Part shown: one piece after another, positions 1 to 64,000 of the stretch
How the letters are laid out: every line of letters starts with the position of its first letter
How positions within the stretch are numbered: the stretch's first letter is position 1
Assembly: GCA_963703345.1 (NCBI GenBank)
Contig: OY969814.1
Location: forward strand, 128,001 to 192,000
Length of the DNA: 64,000 nt
From: an uncultured Chloroflexia bacterium
Lineage (GTDB): Bacteria > Chloroflexota > Dehalococcoidia > DSTF01 > JALHUB01
Direction of reading: 5' to 3'
Notes under the pieces: generated by a model
Seen by the model: the letters and a program-made list of their open reading frames with translations, nothing else
What the model was told of the DNA's origin: nothing
The model's database searches: none
Made by a program: the position numbers and the translations under genes

Positions 1-135
1 AAGAGCAAGGAGGTGCCCGGCTGGCTGGTGCGTGACGACGCCACCATGACCGGTCGCATCCTTCGCCCGCCGGAAGCGGAAGATGCCGGCGCGCCATTCG
101 ATCCCCTTGTCATCGTCGAGTACTATTCGCGTTAG
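1..135 (+). CDS. rpsD: 30S ribosomal protein S4, 3' end only (partial)
   Basis: Frame 1 reads KSKEVPGWL...IVEYYSR*, the typical S4 C-terminus, directly upstream of rpoA. Confidence 0.92.
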   Translation, partial: KSKEVPGWLVRDDATMTGRILRPPEAEDAGAPFDPLVIVEYYSR

Positions 136-156
136 TCGGAGCGGGAGGCCGGAGAA

Positions 157-1326
157 TTGATATCTCCTCAACCTTTGGATGCAGAGAGAGAGGGCGTCCC
201 CAGCGCGCAGCTCGCGACGCCGCAGATCGAAATCGAAGAGGCGAACGATACTTACGCCCGCGTCGTCGCTGAGCCGCTGGAGGCGGGCTTCGGGACGACG
301 ATTGGCAACGCCCTGCGGCGCGTTCTTCTCAGCTCGCTGCCCGGCTCGGCGATCACCTCCGTGCGCATCGAAGAGGTGGAGCACGAGTTTTCGACGATCC
401 TGGGCATCAAAGAGGACACGATGGAGTTCCTCCTCGCCGTGAAGGAGATACGCCTGCGCGGCCTTTCGGACCGGCCCGGCAAGCTGTATCTTGAGGCATC
501 GGGCGAGGGCAGGGTGACGGCAGGGGACATTGCGGCCACCGCCGACTACGAAATCGCGAACTCGGAGCTTCACCTCGCTACGCTCGACTCGCCGGACGCG
601 CATCTGACCGTCGAATTCACGGTAGAACAGGGGCACGGCTATTGGCCGGCAACGGAGCGGGAGCCGGCGCCCATCGGCGTCATCCCGGTCGATGCCATCT
701 TTACGCCGATCCGCAAGGTGAACTACCAGGTGGAGCGGACACGCGTCGGCCAGGTGACGGACTACGACCGGCTGGTGCTGGAAGTCTGGACGGACGGCAC
801 CGTAACCGGCTCGGAGGCAGTAAGCCGCGCGGCCAGCCTTCTCATCGACCAGTTGGTGCTTTACAGCCAGATCGGCAAGCCACAGCCGGCCGTCGTCGAG
901 CGCGGGCTGGGCGTGGGCGCGGCGCTTTCGCCGGACCGCTACAACACGCCGATAGAGCAGCTCAACCTTTCCGTCAGGGCCTATAACTGTCTGAAGCGGA
1001 GCGGCCTGATGGCGGTAGGGCAAGTCCTCGAGAAGAGCGAAGACGACCTGTTGGCGCTGCGCAACTTCGGCCGCAAGTCGTACGACGAGTTGAGGGCCAA
1101 GCTCATCGAAATGGCCTTCCTCCAGCCGGAGCCGGAGGAGGAGATGCCTCTGGCTTACGAGGAAGAGGAAGGACCCGAGGGGGGAGAAGGCGAGCCGGTC
1201 AGCGCGCTCGGTGCCGCCCTGCTGCAGGCGCTGCGGAAGGCGGGCGAGGACCTGCCCACCGGCGAATCGGAAGGGGAGTCGGAGGGAGAGGTGGAGGCCG
1301 GCGAAGGGAAAGACGAAGAGGAGTAA
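157..1326 (+). CDS. rpoA: DNA-directed RNA polymerase subunit alpha, with acidic C-terminal tail
   Basis: EPLEAGFGTTIGNALRRVLLSS and LSVRAYNCLKR motifs; operon context. Confidence 0.98.
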   Translation: MISPQPLDAEREGVPSAQLATPQIEIEEANDTYARVVAEPLEAGFGTTIGNALRRVLLSSLPGSAITSVRIEEVEHEFSTILGIKEDTMEFLLAVKEIRLRGLSDRPGKLYLEASGEGRVTAGDIAATADYEIANSELHLATLDSPDAHLTVEFTVEQGHGYWPATEREPAPIGVIPVDAIFTPIRKVNYQVERTRVGQVTDYDRLVLEVWTDGTVTGSEAVSRAASLLIDQLVLYSQIGKPQPAVVERGLGVGAALSPDRYNTPIEQLNLSVRAYNCLKRSGLMAVGQVLEKSEDDLLALRNFGRKSYDELRAKLIEMAFLQPEPEEEMPLAYEEEEGPEGGEGEPVSALGAALLQALRKAGEDLPTGESEGESEGEVEAGEGKDEEE

Positions 1327-1365
1327 CGAGGCTTTTCGCCAGAGGGCGAGAGGCACTCGAAAAGC

Positions 1366-1716
1366 ATGAGACACAAAGTCGCTGGTCGAAAGCTCAGGCG
1401 GTCGACGCCACAGAGGCAGGCGCTGTTCCGCGGCCTGGTCACGGACCTCCTCCGCTACGAAAAGATTCGGACGACCGAGGCGAAGGCGAAGGAAGTGCGC
1501 GGCATCGCCGAGAAGGTGATCACCCTCGGCAAGGACGGCACCGTCCACGCCCGTCGCCAGGCCCTTCGCGTGGTGACGGACACGGACGTGGTGAAGAAGG
1601 TGTTCGACGACATCGCGCCCCGTTATGCGACCCGGCCCGGCGGCTACACGCGGATACTGAAGCTGGGCCGTCGCGTCGGTGACGGCGCGGAAGTGGCGCA
1701 GTTGGAGCTCGTCTAA
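1366..1716 (+). CDS. rplQ: 50S ribosomal protein L17
   Basis: [10 protein letters not shown]...[10 protein letters not shown]. Confidence 0.98.
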
Positions 1717-1741
1717 GAGGCAACGGGCTCTATCGGATGAA

Positions 1742-2560
1742 ATGACGTCGCAGCAGCCGCCCGGGGGCGAAGCAAGGCGCATAGCCCTCCTCCTGGAGTA
1801 CGACGGCAGCCGCTACGGCGGATCGCAGATTCAAAAGAACGCCCTTACCATCCAGGGCAGCCTGGAGGGGGCAATAGGGAAGCTCACCGGCAAGGCATCC
1901 CGCGTCGCTCTTGCCGGCCGCACCGACGCCGGCGTGCATGCCCGCGGCCAGGTCGCATCGTTCCTGACGCAGCGTCGCTTCGACGACGCGGTGTTTGTGG
2001 GCGGTCTGAACTACTGGCTGCCGGAGGACATCGCCGTTCGCGCGGCGCGCGTTGTGGCGATCAACTACGATGTCCGACGCCGGGCACGAAGTCGCTTGTA
2101 CCGCTATCTGGTCTGTTGCGGTCGAGCGCGCTCACCGCTGTGGCGACAGCGTTCGTGGCACGTAAAGGAGCCGCTGGACCTAGCGCCGATGCTGGCGGCG
2201 GCGGCCTGTCTCGTCGGCAGACACGATTTCGCGGCGTTCGCGGGCAGGATGGAGAATGCGCTGGCCACGAGCGTCCGGACGCTGCGCCGACTGGAGGTGC
2301 GCCGGACGGGGCGCCTGCTTGTTTTCGAGGCGGAGGCCAACGCCTTCCTGCCGCACCAGGTCCGACGGATGGTTGGCGCGCTGGTGGAAGTGGGGTCGGG
2401 CCGGCAGACGCCACAGGAGGTCGAACGGCTGCTGCGAGAGGCGAAAGTGGCGACGGCCGGGCCCGCGGCGCCGCCGCAGGGGCTCTGCCTTGTGCGGGTG
2501 ACCTACGCCGATCTGGATTTTGACGAAGAGACGGATATCGATGAAGACTTACAGCGCTAA
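1742..2560 (+). CDS. truA: tRNA pseudouridine(38-40) synthase
   Basis: [38 protein letters not shown] motifs; start approximate. Confidence 0.95.
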
Positions 2561-3203
2561 GGCAAAGGAGATCGTTCCGCAGTGGCACGTCGTTGACGCC
2601 GCCGAGCAGCCGCTTGGCCGGCTGGCAGCGCGCGTCGCCTCGCTTCTGCGCGGCAAGCACCGGCCCGAGTTCACGCCGCATCTGGACATGCGCGACTTTG
2701 TGGTCGTCGTGAACGCGGAGAAAGTGCGGGTAAGCGGCAACAACAAGATGCGTCAGAAGCTCTACCGCCACCACACCCAGTACCCGGGCGGGCTGAAAGA
2801 GATTACCCTCGAGAAGATGATGGCGGCGCATCCGACGCGGGTCATCGAACACGCGGTTCGCGGGATGCTGCCGCACAACCGGCTGGGCGCGAAGCTGCGG
2901 CGTCATCTGAAAGTGTACGTGGGACCGGAGCATCCGCATGCCGCGCAGACGGGCGGCGCGCCGAAGAGGCCGAGGGAGACCGCAGTTCCTGCTGCGTCTG
3001 CAGCAAAGGCGAAGCCGGCGCTCGTCGCGGAGGCGGCCGTCAAAGAGCCGGCAGTGGCCATCGCCGAGGAACCGACGGAGGTGGCTGAGGCGGAAGAGAC
3101 GACGGAGGCGCCGGTCGCAGAGGAATCAGAAGAAGGCGCGCTGGAGGCCGAGAGCCAGGCGCAGAGCGTCGCTAGCGCCACGCAGGAGGAAAGTTCGAGT
3201 TGA
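2541..3203 (+). CDS. rplM: 50S ribosomal protein L13 with ~75-aa Ala/Glu-rich C-terminal extension
   Basis: WHVVDA...LGRLA...[12 protein letters not shown]...AVRGMLP. Confidence 0.97.
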
Positions 3204-3592
3204 ACCAGCACTACTTCGCAGGGACCGGTCGCAGGAAGACAGCCGTCGCGCGCGTGCGCCTGTATCCGGGCGGGGGCGCCATTGTAATAAACGGCAAGCC
3301 GATGGAGGAGATCTTCAACCGGCCTGCTCACCGGAGCCTCGTCCTCAAGCCGTTCCAGGTGAGCGCGCAGTCCGACAAGTTCAACGCGCAGATAAGAGTG
3401 GAGGGCGGCGGCATCAGCGCCTGGGCCGGAGCGGTGGCCCACGGGATGGCGCGCGCCCTTGTCGCGATGGACGTTGGGCTGAAGAAGCCCCTGCGGGAGC
3501 ACGGCCTGCTCACTCGCGACGCCCGCGTAAAAGAGCGAAAGAAGTACGGCCTGAAGCGGGCCCGCAAGGCGCCTCAGTACACCAAGCGCTAA
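3200..3592 (+). CDS. rpsI: 30S ribosomal protein S9
   Basis: [12 protein letters not shown]...[19 protein letters not shown]. Confidence 0.98.
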
Positions 3593-3613
3593 CCGACGAC
3601 CTAATAACAATGT

Positions 3614-3645
3614 GAGGGCGGGCACAGATGCCCGCCCTCGTTTTC
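3614..3645 (+). terminator. Rho-independent terminator after rpsI
   Basis: GAGGGCGGGCA-CAGA-TGCCCGCCCTC stem followed by GTTTTC. Confidence 0.8.
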
Positions 3646-3697
3646 TCCCTGACCGAGCCGGATCGGCTCGCTACCTGGCAGGCGCGCGGGTTAGCCT

Positions 3698-4762
3698 CTA
3701 GCTCGCGTCCGCCAGCCAGCGTTTGAGGTGCTGGATTGCGGTCACGGGCGACGGACGCACGCCGTTCAGCATCGCCAGGTAGTAGCTTACCCAGTCACCG
3801 AAGTGGACGGCGGTCAGCACCTGCGCTAGATCGCCGTCGCCGCGCGCCTCGATACGCTCGCTTGTCACGCCGGCCGCCTCCAGGGCATCGTGCGTGGCGT
3901 TGTAGCGCAGGATGTTGCGCGGGTTCAGCTTCGGATGGTACAGGAACATCACATGCGCCCGCTCCGCGATCTCCCGCGGCAGCCGAAACCCCTCGACGGC
4001 GTTGTGATTTAGCTCCGAGACCTCCTCGTAGAAGGCCCAGACTTTGCTGTTCTCGTTCAGCTGCGTCTTCCAGCGATGCGCCGCTTCCGTCAGCGCCTCG
4101 GCGCCAAAGATGACCGGCAGCTTTCCGTGGAGGCGTGTCGCCAACTGCTTGGCGGCGTTCTCGTCCAGCCGCACAGTGTCGTCGATCTCCTGGCGCAGCT
4201 CTTCCATCAATGTTATCGCTTCGTCGACATCGCGCGACTGGTCGGGCAGCACGCCCGCGGACGCCGCGAGCGCCAGCAGCGGCATAAGGCTGTGGCCCAG
4301 CGCCGAGCGCGGTTCCCCCGCGTACTGGAAGACGTACGACGGCACTCCCTGCGATTGAGCCATTGTCAGCAGGCGGCCGCCAGTGGTGACGACTAGTTTT
4401 TTCGTCGGACCAGCGAGCGCCTGCCCGAACGACGACAGCACCTCCTCCGTCTCGCCGCTGTAGCTGCAGGCGACGACAAGCGTCCGCTCGCCGGCCGACG
4501 GCGGAAGATCGTAGCCGCGGTGTACGGAGACAGCCTTCTTGCTGTGCCGCAGGGCCAGCGACCGCACGATGTCGCCGGCAATCGCGGAGCCGCCCAGCCC
4601 GAGCACCATGAGGCCGTCGACCTCGGCGAAGTCAGGAGGGAAAGGGAAGCTCTTTGCCTGCAGCCACGCCCCGCGGCACTGCTCCGGGAAGCCCAGGATG
4701 CGGTCGCGAAGGCCGTCCGGGTCCAGCCGCTCGAAGGTCAGCGGGTCATCAAGTGAGTGCAC
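3698..4762 (-). CDS. Bifunctional phosphoglucose/phosphomannose isomerase (SIS domain)
   Basis: GLGGSAIAGD, SYSGETEE, RWKTQLNENSK, ELNHN motifs; GTG start inferred. Confidence 0.9.
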   Translation of the reverse strand: MHSLDDPLTFERLDPDGLRDRILGFPEQCRGAWLQAKSFPFPPDFAEVDGLMVLGLGGSAIAGDIVRSLALRHSKKAVSVHRGYDLPPSAGERTLVVACSYSGETEEVLSSFGQALAGPTKKLVVTTGGRLLTMAQSQGVPSYVFQYAGEPRSALGHSLMPLLALAASAGVLPDQSRDVDEAITLMEELRQEIDDTVRLDENAAKQLATRLHGKLPVIFGAEALTEAAHRWKTQLNENSKVWAFYEEVSELNHNAVEGFRLPREIAERAHVMFLYHPKLNPRNILRYNATHDALEAAGVTSERIEARGDGDLAQVLTAVHFGDWVSYYLAMLNGVRPSPVTAIQHLKRWLADAS

Positions 4763-6209
4763 CCTGCCCGCCCTCCTGCTGCGGCAGACCGGCAAGCTGA
4801 CGGCCCGCCTTAAGCAAGCTCGGCACCAGGGCCTTATCTGGGACCTCCGTGTAGATGCGAAGGAGCGGTTCCGTGCCGGAGAAGCGCAGCAGCAACCAGC
4901 CGCCGTTCTCCAGGTTAAAGCGGAAGCCGTCCGTGTCGTCCCGTCCCGTGACTTTGACGCCGGCGACCGACGCGGGGCGCGCCGCCGCCACTCGCCTTTG
5001 CACCGACTCCTTGTCCGCCGCCGGCATCCTGATGTCGACGCGGTCGTAGTGGTGCGGCCCAACGCGCCGGTAGAGGTCTGCCAGCAGCTCCGAGGGGCGC
5101 TTCCCAGTGCGCACCATGAAGTCGAGCATTGCCAGCGCCGCCAGGACGCCGTCGCGCTCCGGCAGGTGGCCGCGGAAGGCGTAGCCGCCGCTCTCTTCGC
5201 CGCCGATCAGCCCTTTCGTCTCGATCATCTTGGGCCCCAGGTACTTGAAGCCGACGGCGGTCTCGTAGACGGGGACGTCGTAAAGCTCGCCTAGCCTAAT
5301 CACCATGCGCGTCGTGGTGAGAGACTTGATGATCGGCCCGCGCTCGCCGCGCGCTTCGAGCAGATAGTACGTGAGCAGGCCGAAGACTTGAAGCTGGTCG
5401 ACGTAGACGCCGTTTTCGTCCACCAGCCCGAAGCGGTCGGCATCGCCGTCGACGGCCAGGCCAACGTCGGCCTTCTCGCGGCGCACGAGCTCCATGAGGC
5501 CGGTGAGATTGCGTCCGATAGGCTCCGGCGCGCCGATTCCCGGGAACAGGGGGTTCCGCTCGCCGTGCAGCTCGATAACCCGCAGGCGGCCGCCGGCGAG
5601 GAGCTCCGGCAGATAACCCTGGCCGCTGCCATACATGGCGTCGACGCAGACCGTGAAGTTCGCGGCGCGGAGTGGCTCCAGATCGACGAGCTTCTTGAGC
5701 TGAGCGATGTATGCCGGCCGCGGGTCGAAGAGCTCCACGAGCTCCTTCCGTTGCGCCTCGGCCAGAGGCATCCGCTGAATGGCGCCGGACGCCTGTATCT
5801 CCTCCAGCGGCGCCTCCAATCGCGCCACCACCTCGGGCGAGGCGCTGCCGGCGTATTCGGGCTTGTACTTGAAGCCGTTGTAGCGCCAGGGATTGTGACT
5901 GGAGGTAATCATTGCGGCGCCGCCGGCTTGCTTGTCCAGGATCGCCCAACTGACGGTCGGCGTCGGCGTCGCGCGGTCGCAGAGATAGGCCTTTATGCCG
6001 TTGCCGGCGATCACTTCGGCGACCGCGGCGGCGAAGTCTTCGGAAGCGAAGCGTGTGTCATAGCCAACGATAAGGCCCCGCGATGCCATGCCGCTCTCTT
6101 TGAGGAAACGCGCGACGCTCTGGGCGCAGACACGGACGTTGGCGAAGGTGAAGTCGTCGCCGATGATCGCCCGCCAGCCGTCGGTTCCGAACTTGATCTC
6201 GCTAGCCAT
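4749..6209 (-). CDS. Phosphoglucomutase/phosphomannomutase family protein
   Basis: IKFGTDGWR, TSSHNP, DGDADR, GGEESGG. Confidence 0.95.
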   Translation of the reverse strand: MASEIKFGTDGWRAIIGDDFTFANVRVCAQSVARFLKESGMASRGLIVGYDTRFASEDFAAAVAEVIAGNGIKAYLCDRATPTPTVSWAILDKQAGGAAMITSSHNPWRYNGFKYKPEYAGSASPEVVARLEAPLEEIQASGAIQRMPLAEAQRKELVELFDPRPAYIAQLKKLVDLEPLRAANFTVCVDAMYGSGQGYLPELLAGGRLRVIELHGERNPLFPGIGAPEPIGRNLTGLMELVRREKADVGLAVDGDADRFGLVDENGVYVDQLQVFGLLTYYLLEARGERGPIIKSLTTTRMVIRLGELYDVPVYETAVGFKYLGPKMIETKGLIGGEESGGYAFRGHLPERDGVLAALAMLDFMVRTGKRPSELLADLYRRVGPHHYDRVDIRMPAADKESVQRRVAAARPASVAGVKVTGRDDTDGFRFNLENGGWLLLRFSGTEPLLRIYTEVPDKALVPSLLKAGRQLAGLPQQEGGQGALT

Positions 6210-6906
6210 TCTGGTCCGTGTCCTTCCCAGCAAGATGGGACGCGGCCTTGTTCACGTCCTTCACGGTATCGATTGGTTTCCAGTAGGCGTTGCTCTTGAA
6301 GCCGGATAGCTTCCCCTGCGAAGCGAGCTCTGGGAAGACCGTCGTCTCGTGATCGCCGATCTCCGGCAGCATGGCGAAGAAGTCGCGCTCCAGGGCGTAG
6401 ACGCCGGCGTTCACCCAGTAGGGCAGCAGCGGCTTTTCGTCGAAGCCGACGATTCGGCTCCCTCGGGTGAGCCTGACCACGCCGAAGGGGCTGCGCAGCG
6501 GCGCGACCATTACAGTCGCAGTGGCACCGGTCTGGCGATGACGGCGCAGGAACGGTGGCAACGGCTGCTCGACGATGTTGTCGCCGTTCGTGCCGATGAC
6601 CGTCTTCTCGGAAGCGGGGACCTGCTGAAAGCCGCGCCGGAAGGCGCCGCCGCGGCCCAGGGGCGTGTCCTCGATAGAGTAGAGGATGCGAACCCCCAAA
6701 GCGCTTCCGTCGCCAAAGTGCCGCTGGATGGCCTCGTGCTTATAGCCGCAGAGAAGCACGACGTCCGTGACGCCGTTGCGGACCAGCCACTCCAGGTGAT
6801 GCTGGAGGATGGGCTTGTCGTTGAGGAGGATCATGGGCTTCGGACGGTCTGCAGTTAGGGGGCGAAGTCGCTCGCCTTGGCCTCCGGCCAGCACCAGCGC
6901 AAACAT
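6202..6906 (-). CDS. Sugar-phosphate nucleotidyltransferase family protein
   Basis: LAGGQGERLRPLT..PKPM N-terminal motif. Confidence 0.9.
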   Translation of the reverse strand: MFALVLAGGQGERLRPLTADRPKPMILLNDKPILQHHLEWLVRNGVTDVVLLCGYKHEAIQRHFGDGSALGVRILYSIEDTPLGRGGAFRRGFQQVPASEKTVIGTNGDNIVEQPLPPFLRRHRQTGATATVMVAPLRSPFGVVRLTRGSRIVGFDEKPLLPYWVNAGVYALERDFFAMLPEIGDHETTVFPELASQGKLSGFKSNAYWKPIDTVKDVNKAASHLAGKDTDQNG

Positions 6907-7013
6907 CTCGGTGCCTGCTCCTTCAGGCTATAGTCTCATATTGTGACGCTGATATCCAGAGGAACGACGACCCGTTCGGCGGACGATGCTGTTGCCGTCA
7001 ACGAGCACTTCGA

Positions 7014-7598
7014 CTAGCGGAGCCGAAGGCGTTCTGAGACGGACCAGGCCGCCGGAAGGGTGAACGCGGCCGCAGCAATCTTGGCGAGGTCGCCTGGGAT
7101 GAAAGGCAGCAGCCCCGCTTGGACGACGGCGCGCGGCCCGACGAAGAAAGCCAGCCAGGGCAGCCCGACGGCGTAGATCAGAGCGTCGCCAAGGAGTAGC
7201 GGGACTACTATCATCTTACCGCGGTCCCAGCCACGCTCGGAGAACCAGCCGACGAGGAACGTCGCGGCTGCGAAGCCGAAGACGTAGCCGCCGGTCGGCC
7301 CGCTGACAATCGCCCAGCCGCCGCTGCCGCCATTAAAGACGGGCAGTCCGCAGGCGCCTGCCAGCCAGTAGCAGGCAACCGTCGTGAAGCCGGCGCGACT
7401 CCCCAACAGCGCGCCCGTGAGGAGCACGGCGAAGGTCTGGCCGGTCACGGGCACAGGCGTGAAGGGAAGCGGGAAGCGAAGCCGGGCGGAGAGCGAGAGC
7501 AGCGCCACGCCGGCGACGACGAGCAGCGCCTGAGACGCCACCGTCCGCCGACGAACGAGGACAAAGGCGAGAGTGGGCTCGCGGACGCCAGCCTGCAT
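7014..7598 (-). CDS. bioY: Biotin ECF transporter S component BioY
   Basis: PVPVTGQTFAVLL, GLPVF, GPTGGY motifs; hydrophobic. Confidence 0.92.
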   Translation of the reverse strand: MQAGVREPTLAFVLVRRRTVASQALLVVAGVALLSLSARLRFPLPFTPVPVTGQTFAVLLTGALLGSRAGFTTVACYWLAGACGLPVFNGGSGGWAIVSGPTGGYVFGFAAATFLVGWFSERGWDRGKMIVVPLLLGDALIYAVGLPWLAFFVGPRAVVQAGLLPFIPGDLAKIAAAAFTLPAAWSVSERLRLR

Positions 7599-7672
7599 GA
7601 GTGGTCCTGCCTAGAGGTTTCGAGGAAACGGGCCGCGCGTCCCGTGCGCGACAAGACGACGGCGCGAGGCCG

Positions 7673-8380
7673 TTAGTAACCCAGGTAGGCGCGGCGGACC
7701 GCTTCGTCCTTTCGCAGGTTCTCGCCGGTGTCTTCCAGGGCGACTCTGCCGATTTCGAGGACGTATCCGTAGCGGGCGATGCGCAGCGCAAGGCCGGCGT
7801 TCTGCTCGACGAGGAGGATCGTGATGCCCTCATTCTCGTTGAGCGCCTTGATGATGCCGAAGATGTGCTGCACGATCAGAGGCGCCAGGCCGAGGGATGG
7901 CTCGTCGAGAAGCAGGATGCGTGGGCGGGCCATCAGGGCTCGCCCAATCGCCACCATCTGCTGCTCGCCGCCGCTGAGCGTTCCGGCGGGCTGCCCATGG
8001 CGCTCCTTGAGGACAGGGAAGTAGCTGAAGACGCGATCGATGTCCCGGCGCACGGCGCGCCCGTCCCGGCGGATGTAGGCACCGAGGCGGAGGTTCTCCA
8101 TGACTGTGAGCTCAGGGAAGATCTGCCGGCCTTCCGGCACCTGCGAGATGCCGATTTGCACGATCTTCTCCGGCGACATTTTCTCGATGCGGCGTCCCAA
8201 GAACTCGATCTGGCCCTTCACGGGATGGACCAGGCCGGAAACCGTCCGCAGAGTGGTGCTCTTGCCGGCGCCGTTTCCTCCCAGGATGGTGATGATGGCG
8301 CCTTCCGGCACCTCAAGGGAGACGCCGCGCAGGGCCATGATGGGTCCGTAGGCGGTGTAGAGATCGCGAATTACAAGCAC
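7673..8380 (-). CDS. livF: Branched-chain amino acid ABC transporter ATP-binding protein (LivF-like)
   Basis: GGNGAGKST, VPEGRQIF, LSGGEQQM, LLDEPSLGLAP; start inferred. Confidence 0.88.
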   Translation of the reverse strand: MLVIRDLYTAYGPIMALRGVSLEVPEGAIITILGGNGAGKSTTLRTVSGLVHPVKGQIEFLGRRIEKMSPEKIVQIGISQVPEGRQIFPELTVMENLRLGAYIRRDGRAVRRDIDRVFSYFPVLKERHGQPAGTLSGGEQQMVAIGRALMARPRILLLDEPSLGLAPLIVQHIFGIIKALNENEGITILLVEQNAGLALRIARYGYVLEIGRVALEDTGENLRKDEAVRRAYLGY

Positions 8381-9144
8381 TATTGCTCCGTCCCCAGATA
8401 AGCTCGAATTACGGACGAGTCCTTTTGTACCTCCGCCGGCGTCGCCTCGGCTATCTTCTTGCCGAAGTCCAGGACGCAAACCCTGTCGGAAACATCCATC
8501 ACCAGTGCCATGTGGTGCTCGACCAGCAGGATAGTGACACCAAGGTCGCTGCGAATGGAGCGGATGAGCCTGCCCAACGCCTGCATCTCCTCGTGGCTGA
8601 GTCCGCTGGCCGGCTCGTCCAGGAGAACGAAGCGCGGTCGCGATACGAGGGCGCGAGCTAGCTCGACCCTCTTCTGAACGGCGAAGGGAAGGCCGGCGAC
8701 GGGAACGTCGCGCAGCCCTTCGAAGCCAAGCACCTTCAGCACGTCCTCGGCCCGCTTGAAGGCGAACTTCTCTTCCCGCATCACCTGAGGCAGACGAAAC
8801 AGGCAGTCGATGAGGTTGCTCTTCATCAGGACGTGCTGGCCGACGAGCAGGTTCTCCAGCACTGTCATACTTGGGAAGAGAGCGAGGTTCTGAAAGGTGC
8901 GCGAAATGCCGGTGCGGATGACCTTGTAGGCCGGCATCTTAAGCAGTTCCTGCCCCTCGAAGCGGACCGAGCCCTTGTCGGCGTCGTACACTCGAGTGAT
9001 GCAGTTGAAAAGGGTAGTCTTGCCGGCGCCGTTCGGGCCGATGAGCCCCATGATCTCCCCTTCTTCCACATGGAAGGAGACGCCATCGAGCGCTACCACT
9101 CCGCCGAAGTGAATTGACAGGTCGTTGATTTCCAGCTGAGCCAT
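8380..9144 (-). CDS. livG: Branched-chain amino acid ABC transporter ATP-binding protein (LivG-like)
   Basis: GPNGAGKTT, RTFQN, LLDEP, LVEHHM, VIRAYLG. Confidence 0.88.
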   Translation of the reverse strand: MAQLEINDLSIHFGGVVALDGVSFHVEEGEIMGLIGPNGAGKTTLFNCITRVYDADKGSVRFEGQELLKMPAYKVIRTGISRTFQNLALFPSMTVLENLLVGQHVLMKSNLIDCLFRLPQVMREEKFAFKRAEDVLKVLGFEGLRDVPVAGLPFAVQKRVELARALVSRPRFVLLDEPASGLSHEEMQALGRLIRSIRSDLGVTILLVEHHMALVMDVSDRVCVLDFGKKIAEATPAEVQKDSSVIRAYLGTEQ

Positions 9145-9247
9145 AGGACTAACCCAATTGTAGAACCGAACGCCCTAAGAGTATAGAGCCTCCCGCCCGT
9201 TACATAAAGCAGCGAGGCACAATGCCCCGCGTCCTATCGGCGCTTCG

Positions 9248-9323
9248 TGGCGCGCCTGGAGGGATTCGAACCCCCGACCCTCGGTTCCGAAGACCGATGC
9301 TCTTTCCGCTGAGCTACAGGCGC
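9248..9323 (-). tRNA. tRNA-Arg (anticodon UCG)
   Basis: GCGCCTG/CAGGCGC acceptor stem, anticodon loop CTTCGGA, GTTCGAA T-loop, encoded CCA. Confidence 0.95.
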
Positions 9324-9435
9324 GAGCCCCATCCCTGACCGGCTCCGACAGTCTACCACAGCAAATCATCGTCAACAACTCATGGAACCAGGGGCACGAG
9401 CCGTTGCGAAAGTCCCCCTCGATTCGCTGCCCAGT

Positions 9436-10395
9436 CTAGGGAGTTGGCATTGCCGATGGCTGAGGGGTGGCCTGAGGCGTCGGGCTGTTGCCGATCTGAA
9501 GCTGGATCACCGCCTGAGCGTACGTCGGGTCCGACGCGAACGTCTGAGTTGTCACCGTACCCGTCCACGGTATGGAGGTCAGCTTGTTCTCGAACGACAG
9601 AGACGACACCCCGCCTTGCGCCGGGTTCTCCGTAACGCTGAAGCCGGCGTTCGCCAACTGCGTCCGGTAGTAGTCGATTATGTCCTTCGGCGTCGTAACC
9701 GCGAGGAGAGACACTTGCCACTGCTGACTGCTGCCGGAACGCGACCAAGCTGTGTCCGCGACGTTGGCGTTTGGATAGATGGGCAATTGCGAGGGCCAGC
9801 CGCGCGGCAAAGGCTTGCTCGGGCCCAGCTTGAACGCCTCGGTTGTCGCGTTATCGGTCGAAGCCGTTTGTACGGAGGTATAGATTATTGAGCCATTGCC
9901 GTCATCGCCGCTTGGCTGAATGAGGACGGTGCCGGCCATGTTGGGATCGTTGGTATTCGCGTACTGGATCGCCGCTATCTTCCCGGGGGCGGTAGACGCC
10001 AGTATCCGCCAGGGTTGCGTATCGAATGCCTGCTCATAGTAAGCGTAGACATCGCCGACGGCGTCGCCCGTCTCGCGCAAGACGGCGTCATCCTTCAAGC
10101 CGCCCTCGGCAGTGGTTACGACCGAGCCGAGGAGCTTCGTCCCCGGGTACTCCGGAACACCGGCCGGGAGGTCATCGGGAACTTTGCCGAGCATGACTTG
10201 GCTCTTAGTGCCCGGACTCTGGCTGGCTTCGAGAAACTTCTGAATGATCGACTCCGCCTTGCTGTCGGAGCTGCTGCCGCCGCCGCAGCCAGAGGCAACG
10301 AAAGCCGCGGCGAGGGAGATGGCCAGGAGCGCAGTCAGCAGCAAAGGGAGATGGCGGCGCCTTAGCGGATGATCACGCTTGATTATGATTGGCAC
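9436..10395 (-). CDS. Putative lipoprotein with two internal repeats
   Basis: Hydrophobic signal ending VASGC; LPAGVPEYP and LPRGWPSQLPIYP repeats; start approximate. Confidence 0.7.
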   Translation of the reverse strand: MPIIIKRDHPLRRRHLPLLLTALLAISLAAAFVASGCGGGSSSDSKAESIIQKFLEASQSPGTKSQVMLGKVPDDLPAGVPEYPGTKLLGSVVTTAEGGLKDDAVLRETGDAVGDVYAYYEQAFDTQPWRILASTAPGKIAAIQYANTNDPNMAGTVLIQPSGDDGNGSIIYTSVQTASTDNATTEAFKLGPSKPLPRGWPSQLPIYPNANVADTAWSRSGSSQQWQVSLLAVTTPKDIIDYYRTQLANAGFSVTENPAQGGVSSLSFENKLTSIPWTGTVTTQTFASDPTYAQAVIQLQIGNSPTPQATPQPSAMPTP

Positions 10396-10431
10396 TTCAG
10401 GCTCCTGACAGGCCGCGCGGCCCGAATAGAC

Positions 10432-10508
10432 TGGGGTGGACGGAGGGATTCGAACCCTCGATCTCCAGGGCCACAACCTGGCGCCTTAACCGCTCGGCTA
10501 CGCCCACC
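10432..10508 (-). tRNA. tRNA-His (anticodon GUG)
   Basis: G-1 plus GTGGGCG/CGTCCAC stem, anticodon loop TTGTGGC, encoded CCA. Confidence 0.95.
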
Positions 10509-10969
10509 ACAGAAGTCACTTCTCTCGATTGCTGGGCGTCCCTTCCAGAAGCTCCGCCCCCATGCACTGCCCAGTGAGAGCAAAACGGCAGACCTCTGCC
10601 GCTAATCCGGCAGTTTACCACGCCTCGAAGGGGGGATCAACCACGATACGGCGCGGTCGGCGGCCAAGGGTGCCGCGCTTGCCTCTTTCGGGCGGAAAAA
10701 CGGCGGCGGCAGGCGTTCGGAAGAAAATCGAAATTGGCCTTCAGGTTCCGCACGTTTTACCGATTGTTAACTTGGCAGCTATAGGCGGACAACATCTGAC
10801 AGAGATAATACGAGCGTACCTCCTACCCAATATTTGAAAGCCGTCTGTGGTTTGAGGGTACCAGAGGCGGTCTGGATTGGTGGAAGGCGGCCAGGCTCCC
10901 CCGGCCGTCTTCTGCTATTCTTGAGGCTCGATGGGAAGTCCCTGATCGGTCGGCCGTTCCGAACTCCTC

Positions 10970-11718
10970 TCAAGCGTCCAGTACGTCCGCGACGTCTGCC
11001 AACCCCAACTCTTCCAGCTTGGCGCGACCCGGCCGGCAGGTCTGAAGGTCCCAGCCGCAGGCCTCGAGGTAGTCGCGCTGAAGGGTGTCGACGTCGAGCC
11101 TTACACCGGTATGGGGGCCCTCGGCCAGCGCCGCCTCGCCGCTGACCCGCGCCGGTACGTAGCGTTTCGCCGGGTTGTTACCCTCGCGCACTTCGAAAGC
11201 CATGCGAAGGTTGGCAATTCGCTCGCCGGCCAGCTTCAGCTCGTCTACGTTCATGTCCCAGCCGGTCGAGACGTTTATCCACAGAGGAATCTCGTCGTTG
11301 GGAGCGCACATCGTGACGAAGGAGCAGAGACCACAGCTATTGACTACGTGCATGTACTCCGCCGCGGCCTTATGGAACACACCGCGGCCCGCCGCACTGG
11401 GTATGGCGCGGTGCCAAAATCGCCGCCGGAGTTGGCGTCGCCCCAACCGCCGGCCTTCGGCGACTTGGCCATGACCTGGTAGCGGTTGCCGAAGAAGGGC
11501 GTTCCCGTAAGGAGGCCCGGCATGAACGCGAGAACGTTCCTGGGCCCCAGCGGGTCGCAGCCTCTTGGGATGCGATCGAACAGCAGCCGCGCACCAGCTC
11601 CGTAGCTGCCGAGGTAACGACGGTAGAATTCGGCCCGAAACGTCTCGGTCAGCAGCTCCCCGCTATTCAGATCGACGCCAAGGATTTGGCCGTTGAAAGC
11701 ACGTTCGTCGCCGTTCAC
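10970..11718 (-). pseudogene. Aldehyde:ferredoxin oxidoreductase (AOR family) with large internal deletion and frameshift
   Basis: N-terminal part (DPLGPRN...KSPKAGGWGDANSGGDFG) joins a C-terminal part in another frame (GLCSF...GERIANL...GWD...LEELGL) at ~11420; ~250 codons versus ~600 aa typical. Confidence 0.8.
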
Positions 11719-11925
11719 TTACTGACCTCCCTTTATCGGACGGTCCGTGGGGTCCGCTGGCGGCTGCCGATTCCTGATCCATCGTATCATGGGAAGCGGC
11801 AACGGCGAGAAGTCGGAGAGGCAACTTGGCTGGCGACCGACCGGCGCACGCCTGTGGTATTATGATTGCGAACCCCTACGGGTTGAGCCTAACATCAAGA
11901 CCGACTAGACTCGCAACTATCCATT

Positions 11926-12666
11926 ATGCAAGAGGTACCTGAGTCCCGCTTGGCAGTTCTTGGAAGGATCCTCTCTGAAGCGCGGATCTCCCGGGGCCTG
12001 ACTCTCGATGACGTTGAACGTGAGACTCGTATTGCTCGCCGCTACCTGGAAGCGTTGGAGCATGACGAGTTTGATGCGCTTCCCGCTCCCGTCTACTGTC
12101 GAGCTTTCCTGAGGACCTATGCCCAGTTCCTCGGTATCGATGCCAAGGAAGTCCTGCGTCTCCAGCCTGAGCAAGGGCGTCAGACAGCAGAGCTTGCCCC
12201 TCTGCCTCAAGTGACGAAGGCCCCACCGCCGGCACTTTCCCGCAACTGGGTGATAGCAGGCGGCGTAGTCCTCGTCTTTCTTCTCGCGGGCTTCCTGATC
12301 TACCGAATCGGATCGGGCGGCAACGGAACGGCGTCGCCGACCGCTCAGGGCGTCATCGCGCAGGCGACGCAGGTGCGCAACGAAGGCGCGGAGCCGCTGA
12401 GTCAGACGCCAACGGGCGAGCCGAACGTCGCGCCGGCCGCAACGACGGCCGCGACGGTGGAATCCGTCACTCTGGCTGATTTCCGCGGAGGAGCGGGGCT
12501 GCAGGCTCTGGCGACTATTCTTGGGCAGGGGCTCAAGTTCGTCGTTGTGTCGGTCCACGACGACAGCGTGCCCGCGGGCATCGTAATCAACCAGAGTCCG
12601 TCTCCTAGCAGCAGCGTGCACACCGGTGATTCGATAACGCTCCTCGTCAGCGACGGTCCGCGTTAG
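11926..12666 (+). CDS. RodZ-like HTH membrane protein with C-terminal PASTA-like domain
   Basis: ETRIARRYLEALE...YCRAFLRTYAQFLG HTH, TM helix, VPAGIVINQSP...ITLLVS. Confidence 0.8.
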   Translation: MQEVPESRLAVLGRILSEARISRGLTLDDVERETRIARRYLEALEHDEFDALPAPVYCRAFLRTYAQFLGIDAKEVLRLQPEQGRQTAELAPLPQVTKAPPPALSRNWVIAGGVVLVFLLAGFLIYRIGSGGNGTASPTAQGVIAQATQVRNEGAEPLSQTPTGEPNVAPAATTAATVESVTLADFRGGAGLQALATILGQGLKFVVVSVHDDSVPAGIVINQSPSPSSSVHTGDSITLLVSDGPR

Positions 12667-12691
12667 CCGGGCTTCTCCCTTCTCCTCCCCC

Positions 12692-13984
12692 ATGTCTTAT
12701 CACCTGCTCACCCTTGGCTGTCCGAAGAACGTCGCCGATTCAACGAAGCTGGAGCGAATGCTCCGCGAAGCCGGCGCGGCGCGCGAAACGGCGGCGAACG
12801 CAGACTTGCTAGTCGTTAACACCTGCGGCTTCATCGACCAAGCGAAGGAAGAGTCGATCAACGCGGTCTTAGAGCTGGCGACGAAGAAGCGGCGCGGCCA
12901 GGAGCTAGTCGTCATCGGTTGCTTGCCGGAGCTGTACAACAAGGAACTGCTGGCGGAAGTGCCCGAGATCGACCACGTCTTTGGCGTCGAGTCCTGGCAG
13001 AAGGTGGCGGAGCTGGCGGGCGGGTCAGGCAGAAAACCACGGCCTGAGAAACGAGAAGCTCGGCCTAGCGCCTACCTGAAGATCGCCGACGGCTGCAACG
13101 CCCGCTGCGCCTTCTGCGTGATCCCGAGGATTAAGGGGCGCCTGCACAGCGAGCCGATCGAGGCCGTGGTCGAGGAGGCGGAGCGGCTAGCGGAGGAAGG
13201 GGCGAGAGAGCTCGTGCTCGTTGCGCAGGACAGCACGTCGTACGGTCGGGACGTTGGGCTCGAGGACGGTCTCGCGCGCCTCCTCGAGCGTCTGGCTATG
13301 GACCTGCCACAAGTCCCGTGGCTGCGAGTCATGTACTCGTATCCCGGCCACCTCTCGGCGCGGCTTATTCGAACGATGGCCGAGTTGCCGCAGGTGTGTC
13401 ACTACCTCGACATCCCGCTCCAGCACAGCAGTCCCGCTGTCCTCCAGCGGATGCGCCGGCCTCACGATCCCACGCAAACCGTCCGCACGCTGGAGCGACT
13501 CCGCGACGCAATGCCCGACATCGCTTTGCGCACGACTTTTCTCGTCGGTTTTCCCGGCGAGACGGAGCAGGACTTCGCCGGACTTCTGGCGTTCGTCCGA
13601 GAGATGAAGTTCGACCACGTCGGCGCTTTCATGTTCTCGCCACAGGCGGGGACGGCGGCGGCGCGAATGGCGCAGCAGGCAGCAGAGCGGGTGAAGCGGC
13701 GTCGCTACCGCGAGCTGATGCGCGTGGCGCAGGAGACGGCCCTCGACGCCAACAAGCGCTGGATCGGCAGGGAGATGACGGTCCTCGTCGAGTCGAAGGC
13801 CGGACGCGGCGATGCCGGCGAGAAGATGTTCGCCGGGCGCTCCTATCGCGACGCGCCGGAGGTCGACGGGCTTGTCCTCTGCGCGGGCGAGGCCCATCCC
13901 GGCGAGATGAGGCGCGTGCGGATCGTAGAGGCTCTGGCATACGATCTGATCGGAGAGCCTCTCGATTCTCCAAAGCCCGACTAG
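12692..13984 (+). CDS. rimO: Ribosomal protein S12 methylthiotransferase
   Basis: LGCPKN, NTCGFI, CxxxCxxC, DAPEVDG. Confidence 0.93.
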   Translation: MSYHLLTLGCPKNVADSTKLERMLREAGAARETAANADLLVVNTCGFIDQAKEESINAVLELATKKRRGQELVVIGCLPELYNKELLAEVPEIDHVFGVESWQKVAELAGGSGRKPRPEKREARPSAYLKIADGCNARCAFCVIPRIKGRLHSEPIEAVVEEAERLAEEGARELVLVAQDSTSYGRDVGLEDGLARLLERLAMDLPQVPWLRVMYSYPGHLSARLIRTMAELPQVCHYLDIPLQHSSPAVLQRMRRPHDPTQTVRTLERLRDAMPDIALRTTFLVGFPGETEQDFAGLLAFVREMKFDHVGAFMFSPQAGTAAARMAQQAAERVKRRRYRELMRVAQETALDANKRWIGREMTVLVESKAGRGDAGEKMFAGRSYRDAPEVDGLVLCAGEAHPGEMRRVRIVEALAYDLIGEPLDSPKPD

Positions 13985-14271
13985 GCCTGCAGCATCTCCA
14001 TCTGCCAATCGAGGACTTCGGCGTCAAGGCGGCTGCTGCGCACAAAGCCGACGACCTTCGTCAGCATCTCCTGCGCGTGGCTGTTGCTGTTGGAAACGCA
14101 GCTAATGCCCAGCGAGGCGATCTGCCAGCTATCCTGACTGTCGATCTCGGCGATGGAGACGTTGTAGCGGTTGCGAATGCGGGCCGTCAGCGACTTGACG
14201 ACCTGTCGCTTTCCCTTGAGAGAGGCATTCTCCGGCAGACGCAACGTCAGGCGGCACACGCCGACCATCAT
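13981..14271 (-). CDS. DUF503 family protein
   Basis: SLKGKRQVVKSL...NVSIAE motif. Confidence 0.85.
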   Translation of the reverse strand: MMVGVCRLTLRLPENASLKGKRQVVKSLTARIRNRYNVSIAEIDSQDSWQIASLGISCVSNSNSHAQEMLTKVVGFVRSSRLDAEVLDWQMEMLQA

Positions 14272-14822
14272 CGTAGGCGCACCTCGTCCGGCTCCTCTTC
14301 CTCGGCGGGCAGCGGCGGCAGGTCCGACGGCTTTTCCAGCCCGAAGTGCTCCAGGAACCGGACCGTGGTGGCCAATAAAGCGGGCCGTCCCGGCGTGCGG
14401 GCGCGCCCCGTCTCTTCGATGAGGTCACGCGCAAGAAGCGTCGCCACCGCGCCATCGGAGTTGACGCCGCGAATCGCTTCGATGCCCGCGCGGGTTACCG
14501 GCTGGCGATAAGCGACGATGGCGAGCGTTTCCAAGCCGGCAGTCGAGAGGCGCTGATGGTGGTCCATGTTCAGGAAGTTCTCAACGTAGCGGGCGACTTC
14601 GGGCGCGGTGGCCATCTGCACCAGGCTACCGCTCCTCTGGATTCGAACGCCTCGCTGGCGGCAATCCTCGGCGAGGGATTCGATGGCAGCCACGACCTCT
14701 TCCTCCCTGAGATGGAGGCTACGGGCCAGATCTGCCACGTCAACAGGCTCCTGCGCGACGAAAAGCAGACTTTCGATAGCCGACTTCACCTTGTCGGCGA
14801 GCGGACGTCGGACCCTCGTCAT
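14268..14822 (-). CDS. scpB: Segregation and condensation protein B
   Basis: LETLAIVAYRQPVTRA.IEAIRGV, FLEHFGL..DLPP. Confidence 0.95.
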   Translation of the reverse strand: MTRVRRPLADKVKSAIESLLFVAQEPVDVADLARSLHLREEEVVAAIESLAEDCRQRGVRIQRSGSLVQMATAPEVARYVENFLNMDHHQRLSTAGLETLAIVAYRQPVTRAGIEAIRGVNSDGAVATLLARDLIEETGRARTPGRPALLATTVRFLEHFGLEKPSDLPPLPAEEEEPDEVRLR

Positions 14823-15559
14823 GGCCTGTCGTCCGCTGAGCGCGTTTCGCCGGAATCAGGCGGCCTGGTTTCGGCTGACGGCGTCTCGCTTCCCGTCTCC
14901 GCGGAAGAAAGCGCCTCTTCCTGCCCGGGGACAATGCGCGCTTTCCGCGGGTGCGCCCTGGGACGCTCTTGGGAGACGGCGGAAGCGGCGGCAGGCGGTC
15001 TCCATGGCGTCGGCACCGTCCGGCGAGGCGAATAATAGAGCCTGAGGCGCGGCGGACTGGCGAGGGCCACGCTCATCTGCTCCGTGACACCTTCCTGCGT
15101 CGTTCGCGAGACCTCGCTGGCGACGAGCGAGAGGTCGCATTCGGGATCAACCATGACCTCTAGCCTGACCTCGACGGCGTCTTTCCTGCGGTTGACCCTG
15201 GCCCGCACCGCTTCGACCTCCGGCAGGCCGGCGACAAGTTGCTCGAGCCGTCGCGCAACGGCGGCGGTCGAGAGGACGGCGGTGCCCATACCGACGTCGC
15301 GGACGAGGACGGTCTTGTCTGTGCGGGGGACGATTTCGAGCAGGAGGAAGGAGAACGCAACCAGGATGACGAAAGAGCTGCCGAGCGTAATGATGACCTT
15401 CGGCAGCGTCGTGTCGTGATCGCTGAGGTACTGGACGAAAGAGCCAAGCTTGTGGATGCTCTCGCCGCTATAGGCCCACGCCAGCACGATGAGCATGATA
15501 GCGAACAGAATCAGCACGACGACCCCGAGGACAACGATGAGTCGGTTGATCAAGTTCAT
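14819..15559 (-). CDS. Membrane protein, alkaline-shock anchor (AmaP)-like
   Basis: Two N-terminal TM helices followed by an Asp23-like region. Confidence 0.55.
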   Translation of the reverse strand: MNLINRLIVVLGVVVLILFAIMLIVLAWAYSGESIHKLGSFVQYLSDHDTTLPKVIITLGSSFVILVAFSFLLLEIVPRTDKTVLVRDVGMGTAVLSTAAVARRLEQLVAGLPEVEAVRARVNRRKDAVEVRLEVMVDPECDLSLVASEVSRTTQEGVTEQMSVALASPPRLRLYYSPRRTVPTPWRPPAAASAVSQERPRAHPRKARIVPGQEEALSSAETGSETPSAETRPPDSGETRSADDRP

Positions 15560-15568
15560 CTGGTCCTC

Positions 15569-16903
15569 CTAGCTTGTGTTGATTCGAAGCAGCTCGGCAA
15601 GCAGGCCGCCGTCGCAGCGCTCACTCAGCGTCACGGTCGCGACGCGATTCTCGAGCGGTGCGTCCGCGGGCGTCAGGACGCGGATGTAGTTGTCCGTCAG
15701 GCCTTCCCATAGCGACTGGCACCCGGCCGGACCGCGCAGTTTCTTCTCGAAGAGCACTTCGGCGGTGCGGTTCTGGAAGCGGGAGAGGAAGCTGGCTCGT
15801 AGCTCCTCGCCGACGGCCAGCATGGTTTGCACGCGTTCTCGCTTTGCCTGCGCGCTCACCTGGTCAGGCATCTTCGCCGCGAGTGTGCCGGGCCGCGACG
15901 AAAACGGGAAGACGTGAAGAGCCGCGAACTCGGCCTCGCGACAGAACCGGCGCGTGGCGTCAAAGTCGGTCCCGGTCTCGCCCGGAAAGCCGACGAGCAC
16001 ATCAGTCGTGACGGCCGCGTCGGGAAGCTTTCGCCTTATAGCCGCCAGCGCTTGCGCGAACTGTCGCGTCGCATAGCGACGGCGCATGCGGTCCAGCACG
16101 TCGTCGCTGCCGCTTTGTAGGGGGATGTGGAAGTGGCGGCAGAGGCGTGGGTCGTCCCAGAGGTCGAGCAGGGCAAAGGTAATGTCCTGCGGCTGCAGCG
16201 ACGACAGGCGGATGCGCGGGACCGTGGTGCGCTCCAGCACGAGTCTGGCCAGCTTGACGAGGTCGACCTCTTCGCCGGTGTCGCGCCCGTAGGCGCCGAG
16301 CTGCGTCCCGGTGAGGACCACTTCTTTGACGCCATCGGCCTCCGCGGCTTGAACCGCTCGGATGACATCTTCGGCGGCCACGCTTCGCTCGCGGCCACGA
16401 GTCTGCGGAACGATGCAGAAGGCGCAGACGTCGTTGCAGCCCTCCTGAATCTTGATGAAGGATCGCGTCCGAAGGCGGCCGTTCCCGTCGAAGCAAGGGG
16501 CCGGCAGAGGTATGTTCTCGAGAAGAACGGCGGCCGCCCGTTCCTTCTCCCGGTTGGGTAGGACGGCGTCGGCCCCCAGCGCGGATGCGGCGGCGGGCGT
16601 GGCTACGTCCGCATAGCAGCCCGTAACGATGATCCGTGCCTGCGGCGAAAGACGTCGCGCGAGGCGGATGAGGTGCCGCGCTTTGCGCTCCGCGACGTGG
16701 GTGACGGCGCAGGTGTTTATCAGGAAGGCATCAGCCGGCCCCGCGCGGTCAATAACGCGGCAGCCCGCCTTCACGAGCTCGCCCGCCATTGCCTCCGCCT
16801 CGGCCTGGTTGAGCTTGCAGCCGATCGTCAGCACGGCGACTGTGAGCGGCGATGAAGGCGAACGTTCTTTGATTCGCTTTCGAGCGACGGTTTCCGCGAT
16901 CAC
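15569..16903 (-). CDS. mtaB: tRNA t6A37 methylthiotransferase
   Basis: GCKLNQAE, NTCAVT, IKIQEGCNDVCAFC, HVFPFSSRPGT. Confidence 0.92.
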   Translation of the reverse strand: MIAETVARKRIKERSPSSPLTVAVLTIGCKLNQAEAEAMAGELVKAGCRVIDRAGPADAFLINTCAVTHVAERKARHLIRLARRLSPQARIIVTGCYADVATPAAASALGADAVLPNREKERAAAVLLENIPLPAPCFDGNGRLRTRSFIKIQEGCNDVCAFCIVPQTRGRERSVAAEDVIRAVQAAEADGVKEVVLTGTQLGAYGRDTGEEVDLVKLARLVLERTTVPRIRLSSLQPQDITFALLDLWDDPRLCRHFHIPLQSGSDDVLDRMRRRYATRQFAQALAAIRRKLPDAAVTTDVLVGFPGETGTDFDATRRFCREAEFAALHVFPFSSRPGTLAAKMPDQVSAQAKRERVQTMLAVGEELRASFLSRFQNRTAEVLFEKKLRGPAGCQSLWEGLTDNYIRVLTPADAPLENRVATVTLSERCDGGLLAELLRINTS

Positions 16904-16998
16904 GCCTTCATGATAACCGATGGCAGGGGTGTGTCAACGCGAAGGGCAATCGCCCCGTCGTCGATTCCTCGTCAGGCTCGGGAATCGGGAATCGTCCC

Positions 16999-17112
16999 CT
17001 AGCAGCCGCAGCGCGTGAAACCGCAAATAGGGCAGCGGATGCAGCCTTCACCGTGGACAAGAGGGCCGCCGCAATCGGGACAACGGGAGTGACGGTGCTT
17101 CTTCTTCATCAT
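16999..17112 (-). CDS. Small zinc-ribbon protein (36-37 aa)
   Basis: MMKKKHRHSRCPDCGGPLVHGEGCIRCPICGFTRCGC; AAGGAG RBS at 17117-17122; own promoter. Confidence 0.7.
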   Translation of the reverse strand: MMKKKHRHSRCPDCGGPLVHGEGCIRCPICGFTRCGC

Positions 17113-17125
17113 CCAACTCCTTAGC

Positions 17126-17175
17126 AGAACATATGTACTCTCAGCCAGCATAGAGAATATATGTTCTGTTGTCAA
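17126..17175 (-). promoter_or_regulatory. Sigma70-type promoter with two LexA (SOS) boxes
   Basis: TTGACA-17 nt-TATGCT; boxes (plus-strand text) GAAT-ATAT-GTTC at 17155-17166 in the spacer and GAAC-ATAT-GTAC at 17127-17138. Confidence 0.8.
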
Positions 17176-17231
17176 GCCCTTCTTGTTGTGGAGCGGGAAG
17201 GGGAATATCATCAGCGGCGCGAGGAGTCGAG

Positions 17232-18374
17232 ATGCGAATACTGGCATGCCCGCAAGAGTTCAAGGAGAGCCTCACCGCCGGCCAGGCCGCGGGGGCAATC
17301 GCCGTCGGCGTTCGAAGGGCCGGCCCCGAGATCGAAGTCGACCTGGCGCCGATGGCCGACGGGGGGCCAGGCACGATAGACGCTGTGCTCTCGTCGCTGG
17401 AAGGTCAGCGCCGGAAAGCCACGGTGCACGACCCCCTGGGGCGCTTGCGCGAGGCGCGCTGGGCGATGCTCGACGACAGCAAAACCGGGCTCATCGAGAT
17501 GGCGGAGGCTTCCGGGCTGGCGCTCTTGCGGCCTGAGGAGCGAGACCCGCGCCGCACAAGCACCTACGGGACGGGCGAGCTCATTCGTGCTGCCCTGGGC
17601 GAAGGCTGCCGGCGACTGGTCGTCGCTATCGGCGGAAGCGCCACGAACGACGGCGGCGCGGGAATGGCGCAGGCGTTGGGCGCGCGACTGCTCGACACGC
17701 AAGGCAAGGATCTGGAGCCCGGAGGCGCCGCTCTAGCAGGGCTACAACGGATAGACGTTTCGGAGCTCGATGCGCGGTTGCGCTCCTGCGAGGTCGTCGT
17801 TGCCGCCGACGCCGTCAACCCGCTGCTCGGTCCCGCGGGTGCCAGTCTTGTCTATGGGCCGCAAAAAGGAGCGACACCAGAGGTCGTGGCGGCGCTGGAG
17901 GCCGCCCTCCAGCGCTTCGCCGAGATCGTGCGGCGCGACCTCGGCCTGGATATCGCTTCCGTCAGCGGAGCGGGCGCTGCCGGCGGATTGGGCGGCGGAC
18001 TTGTCGCCCTTCTGAAGGCCCGCATCACTTCTGGCGCGGAGCTGGTGGCGGAGGCGATTGATCTCGCAGGTCAAATCGAACAGGCCGACGTCGTCTTCAC
18101 CGGCGAAGGGCGACTGGACGCGCAGACGGCGTACGGGAAGTCGGTCGCGATTGTGGCGCGGCTGGCGAGGAAGCGCGGCCGTCCGGTCATGGCCTTCGCA
18201 GGCACCGTGGCCAGCGATTTCGATCTTGCGTCTATCGGTCTCGACGCCGCTATCCCTATCGCGAGGGGGCCGGCGGCGCGAGAGGAGATGTTCGCGCAGG
18301 CGGGCGAACTGCTTTCGAACGCGGCTGAGCAGGCGACGCGGCTACTGCTTGTAGGGCGGTCCTTCGCCGGCTGA
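17232..18374 (+). CDS. Glycerate kinase
   Basis: FKESL, PMADGG, STYGTGEL, GGSATNDGG, YGPQKGA, TGEGRLD. Confidence 0.93.
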   Translation: MRILACPQEFKESLTAGQAAGAIAVGVRRAGPEIEVDLAPMADGGPGTIDAVLSSLEGQRRKATVHDPLGRLREARWAMLDDSKTGLIEMAEASGLALLRPEERDPRRTSTYGTGELIRAALGEGCRRLVVAIGGSATNDGGAGMAQALGARLLDTQGKDLEPGGAALAGLQRIDVSELDARLRSCEVVVAADAVNPLLGPAGASLVYGPQKGATPEVVAALEAALQRFAEIVRRDLGLDIASVSGAGAAGGLGGGLVALLKARITSGAELVAEAIDLAGQIEQADVVFTGEGRLDAQTAYGKSVAIVARLARKRGRPVMAFAGTVASDFDLASIGLDAAIPIARGPAAREEMFAQAGELLSNAAEQATRLLLVGRSFAG

Positions 18375-18824
18375 GGTCGTTTCCTCCGGCGGAGCGACCT
18401 CTTCTTCGCCACCTTCTTCCAGCTCCTCGGGAACGCCGCGCGGGAAGTTGAGCAGCACCAGTATCAGCAACGCGATGGCCACGGCTATGGGCAGGACGAG
18501 TCCGCTCCAGGCGACGTCGCTTCTGGCGCCGTGGAAGACGCCGGTACAGATGGCGATTAGTTGCTCGGCGACGGCCAGCCACAGGATGAAACGGTAGCGG
18601 GTCGGATGCAGCGCGGCAATCAAGTAAAGGCTGCCCGTCACGAAGAGGGCGCCGCTGAAGGCTCTGCCGGCTAAGATGCCGTCCGGCTGGACGTCCTTCA
18701 GGTTAACGAGGAAGCTGCGGAGGGCCAGTTGGACGACGCCGCCGAAGAAGTCCCAGGCGGCCATAAGGAGGAGTATCAGGCGAAGCGACCCGGTAGGAAC
18801 GAGTCTCTCCCGGTATTCTGTCAA
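18342..18824 (-). CDS. Hypothetical membrane protein (about 4 TM helices)
   Basis: Hydrophobic ORF with acidic tail and an upstream RBS. Confidence 0.65.
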   Translation of the reverse strand: MTEYRERLVPTGSLRLILLLMAAWDFFGGVVQLALRSFLVNLKDVQPDGILAGRAFSGALFVTGSLYLIAALHPTRYRFILWLAVAEQLIAICTGVFHGARSDVAWSGLVLPIAVAIALLILVLLNFPRGVPEELEEGGEEEVAPPEETTSAGEGPPYKQ

Positions 18825-18930
18825 GATCCTTCTTCCTCTCCCAAAGGGGGACTCACCAACTCAAGCGCATTCTAGCACAGCGATTTGCGGTTGTCGCCAG
18901 CCCGACTTCGCGACGCGATTGCGTAGCCGG

Positions 18931-19299
18931 TCACTCCAAACCGAGTTCAGCCAGCGCCTTCTCTGACAGCCCGAAGAAGTGCGCGATCTCATGCAGGACG
19001 GTGATTCGCACCTCGCGAACCAATTCGGCCTCGTCCGGAAAGTCTCTCTCCAGCGGCTCGCGGAAGAGCGTTATCTTGTCCGGCACTTCGAATCCGTAAC
19101 CGCCTGCCCTCTCGCTCAGAGGCACGCCTTCGTACAGGCCGTACAGGCGGTCGCCCCGTCTTGCGTGCGCCCGCCGGTAATCACCTGGCCCGGGCCGTCG
19201 CTTCACGACGATGTCGACGTTGGCAAGCTTCTCTTCGAAGGGCGGCGGAATCTCCGCCAGCGCGGCCAATACGAGACGGTCAAAGCGACGTGATCTCAT
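18931..19299 (-). CDS. Zincin-like metallopeptidase (DUF1025-like)
   Basis: LYGLYEGVPL, PDKITLF, HEIAH motif. Confidence 0.88.
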   Translation of the reverse strand: MRSRRFDRLVLAALAEIPPPFEEKLANVDIVVKRRPGPGDYRRAHARRGDRLYGLYEGVPLSERAGGYGFEVPDKITLFREPLERDFPDEAELVREVRITVLHEIAHFFGLSEKALAELGLE

Positions 19300-19323
19300 T
19301 CGAAGATGCGGGAAGAGAAGGTC

Positions 19324-19788
19324 TTAGGGTTGCTGTTTGCGAGGCTGATCGGGACTGAAGCATTCCCAGAGCGCCTGATAGCCCTTGCCAAGAATGGCGT
19401 TTCTGATCTCCTCCTGTTCCAGCACCAGCAACTCACGGAATATGTCTTCGCACAACTGGGCGGCGCCGGGACTGCCGGAATCGATGATCCGGCGCGCTAT
19501 GGCGGGCCAAATGCCGGAACACGCCAGGCTATCGATGTGCTTGGGCCACCAGACGGAGCAGATCTTGTCTGGAATGCGGAAGCGAGGGCGAAGCTGTTTC
19601 AGGCTACGGAAGCGTTCCTCGGCAGTCTTGACGGGAGGGACGAGCTTGAGCAGCGGGCCGTCGATGGGAGTGAAGCGCGTGTCGATGAGGAGTCGCTGGC
19701 TGATGACCACGAACCGGAGCGTCAGCACTTCCGCCGTCTCGACGGTCTGCACGATCTCGGCAACATTCAGCTCGTAGTCGTTGTCCAT
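19324..19788 (-). CDS. Hypothetical protein
   Basis: ORF with GAGG RBS, co-oriented with its neighbours. Confidence 0.7.
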   Translation of the reverse strand: MDNDYELNVAEIVQTVETAEVLTLRFVVISQRLLIDTRFTPIDGPLLKLVPPVKTAEERFRSLKQLRPRFRIPDKICSVWWPKHIDSLACSGIWPAIARRIIDSGSPGAAQLCEDIFRELLVLEQEEIRNAILGKGYQALWECFSPDQPRKQQP

Positions 19789-19894
19789 TGACCTCGTCTC
19801 GCTGACGTACCCCGCCTAAGAGCCTTGTTGATTGTAGCACCGCCGGAATCCTCGCTCAAGGGCAAAGGCGGTGCAATTCGTCGGCCGGCGGCCG

Positions 19895-21061
19895 CTACGG
19901 GTACGTTAGGTGGCCGTCCAGAAGCGCCCGCGAAATGATGACGCGGTGGATCTGGCTGGTCCCTTCGACGATCATGAGCTGGCGGGCGTCGCGGTAGTGG
20001 CGCTCCAGCGGGTGATCGCGCATGTAGCCCTGCGCGCCTAGCACCTGCAGCGCATCGGAAGACACCTTGACCGCCGTCTCTGTCGCGAAGGCCTTGGCGA
20101 CCGACAGCATGTGCGAGTCCTGGCGCCGGAACCGGCCGCGGTCGACCAGCCAGGCCGCCTGGTAGGTCAGGAGGCGCGCCCCCTCGACCTGGATCGCCAT
20201 GTCGGCGAACATGAACTGAATCGCCTGAAGCTCAGCGATCGGCCCGCCGAATGCCTCGCGCTGGCGGGCGAAGTTCAGCGCATAAGCCAGGGCGCCTTCG
20301 GCAAGACCGAGGCCGCGGGCAGCGACGATGGGGCGGACGCTGTTCAGCGTCGCCAGGACAGCGGCGAAAGCTTCGTTCTCCTTTCCGCCGAGCAGATTGT
20401 CATCCGGCACAAAGCAGTCCTGGAACGCCAGGAGTGCCGTGGCCACGCCGCGCACACCCATTTTCTCGTCGAGGCGGGCGACGGAGTAGCCGGGCGTCGT
20501 CTTCGGGACGATGAAGCCGGAGATGCCGCGCGCTCGGGCAGCCGGATCGGTTTTGGCGAACATCGTCACGTAGTCAGCGACGGCGCCGCCCGAAATGAAC
20601 GCCTTTTCGCCGTTCACCACGTAGCCGCCGTCTTTGCGGATCGCCCGTGCCTGAATAGCGGCCGCATCGGAGCCAGCGTTGGGCTCTGTCAGACCGAAGG
20701 CGGCACGAAGCTCTCCCTTCGCGACCGGCGGCAGGTACCGCTTCCTCTGCTCCTCCGTCCCACCGAGAACGATCGGCTGCGTCGGCAAAGCGGTGAGCAA
20801 AAGGACGAGGCCGGAGGCGCAGCAGTACTTCGCGACCTCCTCGACGGCGAGGGCGAGGGCGAGGAAGCCGGCACCGCTGCCGCTGTATTCGGAAGGGATC
20901 GTCAGGCCGAGCAGACCGGCGTCGCGGAAGACGTGGAACAGCTCGTCCGGGTAGGTTGCGGTCGCGTCTATCTCGGCCGCTCTCGGCGCCACTTGCTCGC
21001 GGGCGATGCGTCGCGCAACGCCGCGGATCATCTCATGCTCTTCGCTCAGTTCAAAGTCCAA
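19895..21061 (-). CDS. Acyl-CoA dehydrogenase
   Basis: FGLTEPNAGSD, KMGVRG, R.AFG..I...QAIQF, ERHYRDAR...EGTSQI. Confidence 0.95.
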   Translation of the reverse strand: MDFELSEEHEMIRGVARRIAREQVAPRAAEIDATATYPDELFHVFRDAGLLGLTIPSEYSGSGAGFLALALAVEEVAKYCCASGLVLLLTALPTQPIVLGGTEEQRKRYLPPVAKGELRAAFGLTEPNAGSDAAAIQARAIRKDGGYVVNGEKAFISGGAVADYVTMFAKTDPAARARGISGFIVPKTTPGYSVARLDEKMGVRGVATALLAFQDCFVPDDNLLGGKENEAFAAVLATLNSVRPIVAARGLGLAEGALAYALNFARQREAFGGPIAELQAIQFMFADMAIQVEGARLLTYQAAWLVDRGRFRRQDSHMLSVAKAFATETAVKVSSDALQVLGAQGYMRDHPLERHYRDARQLMIVEGTSQIHRVIISRALLDGHLTYP

Positions 21062-21183
21062 GTCCCCTAACTCCTTCCGTCGATGCGCCTAAGGGAGGAA
21101 GCGGCCCGCCGCGCGGGCCCTCTGCGGGTTGACGGCATCGAATACCGAGCCTAGAATAAAATAACAACTGAATACGGTAAACG

Positions 21184-21302
21184 CTCTTATCCAGAGTGGT
21201 GGAGGGATCGGCCCTACGAAGCCCGGCAACCAGTTTGGGAGGACGGAAGTCCCTCAGCATGGTGCCAAGTCCGACCCTGCCGGCAGCAGGGAGAGATGAG
21301 AG
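21184..21302 (+). ncRNA. SAM-I (S-box) riboswitch
   Basis: CTCTTATCCAGAG..GGAGGGA..GGCCC..GAAGCCCGGCAACC...GGTGCCAA.TCC...GATGAGAG conserved core; upstream of mtnP/ahcY/metK. Confidence 0.95.
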
Positions 21303-21309
21303 TAGGTTG

Positions 21310-21336
21310 AACTTCTCACACCACGAGAAGTTTTTT
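21310..21336 (+). terminator. Riboswitch expression-platform terminator
   Basis: AACTTCTC-ACACCAC-GAGAAGTT plus T run; its 5' arm can alternatively pair with the P1 3' strand (TGAGAG). Confidence 0.8.
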
Positions 21337-21382
21337 GTTGCCTTTTTCCACGTGGGCATAAGCGAATACAGGATCGACGAGA

Positions 21383-22342
21383 ATGGTAGCGGGCTGGCCT
21401 GATTTTCTGCGCGATGATCCAACCGATTGGCTTCTCGAAGAAGACAATCCATCCGTACGTTACCTGACTCTGCGCTCGCTACTGGATCTCGACGAGGCGC
21501 ACAGCCAGGTCGTGCCCGCCAGACAGGCCATCATGAACGAGGGCCCCGTCCCGGCGATCCTGGCCGCGCAGCATCCGGATGGCTACTGGTTCAAACCGGG
21601 CCACGGCTATTCGCCGAAGTATCGAAGCACTGTCTGGCAGGTCATATTCCTCGCGGAACTGGCCGCCGACGGCTCGGATGAGCAGGTCGCCAAGGCGTGC
21701 GAGTACGTCCTTACGCACAGCAGGACGAAAAGCGGCGCGTTCACGGCAACGAAGGACCGTAGCGGCGCCGTCGACTGCCTCAATGGCAACATGATCCACG
21801 CCTTCTATCGTCTCGGTTGGGGAGCGGATGAACGCGTCGGGGAGGCGGTGCAGGAACTGGCCGGCGCTGTTGCCAGCAGGCACTTCGAGTGTGGGCCGAA
21901 CGGCAGGCTGCCCTGCGCCTGGGGCGCGGTCAAAGCGTTGCTGGCGTTTTCCGCGATGCCGCTGGTGGAGCGCGTCGGGCCGGTGAAAGCAGCTATCGAC
22001 GAGGGCGTTGCGTTCCTCTTGAGTCGCAACCTTGCCGTCGGCGACTATCCCTGCAGCAAGACTGTGAGCTCCAACTGGCAGAAGTTCGGATTCCCGCTCA
22101 GCTACACCAGCAACATCCTTGAGGCGCTCAACGCGCTGGCCCGGCTCGGCCACGGGTCCGAGCCGGGGCTGCGAGACGCCATAAGACACGTCCTCTGGAA
22201 GCAAGACGAGCACGGACGCTGGCGGATGGAGACCAGCCTGAACGGCAAGATGTGGGTGGACATCGAGGCGAAAGGAAAGCCGAGCAAGTGGGTGACGTTT
22301 CAGGCCCTTCAGATGCTGAAGCGGGTCTTCGGAGGGAACTAG
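21383..22342 (+). CDS. Prenyltransferase/squalene-cyclase-repeat (alpha/alpha barrel) protein of unknown function
   Basis: QHPDGYW and QDEHGRW QW-like repeats; YSPKYRSTVWQ; GKPSKWVT. Confidence 0.75.
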   Translation: MVAGWPDFLRDDPTDWLLEEDNPSVRYLTLRSLLDLDEAHSQVVPARQAIMNEGPVPAILAAQHPDGYWFKPGHGYSPKYRSTVWQVIFLAELAADGSDEQVAKACEYVLTHSRTKSGAFTATKDRSGAVDCLNGNMIHAFYRLGWGADERVGEAVQELAGAVASRHFECGPNGRLPCAWGAVKALLAFSAMPLVERVGPVKAAIDEGVAFLLSRNLAVGDYPCSKTVSSNWQKFGFPLSYTSNILEALNALARLGHGSEPGLRDAIRHVLWKQDEHGRWRMETSLNGKMWVDIEAKGKPSKWVTFQALQMLKRVFGGN

Positions 22343-22343
22343 C

Positions 22344-23231
22344 TTGAGCGAAGCGAAAGTCGCGGCGATCGGCGGCAGCGGCTTCTATGAAATGGCCGGC
22401 CTGGAGCACAGCCGGGAAGTCCACGTCCAAACGCCGTTCGGGGAGCCTAGCGATGCCATCCTGCTCGGCACGCTCGGCAAGGTGCGCATCGCCTTCCTGC
22501 CGCGGCACGGCAAAGACCATCGTCTCCTGCCCGGCGAGGTGCCGGCGCGCGCCAACGTCTACGCGCTGAAGACACTGGGAGTGGAGCGCATCATCTCCGT
22601 CAACGCCGTCGGGAGCCTGCGCGAGGAGATTGCGCCACGACACATGGTCGTGCCGGACCAACTGATCGACCGGACCGTGGCGCGCTCCAGCACCTTCTTC
22701 GGCGACGGCCTCGTCGCGCACATCTCCTTCGCCGATCCCTTTTGCCCCGAACTGAGGCGCTCTCTGGCCGAGGGCGTTCGCCGAAGTGGGGCCTCGGTGC
22801 ACGAAGGCGGCACAGCGGTCGTGATCGAGGGCCCGTCCTTCTCCACGAGGGCCGAGTCACTGCTCCATCGCTCCTGGGGAGCCGATCTGGTCAGCATGAC
22901 GATGCTCCCGGAAGCCAAGCTGGCGCGCGAGGCGGGCATCTGCTACGCCGCCCTGGCCTGCGTCACCGATTACGACGTTTGGCGCGAGACGTATGCCGAC
23001 GTGACGGCGCAGATGATTCTCGATAATCTTCGGGCGACGGTTGAAAGCGCACGCCGCGCCGTCGCGTTCGCCATTGAGAAGCTTGCGTTTGCGCGAACCT
23101 GCGACTGCGCGTCGGCGCTCGACTATGCGTTGATCACGCAGCCGGAACTGGTGTCCCCGGCGACGCTGCGAAGGCTCGCGCCCATAATGGGCGACCGTTT
23201 TGGCGTAAAGAAGGACGGCGATGGCGGCTAG
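22344..23231 (+). CDS. mtnP: S-methyl-5'-thioadenosine phosphorylase
   Basis: IGGSG, FLPRHG, EGPSFSTRAES, PEAKLARE, VTDYD. Confidence 0.93.
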   Translation: MSEAKVAAIGGSGFYEMAGLEHSREVHVQTPFGEPSDAILLGTLGKVRIAFLPRHGKDHRLLPGEVPARANVYALKTLGVERIISVNAVGSLREEIAPRHMVVPDQLIDRTVARSSTFFGDGLVAHISFADPFCPELRRSLAEGVRRSGASVHEGGTAVVIEGPSFSTRAESLLHRSWGADLVSMTMLPEAKLAREAGICYAALACVTDYDVWRETYADVTAQMILDNLRATVESARRAVAFAIEKLAFARTCDCASALDYALITQPELVSPATLRRLAPIMGDRFGVKKDGDGG

Positions 23232-24150
23232 CAAGACGATCAAGAGCGAACGTCTGCGCGAAGCTTTTCTCATCCGGCAGTTGCGGGAACGGGAGGAGAT
23301 ACGAGCGCTGCTTCAACCGCACCGACGCTACGCCGCCTACGGCCTGGCGCAATTGGAGTCGCCGCTGTTCGAGCAATCGCAGTGGTGGCTGGCGGAGGAC
23401 GGTGCCGAAGGAGCTCTCCTCATGCATTCGCGGGGTGGGCTCGGGCACGCACTCTTGGCCCTCGGGGACGAAATCGGCCTCTACGCCCTCCTCAGTCTCC
23501 ATCCAGGCCCCGTCTACTCCTTCGCGACGGCAGAGCTGAGCCACGCGGGAGTGATGCGCCACTTCTTCTCGCTATCGCAAAAGCAGCCGCTGCAACGGAT
23601 GGTCGTTGACAGGCGCGGCTTCGAAGCCCCGTCGTTGCGGGGCGAGAGGCCGGAGGCGGAGTTGCGGCGTCTCACGGGTCGCGATACGGCTGCGGTGAAC
23701 CTCCTGAACCGCGGCGAGAGCGAAGGCATCAGCTATCGCAGCTCGCAGATCAAGGACGGAATCTATTTCGGCGTATTCCTCGACGGCGTGCTGGTGGCGA
23801 TGGCCGGCACCCACGGCGTCGCCCAATCGGAAAGAATCGCCGTGCTGGGCAACGTCTTCACGCACCCCGTCCATCGGAACGGCCACTACGCCCTTCTGGC
23901 AACAGGCGCTGTCACCCGCGAATTGCTCGAGAGCTGCGACGAGGTGGTTCTGAGCGTGAACCCCCGCAACGAAGCGGCGGTGAGCGTATATAGACGACTT
24001 GGCTATCGCACCGACAGCGACCTCATCGAGACCGCTGTCACGCGCATGGAGACGCTTGGGTTGCCAAGCCTGGCGCGACGGCTGCTTGCCCGCTGGCGCG
24101 GCCGGGAAAGCGGCGCAGAGCTCGTCTACTCGCCCGCCAGACGCGGATAG
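23221..24150 (+). CDS. GNAT family N-acetyltransferase
   Basis: LGNVFTHPVHRNGHYA and N..AVSVYRRLGY acetyl-CoA motifs. Confidence 0.85.
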   Translation: MAASKTIKSERLREAFLIRQLREREEIRALLQPHRRYAAYGLAQLESPLFEQSQWWLAEDGAEGALLMHSRGGLGHALLALGDEIGLYALLSLHPGPVYSFATAELSHAGVMRHFFSLSQKQPLQRMVVDRRGFEAPSLRGERPEAELRRLTGRDTAAVNLLNRGESEGISYRSSQIKDGIYFGVFLDGVLVAMAGTHGVAQSERIAVLGNVFTHPVHRNGHYALLATGAVTRELLESCDEVVLSVNPRNEAAVSVYRRLGYRTDSDLIETAVTRMETLGLPSLARRLLARWRGRESGAELVYSPARRG

Positions 24151-24169
24151 TTCAAACGAAGGAGTCTAA

Positions 24170-25450
<1,281 letters not shown>

Positions 25451-25484
25451 GTTATCATGACCCGCTCAAGATGAGGAGGGAGAG

Positions 25485-26753
25485 ATGTCTACAACCTTCG
25501 TGAAGTCGCCGTCGCTCATGCTGACGTCGGAGTCGGTGACGGAGGGCCACCCCGACAAGCTGTGCGACCAGATATCGGACGCGGTCCTCGACGCCATCCT
25601 GGCCCAGGACCCCCATGCCCGCGTAGCCTGTGAGGCGGCGGCGACAACCGGCTTCGTGATAGTTATGGGCGAAATCACGACGAGCTGCTACGTCGATATT
25701 CCCTGCATCGTGAGGGAAACCGTAAAGCAGATGGGCTACACGCACGCCAAGTACGGGTTCGACTACGAGACTTGCGGCGTTTTGGTGTCGATCAAGGAGC
25801 AGTCGAAGGATATAGCCTGTGGCGTTGACCGGTCGCTGGAGTTGCGGGAAGGCATGAGCAGCGACGTCGATCTGGAGCGCGGCGCCGGCGACCAGGGGAT
25901 GATGGTCGGCTTCGCCTGCGTCGAGACTCCGGAGCTCATGCCACTGCCGATATCGCTGGCACACCGGCTGTGCAAGCGGCTGGCCGAAGTGCGGAAGGAC
26001 GGCACGCTTCACTACCTACGACCGGACGGGAAGTCGCAGGTGACGGTGGAATACGCATACGGTATCCCAAAGCGCATCGAGGCGGTGGTCATAGCGGCCC
26101 AGCATGACGCCGTGGTCAAGCAGGAGCGGCTGCACCGGGACGTCATGGAGCAGGTCATCCGCCACGTCCTGCCGGCCGAGCTCCTGGACGCCAACACCAA
26201 GTACTTCATCAACGCAACCGGCCGCTTCGAGATCGGTGGGCCGATGGGAGACGCGGGACTGACCGGTCGGAAGATCATAGTCGACACGTACGGCGGCATC
26301 GCGCGGCACGGCGGCGGCTGCTTCTCGGGCAAAGACCCGACGAAGGTGGACCGTTCCGGGGCGTATGCGGCGCGCTACGTCGCGAAAAACCTCGTCGCGG
26401 CCGGGCTGGCGGACCGGCTGGAACTGCACGTCTCCTACGCCATCGGCGTCTCGCATCCGACGTCGCTGTCGGTGGAGACGTTTGGGACGAACCGCATCTC
26501 TGACGAGCAGATCCTGGAGCTTGTGCGCAAGCACTTCGACTTGCGGCCGGAAGCCGTCATCCGCGGCCTAGGGCTAAGACGCCCCATCTACCTTCCGACA
26601 GCCTGCTACGGCCACTTCGGGCGAGAGGATGTAGACGCCCCCTGGGAGAAGACCGACACGGCGGAGCAGTTGCGTCGCGAGGCCGGCCTCACGGCGACGG
26701 AAGTGGAGGCGGAGCGCGCGGCCCAACGCGTCGACGCGCGTTCGCAGTCCTGA
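25485..26753 (+). CDS. metK: S-adenosylmethionine synthetase
   Basis: [33 protein letters not shown]. Confidence 0.98.
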
Positions 26754-26943
26754 GCATATCTGCCGTCCCTCTCCCGCCAGAACCTGCCCCTCCAGGTTCG
26801 CCGCGACCCGATGCCGGGGAGCCTAGCGCTTTTCCCGACCGAGGGGTTACATTCATAGGGTACTAACCGGAAAAGTTCGCCTCTTCTGACGGAGAGAGCG
26901 GCGGAAAGGGGGACCGCGAGGTCGCCGCCCCCTGGAGATGGGC

Positions 26944-28344
26944 ATGAGTGCAAATAGGGCGAAAACACTGGGAGAGTTGCGCGACTCCGGCTATCGCGTG
27001 AAGCCGGTGCGAGAAGAGATTCGCGACAACCTCATCCGCAAGATACGCAGCCGGCAGCCGCTGTTTCCCGGCGTAATCGGCTTCGAGGAGAGCGTCCTGC
27101 CGCAACTGGAGAACGCCATCCTGTCCGGACAGGACGTCATTCTCCTCGGCGAGAGAGGCCAGGCCAAATCCCGCCTCATCCGCCAGTTGGCGACGTTGCT
27201 TGACGAGGCCGTGCCCGCCGTCGCCGGCTGCGAGATCAACGATGATCCGTTCGCTCCCATTTGTCGCGCCTGCCGCGATCGGGCAAGCGAGGGAGGCGAC
27301 GACCTGCCGATAGCCTGGCTGTCGCCCGAGGAACGCTACGGAGAGAAGCTGGCGACGCCGGATATCACCATCGCCGATCTCATCGGCGAGATCGATCCGA
27401 TCAAGGTCGCTGAGGGCCGCTATCTTTCGGACGAACTGACCATTCACTACGGTCTCATACCACGTAGCAACCGCGGTATCTTCTCAATCAACGAGTTGCC
27501 GGACCTGGCCGAGCGCATCCAGGTGGGCCTTCTCAACATCATGGAGGAGCGCGATATTCAGATCCGCGGCTATCGCGTCCGCCTCCCGCTAGACGTCTTC
27601 ATCGTCGCCAGCGCCAATCCGGAGGACTACACGAACCGCGGGCGCATCATTACGCCGCTCAAGGACCGCTTCGGCGCGCAGATACGCACCCACTATCCGC
27701 GGACTGTGGACGATGAGATAAGCGTCATGGAGCAGGAGGCGCGTCCTCTTCCCAAAGAAGCGAAGGACGTGTTCGTGCCTCAGTACATGAAAGAGATCGT
27801 GGCCGAGATCACCCGCCTGGCGCGTCGCAGCCCCGACGTTAACCAACGCTCCGGCGTGTCGGTGCGCGCGTCGATCACCGACTACGAGACTCTTCTCTCC
27901 AACGCCCTGCGGCGGGCAATTCGCCTCAATGAGGAAGAGGTCGTGCCACGCATAAGCGATCTGTACTACCTGACGCCGGCCCTCAGCGGCAAGATCGAGT
28001 TCGAGACGCTGGATGAGGGCCGCGAAGAGCAGATCCTCGAAAGGCTCATCGCCGCCGGCGTGCTTTCCGTCTTCAACCGCTACTTCAATCTGGATGATCT
28101 CGACGAAACCGTGGCGGGCTTCAAAGCCGGCCTCGTTGTGGAAGCGTCAGACCTGGCGCCGGCGGAGAGCTACGTCGCGCTGCTGCAGATGGTGCCCGGC
28201 CTGGAGCGTGGTGTCGCGCACCTGAAAGTCGGCGAAAGGCCGGCGGCCGTCGCCTCCGCCGTCGAATTCGTCCTCGAAGGGCTTCACCTCAACAAGCGCC
28301 TCAACAAAGACAGAGTGTCCCGCCGCGTGCACTACCGAGGCTAA
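26944..28344 (+). CDS. AAA+ ATPase, Mg-chelatase subunit I-like
   Basis: GERGQAKSR variant Walker A, INELPDL, SANPEDYTNRGRIITPLKDR. Confidence 0.88.
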   Translation: MSANRAKTLGELRDSGYRVKPVREEIRDNLIRKIRSRQPLFPGVIGFEESVLPQLENAILSGQDVILLGERGQAKSRLIRQLATLLDEAVPAVAGCEINDDPFAPICRACRDRASEGGDDLPIAWLSPEERYGEKLATPDITIADLIGEIDPIKVAEGRYLSDELTIHYGLIPRSNRGIFSINELPDLAERIQVGLLNIMEERDIQIRGYRVRLPLDVFIVASANPEDYTNRGRIITPLKDRFGAQIRTHYPRTVDDEISVMEQEARPLPKEAKDVFVPQYMKEIVAEITRLARRSPDVNQRSGVSVRASITDYETLLSNALRRAIRLNEEEVVPRISDLYYLTPALSGKIEFETLDEGREEQILERLIAAGVLSVFNRYFNLDDLDETVAGFKAGLVVEASDLAPAESYVALLQMVPGLERGVAHLKVGERPAAVASAVEFVLEGLHLNKRLNKDRVSRRVHYRG

Positions 28345-28347
28345 GAC

Positions 28348-30414
28348 ATGCAGCGATACCGCTACTCCAAATGGAGCGGAAGCCAGGATTCTCCGTCCCT
28401 CGACGCCGATGACCTGCTTCGCGGCCTGACGGACGATCTGCTTAGCTTCGGCGATCTCCCACACGCCCTTCGCGGGCTGCTCCAACGCGGCCTCCAGAAC
28501 CAGCAGGGGCAGCGCTTCGCCGGCCTCCGCGAGTTGCTGAGGCGGCTCCGCCAGCATCGGCGGCAGCTACTCGAACGCTACGACCTGACATCGGTGATGG
28601 AGGACATTCGCCAGCGCGTCGACGAGGTCTTGCGCATGGAAAAGAGCACGCTGCGACGCCGTCTGGACGAGGCGCAGATCGGCTTCGAGACGCAGACCGC
28701 GCCTGACGAAGCCGCCGCTGAAGCAGTCGAAGGGCACGAGGAGGAACCGGAGCAGCAGTTCGCGGCCATGCTCAAGAGCATCATCGAACGCAAGCAAGAA
28801 TACCTGAAGCGCCTGCCGACTGACGTCGGCGGCCAGGTGAAGGGCCTTCAAGACTATGAGTTTATCGATCCGGAGGCGCAGAACAAGTTCCAGGAACTGC
28901 TGGAGATGCTCCGGAAAGCGATGCTCAACTCCTTCTTCAAGGAGTTGCACCGTCGCATCTCCGACATGTCGCCGGAGCAGATGGCGCGCCTGAAGGAGAT
29001 GGTGAAAGACTTGAACCGGATGCTCTCGGAGAAGGTGGCCGGCGAAGAGCCCAACTTCGACGAGTTCATGAGCAAGCACGGCGATCTTTTCGGCCCGCAG
29101 CCGCCGCGGAACCTTGAAGAGCTGATCGCCCAGATGCAGCAGCAGATCGGCCAGATGACGGCCGTGCTCGACAGCCTGCCGCCGGATCTGCGTTCGCAGC
29201 TCCACGACCTGCTGAGCGAGAAGAACGCCGACCCGGAGCTGGCCGACGAGCTGAACGAGCTCGCCGCCGGCTTAGAGCTGCTCTACCCGATGAACCTCCT
29301 GCGCAGCCGCTACTCGTTCCGCGGCGACGAAGGGCTGGACATTACTGAAGCAATGCGCCTCATGGACCACATGCAAGACCTCGACGGTCTGGAGAATCAG
29401 TTGGAGCGCGTAGAGCAAGGGGGTGACATCACCGAAATAGACCCCGAGAGGGTCGAGCGGCTGCTCGGGGCGGACGCGAAGGAATCGTTCGAGCAGCTAC
29501 GGCGCTTCCTGGAGGTGCTGGAACAGGAGGGATACATCCGTCGCAAGGGACGGGGCTGGGAGTTGACGCCCCGTGCGATCCGCAAGATCGGCGAGAAAGC
29601 GCTCGAGGAGGTCTACGCGCGCATTCGGGCGGGCCGCGCCGGCCGGCACTTGACGCGCGATGTCGGCCTCATCGGAGACCGCGCCGACGAAACGAAGCGG
29701 TACGAGTTCGGCGACCCGATGCATCTTCACCTTCAGCAGACGATCATGAACTCGCTGCAAAGGGAGCCGTCGTTCGGGCCGCCGGTCCGGTTGGAGGAAG
29801 ACGACTTCGAAGTCTACCGGAGCGAGCTGCTGTCGCAAACGGCGACGGTGGTGCTGGTCGACCTCTCTTGGTCGATGGCGCTGCGCGGGAGCTTCCAGGC
29901 AGCAAAGAAGGTGGCGCTGGCGCTGAACAGCTTGATAAGCAGCAAGTTCGCCCGCGACTCGCTCTATATCGTCGGTTTCTCCGCTTATGCCCGCGAAGTC
30001 AAGCCGCAGGAGTTGCCGTACCTGAACTGGGACGAGTCAGTCTTGGGCACGAACATGCACCACGCGCTAATCATCGCGCAGAGATTGCTGGCGAAACACA
30101 AAGTCGGCACGCGCCAGATAATCATGATCTCCGACGGCGAGCCGACGGCCCACCTGGAGCGCGGACGCTCGCTTTTCGCCTATCCGCCGAGCGCCGCCAC
30201 AATCCGCGAGACGCTACGTGAGGTGAAACGTTGCACCGATAGCGGCACAGTCATTAACACCTTCATGCTAGACCGCAACTACCAGTTGAATGACTTCGTC
30301 GACAAGATGGCGAAGATCAACAAGGGGCGCATCTTCTACACGACGCCGGAGCGTCTGGGCGAGTACGTGCTGGTGGACTACGTGTCGCGCAAGCGGAAGC
30401 GCGTGCGCTCCTGA
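28348..30414 (+). CDS. von Willebrand factor A domain protein (AAA+ partner)
   Basis: DLSWSM MIDAS motif, TN, ISDGEPT. Confidence 0.88.
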   Translation: MQRYRYSKWSGSQDSPSLDADDLLRGLTDDLLSFGDLPHALRGLLQRGLQNQQGQRFAGLRELLRRLRQHRRQLLERYDLTSVMEDIRQRVDEVLRMEKSTLRRRLDEAQIGFETQTAPDEAAAEAVEGHEEEPEQQFAAMLKSIIERKQEYLKRLPTDVGGQVKGLQDYEFIDPEAQNKFQELLEMLRKAMLNSFFKELHRRISDMSPEQMARLKEMVKDLNRMLSEKVAGEEPNFDEFMSKHGDLFGPQPPRNLEELIAQMQQQIGQMTAVLDSLPPDLRSQLHDLLSEKNADPELADELNELAAGLELLYPMNLLRSRYSFRGDEGLDITEAMRLMDHMQDLDGLENQLERVEQGGDITEIDPERVERLLGADAKESFEQLRRFLEVLEQEGYIRRKGRGWELTPRAIRKIGEKALEEVYARIRAGRAGRHLTRDVGLIGDRADETKRYEFGDPMHLHLQQTIMNSLQREPSFGPPVRLEEDDFEVYRSELLSQTATVVLVDLSWSMALRGSFQAAKKVALALNSLISSKFARDSLYIVGFSAYAREVKPQELPYLNWDESVLGTNMHHALIIAQRLLAKHKVGTRQIIMISDGEPTAHLERGRSLFAYPPSAATIRETLREVKRCTDSGTVINTFMLDRNYQLNDFVDKMAKINKGRIFYTTPERLGEYVLVDYVSRKRKRVRS

Positions 30415-30432
30415 CGCTTCCACACCCGGCTG

Positions 30433-30750
30433 TCAGCGCTCCGATGATTCGTCTAGCCAGGGCAACGCCGCGCCGGGCACCAAACCGAAGCGCGCCCACA
30501 TCTTCAACGTCTCTCGCAACTCTTGCAGACGTTCCGGGTCGGCCTTCAGATCCTTCAAGAGGCACTTCTCGATGTGCGTCTCCATGAGCATCAGCCCAAC
30601 CTGGTCGAGTCCGGCCCGCACGGCCATCAACTGCGTCAGCATCTGCTCACAGGCGCGGTCCTCCTCCACCATGCGCTGAATGCCCCTGATCTGCCCTTCC
30701 AGGCGCCTAAGCCGGACGACCGCGTCTGAAGGTTGAAGTTTCGTGTTCAT
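30433..30750 (-). CDS. CsoR/RcnR family transcriptional repressor
   Basis: RLRRLEGQIRGIQRMVEEDRAC...HIEKC (C-H-C ligand set). Confidence 0.9.
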   Translation of the reverse strand: MNTKLQPSDAVVRLRRLEGQIRGIQRMVEEDRACEQMLTQLMAVRAGLDQVGLMLMETHIEKCLLKDLKADPERLQELRETLKMWARFGLVPGAALPWLDESSER

Positions 30751-30796
30751 GTCGCGCCTCACAGGCATTATACTGAACTCGTAGGCACTTGCTCTC

Positions 30797-30826
30797 TTGA
30801 CATACCCTAGGGGGGTATGTCACAAT
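30797..30826. promoter_or_regulatory. CsoR-type operator overlapping the trxA promoter
   Basis: TGACATACCC-TAGGG-GGGTATGTCA inverted repeat (30798-30822) spanning TTGACA...CACAAT. Confidence 0.8.
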
Positions 30827-30880
30827 TATCGCGAAGAGAAGCCGAGATGTCAAGCCGCTTCGAGATCGAGGAGGAATGAG

Positions 30881-31207
30881 ATGGCAAGCGTAAGAGACGT
30901 TACGGACGCGACGTTCAACAAAGAAGTGCTCAAGTCCAGCCTGCCGGTGCTGGTTGATTTCTGGGCGCCGTGGTGCGGCCCCTGTCGAATGGTCTCGCCG
31001 CTGGTTGAAGAGCTGGCAGGTGATTTCGCCGGAAAGGTGGACTTCGTAAAGTTGAACACGGACGAAAGCCCAGCGACGGCCACGAACTACGGCATCCGCA
31101 GCATCCCGACGCTGATCATCTTCAAGGCGGGTCAGCCGGTCAGCCAGGTGATAGGCTTCCGCCCCAAGGCCGAGCTCAAGAAGCATATCGAGAGCGCTAT
31201 CAGCTAA
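30881..31207 (+). CDS. trxA: Thioredoxin
   Basis: DFWAPWCGPC, IRSIPTL. Confidence 0.97.
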   Translation: MASVRDVTDATFNKEVLKSSLPVLVDFWAPWCGPCRMVSPLVEELAGDFAGKVDFVKLNTDESPATATNYGIRSIPTLIIFKAGQPVSQVIGFRPKAELKKHIESAIS

Positions 31208-31216
31208 GGGACTCTC

Positions 31217-32182
31217 TTGCTGCCCGCTGATCCACCGAGGCGCATGGACTGCGACATCGTGATCGTCGGCGCCGGGCCGGCAGGTCTCACCGCTGGTCTG
31301 TATGCCGCGCGCGCCCGTCGCTGCACGGTGCTGCTCGAAAAGAACGTTGTCGGTGGACAGATTGCGCTTACGGCGATGGTCGAGAACTATCCCGGCTTCC
31401 CGGACGGGATCAATGGATACGACCTGTCGCAGGCGATGCTTAAGCAGGGCGAAAAGTACGGTCTAATGCCGCTTTACGTCGCTGCGCACTCTGTCGAACG
31501 GGCGGATGATCACTTCCTCGTCAGGACGGGCGAAGGTGATCTTCTTACAAAGACGGTGATTGCAGCCGGAGGAGCCGGCTACCGGAGGTTAGGGGTTCCA
31601 GGCGAGGAACGGCTCACGGGACGCGGCGTATCCTACTGCGCCACCTGCGATGCAGCGCTCTTCCGCGAGCAGGAAGTGGCGGTGGTGGGCGGGGGTGACG
31701 CAGCTATGGACGAAGCCCTCTTTCTTAGTCGCTACGCCGCCAGGGTTCACGTTATCCACCGTCGCGATCAGCTTCGGGCAACGCCGGTGTTGCAGGAACG
31801 CGTCTTTGCCGAGCCGAAGATCGACTTCATGTGGAATACGGTGGTCACGGAAGTGCGCGGGGAGGAGATGGTGAGCGGCGTCGGGTTGCGCAGCTCGCTA
31901 AACGGCGAGGAATCGGCACTCGAGTTGAGTGGTCTTTTCGTCTTCGTGGGTCAGCAGCCAAACATCGACTATCTGGGAGGGCTGGCGGCGATGGACGAGA
32001 CCGGCCATGTCATCGTGAATGAGTGGATGGAGACGACTGTGCCGGGTTTGTTCGCGGCCGGGGACGTGCGCAGCCGTGCGGCGCGTCAGATCGTCAGTTC
32101 CGCCGGCGACGGCGCAACCGCAGCGATCCGGGCGGACCGGTACATCGACGAGAGGTTCGGCGCCTGGACGCCGCCTCTCTAG
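31217..32182 (+). CDS. trxB: Thioredoxin-disulfide reductase
   Basis: GAGPAGLTA, GVSYCATCD, VGGGDAA, FAAGD. Confidence 0.96.
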   Translation: MLPADPPRRMDCDIVIVGAGPAGLTAGLYAARARRCTVLLEKNVVGGQIALTAMVENYPGFPDGINGYDLSQAMLKQGEKYGLMPLYVAAHSVERADDHFLVRTGEGDLLTKTVIAAGGAGYRRLGVPGEERLTGRGVSYCATCDAALFREQEVAVVGGGDAAMDEALFLSRYAARVHVIHRRDQLRATPVLQERVFAEPKIDFMWNTVVTEVRGEEMVSGVGLRSSLNGEESALELSGLFVFVGQQPNIDYLGGLAAMDETGHVIVNEWMETTVPGLFAAGDVRSRAARQIVSSAGDGATAAIRADRYIDERFGAWTPPL

Positions 32183-32338
32183 CCGCCAGTCTCTTCCGGC
32201 CGAACATGGCGTCGCGCAGCAGTTAACTTGACGGGAACAAGTATCGCGATCTAGTATTCTTCGTCCCCGCCGGAACCCCGCTGTCCGGAAGCTTCAGATG
32301 CCCGCAAGTCGCTGCGGACCAGCGCATAAGAGGTTGTC

Positions 32339-33535
32339 ATGAGGCGGCTGGCAATCGCGGTGGTAGGGCTTGCCCTGGTGGCGAGCTTGGTGACAGGCGT
32401 CGGTCGGCCACGCCTCGATGGGACTGCCGCCGAGCCGGCGCAAGCTCAGGGCGGCATCACGGCGGAGAGCCTGGGCGCTCGAATCGCCCAGATTGAAGGC
32501 GCCAGGCATGCGCTCGGCACCGAGGCCGAGAGAACGAAGCTGGGCGAGGTCGCCGAATACGTCCAGTCCCAGATGGGCGCTCTTGGTCTCAGCGTCCAGG
32601 AAGACTCCGTCACCTATTCCGGTCAGACGTTTCCGAACATCATTGGCACTCTCCCAGGCACGGCGTGCCCGGACGCATCAATCATAGTCGGCGCCCACTA
32701 TGACGCCGGCGAAGGCGCGACCGGAGCGGATGACAACGCCAGCGGCGTGGCCGCGGTGCTCGAAATAGCACGCCTTCTCAGTGCCCGGTCGTTCCAGCCG
32801 TCCATACAGTTCGTCGGCTTCTCCTTCGAAGAGGACGGGCTCATAGGGAGTAAGCAGATGGCGACCCATGCCGGGACCACACACACGAGAATAGCCGGTG
32901 TTCTTGTGTTGGACATGATCGCGTACACGTGCGACGAGCCGGGATGCCAGACCTATCCGCCCGGTTCTTCCGGCCCGAGTGTCGGCGACTTCGTCTCGGT
33001 CACCGGCAATACTGCCTCGGCGCCGCTCCTACAAACCTTCACAACGGCGTCAGCTTCGGCCGTGCCTGCCCTCCCTGTATCGCCGCTGGAGGTGCCGGCA
33101 AACGGCGATCACGATACCAGAGGAAGCGACCATTCTCCCTTCTGGGACTGGGGATACGAGGCCCTCGCAATCGACGACACCGCGAACTTCCGCAATCCGA
33201 ACTACCATACTCCCTCAGATACGTTGAGCACCCTTGATCTGAACTTTGCGGCTGACGTGGCCAACGCGACCCTCGCGGCCGTTGTCGCTGCCGCCACAGC
33301 CGATCGCGATAGTGACGGCCGCGTCGACGCCTGCGGTGCGCCGAACGGACCGGTTGGCGGCGTCGCAGAGCTGCCAGCCCTTGCCGGACCTTCGGCGCAG
33401 GAAGCTGACGGACCGTCAGCAATGTCCCGCTGGTCGTCCGGCAAGGCTACTGCCGTGGCCGGCGGACTTGCTATAGCCAGCGCCCTGTTGCTGGCAGCGG
33501 GCGCCTGGTACGCTGCGAGGCGCTCGCTCCGCTAG
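32339..33535 (+). CDS. Secreted M28 family peptidase with C-terminal membrane anchor
   Basis: Signal peptide, GAHYD, GADDNASG, FEE, SDH, YHTPSD; C-terminal TM helix plus RR. Confidence 0.88.
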   Translation: MRRLAIAVVGLALVASLVTGVGRPRLDGTAAEPAQAQGGITAESLGARIAQIEGARHALGTEAERTKLGEVAEYVQSQMGALGLSVQEDSVTYSGQTFPNIIGTLPGTACPDASIIVGAHYDAGEGATGADDNASGVAAVLEIARLLSARSFQPSIQFVGFSFEEDGLIGSKQMATHAGTTHTRIAGVLVLDMIAYTCDEPGCQTYPPGSSGPSVGDFVSVTGNTASAPLLQTFTTASASAVPALPVSPLEVPANGDHDTRGSDHSPFWDWGYEALAIDDTANFRNPNYHTPSDTLSTLDLNFAADVANATLAAVVAAATADRDSDGRVDACGAPNGPVGGVAELPALAGPSAQEADGPSAMSRWSSGKATAVAGGLAIASALLLAAGAWYAARRSLR

Positions 33536-33653
33536 CGACCGCATTCGCAGACGCAGGTTGTCCCCGCGGCCAGCCCGGCGAAGGCCCCTGACAGATCCTC
33601 CGCCATCACGTACGTACCACGGCGTTGCCACCCGCTGGCTGCTCGCGTGCTCT

Positions 33654-33683
33654 TTGACGCGGCACGAGTGCGCCGCCTATACT
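33654..33683 (+). promoter_or_regulatory. Putative selC promoter
   Basis: TTGACG-18 nt-TATACT, 28 nt upstream of the tRNA. Confidence 0.6.
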
Positions 33684-33711
33684 TGAGCCGGGCCCCCGGC
33701 TTGTGCCCTGC

Positions 33712-33809
33712 GGGAGTGGATGGGTCCCGGTGGGTCTCGCGGTCTTCAAAATCGTTGCGGGGCGGCCTGCGCCGTCCCGGGTGGGTTCGACTCCCACCCA
33801 CTCCCGCCA
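33712..33809 (+). tRNA. selC: tRNA-Sec (anticodon UCA)
   Basis: 98 nt; 8-bp acceptor stem GGGAGTGG/CCACTCCC; anticodon loop CTTCAAA; long variable arm; GTTCGAC; G73-CCA. Confidence 0.96.
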
Positions 33810-34014
33810 GATTCCAGCTAGAACCTAACAGTAACGTTTTGTTGAAGACTTCTCTGCCTCTCGCCCATCATCGCGACTATTTCTAGGTTCGTTGCGATGG
33901 AGCTCGCATCATTCAGATGAATCCAGTCTTCATCCCCCCTCTCCAAGAAAATCGAATCTGAGGACTGGTAATTCACAGGTTTCTCAACGTTCTTTTATTG
34001 CTGAGAGACATTAC

Positions 34015-34037
34015 CAATTGGTCACAAAGTGGTCACA
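34015..34037 (+). repeat. Putative integrase arm-type site (left)
   Basis: CAATTGGTCACAAAGT identical to 54144-54159; tandem TGGTCACA x2. Confidence 0.6.
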
Positions 34038-34135
34038 GGAAATCTTTCACAAATAGTCCGTTTACCAACGCTCGACGAATGAAAGCGACGGTCCGTCGCG
34101 TGGAGAATATGTGCAGCAAGTTGCCGTGGATTGGG

Positions 34136-34720
34136 TTAGTCACGAAGAGGCGTGAGACGCGCTCCGCGATTCTCGACCAGGTCCACCATCGCCCTTTCCA
34201 GCGGCACGTCGAGCGCGACGGCCACCGTGCTCGTGTAGCGCATAAGCGCTACTGAGGCTACGATCTCGACGATCTCCGCGTCAGTCCATCCCGCTGCTCG
34301 GAGCTCGTCGACCATCTCGTCGGTGACCGCTGCCGGCCGCCGCCCGACGACGCGCGCGAAGTTCACCGCGGCATTCTCTTTGTCCGTGAGCCGCGGCGAA
34401 GGTTTGCCGTCGATCACCTCCACGCACTCCTCCGTGCTCCAGTGCTTGCTGCGCAGGGCCATCATGTGAGCCGCCGTGCAGTACTGACACTCGACCTCGC
34501 AGGCGGTGACGGCGAAGAATACGCGCTTCAGTTCTTCGCGAATGTTGCCCTCTTCGACGGTGGCCTGGCTCAGGGTCCAGAGAGCACCGGTGGTCTCGGG
34601 GAGATAGCCCAGCCCCTTCTGAAGAGCGGGGACCATCCGATAGTAACTCTTCACTCTTTCGAACATTTCCTTGGTCTTGCCTGTCGCCGTATCTGGGTCC
34701 AACAATGCTACGCGAGCCAT
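34136..34720 (-). CDS. AhpD/carboxymuconolactone decarboxylase-like peroxidase-related protein
   Basis: CQYCTAAH motif; LRAAGWTDAEIVEIV. Confidence 0.8.
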   Translation of the reverse strand: MARVALLDPDTATGKTKEMFERVKSYYRMVPALQKGLGYLPETTGALWTLSQATVEEGNIREELKRVFFAVTACEVECQYCTAAHMMALRSKHWSTEECVEVIDGKPSPRLTDKENAAVNFARVVGRRPAAVTDEMVDELRAAGWTDAEIVEIVASVALMRYTSTVAVALDVPLERAMVDLVENRGARLTPLRD

Positions 34721-34842
34721 CGGTGCCTCCTGCTATTGGACTGAGATTCCTGCCGTCCGAGCCCCTCGACGGGCGATCTTGCTTTGCTGCCTATTCTACT
34801 CGTAAGCCATCGTATAGGCTCACCCGGTCGCCGTCACATGCC

Positions 34843-34955
34843 CGTCACGGTCCCCGGTACCGCCAGGAAGGCCACGCAGATGAGCGAAGTCGCCGCCGCC
34901 TCACGCATCGAAGCGCCGAAAGGCAGCACGAAGGCGAGAACGAGCAGGAAGCCGC
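34843..34955 (-). pseudogene. 113-bp fragment of a second TauE-family gene
   Basis: 10 mismatches in 113 bp versus 35866-35978 (hand count). Confidence 0.75.
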
Positions 34956-35042
34956 GCCTGCAGACGATGGCGATGTCAACCTGGGCTGTGGTAGCGTTTA
35001 CGGGGACAGGTCAGGAGCGTTGAGGTAGCTAGGAGATTCTCG

Positions 35043-35609
35043 ATGAACGGCGCCGCTTTCGACGCGATCAACGATCTGGCCGGCCATGGCGTTATTGCGG
35101 ACGACTTGGCGAAATGGGCGGCACAATACCTGCTGTACGCTATCGTCTTCGTCGTGGCCTGCATGTGGTTCGTCGGTCGCAGCGCGGCGGAACGCGGTGT
35201 GAATCGCAGGCTGGTTCTGGAGGGTGCCCTCTCGGCTCTAGTCGGCCTCGCAGCCGTCGCCCTCATCCAGCACTTCTATCACCATCCACGCCCCTTCGTG
35301 GAGAGAAACGATGTATACCTCCTTGTCCCACATGGTGCTGACCCGTCCTTTCCGTCGGAGCATGTGATCGTTGCGGCCGCTCTGGCTGGAAGCTTCATCT
35401 GGAATCGACGCTGGCTGGGCGGTCTGCTTATGCTCGCCGCGGGCGCTCTCGGCTTCGCAAGAGTGCTGGCAGGAATCCACTATCCCGCGGACATAATAGC
35501 CGCTCTTGCGCTCGGTGTAATCATTAGTTGGGTGGTCGTCCAAATGGGTGCTCCTTTGGATCGGGCGCAGCGTTGGGCGACGAGCTTCATGCCTCCACCT
35601 CTGCGATGA
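35043..35609 (+). CDS. PAP2 family (undecaprenyl-diphosphatase BcrC-like) phosphatase
   Basis: RPF, PSFPSEH, ARVLAGIHYPAD. Confidence 0.88.
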   Translation: MNGAAFDAINDLAGHGVIADDLAKWAAQYLLYAIVFVVACMWFVGRSAAERGVNRRLVLEGALSALVGLAAVALIQHFYHHPRPFVERNDVYLLVPHGADPSFPSEHVIVAAALAGSFIWNRRWLGGLLMLAAGALGFARVLAGIHYPADIIAALALGVIISWVVVQMGAPLDRAQRWATSFMPPPLR

Positions 35610-35676
35610 TCCTCGGACTGTGATCCCATTCAGGGGGGGACGGGGCAGTGGCGTGGACTCCCTTCCTGACCTGCTG

Positions 35677-36453
35677 TCATATGCTCTTGAGAATCTCCGT
35701 CACCAGGAAGTACGCCGCGAACAGGATGAGGAACGCGCCGAAGGGTCGCCTGAGGTGGATTTGCCGCTGCCAGATGGATAGCCGGGCGCCCAGAAACGTT
35801 CCCGGGATCACTCCAATCGCCAGGTAGAACGATAGCCACCAGTTGATGTGCCCCAACAGAGCGTGCGTCGCGGTCCCTGGTACCGCCAAGAAGGCCACGC
35901 AGATGAGCGACGTCGCCGCCGCCTCGCGCATCGAAGCGCCGAAAAACAGCACGAAGGCTGGAACGAGCAAGAAGCCGCCGCCGTTCGCAAGTAGTCCCGA
36001 CAGGAGGCCGACGACAACCGCCACCACCAGCAGGCCGGCGACGGGCGCGCTTCGCCATTGCGCTGACCTGCGCGCCGACTCCGCAGCAGTATACGGGTTC
36101 AGGCGCAGCATCTGGACGCCGACGCCCGCTACCGCTGCTGCTACCAGGATCATGAGCCAGTGGCCCGGTATCCAGCGCGTAAGCAGCGCGCCGACGACGA
36201 CGGCAGGAAGTCCGCCCGCTACCGACCAGATCACGGCCCGCCTGTTGACCAGACCTTCCCTGGAATAGGCGGCCAGTCCTGTCGCAGCCGTCGGGAAAGT
36301 GGCCGGCAGGGGCGACGCGAGCGCGATCAGGCTGGGCGTGTCCAGTACGACGCGCAAAAGGGGCGTGGCAATACTGCTCCCTCCAACGCCAAAGAGACCG
36401 GAAAGGATGCCTATCGCGAAGCCCAGCGCGACCGTGACAGCGTCATGTTGCAT
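35677..36453 (-). CDS. TauE/SafE sulfite exporter family permease
   Basis: SGLFGVGG and SGLLANGGG repeats; AAATSL; highly hydrophobic. Confidence 0.88.
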   Translation of the reverse strand: MQHDAVTVALGFAIGILSGLFGVGGSSIATPLLRVVLDTPSLIALASPLPATFPTAATGLAAYSREGLVNRRAVIWSVAGGLPAVVVGALLTRWIPGHWLMILVAAAVAGVGVQMLRLNPYTAAESARRSAQWRSAPVAGLLVVAVVVGLLSGLLANGGGFLLVPAFVLFFGASMREAAATSLICVAFLAVPGTATHALLGHINWWLSFYLAIGVIPGTFLGARLSIWQRQIHLRRPFGAFLILFAAYFLVTEILKSI

Positions 36454-36565
36454 CTGAAACGCGACCCTCCGATGTCGCGACCTATCTTGATTGCCTCAAT
36501 GCCCAAGTATAGGCGATTAGGCGCGCGAAGAGATTCCGCGACCAGCCGTCAGGCCGTAGACAAGG

Positions 36566-36594
36566 GCAGAGGCGAGGATCCTCCTCGCCTCTGC
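36566..36594. repeat. Perfect 13-bp inverted repeat
   Basis: GCAGAGGCGAGGA-TCC-TCCTCGCCTCTGC. Confidence 0.7.
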
Positions 36595-36678
36595 GTGTCG
36601 GTGGAAAGCGCGCGCGGACACGGCTCCGTGTTTACAGTGACCTTCCCTGTGTCGTCTCTAGAAGCAGACCCAAAATGA
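36595..36678 (+). pseudogene. C-terminal remnant of a histidine kinase HATPase domain
   Basis: VSVESARGHGSVFTVTFP with no upstream kinase sequence. Confidence 0.5.
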
Positions 36679-36795
36679 TGGCGCTCTATGCGCTCCCTTT
36701 CCCCAGCATCAGCGTGCATGCGTCGCTGGCGCAGTCGAATCGCGTGGCTCCGGCCGTCGGGCTACCTCGTTGTGATGGACTGCGGGATGACGGCC

Positions 36796-37812
36796 CTACT
36801 CGTTTGACTCGCTAGGCTGCTCGAGCACGTACTTCGTGCCCACGCTGCCCTGGACAAACGCGTCAGGGAAGGCTGCAGCGATAGCATGAGTTGCCCGCCA
36901 CCCTGTGCAGTGGGTGGGGACTATGACCTCTGGCGCCAGCCCTGTGAGCGCCTCAACGGTTGGCCAGACGACCGCCTCTGGGGACGAGGTGGCGAGGTGG
37001 AATCCGCCGATGACTGCGTACACTCGCTCGACGCCTGTAAGCTTGCGGGCGTGAAGGACCGTGTTGATCACGCCAGCATGGCCGCAACCGGTTATCACCA
37101 CCAGCCCGCGGCCGTGCACGTTGGCGACCAGCGCCTGATCGTCGAGGATCAGCGGGTCGGGCACCCATTCCCCGTCGCGCAGGGCCTGATGGACGGGGAA
37201 GCCCTGCTCGAACGGGGTGGTCCGCTCGATCTGGCCGGTCACCAGCAGCGCGCCGTCGAAAAGCAGCGACGGCTCTCGCTGCTCTACCAGTTCGAAGCCC
37301 GCAGCGCGTACCTTTTCCCGGCTGGTGGCAGGCAGTTCGCGAGGCTCCCGTCCGAGCGGTGCAATGCGCCGCTTCAGCCAGCAATCGGGATGGACCAGGA
37401 GCGGCGGCAGGGGCGATAGCTCTCGCATTAGGCCGTTGAGACCGATGGCGTGATCGAAGTGGCCGTGGCTCAGAACGATCGCCTCGATCTCCTGCGGGTT
37501 GACCCCCAGCGCCCGGAGGTTGTGCACGACGCCATTCACCGTCGCACCCGTATCGAGCAGCAGCGAGCGTCGCTGCCCATCGACGAGCACGCTCACGAGA
37601 AATGACAGGCCGTGCTCCGCAGAGGGAGAATCCGCCGCATATCCCTCCTCAAGCAGCGGCGCTTCCAGCCGGGGAAGTGGTTGACCGTCGCGTCCGGCCG
37701 TCGCCATTCGCTTGGCGACAGCCGTGCTAGGGAGGAGAACATCCACCACGTTGTCGATGACAGTCAGGATTTCTACGCTGTCAACCTCTGGTAGCGGAAT
37801 CTGCTTGGCCAT
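36796..37812 (-). CDS. MBL-fold metallo-hydrolase (COG1237-like)
   Basis: AEHGLS, LDTG, LSHGHFDH, GCGHAG, GGFHL, PTHCTG. Confidence 0.9.
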   Translation of the reverse strand: MAKQIPLPEVDSVEILTVIDNVVDVLLPSTAVAKRMATAGRDGQPLPRLEAPLLEEGYAADSPSAEHGLSFLVSVLVDGQRRSLLLDTGATVNGVVHNLRALGVNPQEIEAIVLSHGHFDHAIGLNGLMRELSPLPPLLVHPDCWLKRRIAPLGREPRELPATSREKVRAAGFELVEQREPSLLFDGALLVTGQIERTTPFEQGFPVHQALRDGEWVPDPLILDDQALVANVHGRGLVVITGCGHAGVINTVLHARKLTGVERVYAVIGGFHLATSSPEAVVWPTVEALTGLAPEVIVPTHCTGWRATHAIAAAFPDAFVQGSVGTKYVLEQPSESNE

Positions 37813-38332
37813 CTGGCGAGACCTCCCCTTTGCTGACATCGTCATCTGACCTCCCTCGTGTCTCGAGGATGAGATTGACCGCCGAGGCGACGAGGACGGC
37901 CGTAATGATGAGCGCCGATATCGTGCACCACATGCACACCGACTCGATCCGGTAGAGCTCTACCCAGGCCAGATAGCCGGAGTAGGTGGTTCCAGCGAGC
38001 CCCATGCCGAACAAAGCCAAGGACGGCAGCTCCCCGAACCTGGACGAGAAGGAGAGCCCAGCGATGGCGGCAGCAAGTATCGCCAGGTAAAGGAGAGCGC
38101 CCCAAACGGCGACGGGAACGCCGAGCACAACCGAGTACTCGCTGGCCTGAACGGCGTCGCAGCCGTGCCCCAATTCGCAGAAAAGCGACTCGCCGCCAAT
38201 CCTTCCATATGCTAGATAGGACGAAACTGCCATGCCCCCGACGGCCAGCAGCGCGATCGCCGCGAGCAGGATTGGCCTCAGCAGATAGCGTGGTTCTGCT
38301 GCCCTGGCGGTCGGATCGGTTCCGTTCTTCAT
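37781..38332 (-). CDS. Vitamin K epoxide reductase (VKOR) family protein
   Basis: C-x5-C (CELGHGC), SEYS..LGVPVA, CMWC; TM helices. Confidence 0.9.
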   Translation of the reverse strand: MKNGTDPTARAAEPRYLLRPILLAAIALLAVGGMAVSSYLAYGRIGGESLFCELGHGCDAVQASEYSVVLGVPVAVWGALLYLAILAAAIAGLSFSSRFGELPSLALFGMGLAGTTYSGYLAWVELYRIESVCMWCTISALIITAVLVASAVNLILETRGRSDDDVSKGEVSPDGQADSATRG

Positions 38333-39050
38333 TCACCCCCCTTTGCTTTCCCAAGCGCCTCTTCTATGAGCGGTTGGAAGCGGTCGAAGGGAAGGTAGCC
38401 TGGCACCATCGTGCCATTGATCACGAGCGTGGGCGTTCCGTTGACCCCTAGGGCAATCGCCTCTTCCCGCTCGCGCGCTATCTCGTCATAGTGGCGGTGC
38501 GAATCGAGGCAAGTGGCGAACTCTTGTTGGTCGAGTCCCAATTCGGCGGCGAACTGCTTCAGTTTTTCCGGGCGGAAGGCACCTTCGTTCTCACCGTTCT
38601 GCTCCGCGTACAGCTTGTAGTGGTACTGCCAGTATCGCCCCTGGTCGTTTGCGCACTCCGCCGCCTCGGCCGCCAACGTAGACTCGTTCTGCTCTTTTGG
38701 CTGGTTGCCACCTATGACGGCGAAGTTATGGAACTCGATTTGCACCAATCCCTTGGCGACGTACTGATCCTCGACATCTTTCTCCGTCGTGTCCACAAAG
38801 CGCTTGCACCAGGGGCACTGGTAGCGGAGTCCGGTCCGCACTTGCGGCCATCGACCGGCACCTGCCCGCTGGCGCAGAGGTGATCTGACGCGGAGACCGG
38901 CGTCTCTCCACCAGCAATGAGGGGCCCACCCCCTCTGTCGTGGAAGAGCTCGCTGGCCAGTATCGCCACCGCCGCTGCCGCCACAGCCAGCGCGACGGTG
39001 TAGAGGAGAAGGCGTCTCCTGTCAGGTCGCTCTTTGATTCTCGTCTCCAC
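38329..39050 (-). pseudogene. DsbA/BdbD-like thiol-disulfide oxidoreductase, frameshifted
   Basis: N-terminal TM part (…DGRKCGPDSA) is out of frame with YQCPWC...AAEAAECA...GVNGTPT; junction ~38823; the usual 'PVTIVEFSD'-type strand is missing. Confidence 0.75.
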
Positions 39051-39064
39051 CTCTCCCTCGGGCG

Positions 39065-39847
39065 CTATTCTTGGTGTCTCAGTCTAGTACACCGCGGCCT
39101 TCGCCGCAGGGTCTCGCGCGCGTCGATGGGCTTAACCTCCGGGCGCGTGGCTTCATACGCAGTATGCACATCGAGACCTGCGAAGCTCTCTCTTATGGCT
39201 ACGATCTCCTTCGCTGACAGGGGCGCCACGGCGCATGGCCGCAAGGGAGTGTTGATCTGCACCTCGTCGGGCGAGAGACCGGCAGCGAGCGCGGCCATCT
39301 CCTCGGCGACCCTCTTGTTCGCGGTGAGGAACATCATCTGCAGGGCCAGCCTTCCGCTCCACTGGGAGCGAAAGCGCCTGATACCATCGACTATCTCTTC
39401 CAGTGATAGATGAACTACCGGCCTGTTGATGAAACGGAAGAGCCTTTCGTCGGGTGCGTCCAGCTTGGCAACGACCACATCCGCCCTCGCGAGGTTCTCG
39501 CGAACGTCCTCTCTGGTCATGAGGGCAGAATTGGTGAGCACCGCCACCGGCAGGCCAAGCATGGCGCTGGCGAGTTCTATGGCCTCACCCAGGTTACTCG
39601 CGAGCGTGGGCTCGCCCGTACCGGAAAAGGTGACATAGTCGGCGGCCACCCCCTCCACTGTCGCCAGCTCACGGGCGAGGTCGTCAAGCTTTACGAACGC
39701 CGCCCGCTCCACCGTGGGGTTTGTGGTGGCGCCCAACTGACAGTAGACGCAGCCGAAGCAGCACGTCTTGCCCCGCCCGGGCAGCAGGTCGATGCCTAGC
39801 GACCTGCCGAGCCGCCAGGAGGGAACAGGCCCGTAGACTATGGACAT
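39065..39847 (-). CDS. Radical SAM protein (COG0731-like)
   Basis: YGPVPSWRLGRSLGID, CCFGCVYC, SGTGEPTL. Confidence 0.9.
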   Translation of the reverse strand: MSIVYGPVPSWRLGRSLGIDLLPGRGKTCCFGCVYCQLGATTNPTVERAAFVKLDDLARELATVEGVAADYVTFSGTGEPTLASNLGEAIELASAMLGLPVAVLTNSALMTREDVRENLARADVVVAKLDAPDERLFRFINRPVVHLSLEEIVDGIRRFRSQWSGRLALQMMFLTANKRVAEEMAALAAGLSPDEVQINTPLRPCAVAPLSAKEIVAIRESFAGLDVHTAYEATRPEVKPIDARETLRRRPRCTRLRHQE

Positions 39848-39937
39848 GCGTCAACCCCTACGCGTCATTTTGCCCTAGCCCCTCTTATCTGCTTCTCAGT
39901 CGGCATAGACAACTCCAGCCAAGGTCACTCGGGCTTT

Positions 39938-40336
39938 CTAGTGCAGGCGCTCGACCAGATTCGGCAGGTCTCCACCGGCGTGCCGCAGCGCGGCGTCCCT
40001 AGCATCCTCGACGTCGGTTATCACAACCTCGATGCCGAGCTGCTGGAGGCTTTCCCTCGCGCCCCAACCCATGCCACCGGCTATGAGCGCCTGACAGTCG
40101 CTGATGGCAGTCGCCATCTGTTCGTGCCGCGACTGGGCTCCGGCGCCGAAGCCATGCCTGCCCTGTGCGTCCAGTTCTTCGTGCGGCTCGCCCGCGAAGG
40201 CGCGGTGCCCGAGCTTGGGGCGTTTCTCCTCGGCCACGACCTGTCCGTCCTTAATTGTCAGCACAATGTACATTTCCGCACGCCCGAAGTGCTGGCTGAT
40301 GGTCACGCCATCGTCGGATATCACTGCGATCTTCAC
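39938..40336 (-). CDS. NifB/NifX family (MTH1175-like) protein
   Basis: KIAV...SQHFGRA...GGMGWGA. Confidence 0.85.
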   Translation of the reverse strand: MKIAVISDDGVTISQHFGRAEMYIVLTIKDGQVVAEEKRPKLGHRAFAGEPHEELDAQGRHGFGAGAQSRHEQMATAISDCQALIAGGMGWGARESLQQLGIEVVITDVEDARDAALRHAGGDLPNLVERLH

Positions 40337-40367
40337 TGCTCACTCCTCCAGCTTTCTATAGTCTCGT

Positions 40368-40607
40368 CTATTCCCGGTGGCACGACCCGCCGGTTGAGCA
40401 GGGCGGAGTCTCGCAGCGCTCCTCGCGCCCGCAGCAGGTCGTGCCCCCGGCGCGCGCCGTGTCGCTCACTACGTTGAAAGATGACAGAAGCTTCTCCATG
40501 TCTTCTGCACCGCAACTCGGACAGCGGGCTGATGCGGCGTCGGGTCTTTGGACGAACATCTCGTGAACTTCGCCGCACCTGCGGCAACGGTAGTCGTAGA
40601 TTGGCAT
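40368..40607 (-). CDS. FmdB family zinc-ribbon protein with Cys-rich tail
   Basis: MPIYDYRCRRCG...CPSCG...TCCGREERCETPPC. Confidence 0.85.
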   Translation of the reverse strand: MPIYDYRCRRCGEVHEMFVQRPDAASARCPSCGAEDMEKLLSSFNVVSDTARAGGTTCCGREERCETPPCSTGGSCHRE

Positions 40608-40627
40608 CTTATCCTCCAAGCATGCAG

Positions 40628-41488
40628 TCAAGGCACCGAACAGGTCGCGATCGCCCCCCACAGCGTCTTGATCTCGCGAGAGGCAGCACCGTCGGACGTC
40701 TCCACGACGGGCCTTCCCTGAACAATCGCGCTATTGACGTCGGGGTCAAACGGTATTCTGCCAACGACCTCAACTCCGGCATCGCCGCAGTGGTCCTCTA
40801 TACGGCGAGTGTTCTCCTCGCTGAGGTCGCACTTGTTGATGCAGACGAGCGGGCCGACGCCGAAGTGGCGGCAGAGACCAAGCACCCGCTCAAGGTCGTG
40901 GATACCGCTGAGGCTGGGCTCGGTCACGATCAGGGCCATGCCGGCCCCCGATAGCGATGAGATGACGGGACAGCCGATGCCCGGCGGGCCGTCGCTCAGG
41001 ATGTAGCGCGCGCTCGTCTCCTGGGCCATCTCGCGCGCCCTTTTCCTGACCGCCATCACCAGCTTGCCGGAGTTCTCCTGGGCGGCCCGCAGGCGGGCGT
41101 GGACGAGCGGCCCGAATCTGGTCCGCGAGACGTACCATTGGCCCGCCAGCGTGTCCCGCATCGAAATGGCGTTGAGCGGGCAGACCTGGAGGCACAAGCC
41201 GCAACCTTCGCAGGCCAGGGGGTCGACGCGGAAGTCGTGTATCGCGTCGAAGCGACAGGCGTCAACACAGAGGCCGCACTCGTTGCATGCCTCTGAGTCG
41301 ATGTGGGCCACCTGCAGCCCGTAGAACTCGTGCGCCTCCTCGGCCTGCGGTGCAAGCAAGAGGTGGAGGTTGGGCGCGTCAACATCGCAGTCGCAGAGGA
41401 CGCTGTTCTCGGCGAGCGCAGCGAAGGAGGCGAGCACCGTTGTCTTGCCCGTGCCGCCCTTGCCGCTGAGCACCACTATCTCTTTCAA
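40628..41488 (-). CDS. MinD-like P-loop ATPase with inserted 4Fe-4S domain
   Basis: SGKGGTGKT, DCDVDAPNL, two ferredoxin Cys motifs, ENSGKLV, DGPPGIGCPV. Confidence 0.92.
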   Translation of the reverse strand: MKEIVVLSGKGGTGKTTVLASFAALAENSVLCDCDVDAPNLHLLLAPQAEEAHEFYGLQVAHIDSEACNECGLCVDACRFDAIHDFRVDPLACEGCGLCLQVCPLNAISMRDTLAGQWYVSRTRFGPLVHARLRAAQENSGKLVMAVRKRAREMAQETSARYILSDGPPGIGCPVISSLSGAGMALIVTEPSLSGIHDLERVLGLCRHFGVGPLVCINKCDLSEENTRRIEDHCGDAGVEVVGRIPFDPDVNSAIVQGRPVVETSDGAASREIKTLWGAIATCSVP

Positions 41489-42342
41489 TTGACACTCCCC
41501 ACGGCCGCGAGCCCTCTGACGCTGTCGAAGAGCTCGCGGAACCCCTGCTGCCAGGACGGCATCGCAGCGGCCAGGGTCTCGCCGCGGCAGTAGGCCTCGG
41601 CGATCCGCCTGTCGAAGGGGATGCGCATCAGCACCGGTATCCCCTCCTGGGCGCAGTAGCGTTCCACGCCGTCGTTTCCCTCTCCATCGCGGTTGATGAC
41701 CACGCCGCAGGGCACGTTGATCTCCCTCGCCACCTCAACGGCGATCGTCAGATCGCTGAGCCCGAAGGGGGTCGGCTCCGTGACGAGGAGGCAGAAGTCG
41801 CTCCCCCGGATCGTCTCGACCACCGGGCACGACGTGCCGGGCGGCGCATCGAGGATGACGGTGGCCGCCGGGTCGGCGAGGCCTTTGACCGCGCGGATGA
41901 CCGGCCCCGCCATCGCTTCGCCGACGTTGAGCCGCCCACCGACGAAACGGATTCCGCCGACATGCCCGCTCTCGACGGCGCCTACCTCTCGCCCCTCTTC
42001 GCTGATCGCGCCCGCCGGGCAGACGTAGGAGCAGGCGCCGCAGCCGTGACACAGCTCACGGAAGACGAGGACGCTGCGGCCCGCCACGGCGATGGCGTTG
42101 TAGGCGCACGCTTCCGAGCAAAGCCCGCAGTAGGTGCACCTCTCCTTGTCGACCACGGGCACCGGAACGGTCACCGGCTGAGAGGAATCGATCTCCGGAC
42201 GCAGGAGGATGTGCGCGTTGGGCTCCTCGACGTCGCAGTCCAACAACTGCACCGGCATCTGTCCCTCCAGGGACAGAGCCAGGCTGGTGGCAACGAGCGT
42301 CTTCCCTGTGCCTCCCTTGCCGCTGGCGACGGAAAGAATCAT
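41485..42342 (-). CDS. MinD-like P-loop ATPase with inserted 4Fe-4S domain
   Basis: ASGKGGTGKT, DCDVEEPN, two ferredoxin motifs, DAPPGTSCPV, TEPTPFG. Confidence 0.92.
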   Translation of the reverse strand: MILSVASGKGGTGKTLVATSLALSLEGQMPVQLLDCDVEEPNAHILLRPEIDSSQPVTVPVPVVDKERCTYCGLCSEACAYNAIAVAGRSVLVFRELCHGCGACSYVCPAGAISEEGREVGAVESGHVGGIRFVGGRLNVGEAMAGPVIRAVKGLADPAATVILDAPPGTSCPVVETIRGSDFCLLVTEPTPFGLSDLTIAVEVAREINVPCGVVINRDGEGNDGVERYCAQEGIPVLMRIPFDRRIAEAYCRGETLAAAMPSWQQGFRELFDSVRGLAAVGSVN

Positions 42343-42386
42343 CTGCCTTTTCCCGTTCGGATTACTTGAATAAACTGGCCTTCGGC

Positions 42387-42839
42387 CTATCGCCGGCGGC
42401 CTCCACCGCGGCCGCCTCCCATGCCGCCGCTAGGACCGCCGCCCATCCGACCGCTGCGGCCTCCGCCCATGCCACCTCTCATGCCCGCGCCGGGACCGGT
42501 CGAGGCTCGGGCGACAGGGGAGAACTCTCCTCTCTTGAATGCCTCGACCACATCACGCAACTTACCGGACGTGCCCGCATACACGGGAATGCCGGCGGTC
42601 GATAGCACCTGGTAGGCGTTAGGGCCGCAGTCGCCGGTGACGACCGCCTCCACGCCCTTCTCGACGATGAGCTGGGCGGCCTGGATGCCGGCGCCGCCGG
42701 GAGCGGTCATCGCCGGGTTCTCGATTGCCTCGAACTCCATGCTCTCGCTGTCGACAACCAGCAGGTATTGGCACCTTCCGAAGCGGGCGTCGAGGTCGGC
42801 GTCAAGGTGCGGCGCCGTCGCTGAGACTGCTATCTTCAT
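42387..42839 (-). CDS. NifB/NifX family (Orange protein-like) with Gly/Arg tail
   Basis: RFGRC, GGAGIQAAQ, GDCGPNA. Confidence 0.9.
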   Translation of the reverse strand: MKIAVSATAPHLDADLDARFGRCQYLLVVDSESMEFEAIENPAMTAPGGAGIQAAQLIVEKGVEAVVTGDCGPNAYQVLSTAGIPVYAGTSGKLRDVVEAFKRGEFSPVARASTGPGAGMRGGMGGGRSGRMGGGPSGGMGGGRGGGRRR

Positions 42840-42908
42840 CCTGCCTCCTAATCTGGTGCAGGCGAGGCGGGGAAGGGAGTCTACCCTGCCTGCCCGCTCA
42901 CGTAGGGG

Positions 42909-43262
42909 TTACTCCTCTTCAGCGGTGCTCTCCATCTCTTCGATGCGCTTCTTAGTTTCCCGAAGCGCCTCCTCGAAGTAGCTGGCTTGGTTCTTCAGGG
43001 CCGTCACCTCGTCCTCCGGGCTGTAGCTCGGGGGATAGGCCGGGCCGAAGGCTGGAGCGTACGAGCCGTAGGGCGTTCCCCACAGCTGCGGTCCTCTGCC
43101 AAAGCCGCGACCGCGTCCTCTGCCGAAGCCTCGTCCCCAACCTTGGCCCCGTCCGCCGCGGCCAAGGCCACGTCCGGGCAGGGGGTAGCCGGCGCAGTGA
43201 CCCGCGCCTCGGCCGGTCATCGGCCCGAGGCCTTGGGGTCCTGTTCTGTCTCCGAATGGCAT
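42909..43262 (-). CDS. DUF5320-like Gly/Arg-rich protein
   Basis: MPFGDRTGP.G.GPMTGRGAGHC; C-terminal coiled coil. Confidence 0.85.
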   Translation of the reverse strand: MPFGDRTGPQGLGPMTGRGAGHCAGYPLPGRGLGRGGRGQGWGRGFGRGRGRGFGRGPQLWGTPYGSYAPAFGPAYPPSYSPEDEVTALKNQASYFEEALRETKKRIEEMESTAEEE

Positions 43263-43357
43263 GTGATTTCACCTCCTCTCGTTAGTCGTGTTCTCTGAAC
43301 ATCATGTCCTGTGCCCAATCATGCCGACGGGTCCGTTCCATCAGCATCGTAATGTCT

Positions 43358-43546
43358 TTAGCAACGCTCGCCGCGCATCGTCGTGCCACACTTCGGGCAG
43401 GCGATGGCGGTGCAGGGTGTTCCCCGCCGATGCGGCTGCGTGTGCCCGCAGCTCGGGCAGCGGCAGACCATCGACCCGCCCAGGCCGCGACCCGTCCCCG
43501 AACCGCCTGCCGGGCGTCCCTCTTGACCTTTGCCTCTTCCGAACAT
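43358..43546 (-). CDS. Small Gly-rich/Cys-rich protein
   Basis: CRCPSCG..HRRGTPC...CPKCG; AAGGAGG RBS. Confidence 0.75.
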   Translation of the reverse strand: MFGRGKGQEGRPAGGSGTGRGLGGSMVCRCPSCGHTQPHRRGTPCTAIACPKCGTTMRGERC

Positions 43547-43564
43547 GACATGCCTCCTTTTCCG

Positions 43565-44069
43565 TTACCGACCGCGTCCACCCCGCCACCGTCGCCGGAT
43601 CCCGCGGGAGTCCATCAGCGGAGCCGCGGGAAGCGTTTTGCCCCGGGGGTTGCGCCGGGTAGATTCGAGGCCACCTCGGTCCCACGTGGACGGACGTCTT
43701 CTGTCGAGCCACCAGCCTGCGAGACCGCCGACAAACCGGGCCGCCAGCGGGAGAACGCCCACCCACAGTGGGGATGGCGTTGTCGCTGGAAACGTGAGTG
43801 CGGGGGTTCTCGCTGGCTTCGCAGGCCGGGCGACGGCTGTCGTATCGGCACGCATGATCGGCGCCGCGTTGGCAGCAACCGCGACCACCGGCGCCGGCTC
43901 AACCTCGTAGATGGCGCCGACCGGGCAGAGGCGCAGACAGGCGCCGCATTCAGCGCACAGGTCGCGGTCGATTACTAGCTTGCCCTCTGCCAGCGAAAGC
44001 GCTTGCCAGGGACAGGCTTCGACGCAGTCGCCGCACAGTGTGCATTTCTTCTCGTTCAACAAAGATCAT
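43565..44069 (-). CDS. 2x[4Fe-4S] ferredoxin-domain protein; possible frameshift at codon 5
   Basis: CTLCGDCVEACP and CAECGACLRLCP; the RBS-coupled ATG at 44069 is 1 nt out of frame, alternative TTG at 44059/44062. Confidence 0.7.
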
Positions 44070-44554
44070 CCTCTTCCTCCTCTCCAACGGCGCCCCCGCT
44101 GGCCCTGCCCTCCGCCCCATCCACGACCGCCCGCGCCGCCGGGGAACACGGGAAGGACCTCCGGGGTGCGGCAGTCGGGACAGACGATGGGCTGGCGCGA
44201 TGCCAGGGCGTCGAACGGGACCTGCCACTCGTGGCCGAGAGGGGCACAGCGGAAGCGCTGGCTCGGCAGGGCAAAATTGCCCCCTTCAATGCGGAGGGCT
44301 TTGCCTTCGGCAAGCACGGTAGCTATCTTGTGATGCGCCGAGCGTAGTATCCGGTGAAACGTGGGACGGGAGACGCCCATCTTCTCGGCGGCCTCCTGCT
44401 GCTCCAGGCCCAGCAGGTCTTTCAGCCGGATGGCTTCCGCCTCCTCCACGGCCAGGGTTACTTCCTCCAGCAGGCGCAACGGGATGCCGGCCGGCTTGAA
44501 ATAGGTCGCCAGCGGCATCTCTGATACTCTGCGGCACTTGACTGGTCTCGACAT
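44066..44554 (-). CDS. DUF134 family DNA-binding protein with zinc-ribbon-like tail
   Basis: MSRPVKCRRV, YFKPAG, EEAEAIRLKD, MGVSRPTF, IEGG. Confidence 0.9.
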   Translation of the reverse strand: MSRPVKCRRVSEMPLATYFKPAGIPLRLLEEVTLAVEEAEAIRLKDLLGLEQQEAAEKMGVSRPTFHRILRSAHHKIATVLAEGKALRIEGGNFALPSQRFRCAPLGHEWQVPFDALASRQPIVCPDCRTPEVLPVFPGGAGGRGWGGGQGQRGRRWRGGRG

Positions 44555-44568
44555 GGTTGCTTCACCTA

Positions 44569-44611
44569 ATGAAACTATGTTCATAATAATCCACCCTATG
44601 TCGGCTGTCAA
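44569..44611 (-). promoter_or_regulatory. Promoter and candidate operator of the DUF134 operon
   Basis: TTGACA-17 nt-TATTAT; palindrome ATGAA-N6-TTCAT at 44569-44584 abutting the -10 box. Confidence 0.65.
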
Positions 44612-44689
44612 GGGGGTGGGAATGATGACCTGCCTCGGGCCATGGAGTTACCATGAGTGCGAGCACCTTTAGTCGTTGGGAGAAGCGAA

Positions 44690-44977
44690 ATGCGGGGTAA
44701 GGCTCGGCCGGCGGAGATCATACTTGAGCCCGACCTATCTCGCTGCATTGAGACCGTCGCGCGGGAGGAGTTCAGGCGCGGCGTGCAAGCGCTCGCCGCC
44801 GGGAAGGGAAATGAGGCGCTCGCCGAGAGGAGCGAAGTCCTCCGGCTTTTCCTGGAGGGCGCTGACTTCAAGGAACTACGAGGGCGCTCCGAGCCTCACC
44901 TGTTGGAAGGGAAGAGGGTCAGATTCTCCGTATTCGTCGAACGCGGCGCTGTACGCTGGCGGATGGACGTGCTCTAG
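44690..44977 (+). CDS. Hypothetical protein
   Basis: Plausible globular ORF divergent from DUF134; start uncertain (44657 or 44690). Confidence 0.55.
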   Translation: MRGKARPAEIILEPDLSRCIETVAREEFRRGVQALAAGKGNEALAERSEVLRLFLEGADFKELRGRSEPHLLEGKRVRFSVFVERGAVRWRMDVL

Positions 44978-45060
44978 CGCAGGCCATCGGCGGATGACAG
45001 GGGTAGCTCCCCCAGAGGTATCCGCACCCCATCCGGTAGCCTGCCCTCGAAGATTTCGTC

Positions 45061-45954
45061 TTAAGGCGACTGCGATACGCGAAGATGCTGCCTCAGGTGG
45101 CGAACGATTTCCGCCGCCAGCGAGTCGGGAGAGCCCTCGATCAAGCCTCCCTGACGCTCGCGCACCCCACCACTGATGGCCATCATCCAACGCTCTTCTG
45201 GAGGCAGGTCGCTGCCCGGGTCAACCAGGCCGCGTGGATCAGGAGGAGGCCTTCGCAACGCAGTCGTTCGCAGCGCAGAGCCCGCTTCTCCGACATCCGC
45301 CGACTCCAGTCTCAGCTCCGCGATTCCCCAACAGGGGATGGGAGCTGAGCGTGCTTGGAGTCTAGAGCGCAAAGTCGGATAGCGCGGGACATTTGCTGCC
45401 GCACCCACCGTAATGAGCGCTGGCAAGGGCGTTCTCTCCAGCACGCGATAGCCACCGCCGGTCCGCCGCTCTGTCAGCAGGCAATCTCCATCAGGCGCGA
45501 CTTCCACCGTCGAGACCTTGTCTACCATCGCCAATCCCAGCAGCTCGGCCAGCTGCGCGCCTACCAGGCCACTGCCGCCATCGAGCGAAAGCTCCCCGCA
45601 GACGACAACGTCGGCCCCCACCTTGTCGACAGCGGCCGCCAGTATCCGCGCCGTCCCCAGACAGTCCGACCCCGCGAAGGCATCGTCCCACAACCGCACC
45701 ACTTCGTCCACGCCCTGGGCGATAGCTTCCCGCAGCGCGCCCTCTTGAAACGACGGGCCCATGCTGGCGGCGACGACGCGGCTGCCGGGTCGAGAATCTC
45801 GCAAGCTGAGGGCGGCCTCGAGGCCGTTGGCATCCGCTGGGTTCAGGACACGCGGGAGGGTCGCCTCGTCGATCTTGAGGGCGCCCCTCTCTGCCTCAAG
45901 AGGCTCTTGCGTATCGACAACGCTTGTGACGCAAGCAAGGACCGTCAGGGCCAT
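45061..45954 (-). CDS. etfB: Electron transfer flavoprotein subunit beta
   Basis: LNPAD..LEAAL, SMGP, G..SLDG.SG.VG, N.PRYP. Confidence 0.88.
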   Translation of the reverse strand: MALTVLACVTSVVDTQEPLEAERGALKIDEATLPRVLNPADANGLEAALSLRDSRPGSRVVAASMGPSFQEGALREAIAQGVDEVVRLWDDAFAGSDCLGTARILAAAVDKVGADVVVCGELSLDGGSGLVGAQLAELLGLAMVDKVSTVEVAPDGDCLLTERRTGGGYRVLERTPLPALITVGAAANVPRYPTLRSRLQARSAPIPCWGIAELRLESADVGEAGSALRTTALRRPPPDPRGLVDPGSDLPPEERWMMAISGGVRERQGGLIEGSPDSLAAEIVRHLRQHLRVSQSP

Positions 45955-46991
45955 GCGTCACCTTCCTGTACGCTTTCCAATGCTCGCCGCACCTGCCCTT
46001 CCCTATTGCCCGCGCCTTCGAGCTTCTCCAACACTCGCGGGATGACCTCGTGGATATCACCGAGAATAGCGACGTCGGCAATCTTGAAGATGGGGGCGCT
46101 CTTGTCGCTATTGATCGCGATCACCGACTTCGCGTCCTTCATGCCGACGACGTGGTGCGTTGCTCCAGAGATACCGCAGGCGACATAGAGGCGCGGCGCA
46201 ACCGTCTTCCCCGAAAGGCCTACCTGCCTATGCGCCGGGACCCAGCCGGCGTCCACGGCCGCTCGGCTCGCTGCCAGGGCGCCTCCCAACTTTTGCGCCA
46301 GCCTTTCCAGCATGGCGAACCCGTCCGGCCCGCCGACACCTCTACCGCCGGCGACGATGACATCTGCGCTCATAAGGTCCATCTCGCGCGGCGGGTCGCG
46401 GACCTCCGCTTCGACAGTCGACCTGCGTGCGACGATCATCGAGACGGGCAATCGGACCATTTCCGCCTCGCAAGGCGTTGCGGTGTGCTTTCCGTAGCCG
46501 GGCTGGAAGGTAGCGATCTGAGGGACCGACCGACAGACCACTCTGGCCGATAGTCTTCCCGCATAGACCGGCCTGTTCACCAGCAGATAGCCATCGCCGT
46601 CGACATCCAGCTTTGTGCACTCGGACGCCAGACCCGAACCCAGTCTTGCAGCGAGCCTTGCAGCCAGCACCCGCATCGTCCGATCGGACGGGAATAGGAT
46701 GATGCGCGGCTCACGCTGCCGGACAGCAGCCTCCAAGATGGGCAGACAGACATCGGGGTGCTGGTGTGAGAGGTTGGGATGATCGCATAGGTAGGCCAGC
46801 TGTGCGCCGTGCCGGCCAAGGGCGGGCACCGAACGCTCGGCCTTGTCGTGAAGAACGACCGCCGCGAGTGTGGCGCCCAAACGGTCGCCGAGCCCCCGTC
46901 CCTCCGCCAGGAGCTCCAACGACGCGTCCTCCACCTCTCCGTCCCTGAGGCCGATGACTACCCAGACCTCAAGCTTCTTGTCTACGTTCAT
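45945..46991 (-). CDS. etfA: Electron transfer flavoprotein subunit alpha
   Basis: VAGGRG, ASRAAVDAGW, QVGLSGKTVAP, GISGATHH..GM. Confidence 0.92.
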   Translation of the reverse strand: MNVDKKLEVWVVIGLRDGEVEDASLELLAEGRGLGDRLGATLAAVVLHDKAERSVPALGRHGAQLAYLCDHPNLSHQHPDVCLPILEAAVRQREPRIILFPSDRTMRVLAARLAARLGSGLASECTKLDVDGDGYLLVNRPVYAGRLSARVVCRSVPQIATFQPGYGKHTATPCEAEMVRLPVSMIVARRSTVEAEVRDPPREMDLMSADVIVAGGRGVGGPDGFAMLERLAQKLGGALAASRAAVDAGWVPAHRQVGLSGKTVAPRLYVACGISGATHHVVGMKDAKSVIAINSDKSAPIFKIADVAILGDIHEVIPRVLEKLEGAGNREGQVRRALESVQEGDAWP

Positions 46992-47133
46992 GGCGCGATT
47001 ATACGCCCACCAACCCGCTCAAGTGTGTCTGATTGGGACATCCCGAATGGGAACGCAATTGACCTGCGTCGGCACTACCCATAGAATGCGAGTCGCCGGT
47101 TCCGCTGATTGCCCTATCCTGAGGAGGCACAGA

Positions 47134-49080
47134 ATGACGACCCCAACTCCCGAGCTGAAGCATCTGTTCACGCCCCTGAAGATAGGCGCATTCACCGTGA
47201 AAAACCGCATCGTGAGCACGGGCCACCTGAGCAACTTCGCCGTTCAGGGACTTCCCTCCGAGCGCCACTTCAACTACTGGGTCAACAAAGCGCGAGGCGG
47301 CGTCGGCCTGATCGTGACGGAGGACCAGGCGGTGCACCGGAGCGGCGGCTCGGAGCCGTTCGTCATCCAGGCCTATCGCGACGAATGCGTCGAGCCGTTC
47401 CGGCGGATCACTTCCGCGGTCCACGAACACGGGACAAAGATGGTCGCGCAGCTCTTCCATCCGGCGAGCAACTGGTTCCCAACACGCGAGGAGGGTCTGC
47501 CTCTCTGGTCTGCGGGACCGGTGTCGGCCAACTTCAGCTTCGAATCGACTCACGAGATCGACCGGGAAGAGATCCAGGAGGTTATCGACAGTTATGCCTC
47601 TGGCGCGGTCCGCATGAAGGAAGCGGGGCTGGACGGCGTCGAGCTGATGGGCGCGCACGGCTTCCTGATGGAGCAATTCCTCTCGCCGCGGACGAATCGC
47701 CGCACGGACCAGTACGGCGGCACCGAAGAGAACCGGACGCGGTTCGTGAAGGAGCTGATGGCGGCGGTCCGGCAGGCGGTGGGAAAGGATTTCACCGTCG
47801 GAATGCGGATTAGCGGCGACCAGTTCCAGCGTGGCGGCCTCGCCCTCGACGACATGAAACGCATCTGCGGCTCTCTCGCGGATACGGGCGACGTCGACTA
47901 CCTGAGCGTTTCGATCGGCATGGGCGGCGCGATCATCCCGCCGATGTACGTGGCCTCGGCTGCCTTCGTCTACCTGGCGGCGGGAATCAAGGAAGAGGTT
48001 GACATTCCGGTCTTCTGCGCCGGGCGCATCGTCGACCCTATCAAGGCGGAAGACATCCTCGCGAAGAACCAGGCGGACATGGTGGCGATGACCCGCGCCT
48101 GCCTCTGCGATCCTGAATTGCCGATGAAAGCGCAGGAGGGCCGGCTGGACGAGATTCGTTACTGTATCGGATGCAACGAGGGCTGCTGGGGAAGATCGGC
48201 GCAGAAGCTCCCCATAACCTGCGCCCTGAACCCCTCAGCGGGCCGCGAAGAGGAGATGAAGATAACGCCTGCGCCCACAAAGAAGAAGGTGATGGTGATA
48301 GGCGGAGGGCTCGCCGGCATGGAAGCGGCGCGGGTTGCAGCTCTGCGAGGTCACTCGGTCGCTCTCTATGAAAAGGGCGCAGAGCTCGGTGGCCAGCTCC
48401 AAATAGCGGCACGCGCTCCCGGTCGGCAGGACATGGCGGAGCCTGTCCGCTACTACCGGCGGCAATTCGAGCTGTTGGGCGTCGATCTGCATCTGGGGAC
48501 GGAAGTGACGCCGGAGCTGGTCGAACAGGAGGCCGCCGACGCCGTGATCGTCGCGACTGGCGGTGTCGCTGCCAAGGGATCTTTCCCCGGTTCAGACAAC
48601 TCGAACGTGGTGCTGGCGAGGGATGTCTTGTCGGGAAAGGCGGAGGTCGGCAAGAAGGTGGTGGTGCACTCCATGGACCGCTCGACCGAGGGCTTCACAA
48701 CCGCTGACTTCCTGCTGGAAAGCGGGCATGAAGTCGAGCTCCTCATCCCACATCCAATCGCGCCGTTGGCGACCGAGCCGATAACGTTCGGCTTCATCAT
48801 GACCCGAATCGCGCGGGCGGGCGGCAAGATCACGATGGGGCTGGACATCGCATCGTTCGACGGGAGTGGGCTGGTGTTGGGCGGCGTCTTCGGCGGGAAC
48901 GTCCAGGCGCGCGAAGGCGTCGACACGATCGTGGTGTCACGCGGCAGTAAGGCCAACGATGGGCTCTACAAGGCGCTCAAGGGACGGGTCAAGGAGCTCC
49001 ACGTGATCGGGCAGGCATTGGCGCCGCGCAAGATGCTAGAATCGACGCTCGACGGCTTGCGGATTGGCAGGACAATCTAG
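47134..49080 (+). CDS. NADH:flavin oxidoreductase (OYE-like TIM barrel, 4Fe-4S and FAD domains)
   Basis: KNRIV, GLDGVELMGAHG, NRRTDQYGG, CIGCNEGC..C, IGGGLAGMEAA. Confidence 0.92.
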   Translation: MTTPTPELKHLFTPLKIGAFTVKNRIVSTGHLSNFAVQGLPSERHFNYWVNKARGGVGLIVTEDQAVHRSGGSEPFVIQAYRDECVEPFRRITSAVHEHGTKMVAQLFHPASNWFPTREEGLPLWSAGPVSANFSFESTHEIDREEIQEVIDSYASGAVRMKEAGLDGVELMGAHGFLMEQFLSPRTNRRTDQYGGTEENRTRFVKELMAAVRQAVGKDFTVGMRISGDQFQRGGLALDDMKRICGSLADTGDVDYLSVSIGMGGAIIPPMYVASAAFVYLAAGIKEEVDIPVFCAGRIVDPIKAEDILAKNQADMVAMTRACLCDPELPMKAQEGRLDEIRYCIGCNEGCWGRSAQKLPITCALNPSAGREEEMKITPAPTKKKVMVIGGGLAGMEAARVAALRGHSVALYEKGAELGGQLQIAARAPGRQDMAEPVRYYRRQFELLGVDLHLGTEVTPELVEQEAADAVIVATGGVAAKGSFPGSDNSNVVLARDVLSGKAEVGKKVVVHSMDRSTEGFTTADFLLESGHEVELLIPHPIAPLATEPITFGFIMTRIARAGGKITMGLDIASFDGSGLVLGGVFGGNVQAREGVDTIVVSRGSKANDGLYKALKGRVKELHVIGQALAPRKMLESTLDGLRIGRTI

Positions 49081-49116
49081 CCCCTTCCTGCCAACTCGAT
49101 TGTCAGGGACGCTCAA

Positions 49117-49827
49117 TCAGCCTCTGCCGAAGCGCCAGAACGAGCCGGTCTTCCCCAGCTTGATCAGAATGCCCACCCATTCGCGCGCTAGTTCCGGTAT
49201 GCGCAGCAGATAGTCGGGCGCGAGACGCTCTCGGAACATGCCGCCGGAGAACAGCGTCGCGTAGTCTCTCAGCGGCATCGTGCCATCGGCGCTGTTCTCG
49301 TCGTACTGTACCCAGTTGCGAACGTGCTCTTCCGACCGGAAGAGATTCATGGTGCTTCAGGAATGGACTATATTCTCTGCCCAGCGACCAAATGGCACGT
49401 TGACGTGGCCAACAATGGACGGCGGCGACGCCTCGAGGATCTCGCCGTCTCGCATACGGACGCGTATCGGTTCGTTGCAGTCGAGGCAGGGGCAGTCGAT
49501 TTGGACTTCCTTGCCGGGGTAAAGCCAGCTGACCGCCAGCGACTCAAACCCTCACTGCCCGTACCATTTCTGTTCCCCATTGACTGATATCAAGTATTGG
49601 GTAGGGCGGTTGGAGAAGGGCGCTAACGAGCCTATCAGGTCGGTGTTCGGCTCCAGCCAGAACCCCGGGACGCCCGCCTTCTCCAGGTCATGCAGTGCGA
49701 CGCGAGCATCTTCCGGCGATAAGCTCAACTCCTTGGCCAGCTCCGTGTAGTGCGGCGCGCGACCGTCATTGACGTTATGGCTTATCGACGCGTGGTAGAT
49801 CCTTGCCAGTAATTCTCGATCTGCCAT
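49117..49827 (-). CDS. MerB-like protein with two probable selenocysteines (U92, U157), 236 aa
   Basis: One continuous frame from ATG 49827 (AAAGGAGG RBS) through in-frame TGA at 49552-49554 (WYGQ-U-GFE) and 49357-49359 (VHS-U-STMNLFRSEE); SECIS-like hairpins follow both; selC present. Confidence 0.85.
49327..49344 (-). promoter_or_regulatory. Candidate SECIS for the second UGA
   Basis: CTCTTCC-GGTC-GGAAGAG hairpin starting 12 nt after the UGA. Confidence 0.7.
49517..49551 (-). promoter_or_regulatory. Candidate SECIS for the first UGA
   Basis: GGGT-TT-GAGTC-GCTGG-CGG-TCAGC-T-GGCTT-T-ACCC bulged hairpin immediately after the UGA. Confidence 0.7.
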
Positions 49828-49873
49828 GTGCACGCCTCCTTTGCGATCGAGCCGAGACAATTCCCGCGGCCAG

Positions 49874-49902
49874 ACCATATCACAGCCGGTTGCCGTTGCC
49901 AA
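49874..49902 (-). promoter_or_regulatory. Putative promoter of the MerB-like gene
   Basis: TTGGCA-17 nt-TATGGT with TG extension. Confidence 0.5.
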
Positions 49903-49953
49903 GGGGGTGCTGTAGATGAGCGCTCGGATTTCGCGTCCGCGTAGATGTACACC

Positions 49954-50140
49954 ACCGCAGCGCAGCGCCTCCAGGACTAGCAGAGGCTTTCGCAAGTCCC
50001 TGGCCCGGTCCGCGAGCTGCTGCAGCGCGAAGTTCAGCCTGTCCGACGGTAGGCCATCATCCAATAGAGGACGAATTCGCGGGAGCCATCAACGGGCTCA
50101 TCGTTCGGAGTGACTATGCGTGTCCCTGGGGCCTGTCCCA
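49954..50140 (-). pseudogene. N-terminal remnant of a DNA photolyase-family gene (frameshifted, truncated)
   Basis: ...EFVLYWMMAYRRTG / NFALQQ...KPLLVLEALRCG in adjacent frames. Confidence 0.65.
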
Positions 50141-50178
50141 AATGGCCTCTATGCGCAGTATCTGCCTGGCCTGTCAGC

Positions 50179-51690
50179 TCAATTCGCGGTGGCCTTGACG
50201 CGTTCCTTCATTGACATTGAGGCGAGTCGCTTCACCTCGTCCAGGCTCAAGCCGAGCCCCTTGGCCACACGCTCCCCATACTCTGCGTCCGCCCTGTGGA
50301 AGAGAGCGGTCTGCCGTAGCTGGAGGCGTCTCTGAGCGTTCTTCAGGTGCGAGACGATGTTGCGGACCAAGTGCTCGCGGTCCTCTTCGGTCATGACCTT
50401 GCGATAGAGGTCGCCCGCCTGCACGAAGTCCACGTCGCCCAGTTCATACGAGTGGCGCGCGGCCATTCCGGCAACGTCGATTGGCGGCGGCGCGACGGCG
50501 GGATCGGGAGCCGGGCCGCCGAAGCTGTTCGGCCAGTAGTTCGGACCGCCTCCGCCGTTGTCGTCAGAGCGCATGAAGCCGTCCCGCTGATAGCTCCGCA
50601 GCTTGGTGGCCTTCGGCGCGTTGACCGGAAGCAGGTGATAGTTGGGGCCGAGTCGGTGCCGGTGGGTGTCGTGATAACTAAACAGTCGCCCTTGGAGCAT
50701 CTTGTCGGGCGAAGGGCCGATGCCGGGAACGAAGTTGCCCGGTGAGAAGGCCGCCTGCTCAACCTCGGCGAAGTAGTTTTCTGGATTTCGGTCGAGTACC
50801 AGACGGCCGACATCCACGGGCGGGAAGTCAGCGTGCGGCCAGACCTTTGTTATGTCGAAGGGGTCGAAGCGGTAGCTCTTGGCCTGGTCAGGGGTCATGA
50901 TCTGCACCTCGAGGCGCCAGGAAGGGTAATCGCCGCGAGCAATCGACTCATACAGGTCGCGAGTGACGCAGTCTGGATCGACGCCCCGCATACGTTCGGC
51001 TTCCTCGCCGGTGAAGTTCAGAATTCCCTGCTCGGTCTTGAAGTGGTATTGCACCCAGCAGTACGCGCCTTCGCGGTCGTACCACATGTAGGTATGGCTG
51101 CTGTACCCGTTCATGTTGCGATACGTCCTGGGGGTGCCGCGGTCCGAGAAGAGGATAGTGACCTGATGGATCGATTCAGGGGTCAGGGAAAGGAAGTCCC
51201 AGAACATGTCCGGGTCCTTGAGGTTGGTCGCCGGGTTGCGTTTCTGGGTATGAATGAAGTCGGGAAACTTCAGGGTGTCGCGGATGAAGAAGACGGGAGT
51301 GTTGTTGCCCACCATGTCGTAATTGCCTTCTTCGGTGTAGAACTTGACCGCGAAGCCACGCGGGTCGCGTTCTGAGTCCGCCGATCCCTTCTCTCCCCCG
51401 ACAGTGGAGAACCGCGCAAAGACCTCGGTGCGCTTTCCCACCTGGGAGAGGAATTTGGCACGCGTGTACTTGGCAACATCGTGAGTCACCTCGAAGTAGC
51501 CGTGGGCGCCGGCACCCTTCGCGTGAACAACGCGTTCGGGGATCCGCTCGCTGTCAAAATGGGTGAGCTTATCGATCAGGTGGGCGTCCTGAATGAGAAC
51601 CGGGCCTTTTGCCCCGGCAGTCACCGAGTTGAGATCGTTGTCGACCGGCATCCCGAAACCGGTTGTTAGGGTTTCCTGTTCGTCCTTCAT
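50179..51690 (-). CDS. katA: Monofunctional heme catalase
   Basis: [30 protein letters not shown]. Confidence 0.97.
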
Positions 51691-52198
51691 CTAATCCCTC
51701 TTTTCTATAGAGATTGGCGTTGTCGGATCACGCCTCTTTCTCTCCCTTCTTCTTACAGCGCAGGCACAACCCTCGCAGTTCGACGTGGATTGCCTCAACG
51801 GTGCCCATCGAATCGACCTCGGCGAATTACTACTAACTAATACTCTTCCGCCATTTGGCCCGGCTGTCAAGACCCGGTCAAGCGTTGAAATGACGGGACG
51901 GAGCAAGTGCAATTGCCGCGCTGAACACGGTGCTAGGGAGGGCTCTCGAGCCTAAGCACTGGACTCGATGGGAAATCGGTCGGTCCGGGCGGTGAAGGCG
52001 GCGGATTGGCGGATGTCAGGAACTGCCCACGAATCCAGCGGTGCGCGAAGCGGCTGCTTGCGGACGAAATGCCGATGGGAAACACTAGACGGTCATGGAG
52101 CACGACAGCCTACCGTTGCTGAAGGACCGCGGGGTGGGAAACAAAGACGCTGGCAAGAGGCGAGGGCGGACGGGCGAAGGGGAATCGGGTGAGGGCCG

Positions 52199-53896
52199 CT
52201 ACGTCTGTCGTTCGTAGGGCCAGGCGACGACCCCACCCTCCATCACCTGCACGTTCTTCCAGCCGTTCGCCTCCAGGATCAACGACGCCTCATACGCTCG
52301 GAGAGATACCCGGCAGAAGCAGATGATCTCGGCGTTCTTGTCCTCGGGAAGGTCGTCCAGTCGGTCACGGAGAGTAGGCAGAGGTATCAGCTTCTCGCCC
52401 AGTCCAAGCCGCATCTCCCGGTACTCCTCAGGGCTACGACAATCGATGATGAAGCTGGGAGCGCCGCTGTCGACCCTCCCCTTCACCTCTCGCGTCGAAA
52501 TGCCCTTCAGCCGCCCTTTTCGCTTGTTCTGCATGATGTGGGCCATCATAATCCCGTGATCGATGGCCAGCGAGAACGGTGGCGCGTAGGGAAGGTCGGC
52601 GCTCACCACATCTTCGACGGCGAGATCGCCCCTTATGGCCATCGCCCACTGCGCGATCTGTCTGGAGACGTCGCCGGGGCCGACGCACTGGGCGCCCAGA
52701 ATTCGGCCGCTCTTCTTCCCGACAACGAGTTTCGAGACAAGCAACTGCCCGTCCATGTACCCGGGCTTGTCCAAGCTTGCGCCAATCACAGTGACGACAT
52801 CTAGGCCGGCATCGCGGGCAGATCCCTCATTAAGGCCGGTTGCGCCGGCGGCATAATCGAATACCTTGCAGATGCCGGTAGCGATAGTGCCGGGGAAAGT
52901 CACCGTGTTGCCGAGAGCGGCATTCTCTCCCGCGACGCGCCCCTGCAGGTTCGCCAAGTCGCCGAACGGCGCGTGGACTGCCTCGGCGGTGATCAGATTC
53001 TTAATCTCGACGCAGTCCCCAGCCGCGTAGATGTTCTCGTCCGACGTCTGCATGTACTCATTCACGATGACGCCGCCGGTGGCCCCGATAACGAGGCCTG
53101 CCTCTCGGGCAAGAGTCGAATTGGGTTTGACACCGACCGCCAGCACCGCGAGTTGGCAAGGAAGCTCAGTGCCATCGGCGAGCCGGACGCACGTCAGACT
53201 TCCGTCGTCCCCCAGGAAGGCCGCGAGACCGTTGCCGATGATGACATTGACGAACTTGGTACGCAGGTGGTTCTCGACCAGCTTCGCCATCTCCCAATCG
53301 AGGAAGCCGAGTATCTGGGGCTGCAGCTCGACCAGTGTGACCTCGATGCCCGACGCACGCAGCGCCTCGCACCCCTCCACGCCGATCAGCCCGCCGCCGA
53401 TCACCACCGCCTTGGCCGTCTTCCTTGCATCATGAATGCGTCTGAGGTAGTCGGTGTCGCTCATGTTGTGCAGCGTTGTGATGCCTTCGAGATTGATGCC
53501 AGGGATGGGCGGCACGTTGGGAACGGCGCCGGTCGCCAGGATCAGGCGGTCGTAAGGTATCTGCTCTGTCTCGCCGGAGCGTATGTCTCTGCACAGGACC
53601 GTCTTTCCCTCACGGTCGATGCCGACCGCCTCAGTCTCGGTGCGGGCCGTGATGCGCTTGACGCTCCAAAAATAGGCCGGGTTGCGGATGGGCCCCGTCC
53701 CGGCCGAGAGCAGAGCGTTCCGGTCGTTGAAGTAGCCGCCGACGTAGTAGGGATAGCCACAGCTGGCCATCGACAGTTCCGGCTCCCTCTGGATGATGGT
53801 TATCTCCGCTTGCTGGTCGAGTCGCCTTGCTTTGGACGCCGCCTTCGGCCCCGCCGCAACGCCGCCCACCACCACGATTCTCTTGTTTGCCGGCAT
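52199..53896 (-). CDS. CoA-disulfide/persulfide reductase-like flavoprotein with C-terminal rhodanese domain
   Basis: GGVAAG, SMASCGYPY single-Cys site, YAPPFS, rhodanese CRVSLR. Confidence 0.9.
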   Translation of the reverse strand: MPANKRIVVVGGVAAGPKAASKARRLDQQAEITIIQREPELSMASCGYPYYVGGYFNDRNALLSAGTGPIRNPAYFWSVKRITARTETEAVGIDREGKTVLCRDIRSGETEQIPYDRLILATGAVPNVPPIPGINLEGITTLHNMSDTDYLRRIHDARKTAKAVVIGGGLIGVEGCEALRASGIEVTLVELQPQILGFLDWEMAKLVENHLRTKFVNVIIGNGLAAFLGDDGSLTCVRLADGTELPCQLAVLAVGVKPNSTLAREAGLVIGATGGVIVNEYMQTSDENIYAAGDCVEIKNLITAEAVHAPFGDLANLQGRVAGENAALGNTVTFPGTIATGICKVFDYAAGATGLNEGSARDAGLDVVTVIGASLDKPGYMDGQLLVSKLVVGKKSGRILGAQCVGPGDVSRQIAQWAMAIRGDLAVEDVVSADLPYAPPFSLAIDHGIMMAHIMQNKRKGRLKGISTREVKGRVDSGAPSFIIDCRSPEEYREMRLGLGEKLIPLPTLRDRLDDLPEDKNAEIICFCRVSLRAYEASLILEANGWKNVQVMEGGVVAWPYERQT

Positions 53897-54143
53897 GAGA
53901 CTTCCTCCTGAAATTACCCTTCTGATTATTGTGGAGGAGGGTGACATGAGGAAGCAACGCGCCTTCAAGGGCTGCTATGTGGAGTTGCACGAAAGAATTG
54001 CCGCACCGCAAGCAGAACGACCGGACGGGCAGGAGTTCCTGCGAACTGGGCGTTTCGACCGGGCAAACTGCTGGTGCGGTGGCAAGCCCAAACCGTTGGC
54101 GTTGGGCAACCGGGAACGGTCCGATAAATGCTAAGGTTTTCAG

Positions 54144-54159
54144 CAATTGGTCACAAAGT
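54144..54159 (+). repeat. Putative integrase arm-type site (right)
   Basis: CAATTGGTCACAAAGT identical to 34015-34030. Confidence 0.6.
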
Positions 54160-54283
54160 TCGCTGCTGGCACCGGTAGTCGTCGGCAGGCGATGGTATGG
54201 ACGCTATCGATCTCAGATACAGAAAGGGCATAAAATCAACGCGCTAGCATGTGTCGGGAGGGTTTGATAGCGACGGCATGAAA

Positions 54284-54350
54284 CTTCAAAATCGTTGCGG
54301 GGCGGCCTGCGCCGTCCCGGGTGGGTTCGACTCCCACCCACTCCCGCCAG
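54284..54350 (+). repeat. att site: duplicated 3' portion of tRNA-Sec
   Basis: Identical to 33744-33810; lacks the tRNA 5' half. Confidence 0.95.
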
Positions 54351-54397
54351 CAAGGCCCGCTCTTCCCCACAGTCACTCCTGAGCTTAGTCTGACAAC

Positions 54398-55420
54398 ATG
54401 AAGATCTGCGTGTTCTACGGCGAAGACGAGTTTTCGTTGCGAGAAGAGCTTGCCGCCCTCAAGTCAGAGATGGACAGCGATGGCGTGCTTGCGACCAATA
54501 CGGTCGTCCTCGACGGCCGCGCGCTGAAGCCGGGCGAGCTCCTGTCGGTATGCGCGACCATACCTTTCCTCGGCGGGAGCCGCCTCGTCATCGTCGAAGG
54601 GCTGCTCCGTCGCTTTGAGAGCCCGCGTTCGGGCAGGCGCCGCGAGGAGAGCGGATCGCGGGAGGGCGTAGGCCCGTGGAAGGCGCTGCCAGCCGGGCTG
54701 GCGGAGCTCCCCGATTCCACGACGCTGGTCCTCGTGGACGGCGAGTTGGGAGCGGGCAACGCGCTGCTGCGCCTGCTCGCGCCGGTCGCGGAGACGCGCG
54801 AGTTCCCCTCGCTCCGACAACGGGCTGTGCCGGAGTGGATCCGAACGCGGGCGGCCAAGCTCGAGATGGACATCTCGCCGCGCGCCGTCTCATTGCTGGC
54901 GGAACTCGTGGGGAACGACCTGCGGGCGCTGTCGCAAGAGTTGGAGAAGCTGGGCGTCTACGCGCAAGGACGCAAGATCGAAGAAGAGGACATGAAGGCG
55001 CTGGTCAGCAATGCCCGCGAAGCCAGCGTCCTGGCGATGGTCGACGCGGTCGTCGAGAGGCGCACGGGCATCGCCTATCGGCTCCTGGAAGAACTGCGGG
55101 ACGAAGGTTTCTCCTCGACACGGCTTCTGAGCATGATAACGCGCCAGTATCGCCACCTGATCCTTGCGAAAGAGCTCATGCTGGCGCGCCTCTCGCCTTC
55201 GGAGATAGGGCAGCGATTGGAGATCAGGTCAAGCTTCGCCCTAGGCAAAGTCATGGAGCAGTCGCAGCGCTATTCGATGTCGCAACTGGAAGCGGCCGTT
55301 CGCTGCCTGCTGGAGGCCGACGCGTCAATCAAGCGGGGCGTCTACGATGAAGACATGGCCGTGGAGATGCTCCTCGAAGACCTCGCCACACTCAGCGGGC
55401 GATTCGCCGGGACCGGCTAG
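54398..55420 (+). CDS. holA: DNA polymerase III subunit delta
   Basis: FYGEDEF, PFLG..RLVIV, GNDLR.L.QELEKL, D..IKRG. Confidence 0.9.
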   Translation: MKICVFYGEDEFSLREELAALKSEMDSDGVLATNTVVLDGRALKPGELLSVCATIPFLGGSRLVIVEGLLRRFESPRSGRRREESGSREGVGPWKALPAGLAELPDSTTLVLVDGELGAGNALLRLLAPVAETREFPSLRQRAVPEWIRTRAAKLEMDISPRAVSLLAELVGNDLRALSQELEKLGVYAQGRKIEEEDMKALVSNAREASVLAMVDAVVERRTGIAYRLLEELRDEGFSSTRLLSMITRQYRHLILAKELMLARLSPSEIGQRLEIRSSFALGKVMEQSQRYSMSQLEAAVRCLLEADASIKRGVYDEDMAVEMLLEDLATLSGRFAGTG

Positions 55421-56046
55421 AACGCCCGACCGATGCGGAAGAGCACTTTCCCCTGGACTTCGACGTTGTCCGCGTCGGTGTAGATCGGCTTCATCGCTTC
55501 GTTTGCGGGCTGCAGACGGACGCGGCTCCCCTCGCGGTAGAACTTCTTGAGCGTAGTTTCCTGCTCTCGCCTCAGCCACGCCGCCACCATGTCGCCGTTG
55601 TCGGCGCTGGCTGCCTGCTGCATGATAACGATGTCGCCGTCGTCGACGAGCGCGTCGATCATCGATTTGCCCTTCACGCGCAGAGCATAGACGTTTCCGC
55701 GGCCGCCGGTCATCTCCTCCGTCACCTCCACCACGTCGCTGTAGTCTACGCTTCCTTCCGGCACCGGTATCGGTTGGCCGGCGGCAATCTGGCCAACGAT
55801 AGGCACCCTCACGGTCCGGGAACGGCGTCCCGAGCCGTCGAGCAGATCGATGGCGCGCGAAACCTCTCTATCGCGATGGATGTGGCCCATGCGCTCCAGC
55901 GCCTTCAGGTTGTAGTCCACAACGGAGGTTGAGCTGATACGGCACTCCTCCTGGATGTCGCGGATGCTCGGCGGGTAGCCCTTCTCCCGTATGAACCGGC
56001 GGAGGAAGTCGAGTATTCCGCGCTGTTTGGGCGACAGGTCCTTCAA
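55417..56046 (-). CDS. lexA: SOS repressor LexA
   Basis: GYPPSIR, IAAG.P cleavage site, VKGKSMID, TLKK. Confidence 0.96.
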   Translation of the reverse strand: MKDLSPKQRGILDFLRRFIREKGYPPSIRDIQEECRISSTSVVDYNLKALERMGHIHRDREVSRAIDLLDGSGRRSRTVRVPIVGQIAAGQPIPVPEGSVDYSDVVEVTEEMTGGRGNVYALRVKGKSMIDALVDDGDIVIMQQAASADNGDMVAAWLRREQETTLKKFYREGSRVRLQPANEAMKPIYTDADNVEVQGKVLFRIGRAF

Positions 56047-56075
56047 ATTGCACCTCCAGCATCGTCATTGATGGA

Positions 56076-56126
56076 CGAACGCTTGTTCTGTCAGGCAAAT
56101 TAGCACGTCTGCTCGATCACTGTCAA
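56076..56126 (-). promoter_or_regulatory. lexA promoter and autoregulatory SOS box
   Basis: GAAC-GCTT-GTTC at 56077-56088; TTGACA at 56121-56126 with a degenerate box in the spacer. Confidence 0.8.
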
Positions 56127-56223
56127 GCCCTGTTTCGAGAAAAGGCAGAAGATTGCCAACTGAGCCGAACGGACTCTAGAATACGAATAGGAAGCCACGC
56201 CTGCTGACGAAGGAGCGTCAAAG

Positions 56224-56925
56224 TTGCCCGACGACAAAGAACCGCGGCGCGCTCTGGCAATCTCAGCCCATCCGGACGACACGGAGTTCGGTTGCGCGGG
56301 CACCGCTGCTCTCTGGACGAGAGAAGGCTGGGAGTTCTATTACCTCATTCTGACGAACGGTGCCAAGGGCAGCGATGACCCAGACATGACGCCCGAGAAG
56401 CTGGCACCGATTCGCAAGCAAGAGCAGCTGGCCGCGGCGAAGGTAGTGGGGGTGAAAGACGTCTTCTTCTTGGGCCACGAAGACGGCGAGCTCACCTACA
56501 GCCGACAGCTGCTCGGCGAAGTCGTCAGGCATATCCGCATGCTGAAGCCCTACGCCGTCTTCACCAGCGACCCGGAATCGATAATCGTCCGCGACAGCTT
56601 CATCAACCACTCGGACCACCGCTGCGCCGGGCTTGTCGCAATCGACGCCGTGTATCCTGCAGCCCGCGACCGCTGGAACTTTCACGAGCATATCGAAGAG
56701 GGGCTGGAGCCACACAAGGTCAGCGAGCTCTACGTGTGGTCGTTCGACAAGGCGAACTTCAGTGTCGACATTACCGACGTGATGGAACTGAAGCTGGAGG
56801 CGCTTTCTCAGCACCGCAGCCAGTTCGGCGACAGCCCTGAGTTTCTCGACTACATCCGTAGCCGCTGGCGCGACGAAAAAGGACGCCACGTCGAGAGCTT
56901 CCGCCGCGTCGTTCTGGCCCGCTGA
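56224..56925 (+). CDS. PIG-L family deacetylase
   Basis: AHPDD, HSDH, H.SQF. Confidence 0.9.
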   Translation: MPDDKEPRRALAISAHPDDTEFGCAGTAALWTREGWEFYYLILTNGAKGSDDPDMTPEKLAPIRKQEQLAAAKVVGVKDVFFLGHEDGELTYSRQLLGEVVRHIRMLKPYAVFTSDPESIIVRDSFINHSDHRCAGLVAIDAVYPAARDRWNFHEHIEEGLEPHKVSELYVWSFDKANFSVDITDVMELKLEALSQHRSQFGDSPEFLDYIRSRWRDEKGRHVESFRRVVLAR

Positions 56926-56937
56926 CGCGGGCGCTGC

Positions 56938-58845
56938 TCAGCACAGTAGGCGGTTCAGGGTCTCCCGGACTTCGCGTATCTTGAAGGGTTTCGCCAGGCA
57001 GACGTTGGGGACTCTCTGGAGGAAATCGCGCGTCTCGGCGCTGACCGTGTCGCCGGTGATGAACACGGTGTTCCGAGCAAGTTCGGAGTCCATCTGCTTG
57101 ACGCGCTGATAGAGTGCCTGGCCACCCATCCCGGGCATCTTGATGTCTGTAATCAGCATGTCGTAGCCGTGGTCCGCCAAATACGATAGGGCCTCCTCAC
57201 CGTTGCTGGCCGTGTCGACCCTGTGGCCGTCGGCGGCCAGCACGTCGCGAAGCAGCGCCAGGATGTTCTCCTCATCGTCCACGACGAGTATGCGTCGGCT
57301 GATCTCCGCCGGCTGGAGCTCCGGCTCGCATTCGGGCGCCGGCAACTCCGGCCCTTCCACGATCGGCAGTTCGACGACAAACGTCGCGCCCCGATTCGGA
57401 CGGCTTTCCACGCGAATCCGGCCGGCGTGGTCATCGACGATGCCGTAAGAGATCGTCAGACCCAGGCCGGTCCCCTGGCCACCCTCTTTCGTCGTGAAGA
57501 AGGGATCGAAGACGCGGCGCATGTTCTCGGCTGGAATTCCGATTCCGTCGTCCGTGAATGAGAGGAGGACGTAGCCCTTCTCGGCGCGCGTGCGGATCTT
57601 CAACTTGCCTTTGCCGTGCGCGCTCAGCATGGCTTGCTCGGCGTTGGTGATGACGTTGAAGAAGACCTGCTGGATCTGATCGGGGTCCGACATCGTCAGG
57701 GGCAGGTGCGGATCGAGGTCAAGGTCGAGGTCGATGTTTTTGACCCGAAGGTCGTAGCTGCGCAGCTCGAGCACGCGTTCGAGCAGGGTGTTGAGGTTCA
57801 CGAGGCCCTTCTGCGCTTTCCGCCTTCGCGCGAACGAGAGCAGGTTCTGGACGATCTTGGCGGCGCGCTCCGCCTCGCTGTAGATGGTCTCGACATCCCG
57901 TCGCGTCTGTTCATCCAGATTGCGATTGAGAAGCAACTGGGCAAAGCCGGTAACGCCGGTCAAGGGGTTGTTCAATTCGTGCGCCACGCCCGATACTAGT
58001 TGGCCGACGCTGGCCATCTTCTCCGACTGAAGCAGCCTCTCCTGCATCAGGTGCTCTTCCGTCACGTCTCGGAGGACGATGACAACGCTTCCTTCGCCGC
58101 CAACTGTCGTGGCTGTCGCGGAGATATGGCGCTGGTTGTCTTCGCTGAAGCTAAAATCCTTGTGCTGCGGTGTGCCGGGTTGGGTCAGCGCTTGCTGGGC
58201 CAGCGCATCGAGCGGCGTGAGTCTGATCGACGCTTCGACCCCTTCGGAGCGGCCGGTCAGAGCAGCGATGAGGGCGCCGGCCCGAGCGTTCGATAGCACC
58301 GTCTTCATCTCCCTGTTCACCACCATTACGCCGTCCTGGAGACCGTTCACGACGTATTCGGCGAGCTTTCTGTCAACGAGGCCGGCCTCGTCCAGCCGCT
58401 CGAGGAACGCGGACGCCAGTTGAGCGGAGGCGTAGACGATGGCGCTCTTCTCGGCCGGGAAGGCGTCGATTGCTGCCGCACTGACTCTAATGAGCCCAGT
58501 TGCTCGGCCGCGGACGATGAGAGGCGCATCAATGGCGGAGAGCGCTGGCCCACCCCAGGCCTCGCCTCTGACAGGCCCGTTCCCCAGGTGGAAAACGTCC
58601 GGGGGCATTGCGACGCAACTCTGATGAGCGCCACCGGAGAAGCGGCGAAGGCCGTCCAGCACTCCCTCGGCGAGCTTCTGGGCGAACCGAGGTTGCAGAG
58701 GACGCGACGCAAAGACGACGGACCGGTCCTCGCCGTCGCGGCAAAGCACAGTGGCTGCGGCGTCGAACTTAAGGAGCGGACGCAGCGCCTCGAACAGGAG
58801 TCGCAGCACCTCGGTCTGAGTCAGAGATTGACGTTCGGACGGCAT
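56938..58845 (-). CDS. Hybrid sensor histidine kinase (GAF-PAS-HisKA-HATPase-REC)
   Basis: VAHELNNPL, DPFFTTK, GTGLGL, ILVVDDE, DIKMPG, KPF. Confidence 0.93.
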   Translation of the reverse strand: MPSERQSLTQTEVLRLLFEALRPLLKFDAAATVLCRDGEDRSVVFASRPLQPRFAQKLAEGVLDGLRRFSGGAHQSCVAMPPDVFHLGNGPVRGEAWGGPALSAIDAPLIVRGRATGLIRVSAAAIDAFPAEKSAIVYASAQLASAFLERLDEAGLVDRKLAEYVVNGLQDGVMVVNREMKTVLSNARAGALIAALTGRSEGVEASIRLTPLDALAQQALTQPGTPQHKDFSFSEDNQRHISATATTVGGEGSVVIVLRDVTEEHLMQERLLQSEKMASVGQLVSGVAHELNNPLTGVTGFAQLLLNRNLDEQTRRDVETIYSEAERAAKIVQNLLSFARRRKAQKGLVNLNTLLERVLELRSYDLRVKNIDLDLDLDPHLPLTMSDPDQIQQVFFNVITNAEQAMLSAHGKGKLKIRTRAEKGYVLLSFTDDGIGIPAENMRRVFDPFFTTKEGGQGTGLGLTISYGIVDDHAGRIRVESRPNRGATFVVELPIVEGPELPAPECEPELQPAEISRRILVVDDEENILALLRDVLAADGHRVDTASNGEEALSYLADHGYDMLITDIKMPGMGGQALYQRVKQMDSELARNTVFITGDTVSAETRDFLQRVPNVCLAKPFKIREVRETLNRLLC

Positions 58846-59152
58846 CCTGCACCCAAGCTTCTTTACGACGGAGGCATAGTCAGGCTAGCATAAAGATCCT
58901 GCGGCGGCAATCGGGAATTGCGCTCGAATCATCGTTAACCTGTAGTCAGAACCGTTCCCCTTACCTTCGAAAAGCGCCTAGGCGTATCCATCCGCCCCGG
59001 TTGGTGAAGAGCCGCGTGTGCCTCAGCAATCGCGTTCGCCACAATACGGGGTTCTCCTTATATGACAAAATCCCGTGATCATCGATACTGATTCACGGCA
59101 AGGATACCTGTGGCGGGGAATCCACCGATTCAACGAGACTTGGAGGTGCCTA

Positions 59153-59938
59153 GTGGCTTCCCAAGCCGACGCCGCCGCAGCCGCCGCGATCACGCCCTTT
59201 TCCGAACAGCCCCCCCAGCCAGAACTACGCGACCTCGTCCATGACTACATGCCGCTGGTGCGACACGTGGTCAACCGCCTCGTCGTTGGTTCGAGCGGCT
59301 CATCCATCCTTCAGTACGAGGACATGGTGAGCTGCGGCATGCAGGGCCTCATCGAAGCCTATCACTCATTCGACGCCACCAAGGGGGCGAAGTTCTCCAC
59401 CTATGCGCTGCCGCGCATTCGAGGGGCGATTCTCGATGCCTTGCGCGCTGCTCATCCGCTGCCCCGCTCTCTCCAGAAATTCTCCTCGGAGATCGAAAGC
59501 ACGATCAGCATTCTCCACAACGAGTTCGGGCGGGCGCCAACACGGGCGGAGCTTGCGGAGCGGATGGGCATGCCAATGCCTCAGTTTCTGGCCTCCCTCA
59601 GTCAGGCAAACGTGAAGATCGTGTCGTTGGATAATCTGGCTGACATGGCCGTGAACGGCAACAGTGAAAGGCTCGTGGAAATGGCGGACGAGGACCCCAG
59701 CATCGACCCGGACCAGGTCGCACAGCAATCGATGGTCAAGACAAAGCTCCAACAGGCAGTCAGCAATCTGCCGGAGCGCGAGAGGATTATCGTCCAGCTC
59801 TACTACATCGAATCGCGTTCTTTGAAAACCATCGGGAGGGCGCTGGGCATATCGGAATCCCGCGCTTCCCAGTTACGGCAGCGGGCGCTCCGGCGCCTGC
59901 GAGCAGCCCTCGTACAAGATATGGAGGAGGCGGCCTAA
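59153..59938 (+). CDS. FliA/WhiG family RNA polymerase sigma factor (sigma28)
   Basis: GLIEA...F.TYA..RIRGAILD.LR, ISESRASQL; GGAGG RBS before GTG. Confidence 0.9.
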   Translation: MASQADAAAAAAITPFSEQPPQPELRDLVHDYMPLVRHVVNRLVVGSSGSSILQYEDMVSCGMQGLIEAYHSFDATKGAKFSTYALPRIRGAILDALRAAHPLPRSLQKFSSEIESTISILHNEFGRAPTRAELAERMGMPMPQFLASLSQANVKIVSLDNLADMAVNGNSERLVEMADEDPSIDPDQVAQQSMVKTKLQQAVSNLPERERIIVQLYYIESRSLKTIGRALGISESRASQLRQRALRRLRAALVQDMEEAA

Positions 59939-60085
59939 AGTTGTCTGCGCCGCTGGCGACCCTCTTATTTCCGCGATGCTCCTCAAGAACCTCAGCGCAT
60001 CACGTCTCCGCTTACAGGAATGCACGGTCATGGTTTGGGAGTTTCCCTATAGGAGTCTGAAGCGCCGGGCGCTAGCATAGGGACG

Positions 60086-61237
60086 ATGGTTAACGGCAGG
60101 GAGGTCTTGAGATTCGGAGTCGCCGGCTCCGGCAACCGGAGTCAGGCGTATGCCCACGTCCTTGCGCAGCTAGAAGGGGCGCGCATGGCGGCGATAGCGG
60201 CGGGAAGTCGCGTCGCGGCCGATTTGCAGAGGAACATCCCGGGGCTGGCCGTCGAGAGGGACGTGAGCGGCCTGATCAGGCGCCCCGGCATTGACGCCCT
60301 GATCTTCGCCGATCCGGTGGTCGACCTCACGGCTCTGGTCCGACGAGCCCTCCTCGCTGACAAGCACGTACTGGCGACCGTGTCGTTGCCCATGACCTGC
60401 GGTCAGTTCGAAGAGCTCGCGTTGCTGGCGCGAAGACACGGCCGGCTGCTGATGTTCACTGAAGAGCGCTCGTTCCAGCCGGGGCTCGTCTTTCTGAAAT
60501 GGATGCTTTCCGGCGGAAAGAACCTCTGGCACCCGAGCTACGTTCGCGCCGTCTCGGCGCCCGGCGGCAACGGTGCGACTCCGCTAATCGGCGTCGTCAT
60601 CCTAGAAGAGCTGGCGCTGTGTTCTCGCCTTCTCGGGGAGAGCCCGACATCTGTCAGCGGAATTGTCCCTCGAGCGAACACGGAAACGGTACCGACTGCG
60701 GCTTTCCTCAACATGCTCTACGCGGACGGGCGAGCCGTCTCGCTGCAGATGAGCTCGACAGAGACGCAGGAGACCCGGCAGTGGACGCTAGCCACTCCGT
60801 CCAAGACTGTGCTGCTCGACGAGTGCGACCTGCGTTCGCCGCTGCGGATCGTCTCATCCGATCCAGAGGCGGCGCGCGGCGCCCTGCTTCGCGTCAATCC
60901 TCCCGTTCCGCTTTCGGAGTGGCCGACTGAGAGTACGGTCACGCCGCCGCTCCAATCTACGGACGTGAAGCTTGAGCAGTGCCGGCATTTCATGCAGAGC
61001 GTGATGAAGCCGGACCTGACTCAGACCAACGCGTCGTTCTGGGCGGAAGTGGCGCTCATATTCGAGGCGGTCCAGGAATCCATTCGCCTGGGGGGCATGC
61101 CAGTCAACCTGAACGCGGCGACGGAGCCGCAGCGGCGAGTTGCCGGCGAACGCCCCAAATTGCGTCTCATCCACGGGAAGGGAACAGGCGACATCGAGGC
61201 CCGGAAGAGGCCAGCGTTGACCCTCGTTCCACGCTAA
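60086..61237 (+). CDS. Degenerate Gfo/Idh/MocA-fold protein
   Basis: FGVAGSG Rossmann start, ALLADKHV; canonical EKP motif absent. Confidence 0.7.
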   Translation: MVNGREVLRFGVAGSGNRSQAYAHVLAQLEGARMAAIAAGSRVAADLQRNIPGLAVERDVSGLIRRPGIDALIFADPVVDLTALVRRALLADKHVLATVSLPMTCGQFEELALLARRHGRLLMFTEERSFQPGLVFLKWMLSGGKNLWHPSYVRAVSAPGGNGATPLIGVVILEELALCSRLLGESPTSVSGIVPRANTETVPTAAFLNMLYADGRAVSLQMSSTETQETRQWTLATPSKTVLLDECDLRSPLRIVSSDPEAARGALLRVNPPVPLSEWPTESTVTPPLQSTDVKLEQCRHFMQSVMKPDLTQTNASFWAEVALIFEAVQESIRLGGMPVNLNAATEPQRRVAGERPKLRLIHGKGTGDIEARKRPALTLVPR

Positions 61238-61272
61238 GGAAAGTTCCTCGCTCCAAGGATCGTGCCACGTCC

Positions 61273-61467
61273 CTATTCTGAAGCCGGCTTGGAGCCCTTC
61301 CCGTTACCGCGTTGCTCTTCGTCGCAGAGCTCCTCGCGCAGAACGATGATCTCCTCCGGAGCGCAGATGCCCAGTTTGACGCGGTCCCGTTCTACGCCGA
61401 GAACTCGCACTAGGATGTTGTCGTGGATGACGATCGCCTGGTCAATCTTGCGAGTCAGGATAAGCAT
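61273..61467 (-). CDS. csrA: Carbon storage regulator CsrA
   Basis: MLILTRK...VKLGI.AP..I.VLREE. Confidence 0.93.
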   Translation of the reverse strand: MLILTRKIDQAIVIHDNILVRVLGVERDRVKLGICAPEEIIVLREELCDEEQRGNGKGSKPASE

Positions 61468-61577
61468 TGGTTGTCACGCTATCATCGGGCATCGGAGTGA
61501 GGTCTTCCCGCCATACCCCTGGCTCTGACTCGACCTCTTTTGCCGCCGAGCCCGCATCTTTTCTTGCTGCAACGTAG

Positions 61578-61605
61578 TTATCGGCAGGAGTTGCCGGAAC
61601 AATCA
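61578..61605 (-). promoter_or_regulatory. Putative sigma28 promoter of csrA
   Basis: Perfect GCCGATAA -10 box at 61578-61585; -35 weak. Confidence 0.55.
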
Positions 61606-61722
61606 GAGGCGGAGGCTACGGGGATGAAGAAAAGGCGGGCTCGCGACAAAGATAAGGGATGAATCGTGGTCCGGGTGGACTATGTCGAAGAAGAGACGTG
61701 TTGCGGAAGAAACCCCGCCCAC

Positions 61723-62007
61723 CTATTCAGGGAGGACCATGGTTGCGCGGCGAAGGACTTCTTGCGCCGCTTCCAGTGAGTCGACGGCCAGGCAATCGCA
61801 ATAGGTAGCATAGATGCACTTGTCTAGGAGCCTCGTCCCTTCGAAGTTGAGCTGTCCACCATAGCTCTTCCTGAGGTCAAGGAGACGCTGGAGCCGTCGA
61901 AGAAACATCTGCTGCAGCGCTATCTGGGGGCATTCGGCCAGCAACGGAGCCAGCGCCGTCTCTTCCTGCTCGGTGTCGGTTGCGCTAAATCCTTGCCATT
62001 CGTCCAT
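61723..62007 (-). CDS. Hypothetical protein
   Basis: ORF 11 nt downstream of the response regulator with RBS; LLDKCIYATYCDC motif. Confidence 0.65.
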   Translation of the reverse strand: MDEWQGFSATDTEQEETALAPLLAECPQIALQQMFLRRLQRLLDLRKSYGGQLNFEGTRLLDKCIYATYCDCLAVDSLEAAQEVLRRATMVLPE

Positions 62008-62018
62008 ATCGGGATTCC

Positions 62019-62795
62019 TCAGACGGCGGTCGCCTCGTCCGTCATGCCGGGCGCGGCCTCCAGGTTCACGATCCCCTTGCGGATGGCGTAGCGAATCAGG
62101 TCGGTGCGGTTCTGGGCGTGGAGTTTGCTCATGATGTGCGCCTTGTGCGCCTCGACCGTCTTGACGCTGATGAAGAGGTCCTCCGCCACGCGCTGGTTCG
62201 AGTGACCCTCCGCGATTAGCTGCAGCACTTCGCGTTCGCGGCTCGTCAGCAGCTCATATCCCGCCTTGCCGTCGCCCTTCTGCGCCTGCCAGAGGAATTC
62301 GCTGATGGGGACAGTGTCGGAGATGATGGAACTGAAATAGGTGTTGCCGCGGTGGACGGCCTGAATCCCCAGGAGCAGCTCTGTGACGTCGGACTTCTTG
62401 ACAACGTAGCCGGAAGCGCCGGCGCGCAGGGCGGCCATTATCTGGTCGTCCTCCATGTAGCCGGTCAGGATGAGCACTCTCGTCTTGGGCACCCGCTTGC
62501 GTATCTGCCGCGTCGCCTCCAGGCCGTTGAGGCCCTGCATGACCATGTCCATCAGGACGACGTCCGGCAAAAGCTTCTCGGCGCTCTCTACGGCTTCGCG
62601 CCCGTTGCTGACGTCGCCGACCACTTCCACCTCCTGATGCGCATCGAGAAGGAGTCGCAGCGCCTGCCGCAGCACGGCGTGATCGTCGACGAGGAGGATC
62701 CGAATCCGACCGTTGGAGCGGCTCCAGGGCGACCCCTCAGTGGCATTCCTTGCTCGTGGCGCCAATCCCTTAGCGGTACCAGTTCCATCTTCCAT
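62019..62795 (-). CDS. NarL/FixJ family DNA-binding response regulator
   Basis: ILLVDDH, DVVLMD, LTSREREVLQLIAEG, ISVKTVEAH. Confidence 0.95.
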   Translation of the reverse strand: MEDGTGTAKGLAPRARNATEGSPWSRSNGRIRILLVDDHAVLRQALRLLLDAHQEVEVVGDVSNGREAVESAEKLLPDVVLMDMVMQGLNGLEATRQIRKRVPKTRVLILTGYMEDDQIMAALRAGASGYVVKKSDVTELLLGIQAVHRGNTYFSSIISDTVPISEFLWQAQKGDGKAGYELLTSREREVLQLIAEGHSNQRVAEDLFISVKTVEAHKAHIMSKLHAQNRTDLIRYAIRKGIVNLEAAPGMTDEATAV

Positions 62796-62918
62796 ACAGC
62801 ACTCCTTGCTGACCTGCCGCCCGGATATCCTTCAGATTCAAACCCTGCTGACGGGCAAAAAATCTATCACAATCATCCAGAATTGGCAAGCGAAAGCTTG
62901 CGGAAAAGTTCTCTTACG

Positions 62919-63137
62919 CTATTGCTCGTCATCCAGCGGGCCATACAGGGTGCTTAGGCCGCCGCTTGGACCACCCATCGTCAGCTCCTGGTAATCATCG
63001 AAGCGTTCGGTTGTTTCCAGTCGCGCCGGGTATTCGCGCCTGGCGTCGCAGATCTTGCAGACAGCGCTGATGACTTCGTTGTGGGGTTCCGTGAGCACCC
63101 AGTGGTGCTGGCAAAGGCGGACCGCTGTCTCTTCCAC
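62919..63137 (-). CDS. Small putative metal-binding protein (CxHHW...CxxC)
   Basis: CQHHWVL...CKIC; start may be 63137 or 63167. Confidence 0.6.
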   Translation of the reverse strand: MEETAVRLCQHHWVLTEPHNEVISAVCKICDARREYPARLETTERFDDYQELTMGGPSGGLSTLYGPLDDEQ

Positions 63138-63377
63138 TTTGATTCCTCTGACTCCCTTCAGAATCATCTGCTGGCAGTCTAGCTTCCCAAGCCGTCCATC
63201 TCTATCAGGGGAAACCCTTACATAATCGACATTATGCCCCTATTTCCGAAGACCGCCTGAGGGCAGGTGATCAACGGACGGGACGGTACGCTAAGGTGGG
63301 GAAATGAGCGTCGTCGAGGGAAGCGGCGACGAGCGCCCGAAAGAGGCGCCGCGATTCAGTTCTGTCCGGCTGGCGGC

Positions 63378-63755
63378 CTAAGTGATGAAGCGGTGGGACA
63401 GGAGAGGCTCAAGACGTCTGTGTCGCAGATAGCGCAGGTACACCTCGTGCGCGTTGTTGAGTGCGGTGCAGATGGCTCTTTGCGGCGGTCCCGCGTATCG
63501 CCGCTGAAACTCGGCCGTCGCTGCGTCGAATTCGGTCCGCAGGCTCCTGCCCAAGAGGAGGCTCGTCAGGAGGCGGTTTGCTGCCGGCAAAGGTCCGCTC
63601 ACCTCAACAGCAGTTATCAGAGCGTCCTCGCCTTCCACCTCCAGCTCGACGAGGACTATCGGGGCGTCGCTGGGTGAGAGGCTCTGAGGCAGTCGGGCGT
63701 GGCCGACGAAGACGAGCCTCTCCTGGTCCGCTTCTTCAGATTCGGCGTTGCTCAT
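63378..63755 (-). CDS. DUF3870-like protein
   Basis: VFVGHARLP...RYAGPPQRAI.TAL resembles DUF3870. Confidence 0.55.
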   Translation of the reverse strand: MSNAESEEADQERLVFVGHARLPQSLSPSDAPIVLVELEVEGEDALITAVEVSGPLPAANRLLTSLLLGRSLRTEFDAATAEFQRRYAGPPQRAICTALNNAHEVYLRYLRHRRLEPLLSHRFIT

Positions 63756-63879
63756 GGTCGCATCCTTGCCCACAAGAGAAAACGCGCCAGTAACAACACG
63801 GACGCTAGCGCGACAAGGGCGGGTTGTGGGGAAAGACGGAGGAAAGGAAGCGCAAAGATCGACATAAGCGGCGCAAGAA

Positions 63880-63909
63880 AAGAGGAGCGCCAGTTATGGC
63901 GCTCCTCTT
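63880..63909 (-). terminator. Rho-independent terminator of a minus-strand gene entering from the window end
   Basis: Plus-strand text AAGAGGAGCGCCA-GTTA-TGGCGCTCCTCTT (13-bp stem); T-rich run follows on the minus strand. Confidence 0.7.
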
Positions 63910-64000
63910 GCTTATACTTGCGTCCCAGTCCGCGCTCTAGAGGCGAAGTTTGCCGTGCGAAGGCTGGCGGCGTCTCTGGCGGACGCGACCGCTCTCGTCT

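Follow-up and report, generated by a model that had tools for sequence, protein, structure and literature searches.

The stretch of DNA analysed here (64,000 nucleotides; hereafter the window) comes from an uncultured bacterium of the Chloroflexota and contains, on its minus strand, a frame of 236 codons that runs from ATG 49827 to a stop TGA at 49119-49117 and is broken internally by two TGA codons only, TGA92 and TGA157 (Table 1). Two pieces in the list of open reading frames, 49552-50064 and 49117-49350, are the two ends of this single two-UGA frame. The original prediction of one frame from ATG 49827 with a ribosome-binding site, two TGA codons and the peptides quoted around them was exact in every part when the sequence was re-read. 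All 10 aligned relatives of the gene have an AGGAGG-like ribosome-binding site, and the extended -10 element of the promoter-like site is retained in most of the 10 aligned upstream regions. The spacer of this site is 17 nt long, compared with 19 nt in MerR promoters. A catalase gene is located 350 bp upstream in the same orientation, and a gene for a flavin oxidoreductase (46870-49080, plus strand) is convergent with the two-UGA gene, which appears to form a transcription unit of its own. Pieces of the gene are present in contigs of three RNA runs, in small shares that do not demonstrate transcription.

Table 1. Features of the two-UGA gene and the selenocysteine tRNA gene; positions are those of the window
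Feature	Position	Strand	Remarks
Two-UGA MerB-fold gene, 236 aa	49117..49827	-	Stop TGA included; Pfam MerB 73.8 bits; AF2 pLDDT 96
UGA92, likely Sec	49552..49554	-	Aligned with MerB Cys96
UGA157, likely Sec	49357..49359	-	Aligned with MerB Cys159
Glu95	49543..49545	-	At the MerB catalytic Asp99 position; Glu in 110 of 111 core-clade sequences
Cys114-x-x-Cys117	49477..49488	-	Cys114 corresponds to MerB Cys117; with His168, possible remnant zinc site
N-terminal winged-helix domain, residues 1-70, as in MerB	49618..49827	-	LexA-type winged-helix structure matches, Z 9.6
SECIS-like hairpin 1	49524..49540	-	6 pairs, 5-nt loop with GU; +12 to +28 after UGA92
SECIS-like hairpin 2	49327..49344	-	7 pairs, GGUC loop; +13 to +30 after UGA157
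Ribosome-binding site AAGGAGG	49835..49841	-	7 nt before ATG
Promoter-like site TTGGCA, 17 nt, TG-n-TATGGT	49874..49902	-	1 site, 0.2 expected
tRNA-Sec (selC)	33712..33809	+	ARAGORN; genome 161712-161809; needed in trans

The host genome (G000) carries a second copy of the gene (C1:1930145-1930843, minus strand; L135), which is 78% identical, retains both TGA codons and both hairpins and is preceded by the same promoter-like motif, but has other neighbours, with an HD-GAF protein encoded upstream. The nearest named homologues, at 94% and 81% identity, come from genomes of Chloroflexota/Dehalococcoidia.

Probable recoding of the two UGA codons

It had been argued that two chance nonsense mutations would hardly produce this arrangement, and the comparison with relatives agrees: the 78% identical paralogue has both TGA codons, and 48 of the 75 genome-derived aligned loci read TGA/Glu/TGA, a count that includes re-fetched copies and stands at 43 of 125 after 90% dereplication. 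Contigs from independent runs show 0-3 differences where they extend across UGA157 and 11 where they extend across UGA92, and neither codon is altered among the contig matches listed, which is weak support against sequencing error. The check proposed on the homologues showed only TGA or Cys codons at the DNA level at the two sites. In the 155 alignable loci of the 162 fetched, 141 carry TGA and 14 carry Cys at site 157, and at site 92 there are 49 with TGA, 105 with Cys and one misaligned fragment; TAA, TAG and TGG occur at neither site in any of these 155 loci. The 80 metagenome loci all have TGA at site 157 and are informative on that site only, because the scan pattern by which they were retrieved required Cys92. 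After 90% dereplication, the 125 loci comprise 43 Sec/Glu/Sec, 67 Cys/Glu/Sec, 5 Cys/Glu/Cys, 3 Cys/Asp/Sec, 4 Cys/Asp/Cys and 1 Sec/Gly/Sec forms together with 2 misaligned fragments, and none combines Sec92 with Cys157. On a quick tree of 119 of these 125 rows, the state at site 92 switches between Sec and Cys 9-11 times, the usual pattern for a catalytic Sec. Judged by these alignments, the family is large, with a predicted Sec157 that is constant and a predicted Sec92 that interchanges with Cys. Codon 82 of locus L063 is TAG, and this copy of the gene may be broken. A sister clade (L021, L024, L030 and L031) combines a Cys-x-x-Asp motif with TGA at site 157 and the same GGUC hairpin; its members fall under every NCBIfam cut-off, and many database proteins of 145-155 aa may be truncated representatives of this clade.

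The machinery for selenocysteine insertion, which the original prediction had wanted confirmed, is complete in the host genome: selA, selB and selD all score over cut-off, selD itself containing a TGA, and both tRNA-Trp(CCA) and tRNA-Sec(UCA) are encoded. The tRNA-Sec gene lies in the window 15 kb from the two-UGA gene, alone there and far from selA, selB and selD; an ORF judged by eye to be AhpD/CMD-like (34136-34720, minus strand) adjoins it. Co-occurrence with selA is uninformative, because the gene is present in 20 of 22 TGA-bearing genomes and also in 279 of the 301 genomes of the background sample. Among individual genomes, the search did not find selA in G530 or in G107, which has a two-TGA gene, and in G190, also with a two-TGA gene, selB is in two pieces (C1:2278771-2279914); the cases of G107 and G190 may reflect assembly errors.

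Each UGA is closely followed by a hairpin (Table 1). All 6 pairs of hairpin 1 are present in 43 of 44 UGA92 forms, compared with 28 of 67 Cys92 forms, and the GU of its loop in 44 of 44 and 29 of 67, respectively; when forms with the same amino acids are compared, the hairpin is intact in 42 of 43 UGA and 18 of 24 Cys forms, so that its conservation is partly due to the protein sequence. In hairpin 2, the codons are frozen across 64 dereplicated genes (Leu162, 63/63; Arg164, 62/64; Ser165, 63/64), whereas the top codon at other conserved residues with 4- to 6-fold degeneracy reaches about 40-70%. Pair 6 of this hairpin shows a compensatory change from C-G to U-A, at the cost of replacing Glu166 with Lys, in 17 of 102 genes, which are related sequences and represent few independent events, and pair 7 changes from C-G to A-U in one gene. 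The folding-energy z-scores (-0.30 for hairpin 1, -0.92 for hairpin 2) are not significant; we accordingly rejected hairpin stability as proof of a SECIS, and the case for the hairpins rests on conservation. Both UGA92 and UGA157 pass a hairpin filter that is passed by 254 of 20432 open TGAs, although this filter is not a general SECIS finder because the selD hairpin fails it. The terminal TGA of the gene has no such hairpin. Formate dehydrogenase, sought as an in-genome SECIS control, gave no candidate over cut-off in the host genome. Taken at the level of sequence conservation, each UGA is followed by a conserved, putative SECIS-like hairpin that is under selection, and we consider it very likely that both UGA codons are read as Sec. 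Apart from this, the segment 49311-49361, which covers UGA157 and hairpin 2, has matches of at least 85% in many contigs that derive from other organisms and come from runs on soil, peat and sediment, and it could act as a primer or probe site.

The databases hold the family in several forms, namely Cys forms of about 155 aa cut off at U157, 90-aa pieces cut off at U92, pieces of 73-77 aa starting from Met160, and proteins with Trp at both sites in the same clusters. Since these W/W proteins co-cluster with fragments that end at the TGAs, they look like gene calls made with TGA read as Trp; readthrough with Trp was rejected on this ground and because TGG is present in no locus. One protein cluster (P0009, P0102, P0107 and P0112-P0114), known from proteins alone, has Ser or Gly at site 92 and Cys or Val at site 157 and also holds members truncated at both TGAs; it may represent a gene-calling artefact or a loss of Sec.

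The same host genome contains another in-frame TGA, in a Group-3b-like [NiFe] hydrogenase large subunit (G000:C1:933582-934856, plus strand; L171:4583-5857) that scores 259.8 bits, under cut-off, against NF040832. The TGA replaces the first Cys of the N-terminal metal motif (SRI-U-GIC) and is followed by an 8-pair hairpin, whereas the C-terminal motif has Cys. It is present in 5 of 14 readable loci, all from the genus of the host, and the other 9 have Cys. In the NiFeSe enzymes known, Sec is located in the C-terminal motif, so that the position of this TGA looks unusual.

Fold, active site and relation to known families

When read through both UGA codons, the protein matches the Pfam MerB model PF03243 with 73.8 bits (cut-off 27). 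The AlphaFold model, which was folded with Cys in place of Sec and with one extra terminal residue, has a pLDDT of 96 and adopts the MerB fold. Foldseek matches under E 0.001 were confined to 11 MerB chains, MerB2 and MerB first (best E 1.8e-9), and the VIA comparison gave Z values of 17.2 (MerB2, 5c17; rmsd 3.3, 191 residues aligned) and 15.5; the best unrelated match, to the winged helix only, reached Z 9.6. In a profile built from 20 full-length members, the residues U92, E95, C114 and U157 fall opposite C96, D99, C117 and C159 of E. coli MerB, and the same correspondence is obtained with MerB2. The placement of the two UGA codons at the catalytic Cys96 and Cys159 of MerB, with Glu at the position of Asp99, is thus confirmed against solved MerB structures, and the acid at position 95 (Glu, or Asp in the sister clade) is kept across the family. 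We predict with good confidence that the protein has a metal-binding site of the MerB type.

The evidence from alignment, fold, Sec machinery, exchange of Cys with TGA and the hairpins supports the two-Sec, Glu-variant MerB-fold protein of the original prediction, and none of the findings named in advance as refuting it turned up at the DNA level. The differences from characterized families are considerable. With MerB (EC 4.99.1.2; PF03243; NF033555, NF009710; 3F0O, 3F2F, 1S6L; MerB2, 5C17) the family shares the whole fold, including the winged helix, and the positions of C96, D99, C117 and C159. The canonical triad Cys96/Asp99/Cys159 is replaced by UGA, Glu and UGA, placing a predicted Sec at both metal ligands and Glu where MerB has Asp, while an equivalent of Cys117 is present. 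The protein further differs from MerB in lacking a counterpart of Cys160, in an extra Cys117/His168 pair, in about 30 extra C-terminal residues, in an identity of only 15-20% and in having no mer operon. The suggested search with the MerB and SaoL models passed that of Pfam, as given above, whereas the scores with the NCBIfam models are well under cut-off, for MerB (NF033555, 26 of 200 bits; NF009710, 31.9 of 193 bits) as well as for SaoL (NF040728, 34.8 of 140 bits).

SaoL has been described as a MerB-like selenoprotein of anaerobes with Sec at the Cys159 position and with truncated database copies (10.1101/2022.07.06.499078), features in which it resembles the present family. Its single Sec lies in a CU motif, it has Cys99 and Asp102, and it is encoded in a nine-gene SAO locus (10.1101/2022.07.06.499078), whereas the present family has HSUST in place of CU, Glu95 and often a second Sec at the Cys96 position. 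The SAO nine-gene neighbourhood is absent around the two-Sec genes, which have no conserved neighbours; a search for SaoC in the host genome, run without a positive control, was blank. On these sequence features the two-Sec family is distinct from MerB and from SaoL. In the portions covered, SaoL is the sole MerB-like entry, with one Sec, of the 2026 selenoprotein catalogue (PMC13188914) and the one MerB-like selenoprotein of a 2022 review (PMC9312934). The two-Sec family was not found in the same portions of that catalogue or in NCBIfam 20, and no two-Sec MerB was found in the main texts of the literature covered, in which the families of Haft and Tolstoy 2025 (mSystems) are represented as listed in the covered portions of PMC13188914. 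The main text of deep-Sep makes no mention of MerB, and that of BSepDB has neither a lyase nor a mercury entry. Very likely, therefore, the sequences described here represent an uncatalogued group of double-Sec, glutamate-type MerB-fold selenoproteins.

A TRASH/treble-clef zinc finger has been proposed as the ancestor of the NosL/MerB fold (PMC4999995). The two-Sec family resembles such a finger in its CxxC knuckle and the His in the next helix, and the distant relatives L032, L133 and L134 keep C, C, C and H; it differs in having Arg164, which falls within hairpin 2, at the position of the third ligand in 111 of 111 sequences. Cys117 and His168 are lost together (both present in 101 sequences, neither in 7, a single one in 1 and 1), in about four lineages on the tree, and this co-loss suggests that the pair may be a remnant of the ancestral zinc finger of the MerB fold.

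Genomic context and possible functions

The neighbourhood of the family is not conserved. No neighbour family exceeds 8 of the 125 loci, and the commonest neighbours are an OYE-family flavin oxidoreductase (8 loci, in mixed orientation) and an amidase (5 loci); operon-based assignment of a function was rejected for this reason. Only genes within 500 bp, selected with a composition heuristic, were counted as neighbours, and the flanks of many loci extend to just 1.5 kb, so that wider clusters could have escaped. The minus-strand cluster at 39938-44611 of the window, which encodes a DUF134 regulator, a ferredoxin, a DUF5320 protein, two Nitro_FeMo-Co proteins, two MinD/4Fe-4S ATPases and a zinc-ribbon protein, is ordinary in anaerobes and has no link to the two-Sec gene. 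The earlier observation that merA, merR and merTP are absent locally holds. Among the 100 nearest neighbours scanned for the family, no mer gene and one HMA_2 domain were found, and no merA over cut-off was detected in the host genome (96% complete), for which all 23 candidates were scored. A merA score over cut-off was obtained for 6 of the 52 carrier genomes, among them 3 of the 45 two-Sec carriers, with the best 25 candidates per genome scored in most cases. The gene hgcA, absent from the host genome, is present in 15 of 28 carriers compared with 78 of 273 others in a 301-genome phylum sample, but among genomes of at least 4 Mb the figures are 13 of 23 and 23 of 48 (p 0.61), and coupling to hgcA was rejected because the excess disappears after size control. 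A homologue of any form occurs in 31 of 301 genomes of the class and close two-TGA forms in 28 of 301 genomes of the deltaproteobacterial phylum; the 563 confirmed metagenome stretches were found with a scan pattern that required Cys92 and say nothing on the frequency of Sec92.

The reading that we favour, with a probability of about 0.5, is that the two-Sec protein would catalyse metal-carbon cleavage as a stand-alone organometal lyase, without a mer operon. SelB would read hairpin 1 and hairpin 2 in turn, and in the mature protein the selenolates of Sec92 and Sec157 would clamp the soft metal of R-M+, for example the Hg of methylmercury. Glu95, whose longer side chain may suit the longer metal-selenium bonds, would relay a proton to the carbon with release of R-H, and the metal would leave on small thiols or sulfide, an exit suggested by the absence of MerA from most carriers. 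Of the predicted two-Sec, Glu-variant lyase, the Sec/Glu MerB-fold part is well supported, while the lyase activity is suggested by homology and the conserved acid, for which a role in binding or redox chemistry alone would give no obvious reason. For MerB, the mechanism has been described, changes of Asp99 impair the enzyme, and a selenium-containing synthetic mimic cleaves methylmercury (PMC10114901); nothing was found in the literature covered on the effect of D99E on MerB. The missing mer context, the lack of a conserved operon and the 17-nt spacer of the promoter-like site count against a lyase. Turnover could also stall, given the great strength of bonds between Hg and Se and the poor ability of selenols to donate protons. 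That organomercury is the natural substrate is a tentative prediction, to which we give less credence than to metal-carbon cleavage itself.

A redox selenoenzyme built on the MerB scaffold, in which Sec92/Sec157 (or Cys92-Sec157) would pass through a diselenide or selenenylsulfide cycle in reducing or cleaving an organic substrate with no metal, is an unlikely but serious alternative. Bacterial selenoproteins are mostly thought to be redox enzymes (PMC13188914), and the neighbours lean towards redox and small-molecule functions (OYE flavin oxidoreductase, redoxin, nitroreductase, CMD, OsmC, DinB, glyoxalase, amidase), with catalase upstream of the two-UGA gene and no mer context; yet the identity and orientation of these neighbours vary, so that they do not demonstrate coupling, no redox role for the MerB fold was found in the literature covered, and the acid at position 95 is conserved. 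Also unlikely, though again a serious alternative, is a stoichiometric trap, whose two selenolates would hold Hg(II), methylmercury or another soft metal near-irreversibly and shield other selenoenzymes without useful turnover. Such a sink would fit the absence of MerA, the usual exit for Hg, from most carriers, the promoter-like site of the gene outside any operon, and the reaction of methylmercury with seleno-amino acids towards HgSe (PMC10114901). However, a protein of 236 residues with two recoding events would be a costly one-shot sink, and the conserved Glu95 and pocket residues suggest catalysis; moreover, calculations suggest that Hg can be removed from the Cys enzyme by thiols when MerA is absent (PMC4525700), and merA is in any case missing from about half of the genomes that have merB (PMC8261052). 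A metal- or redox-sensing regulator binding DNA through the winged helix is highly improbable: the first 70 residues give matches to winged helices of the LexA/IdeR type (Z 7-9.6) and distant Cys relatives weakly match the lexA model, but this domain falls inside the whole-chain MerB match, and neither a conserved neighbouring target nor an operator was found. Least credible of all is that the gene is a pseudogene, is split with a restart at Met160, or is read through with Trp or another residue, even though Met160 follows UGA157 in 111 of 111 core sequences and the W/W, 90-aa, 155-aa and 73-77-aa database forms exist, given that Met160 is also present in the Cys157 member L006, that TAA and TAG never substitute for TGA or Cys in the DNA, that both hairpins appear to be under selection whereas the terminal TGA has none, and that the host genome has both tRNA-Trp(CCA) and tRNA-Sec(UCA).

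If the two UGA codons are indeed read as Sec, these genes make up a widespread selenoprotein family that the databases hold mostly as fragments or Trp misreadings, and one in which both metal ligands of a single site are Sec, a rare arrangement. Surveys of merB filter called genes on Cys96/Asp99/Cys159 (PMC8261052, PMC12484752) and would therefore drop the family. The pathways of anaerobic demethylation have been described as unresolved (PMC10114901). It is conceivable, although we regard it as doubtful, that the favoured lyase acts, independently of mer, as a demethylase of methylmercury that relies on selenium in anaerobic Chloroflexota and bacteria of the sulfate-reducer type, and that some of the demethylation in anoxic soils and sediments for which there is no explanation is due to it, also in hgcA-bearing cells. 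The family would in any case provide a named candidate for anaerobic demethylation, and its natural Sec/Sec, Cys/Sec and Cys/Cys variants may serve as a probe of the role of selenium at a MerB site.
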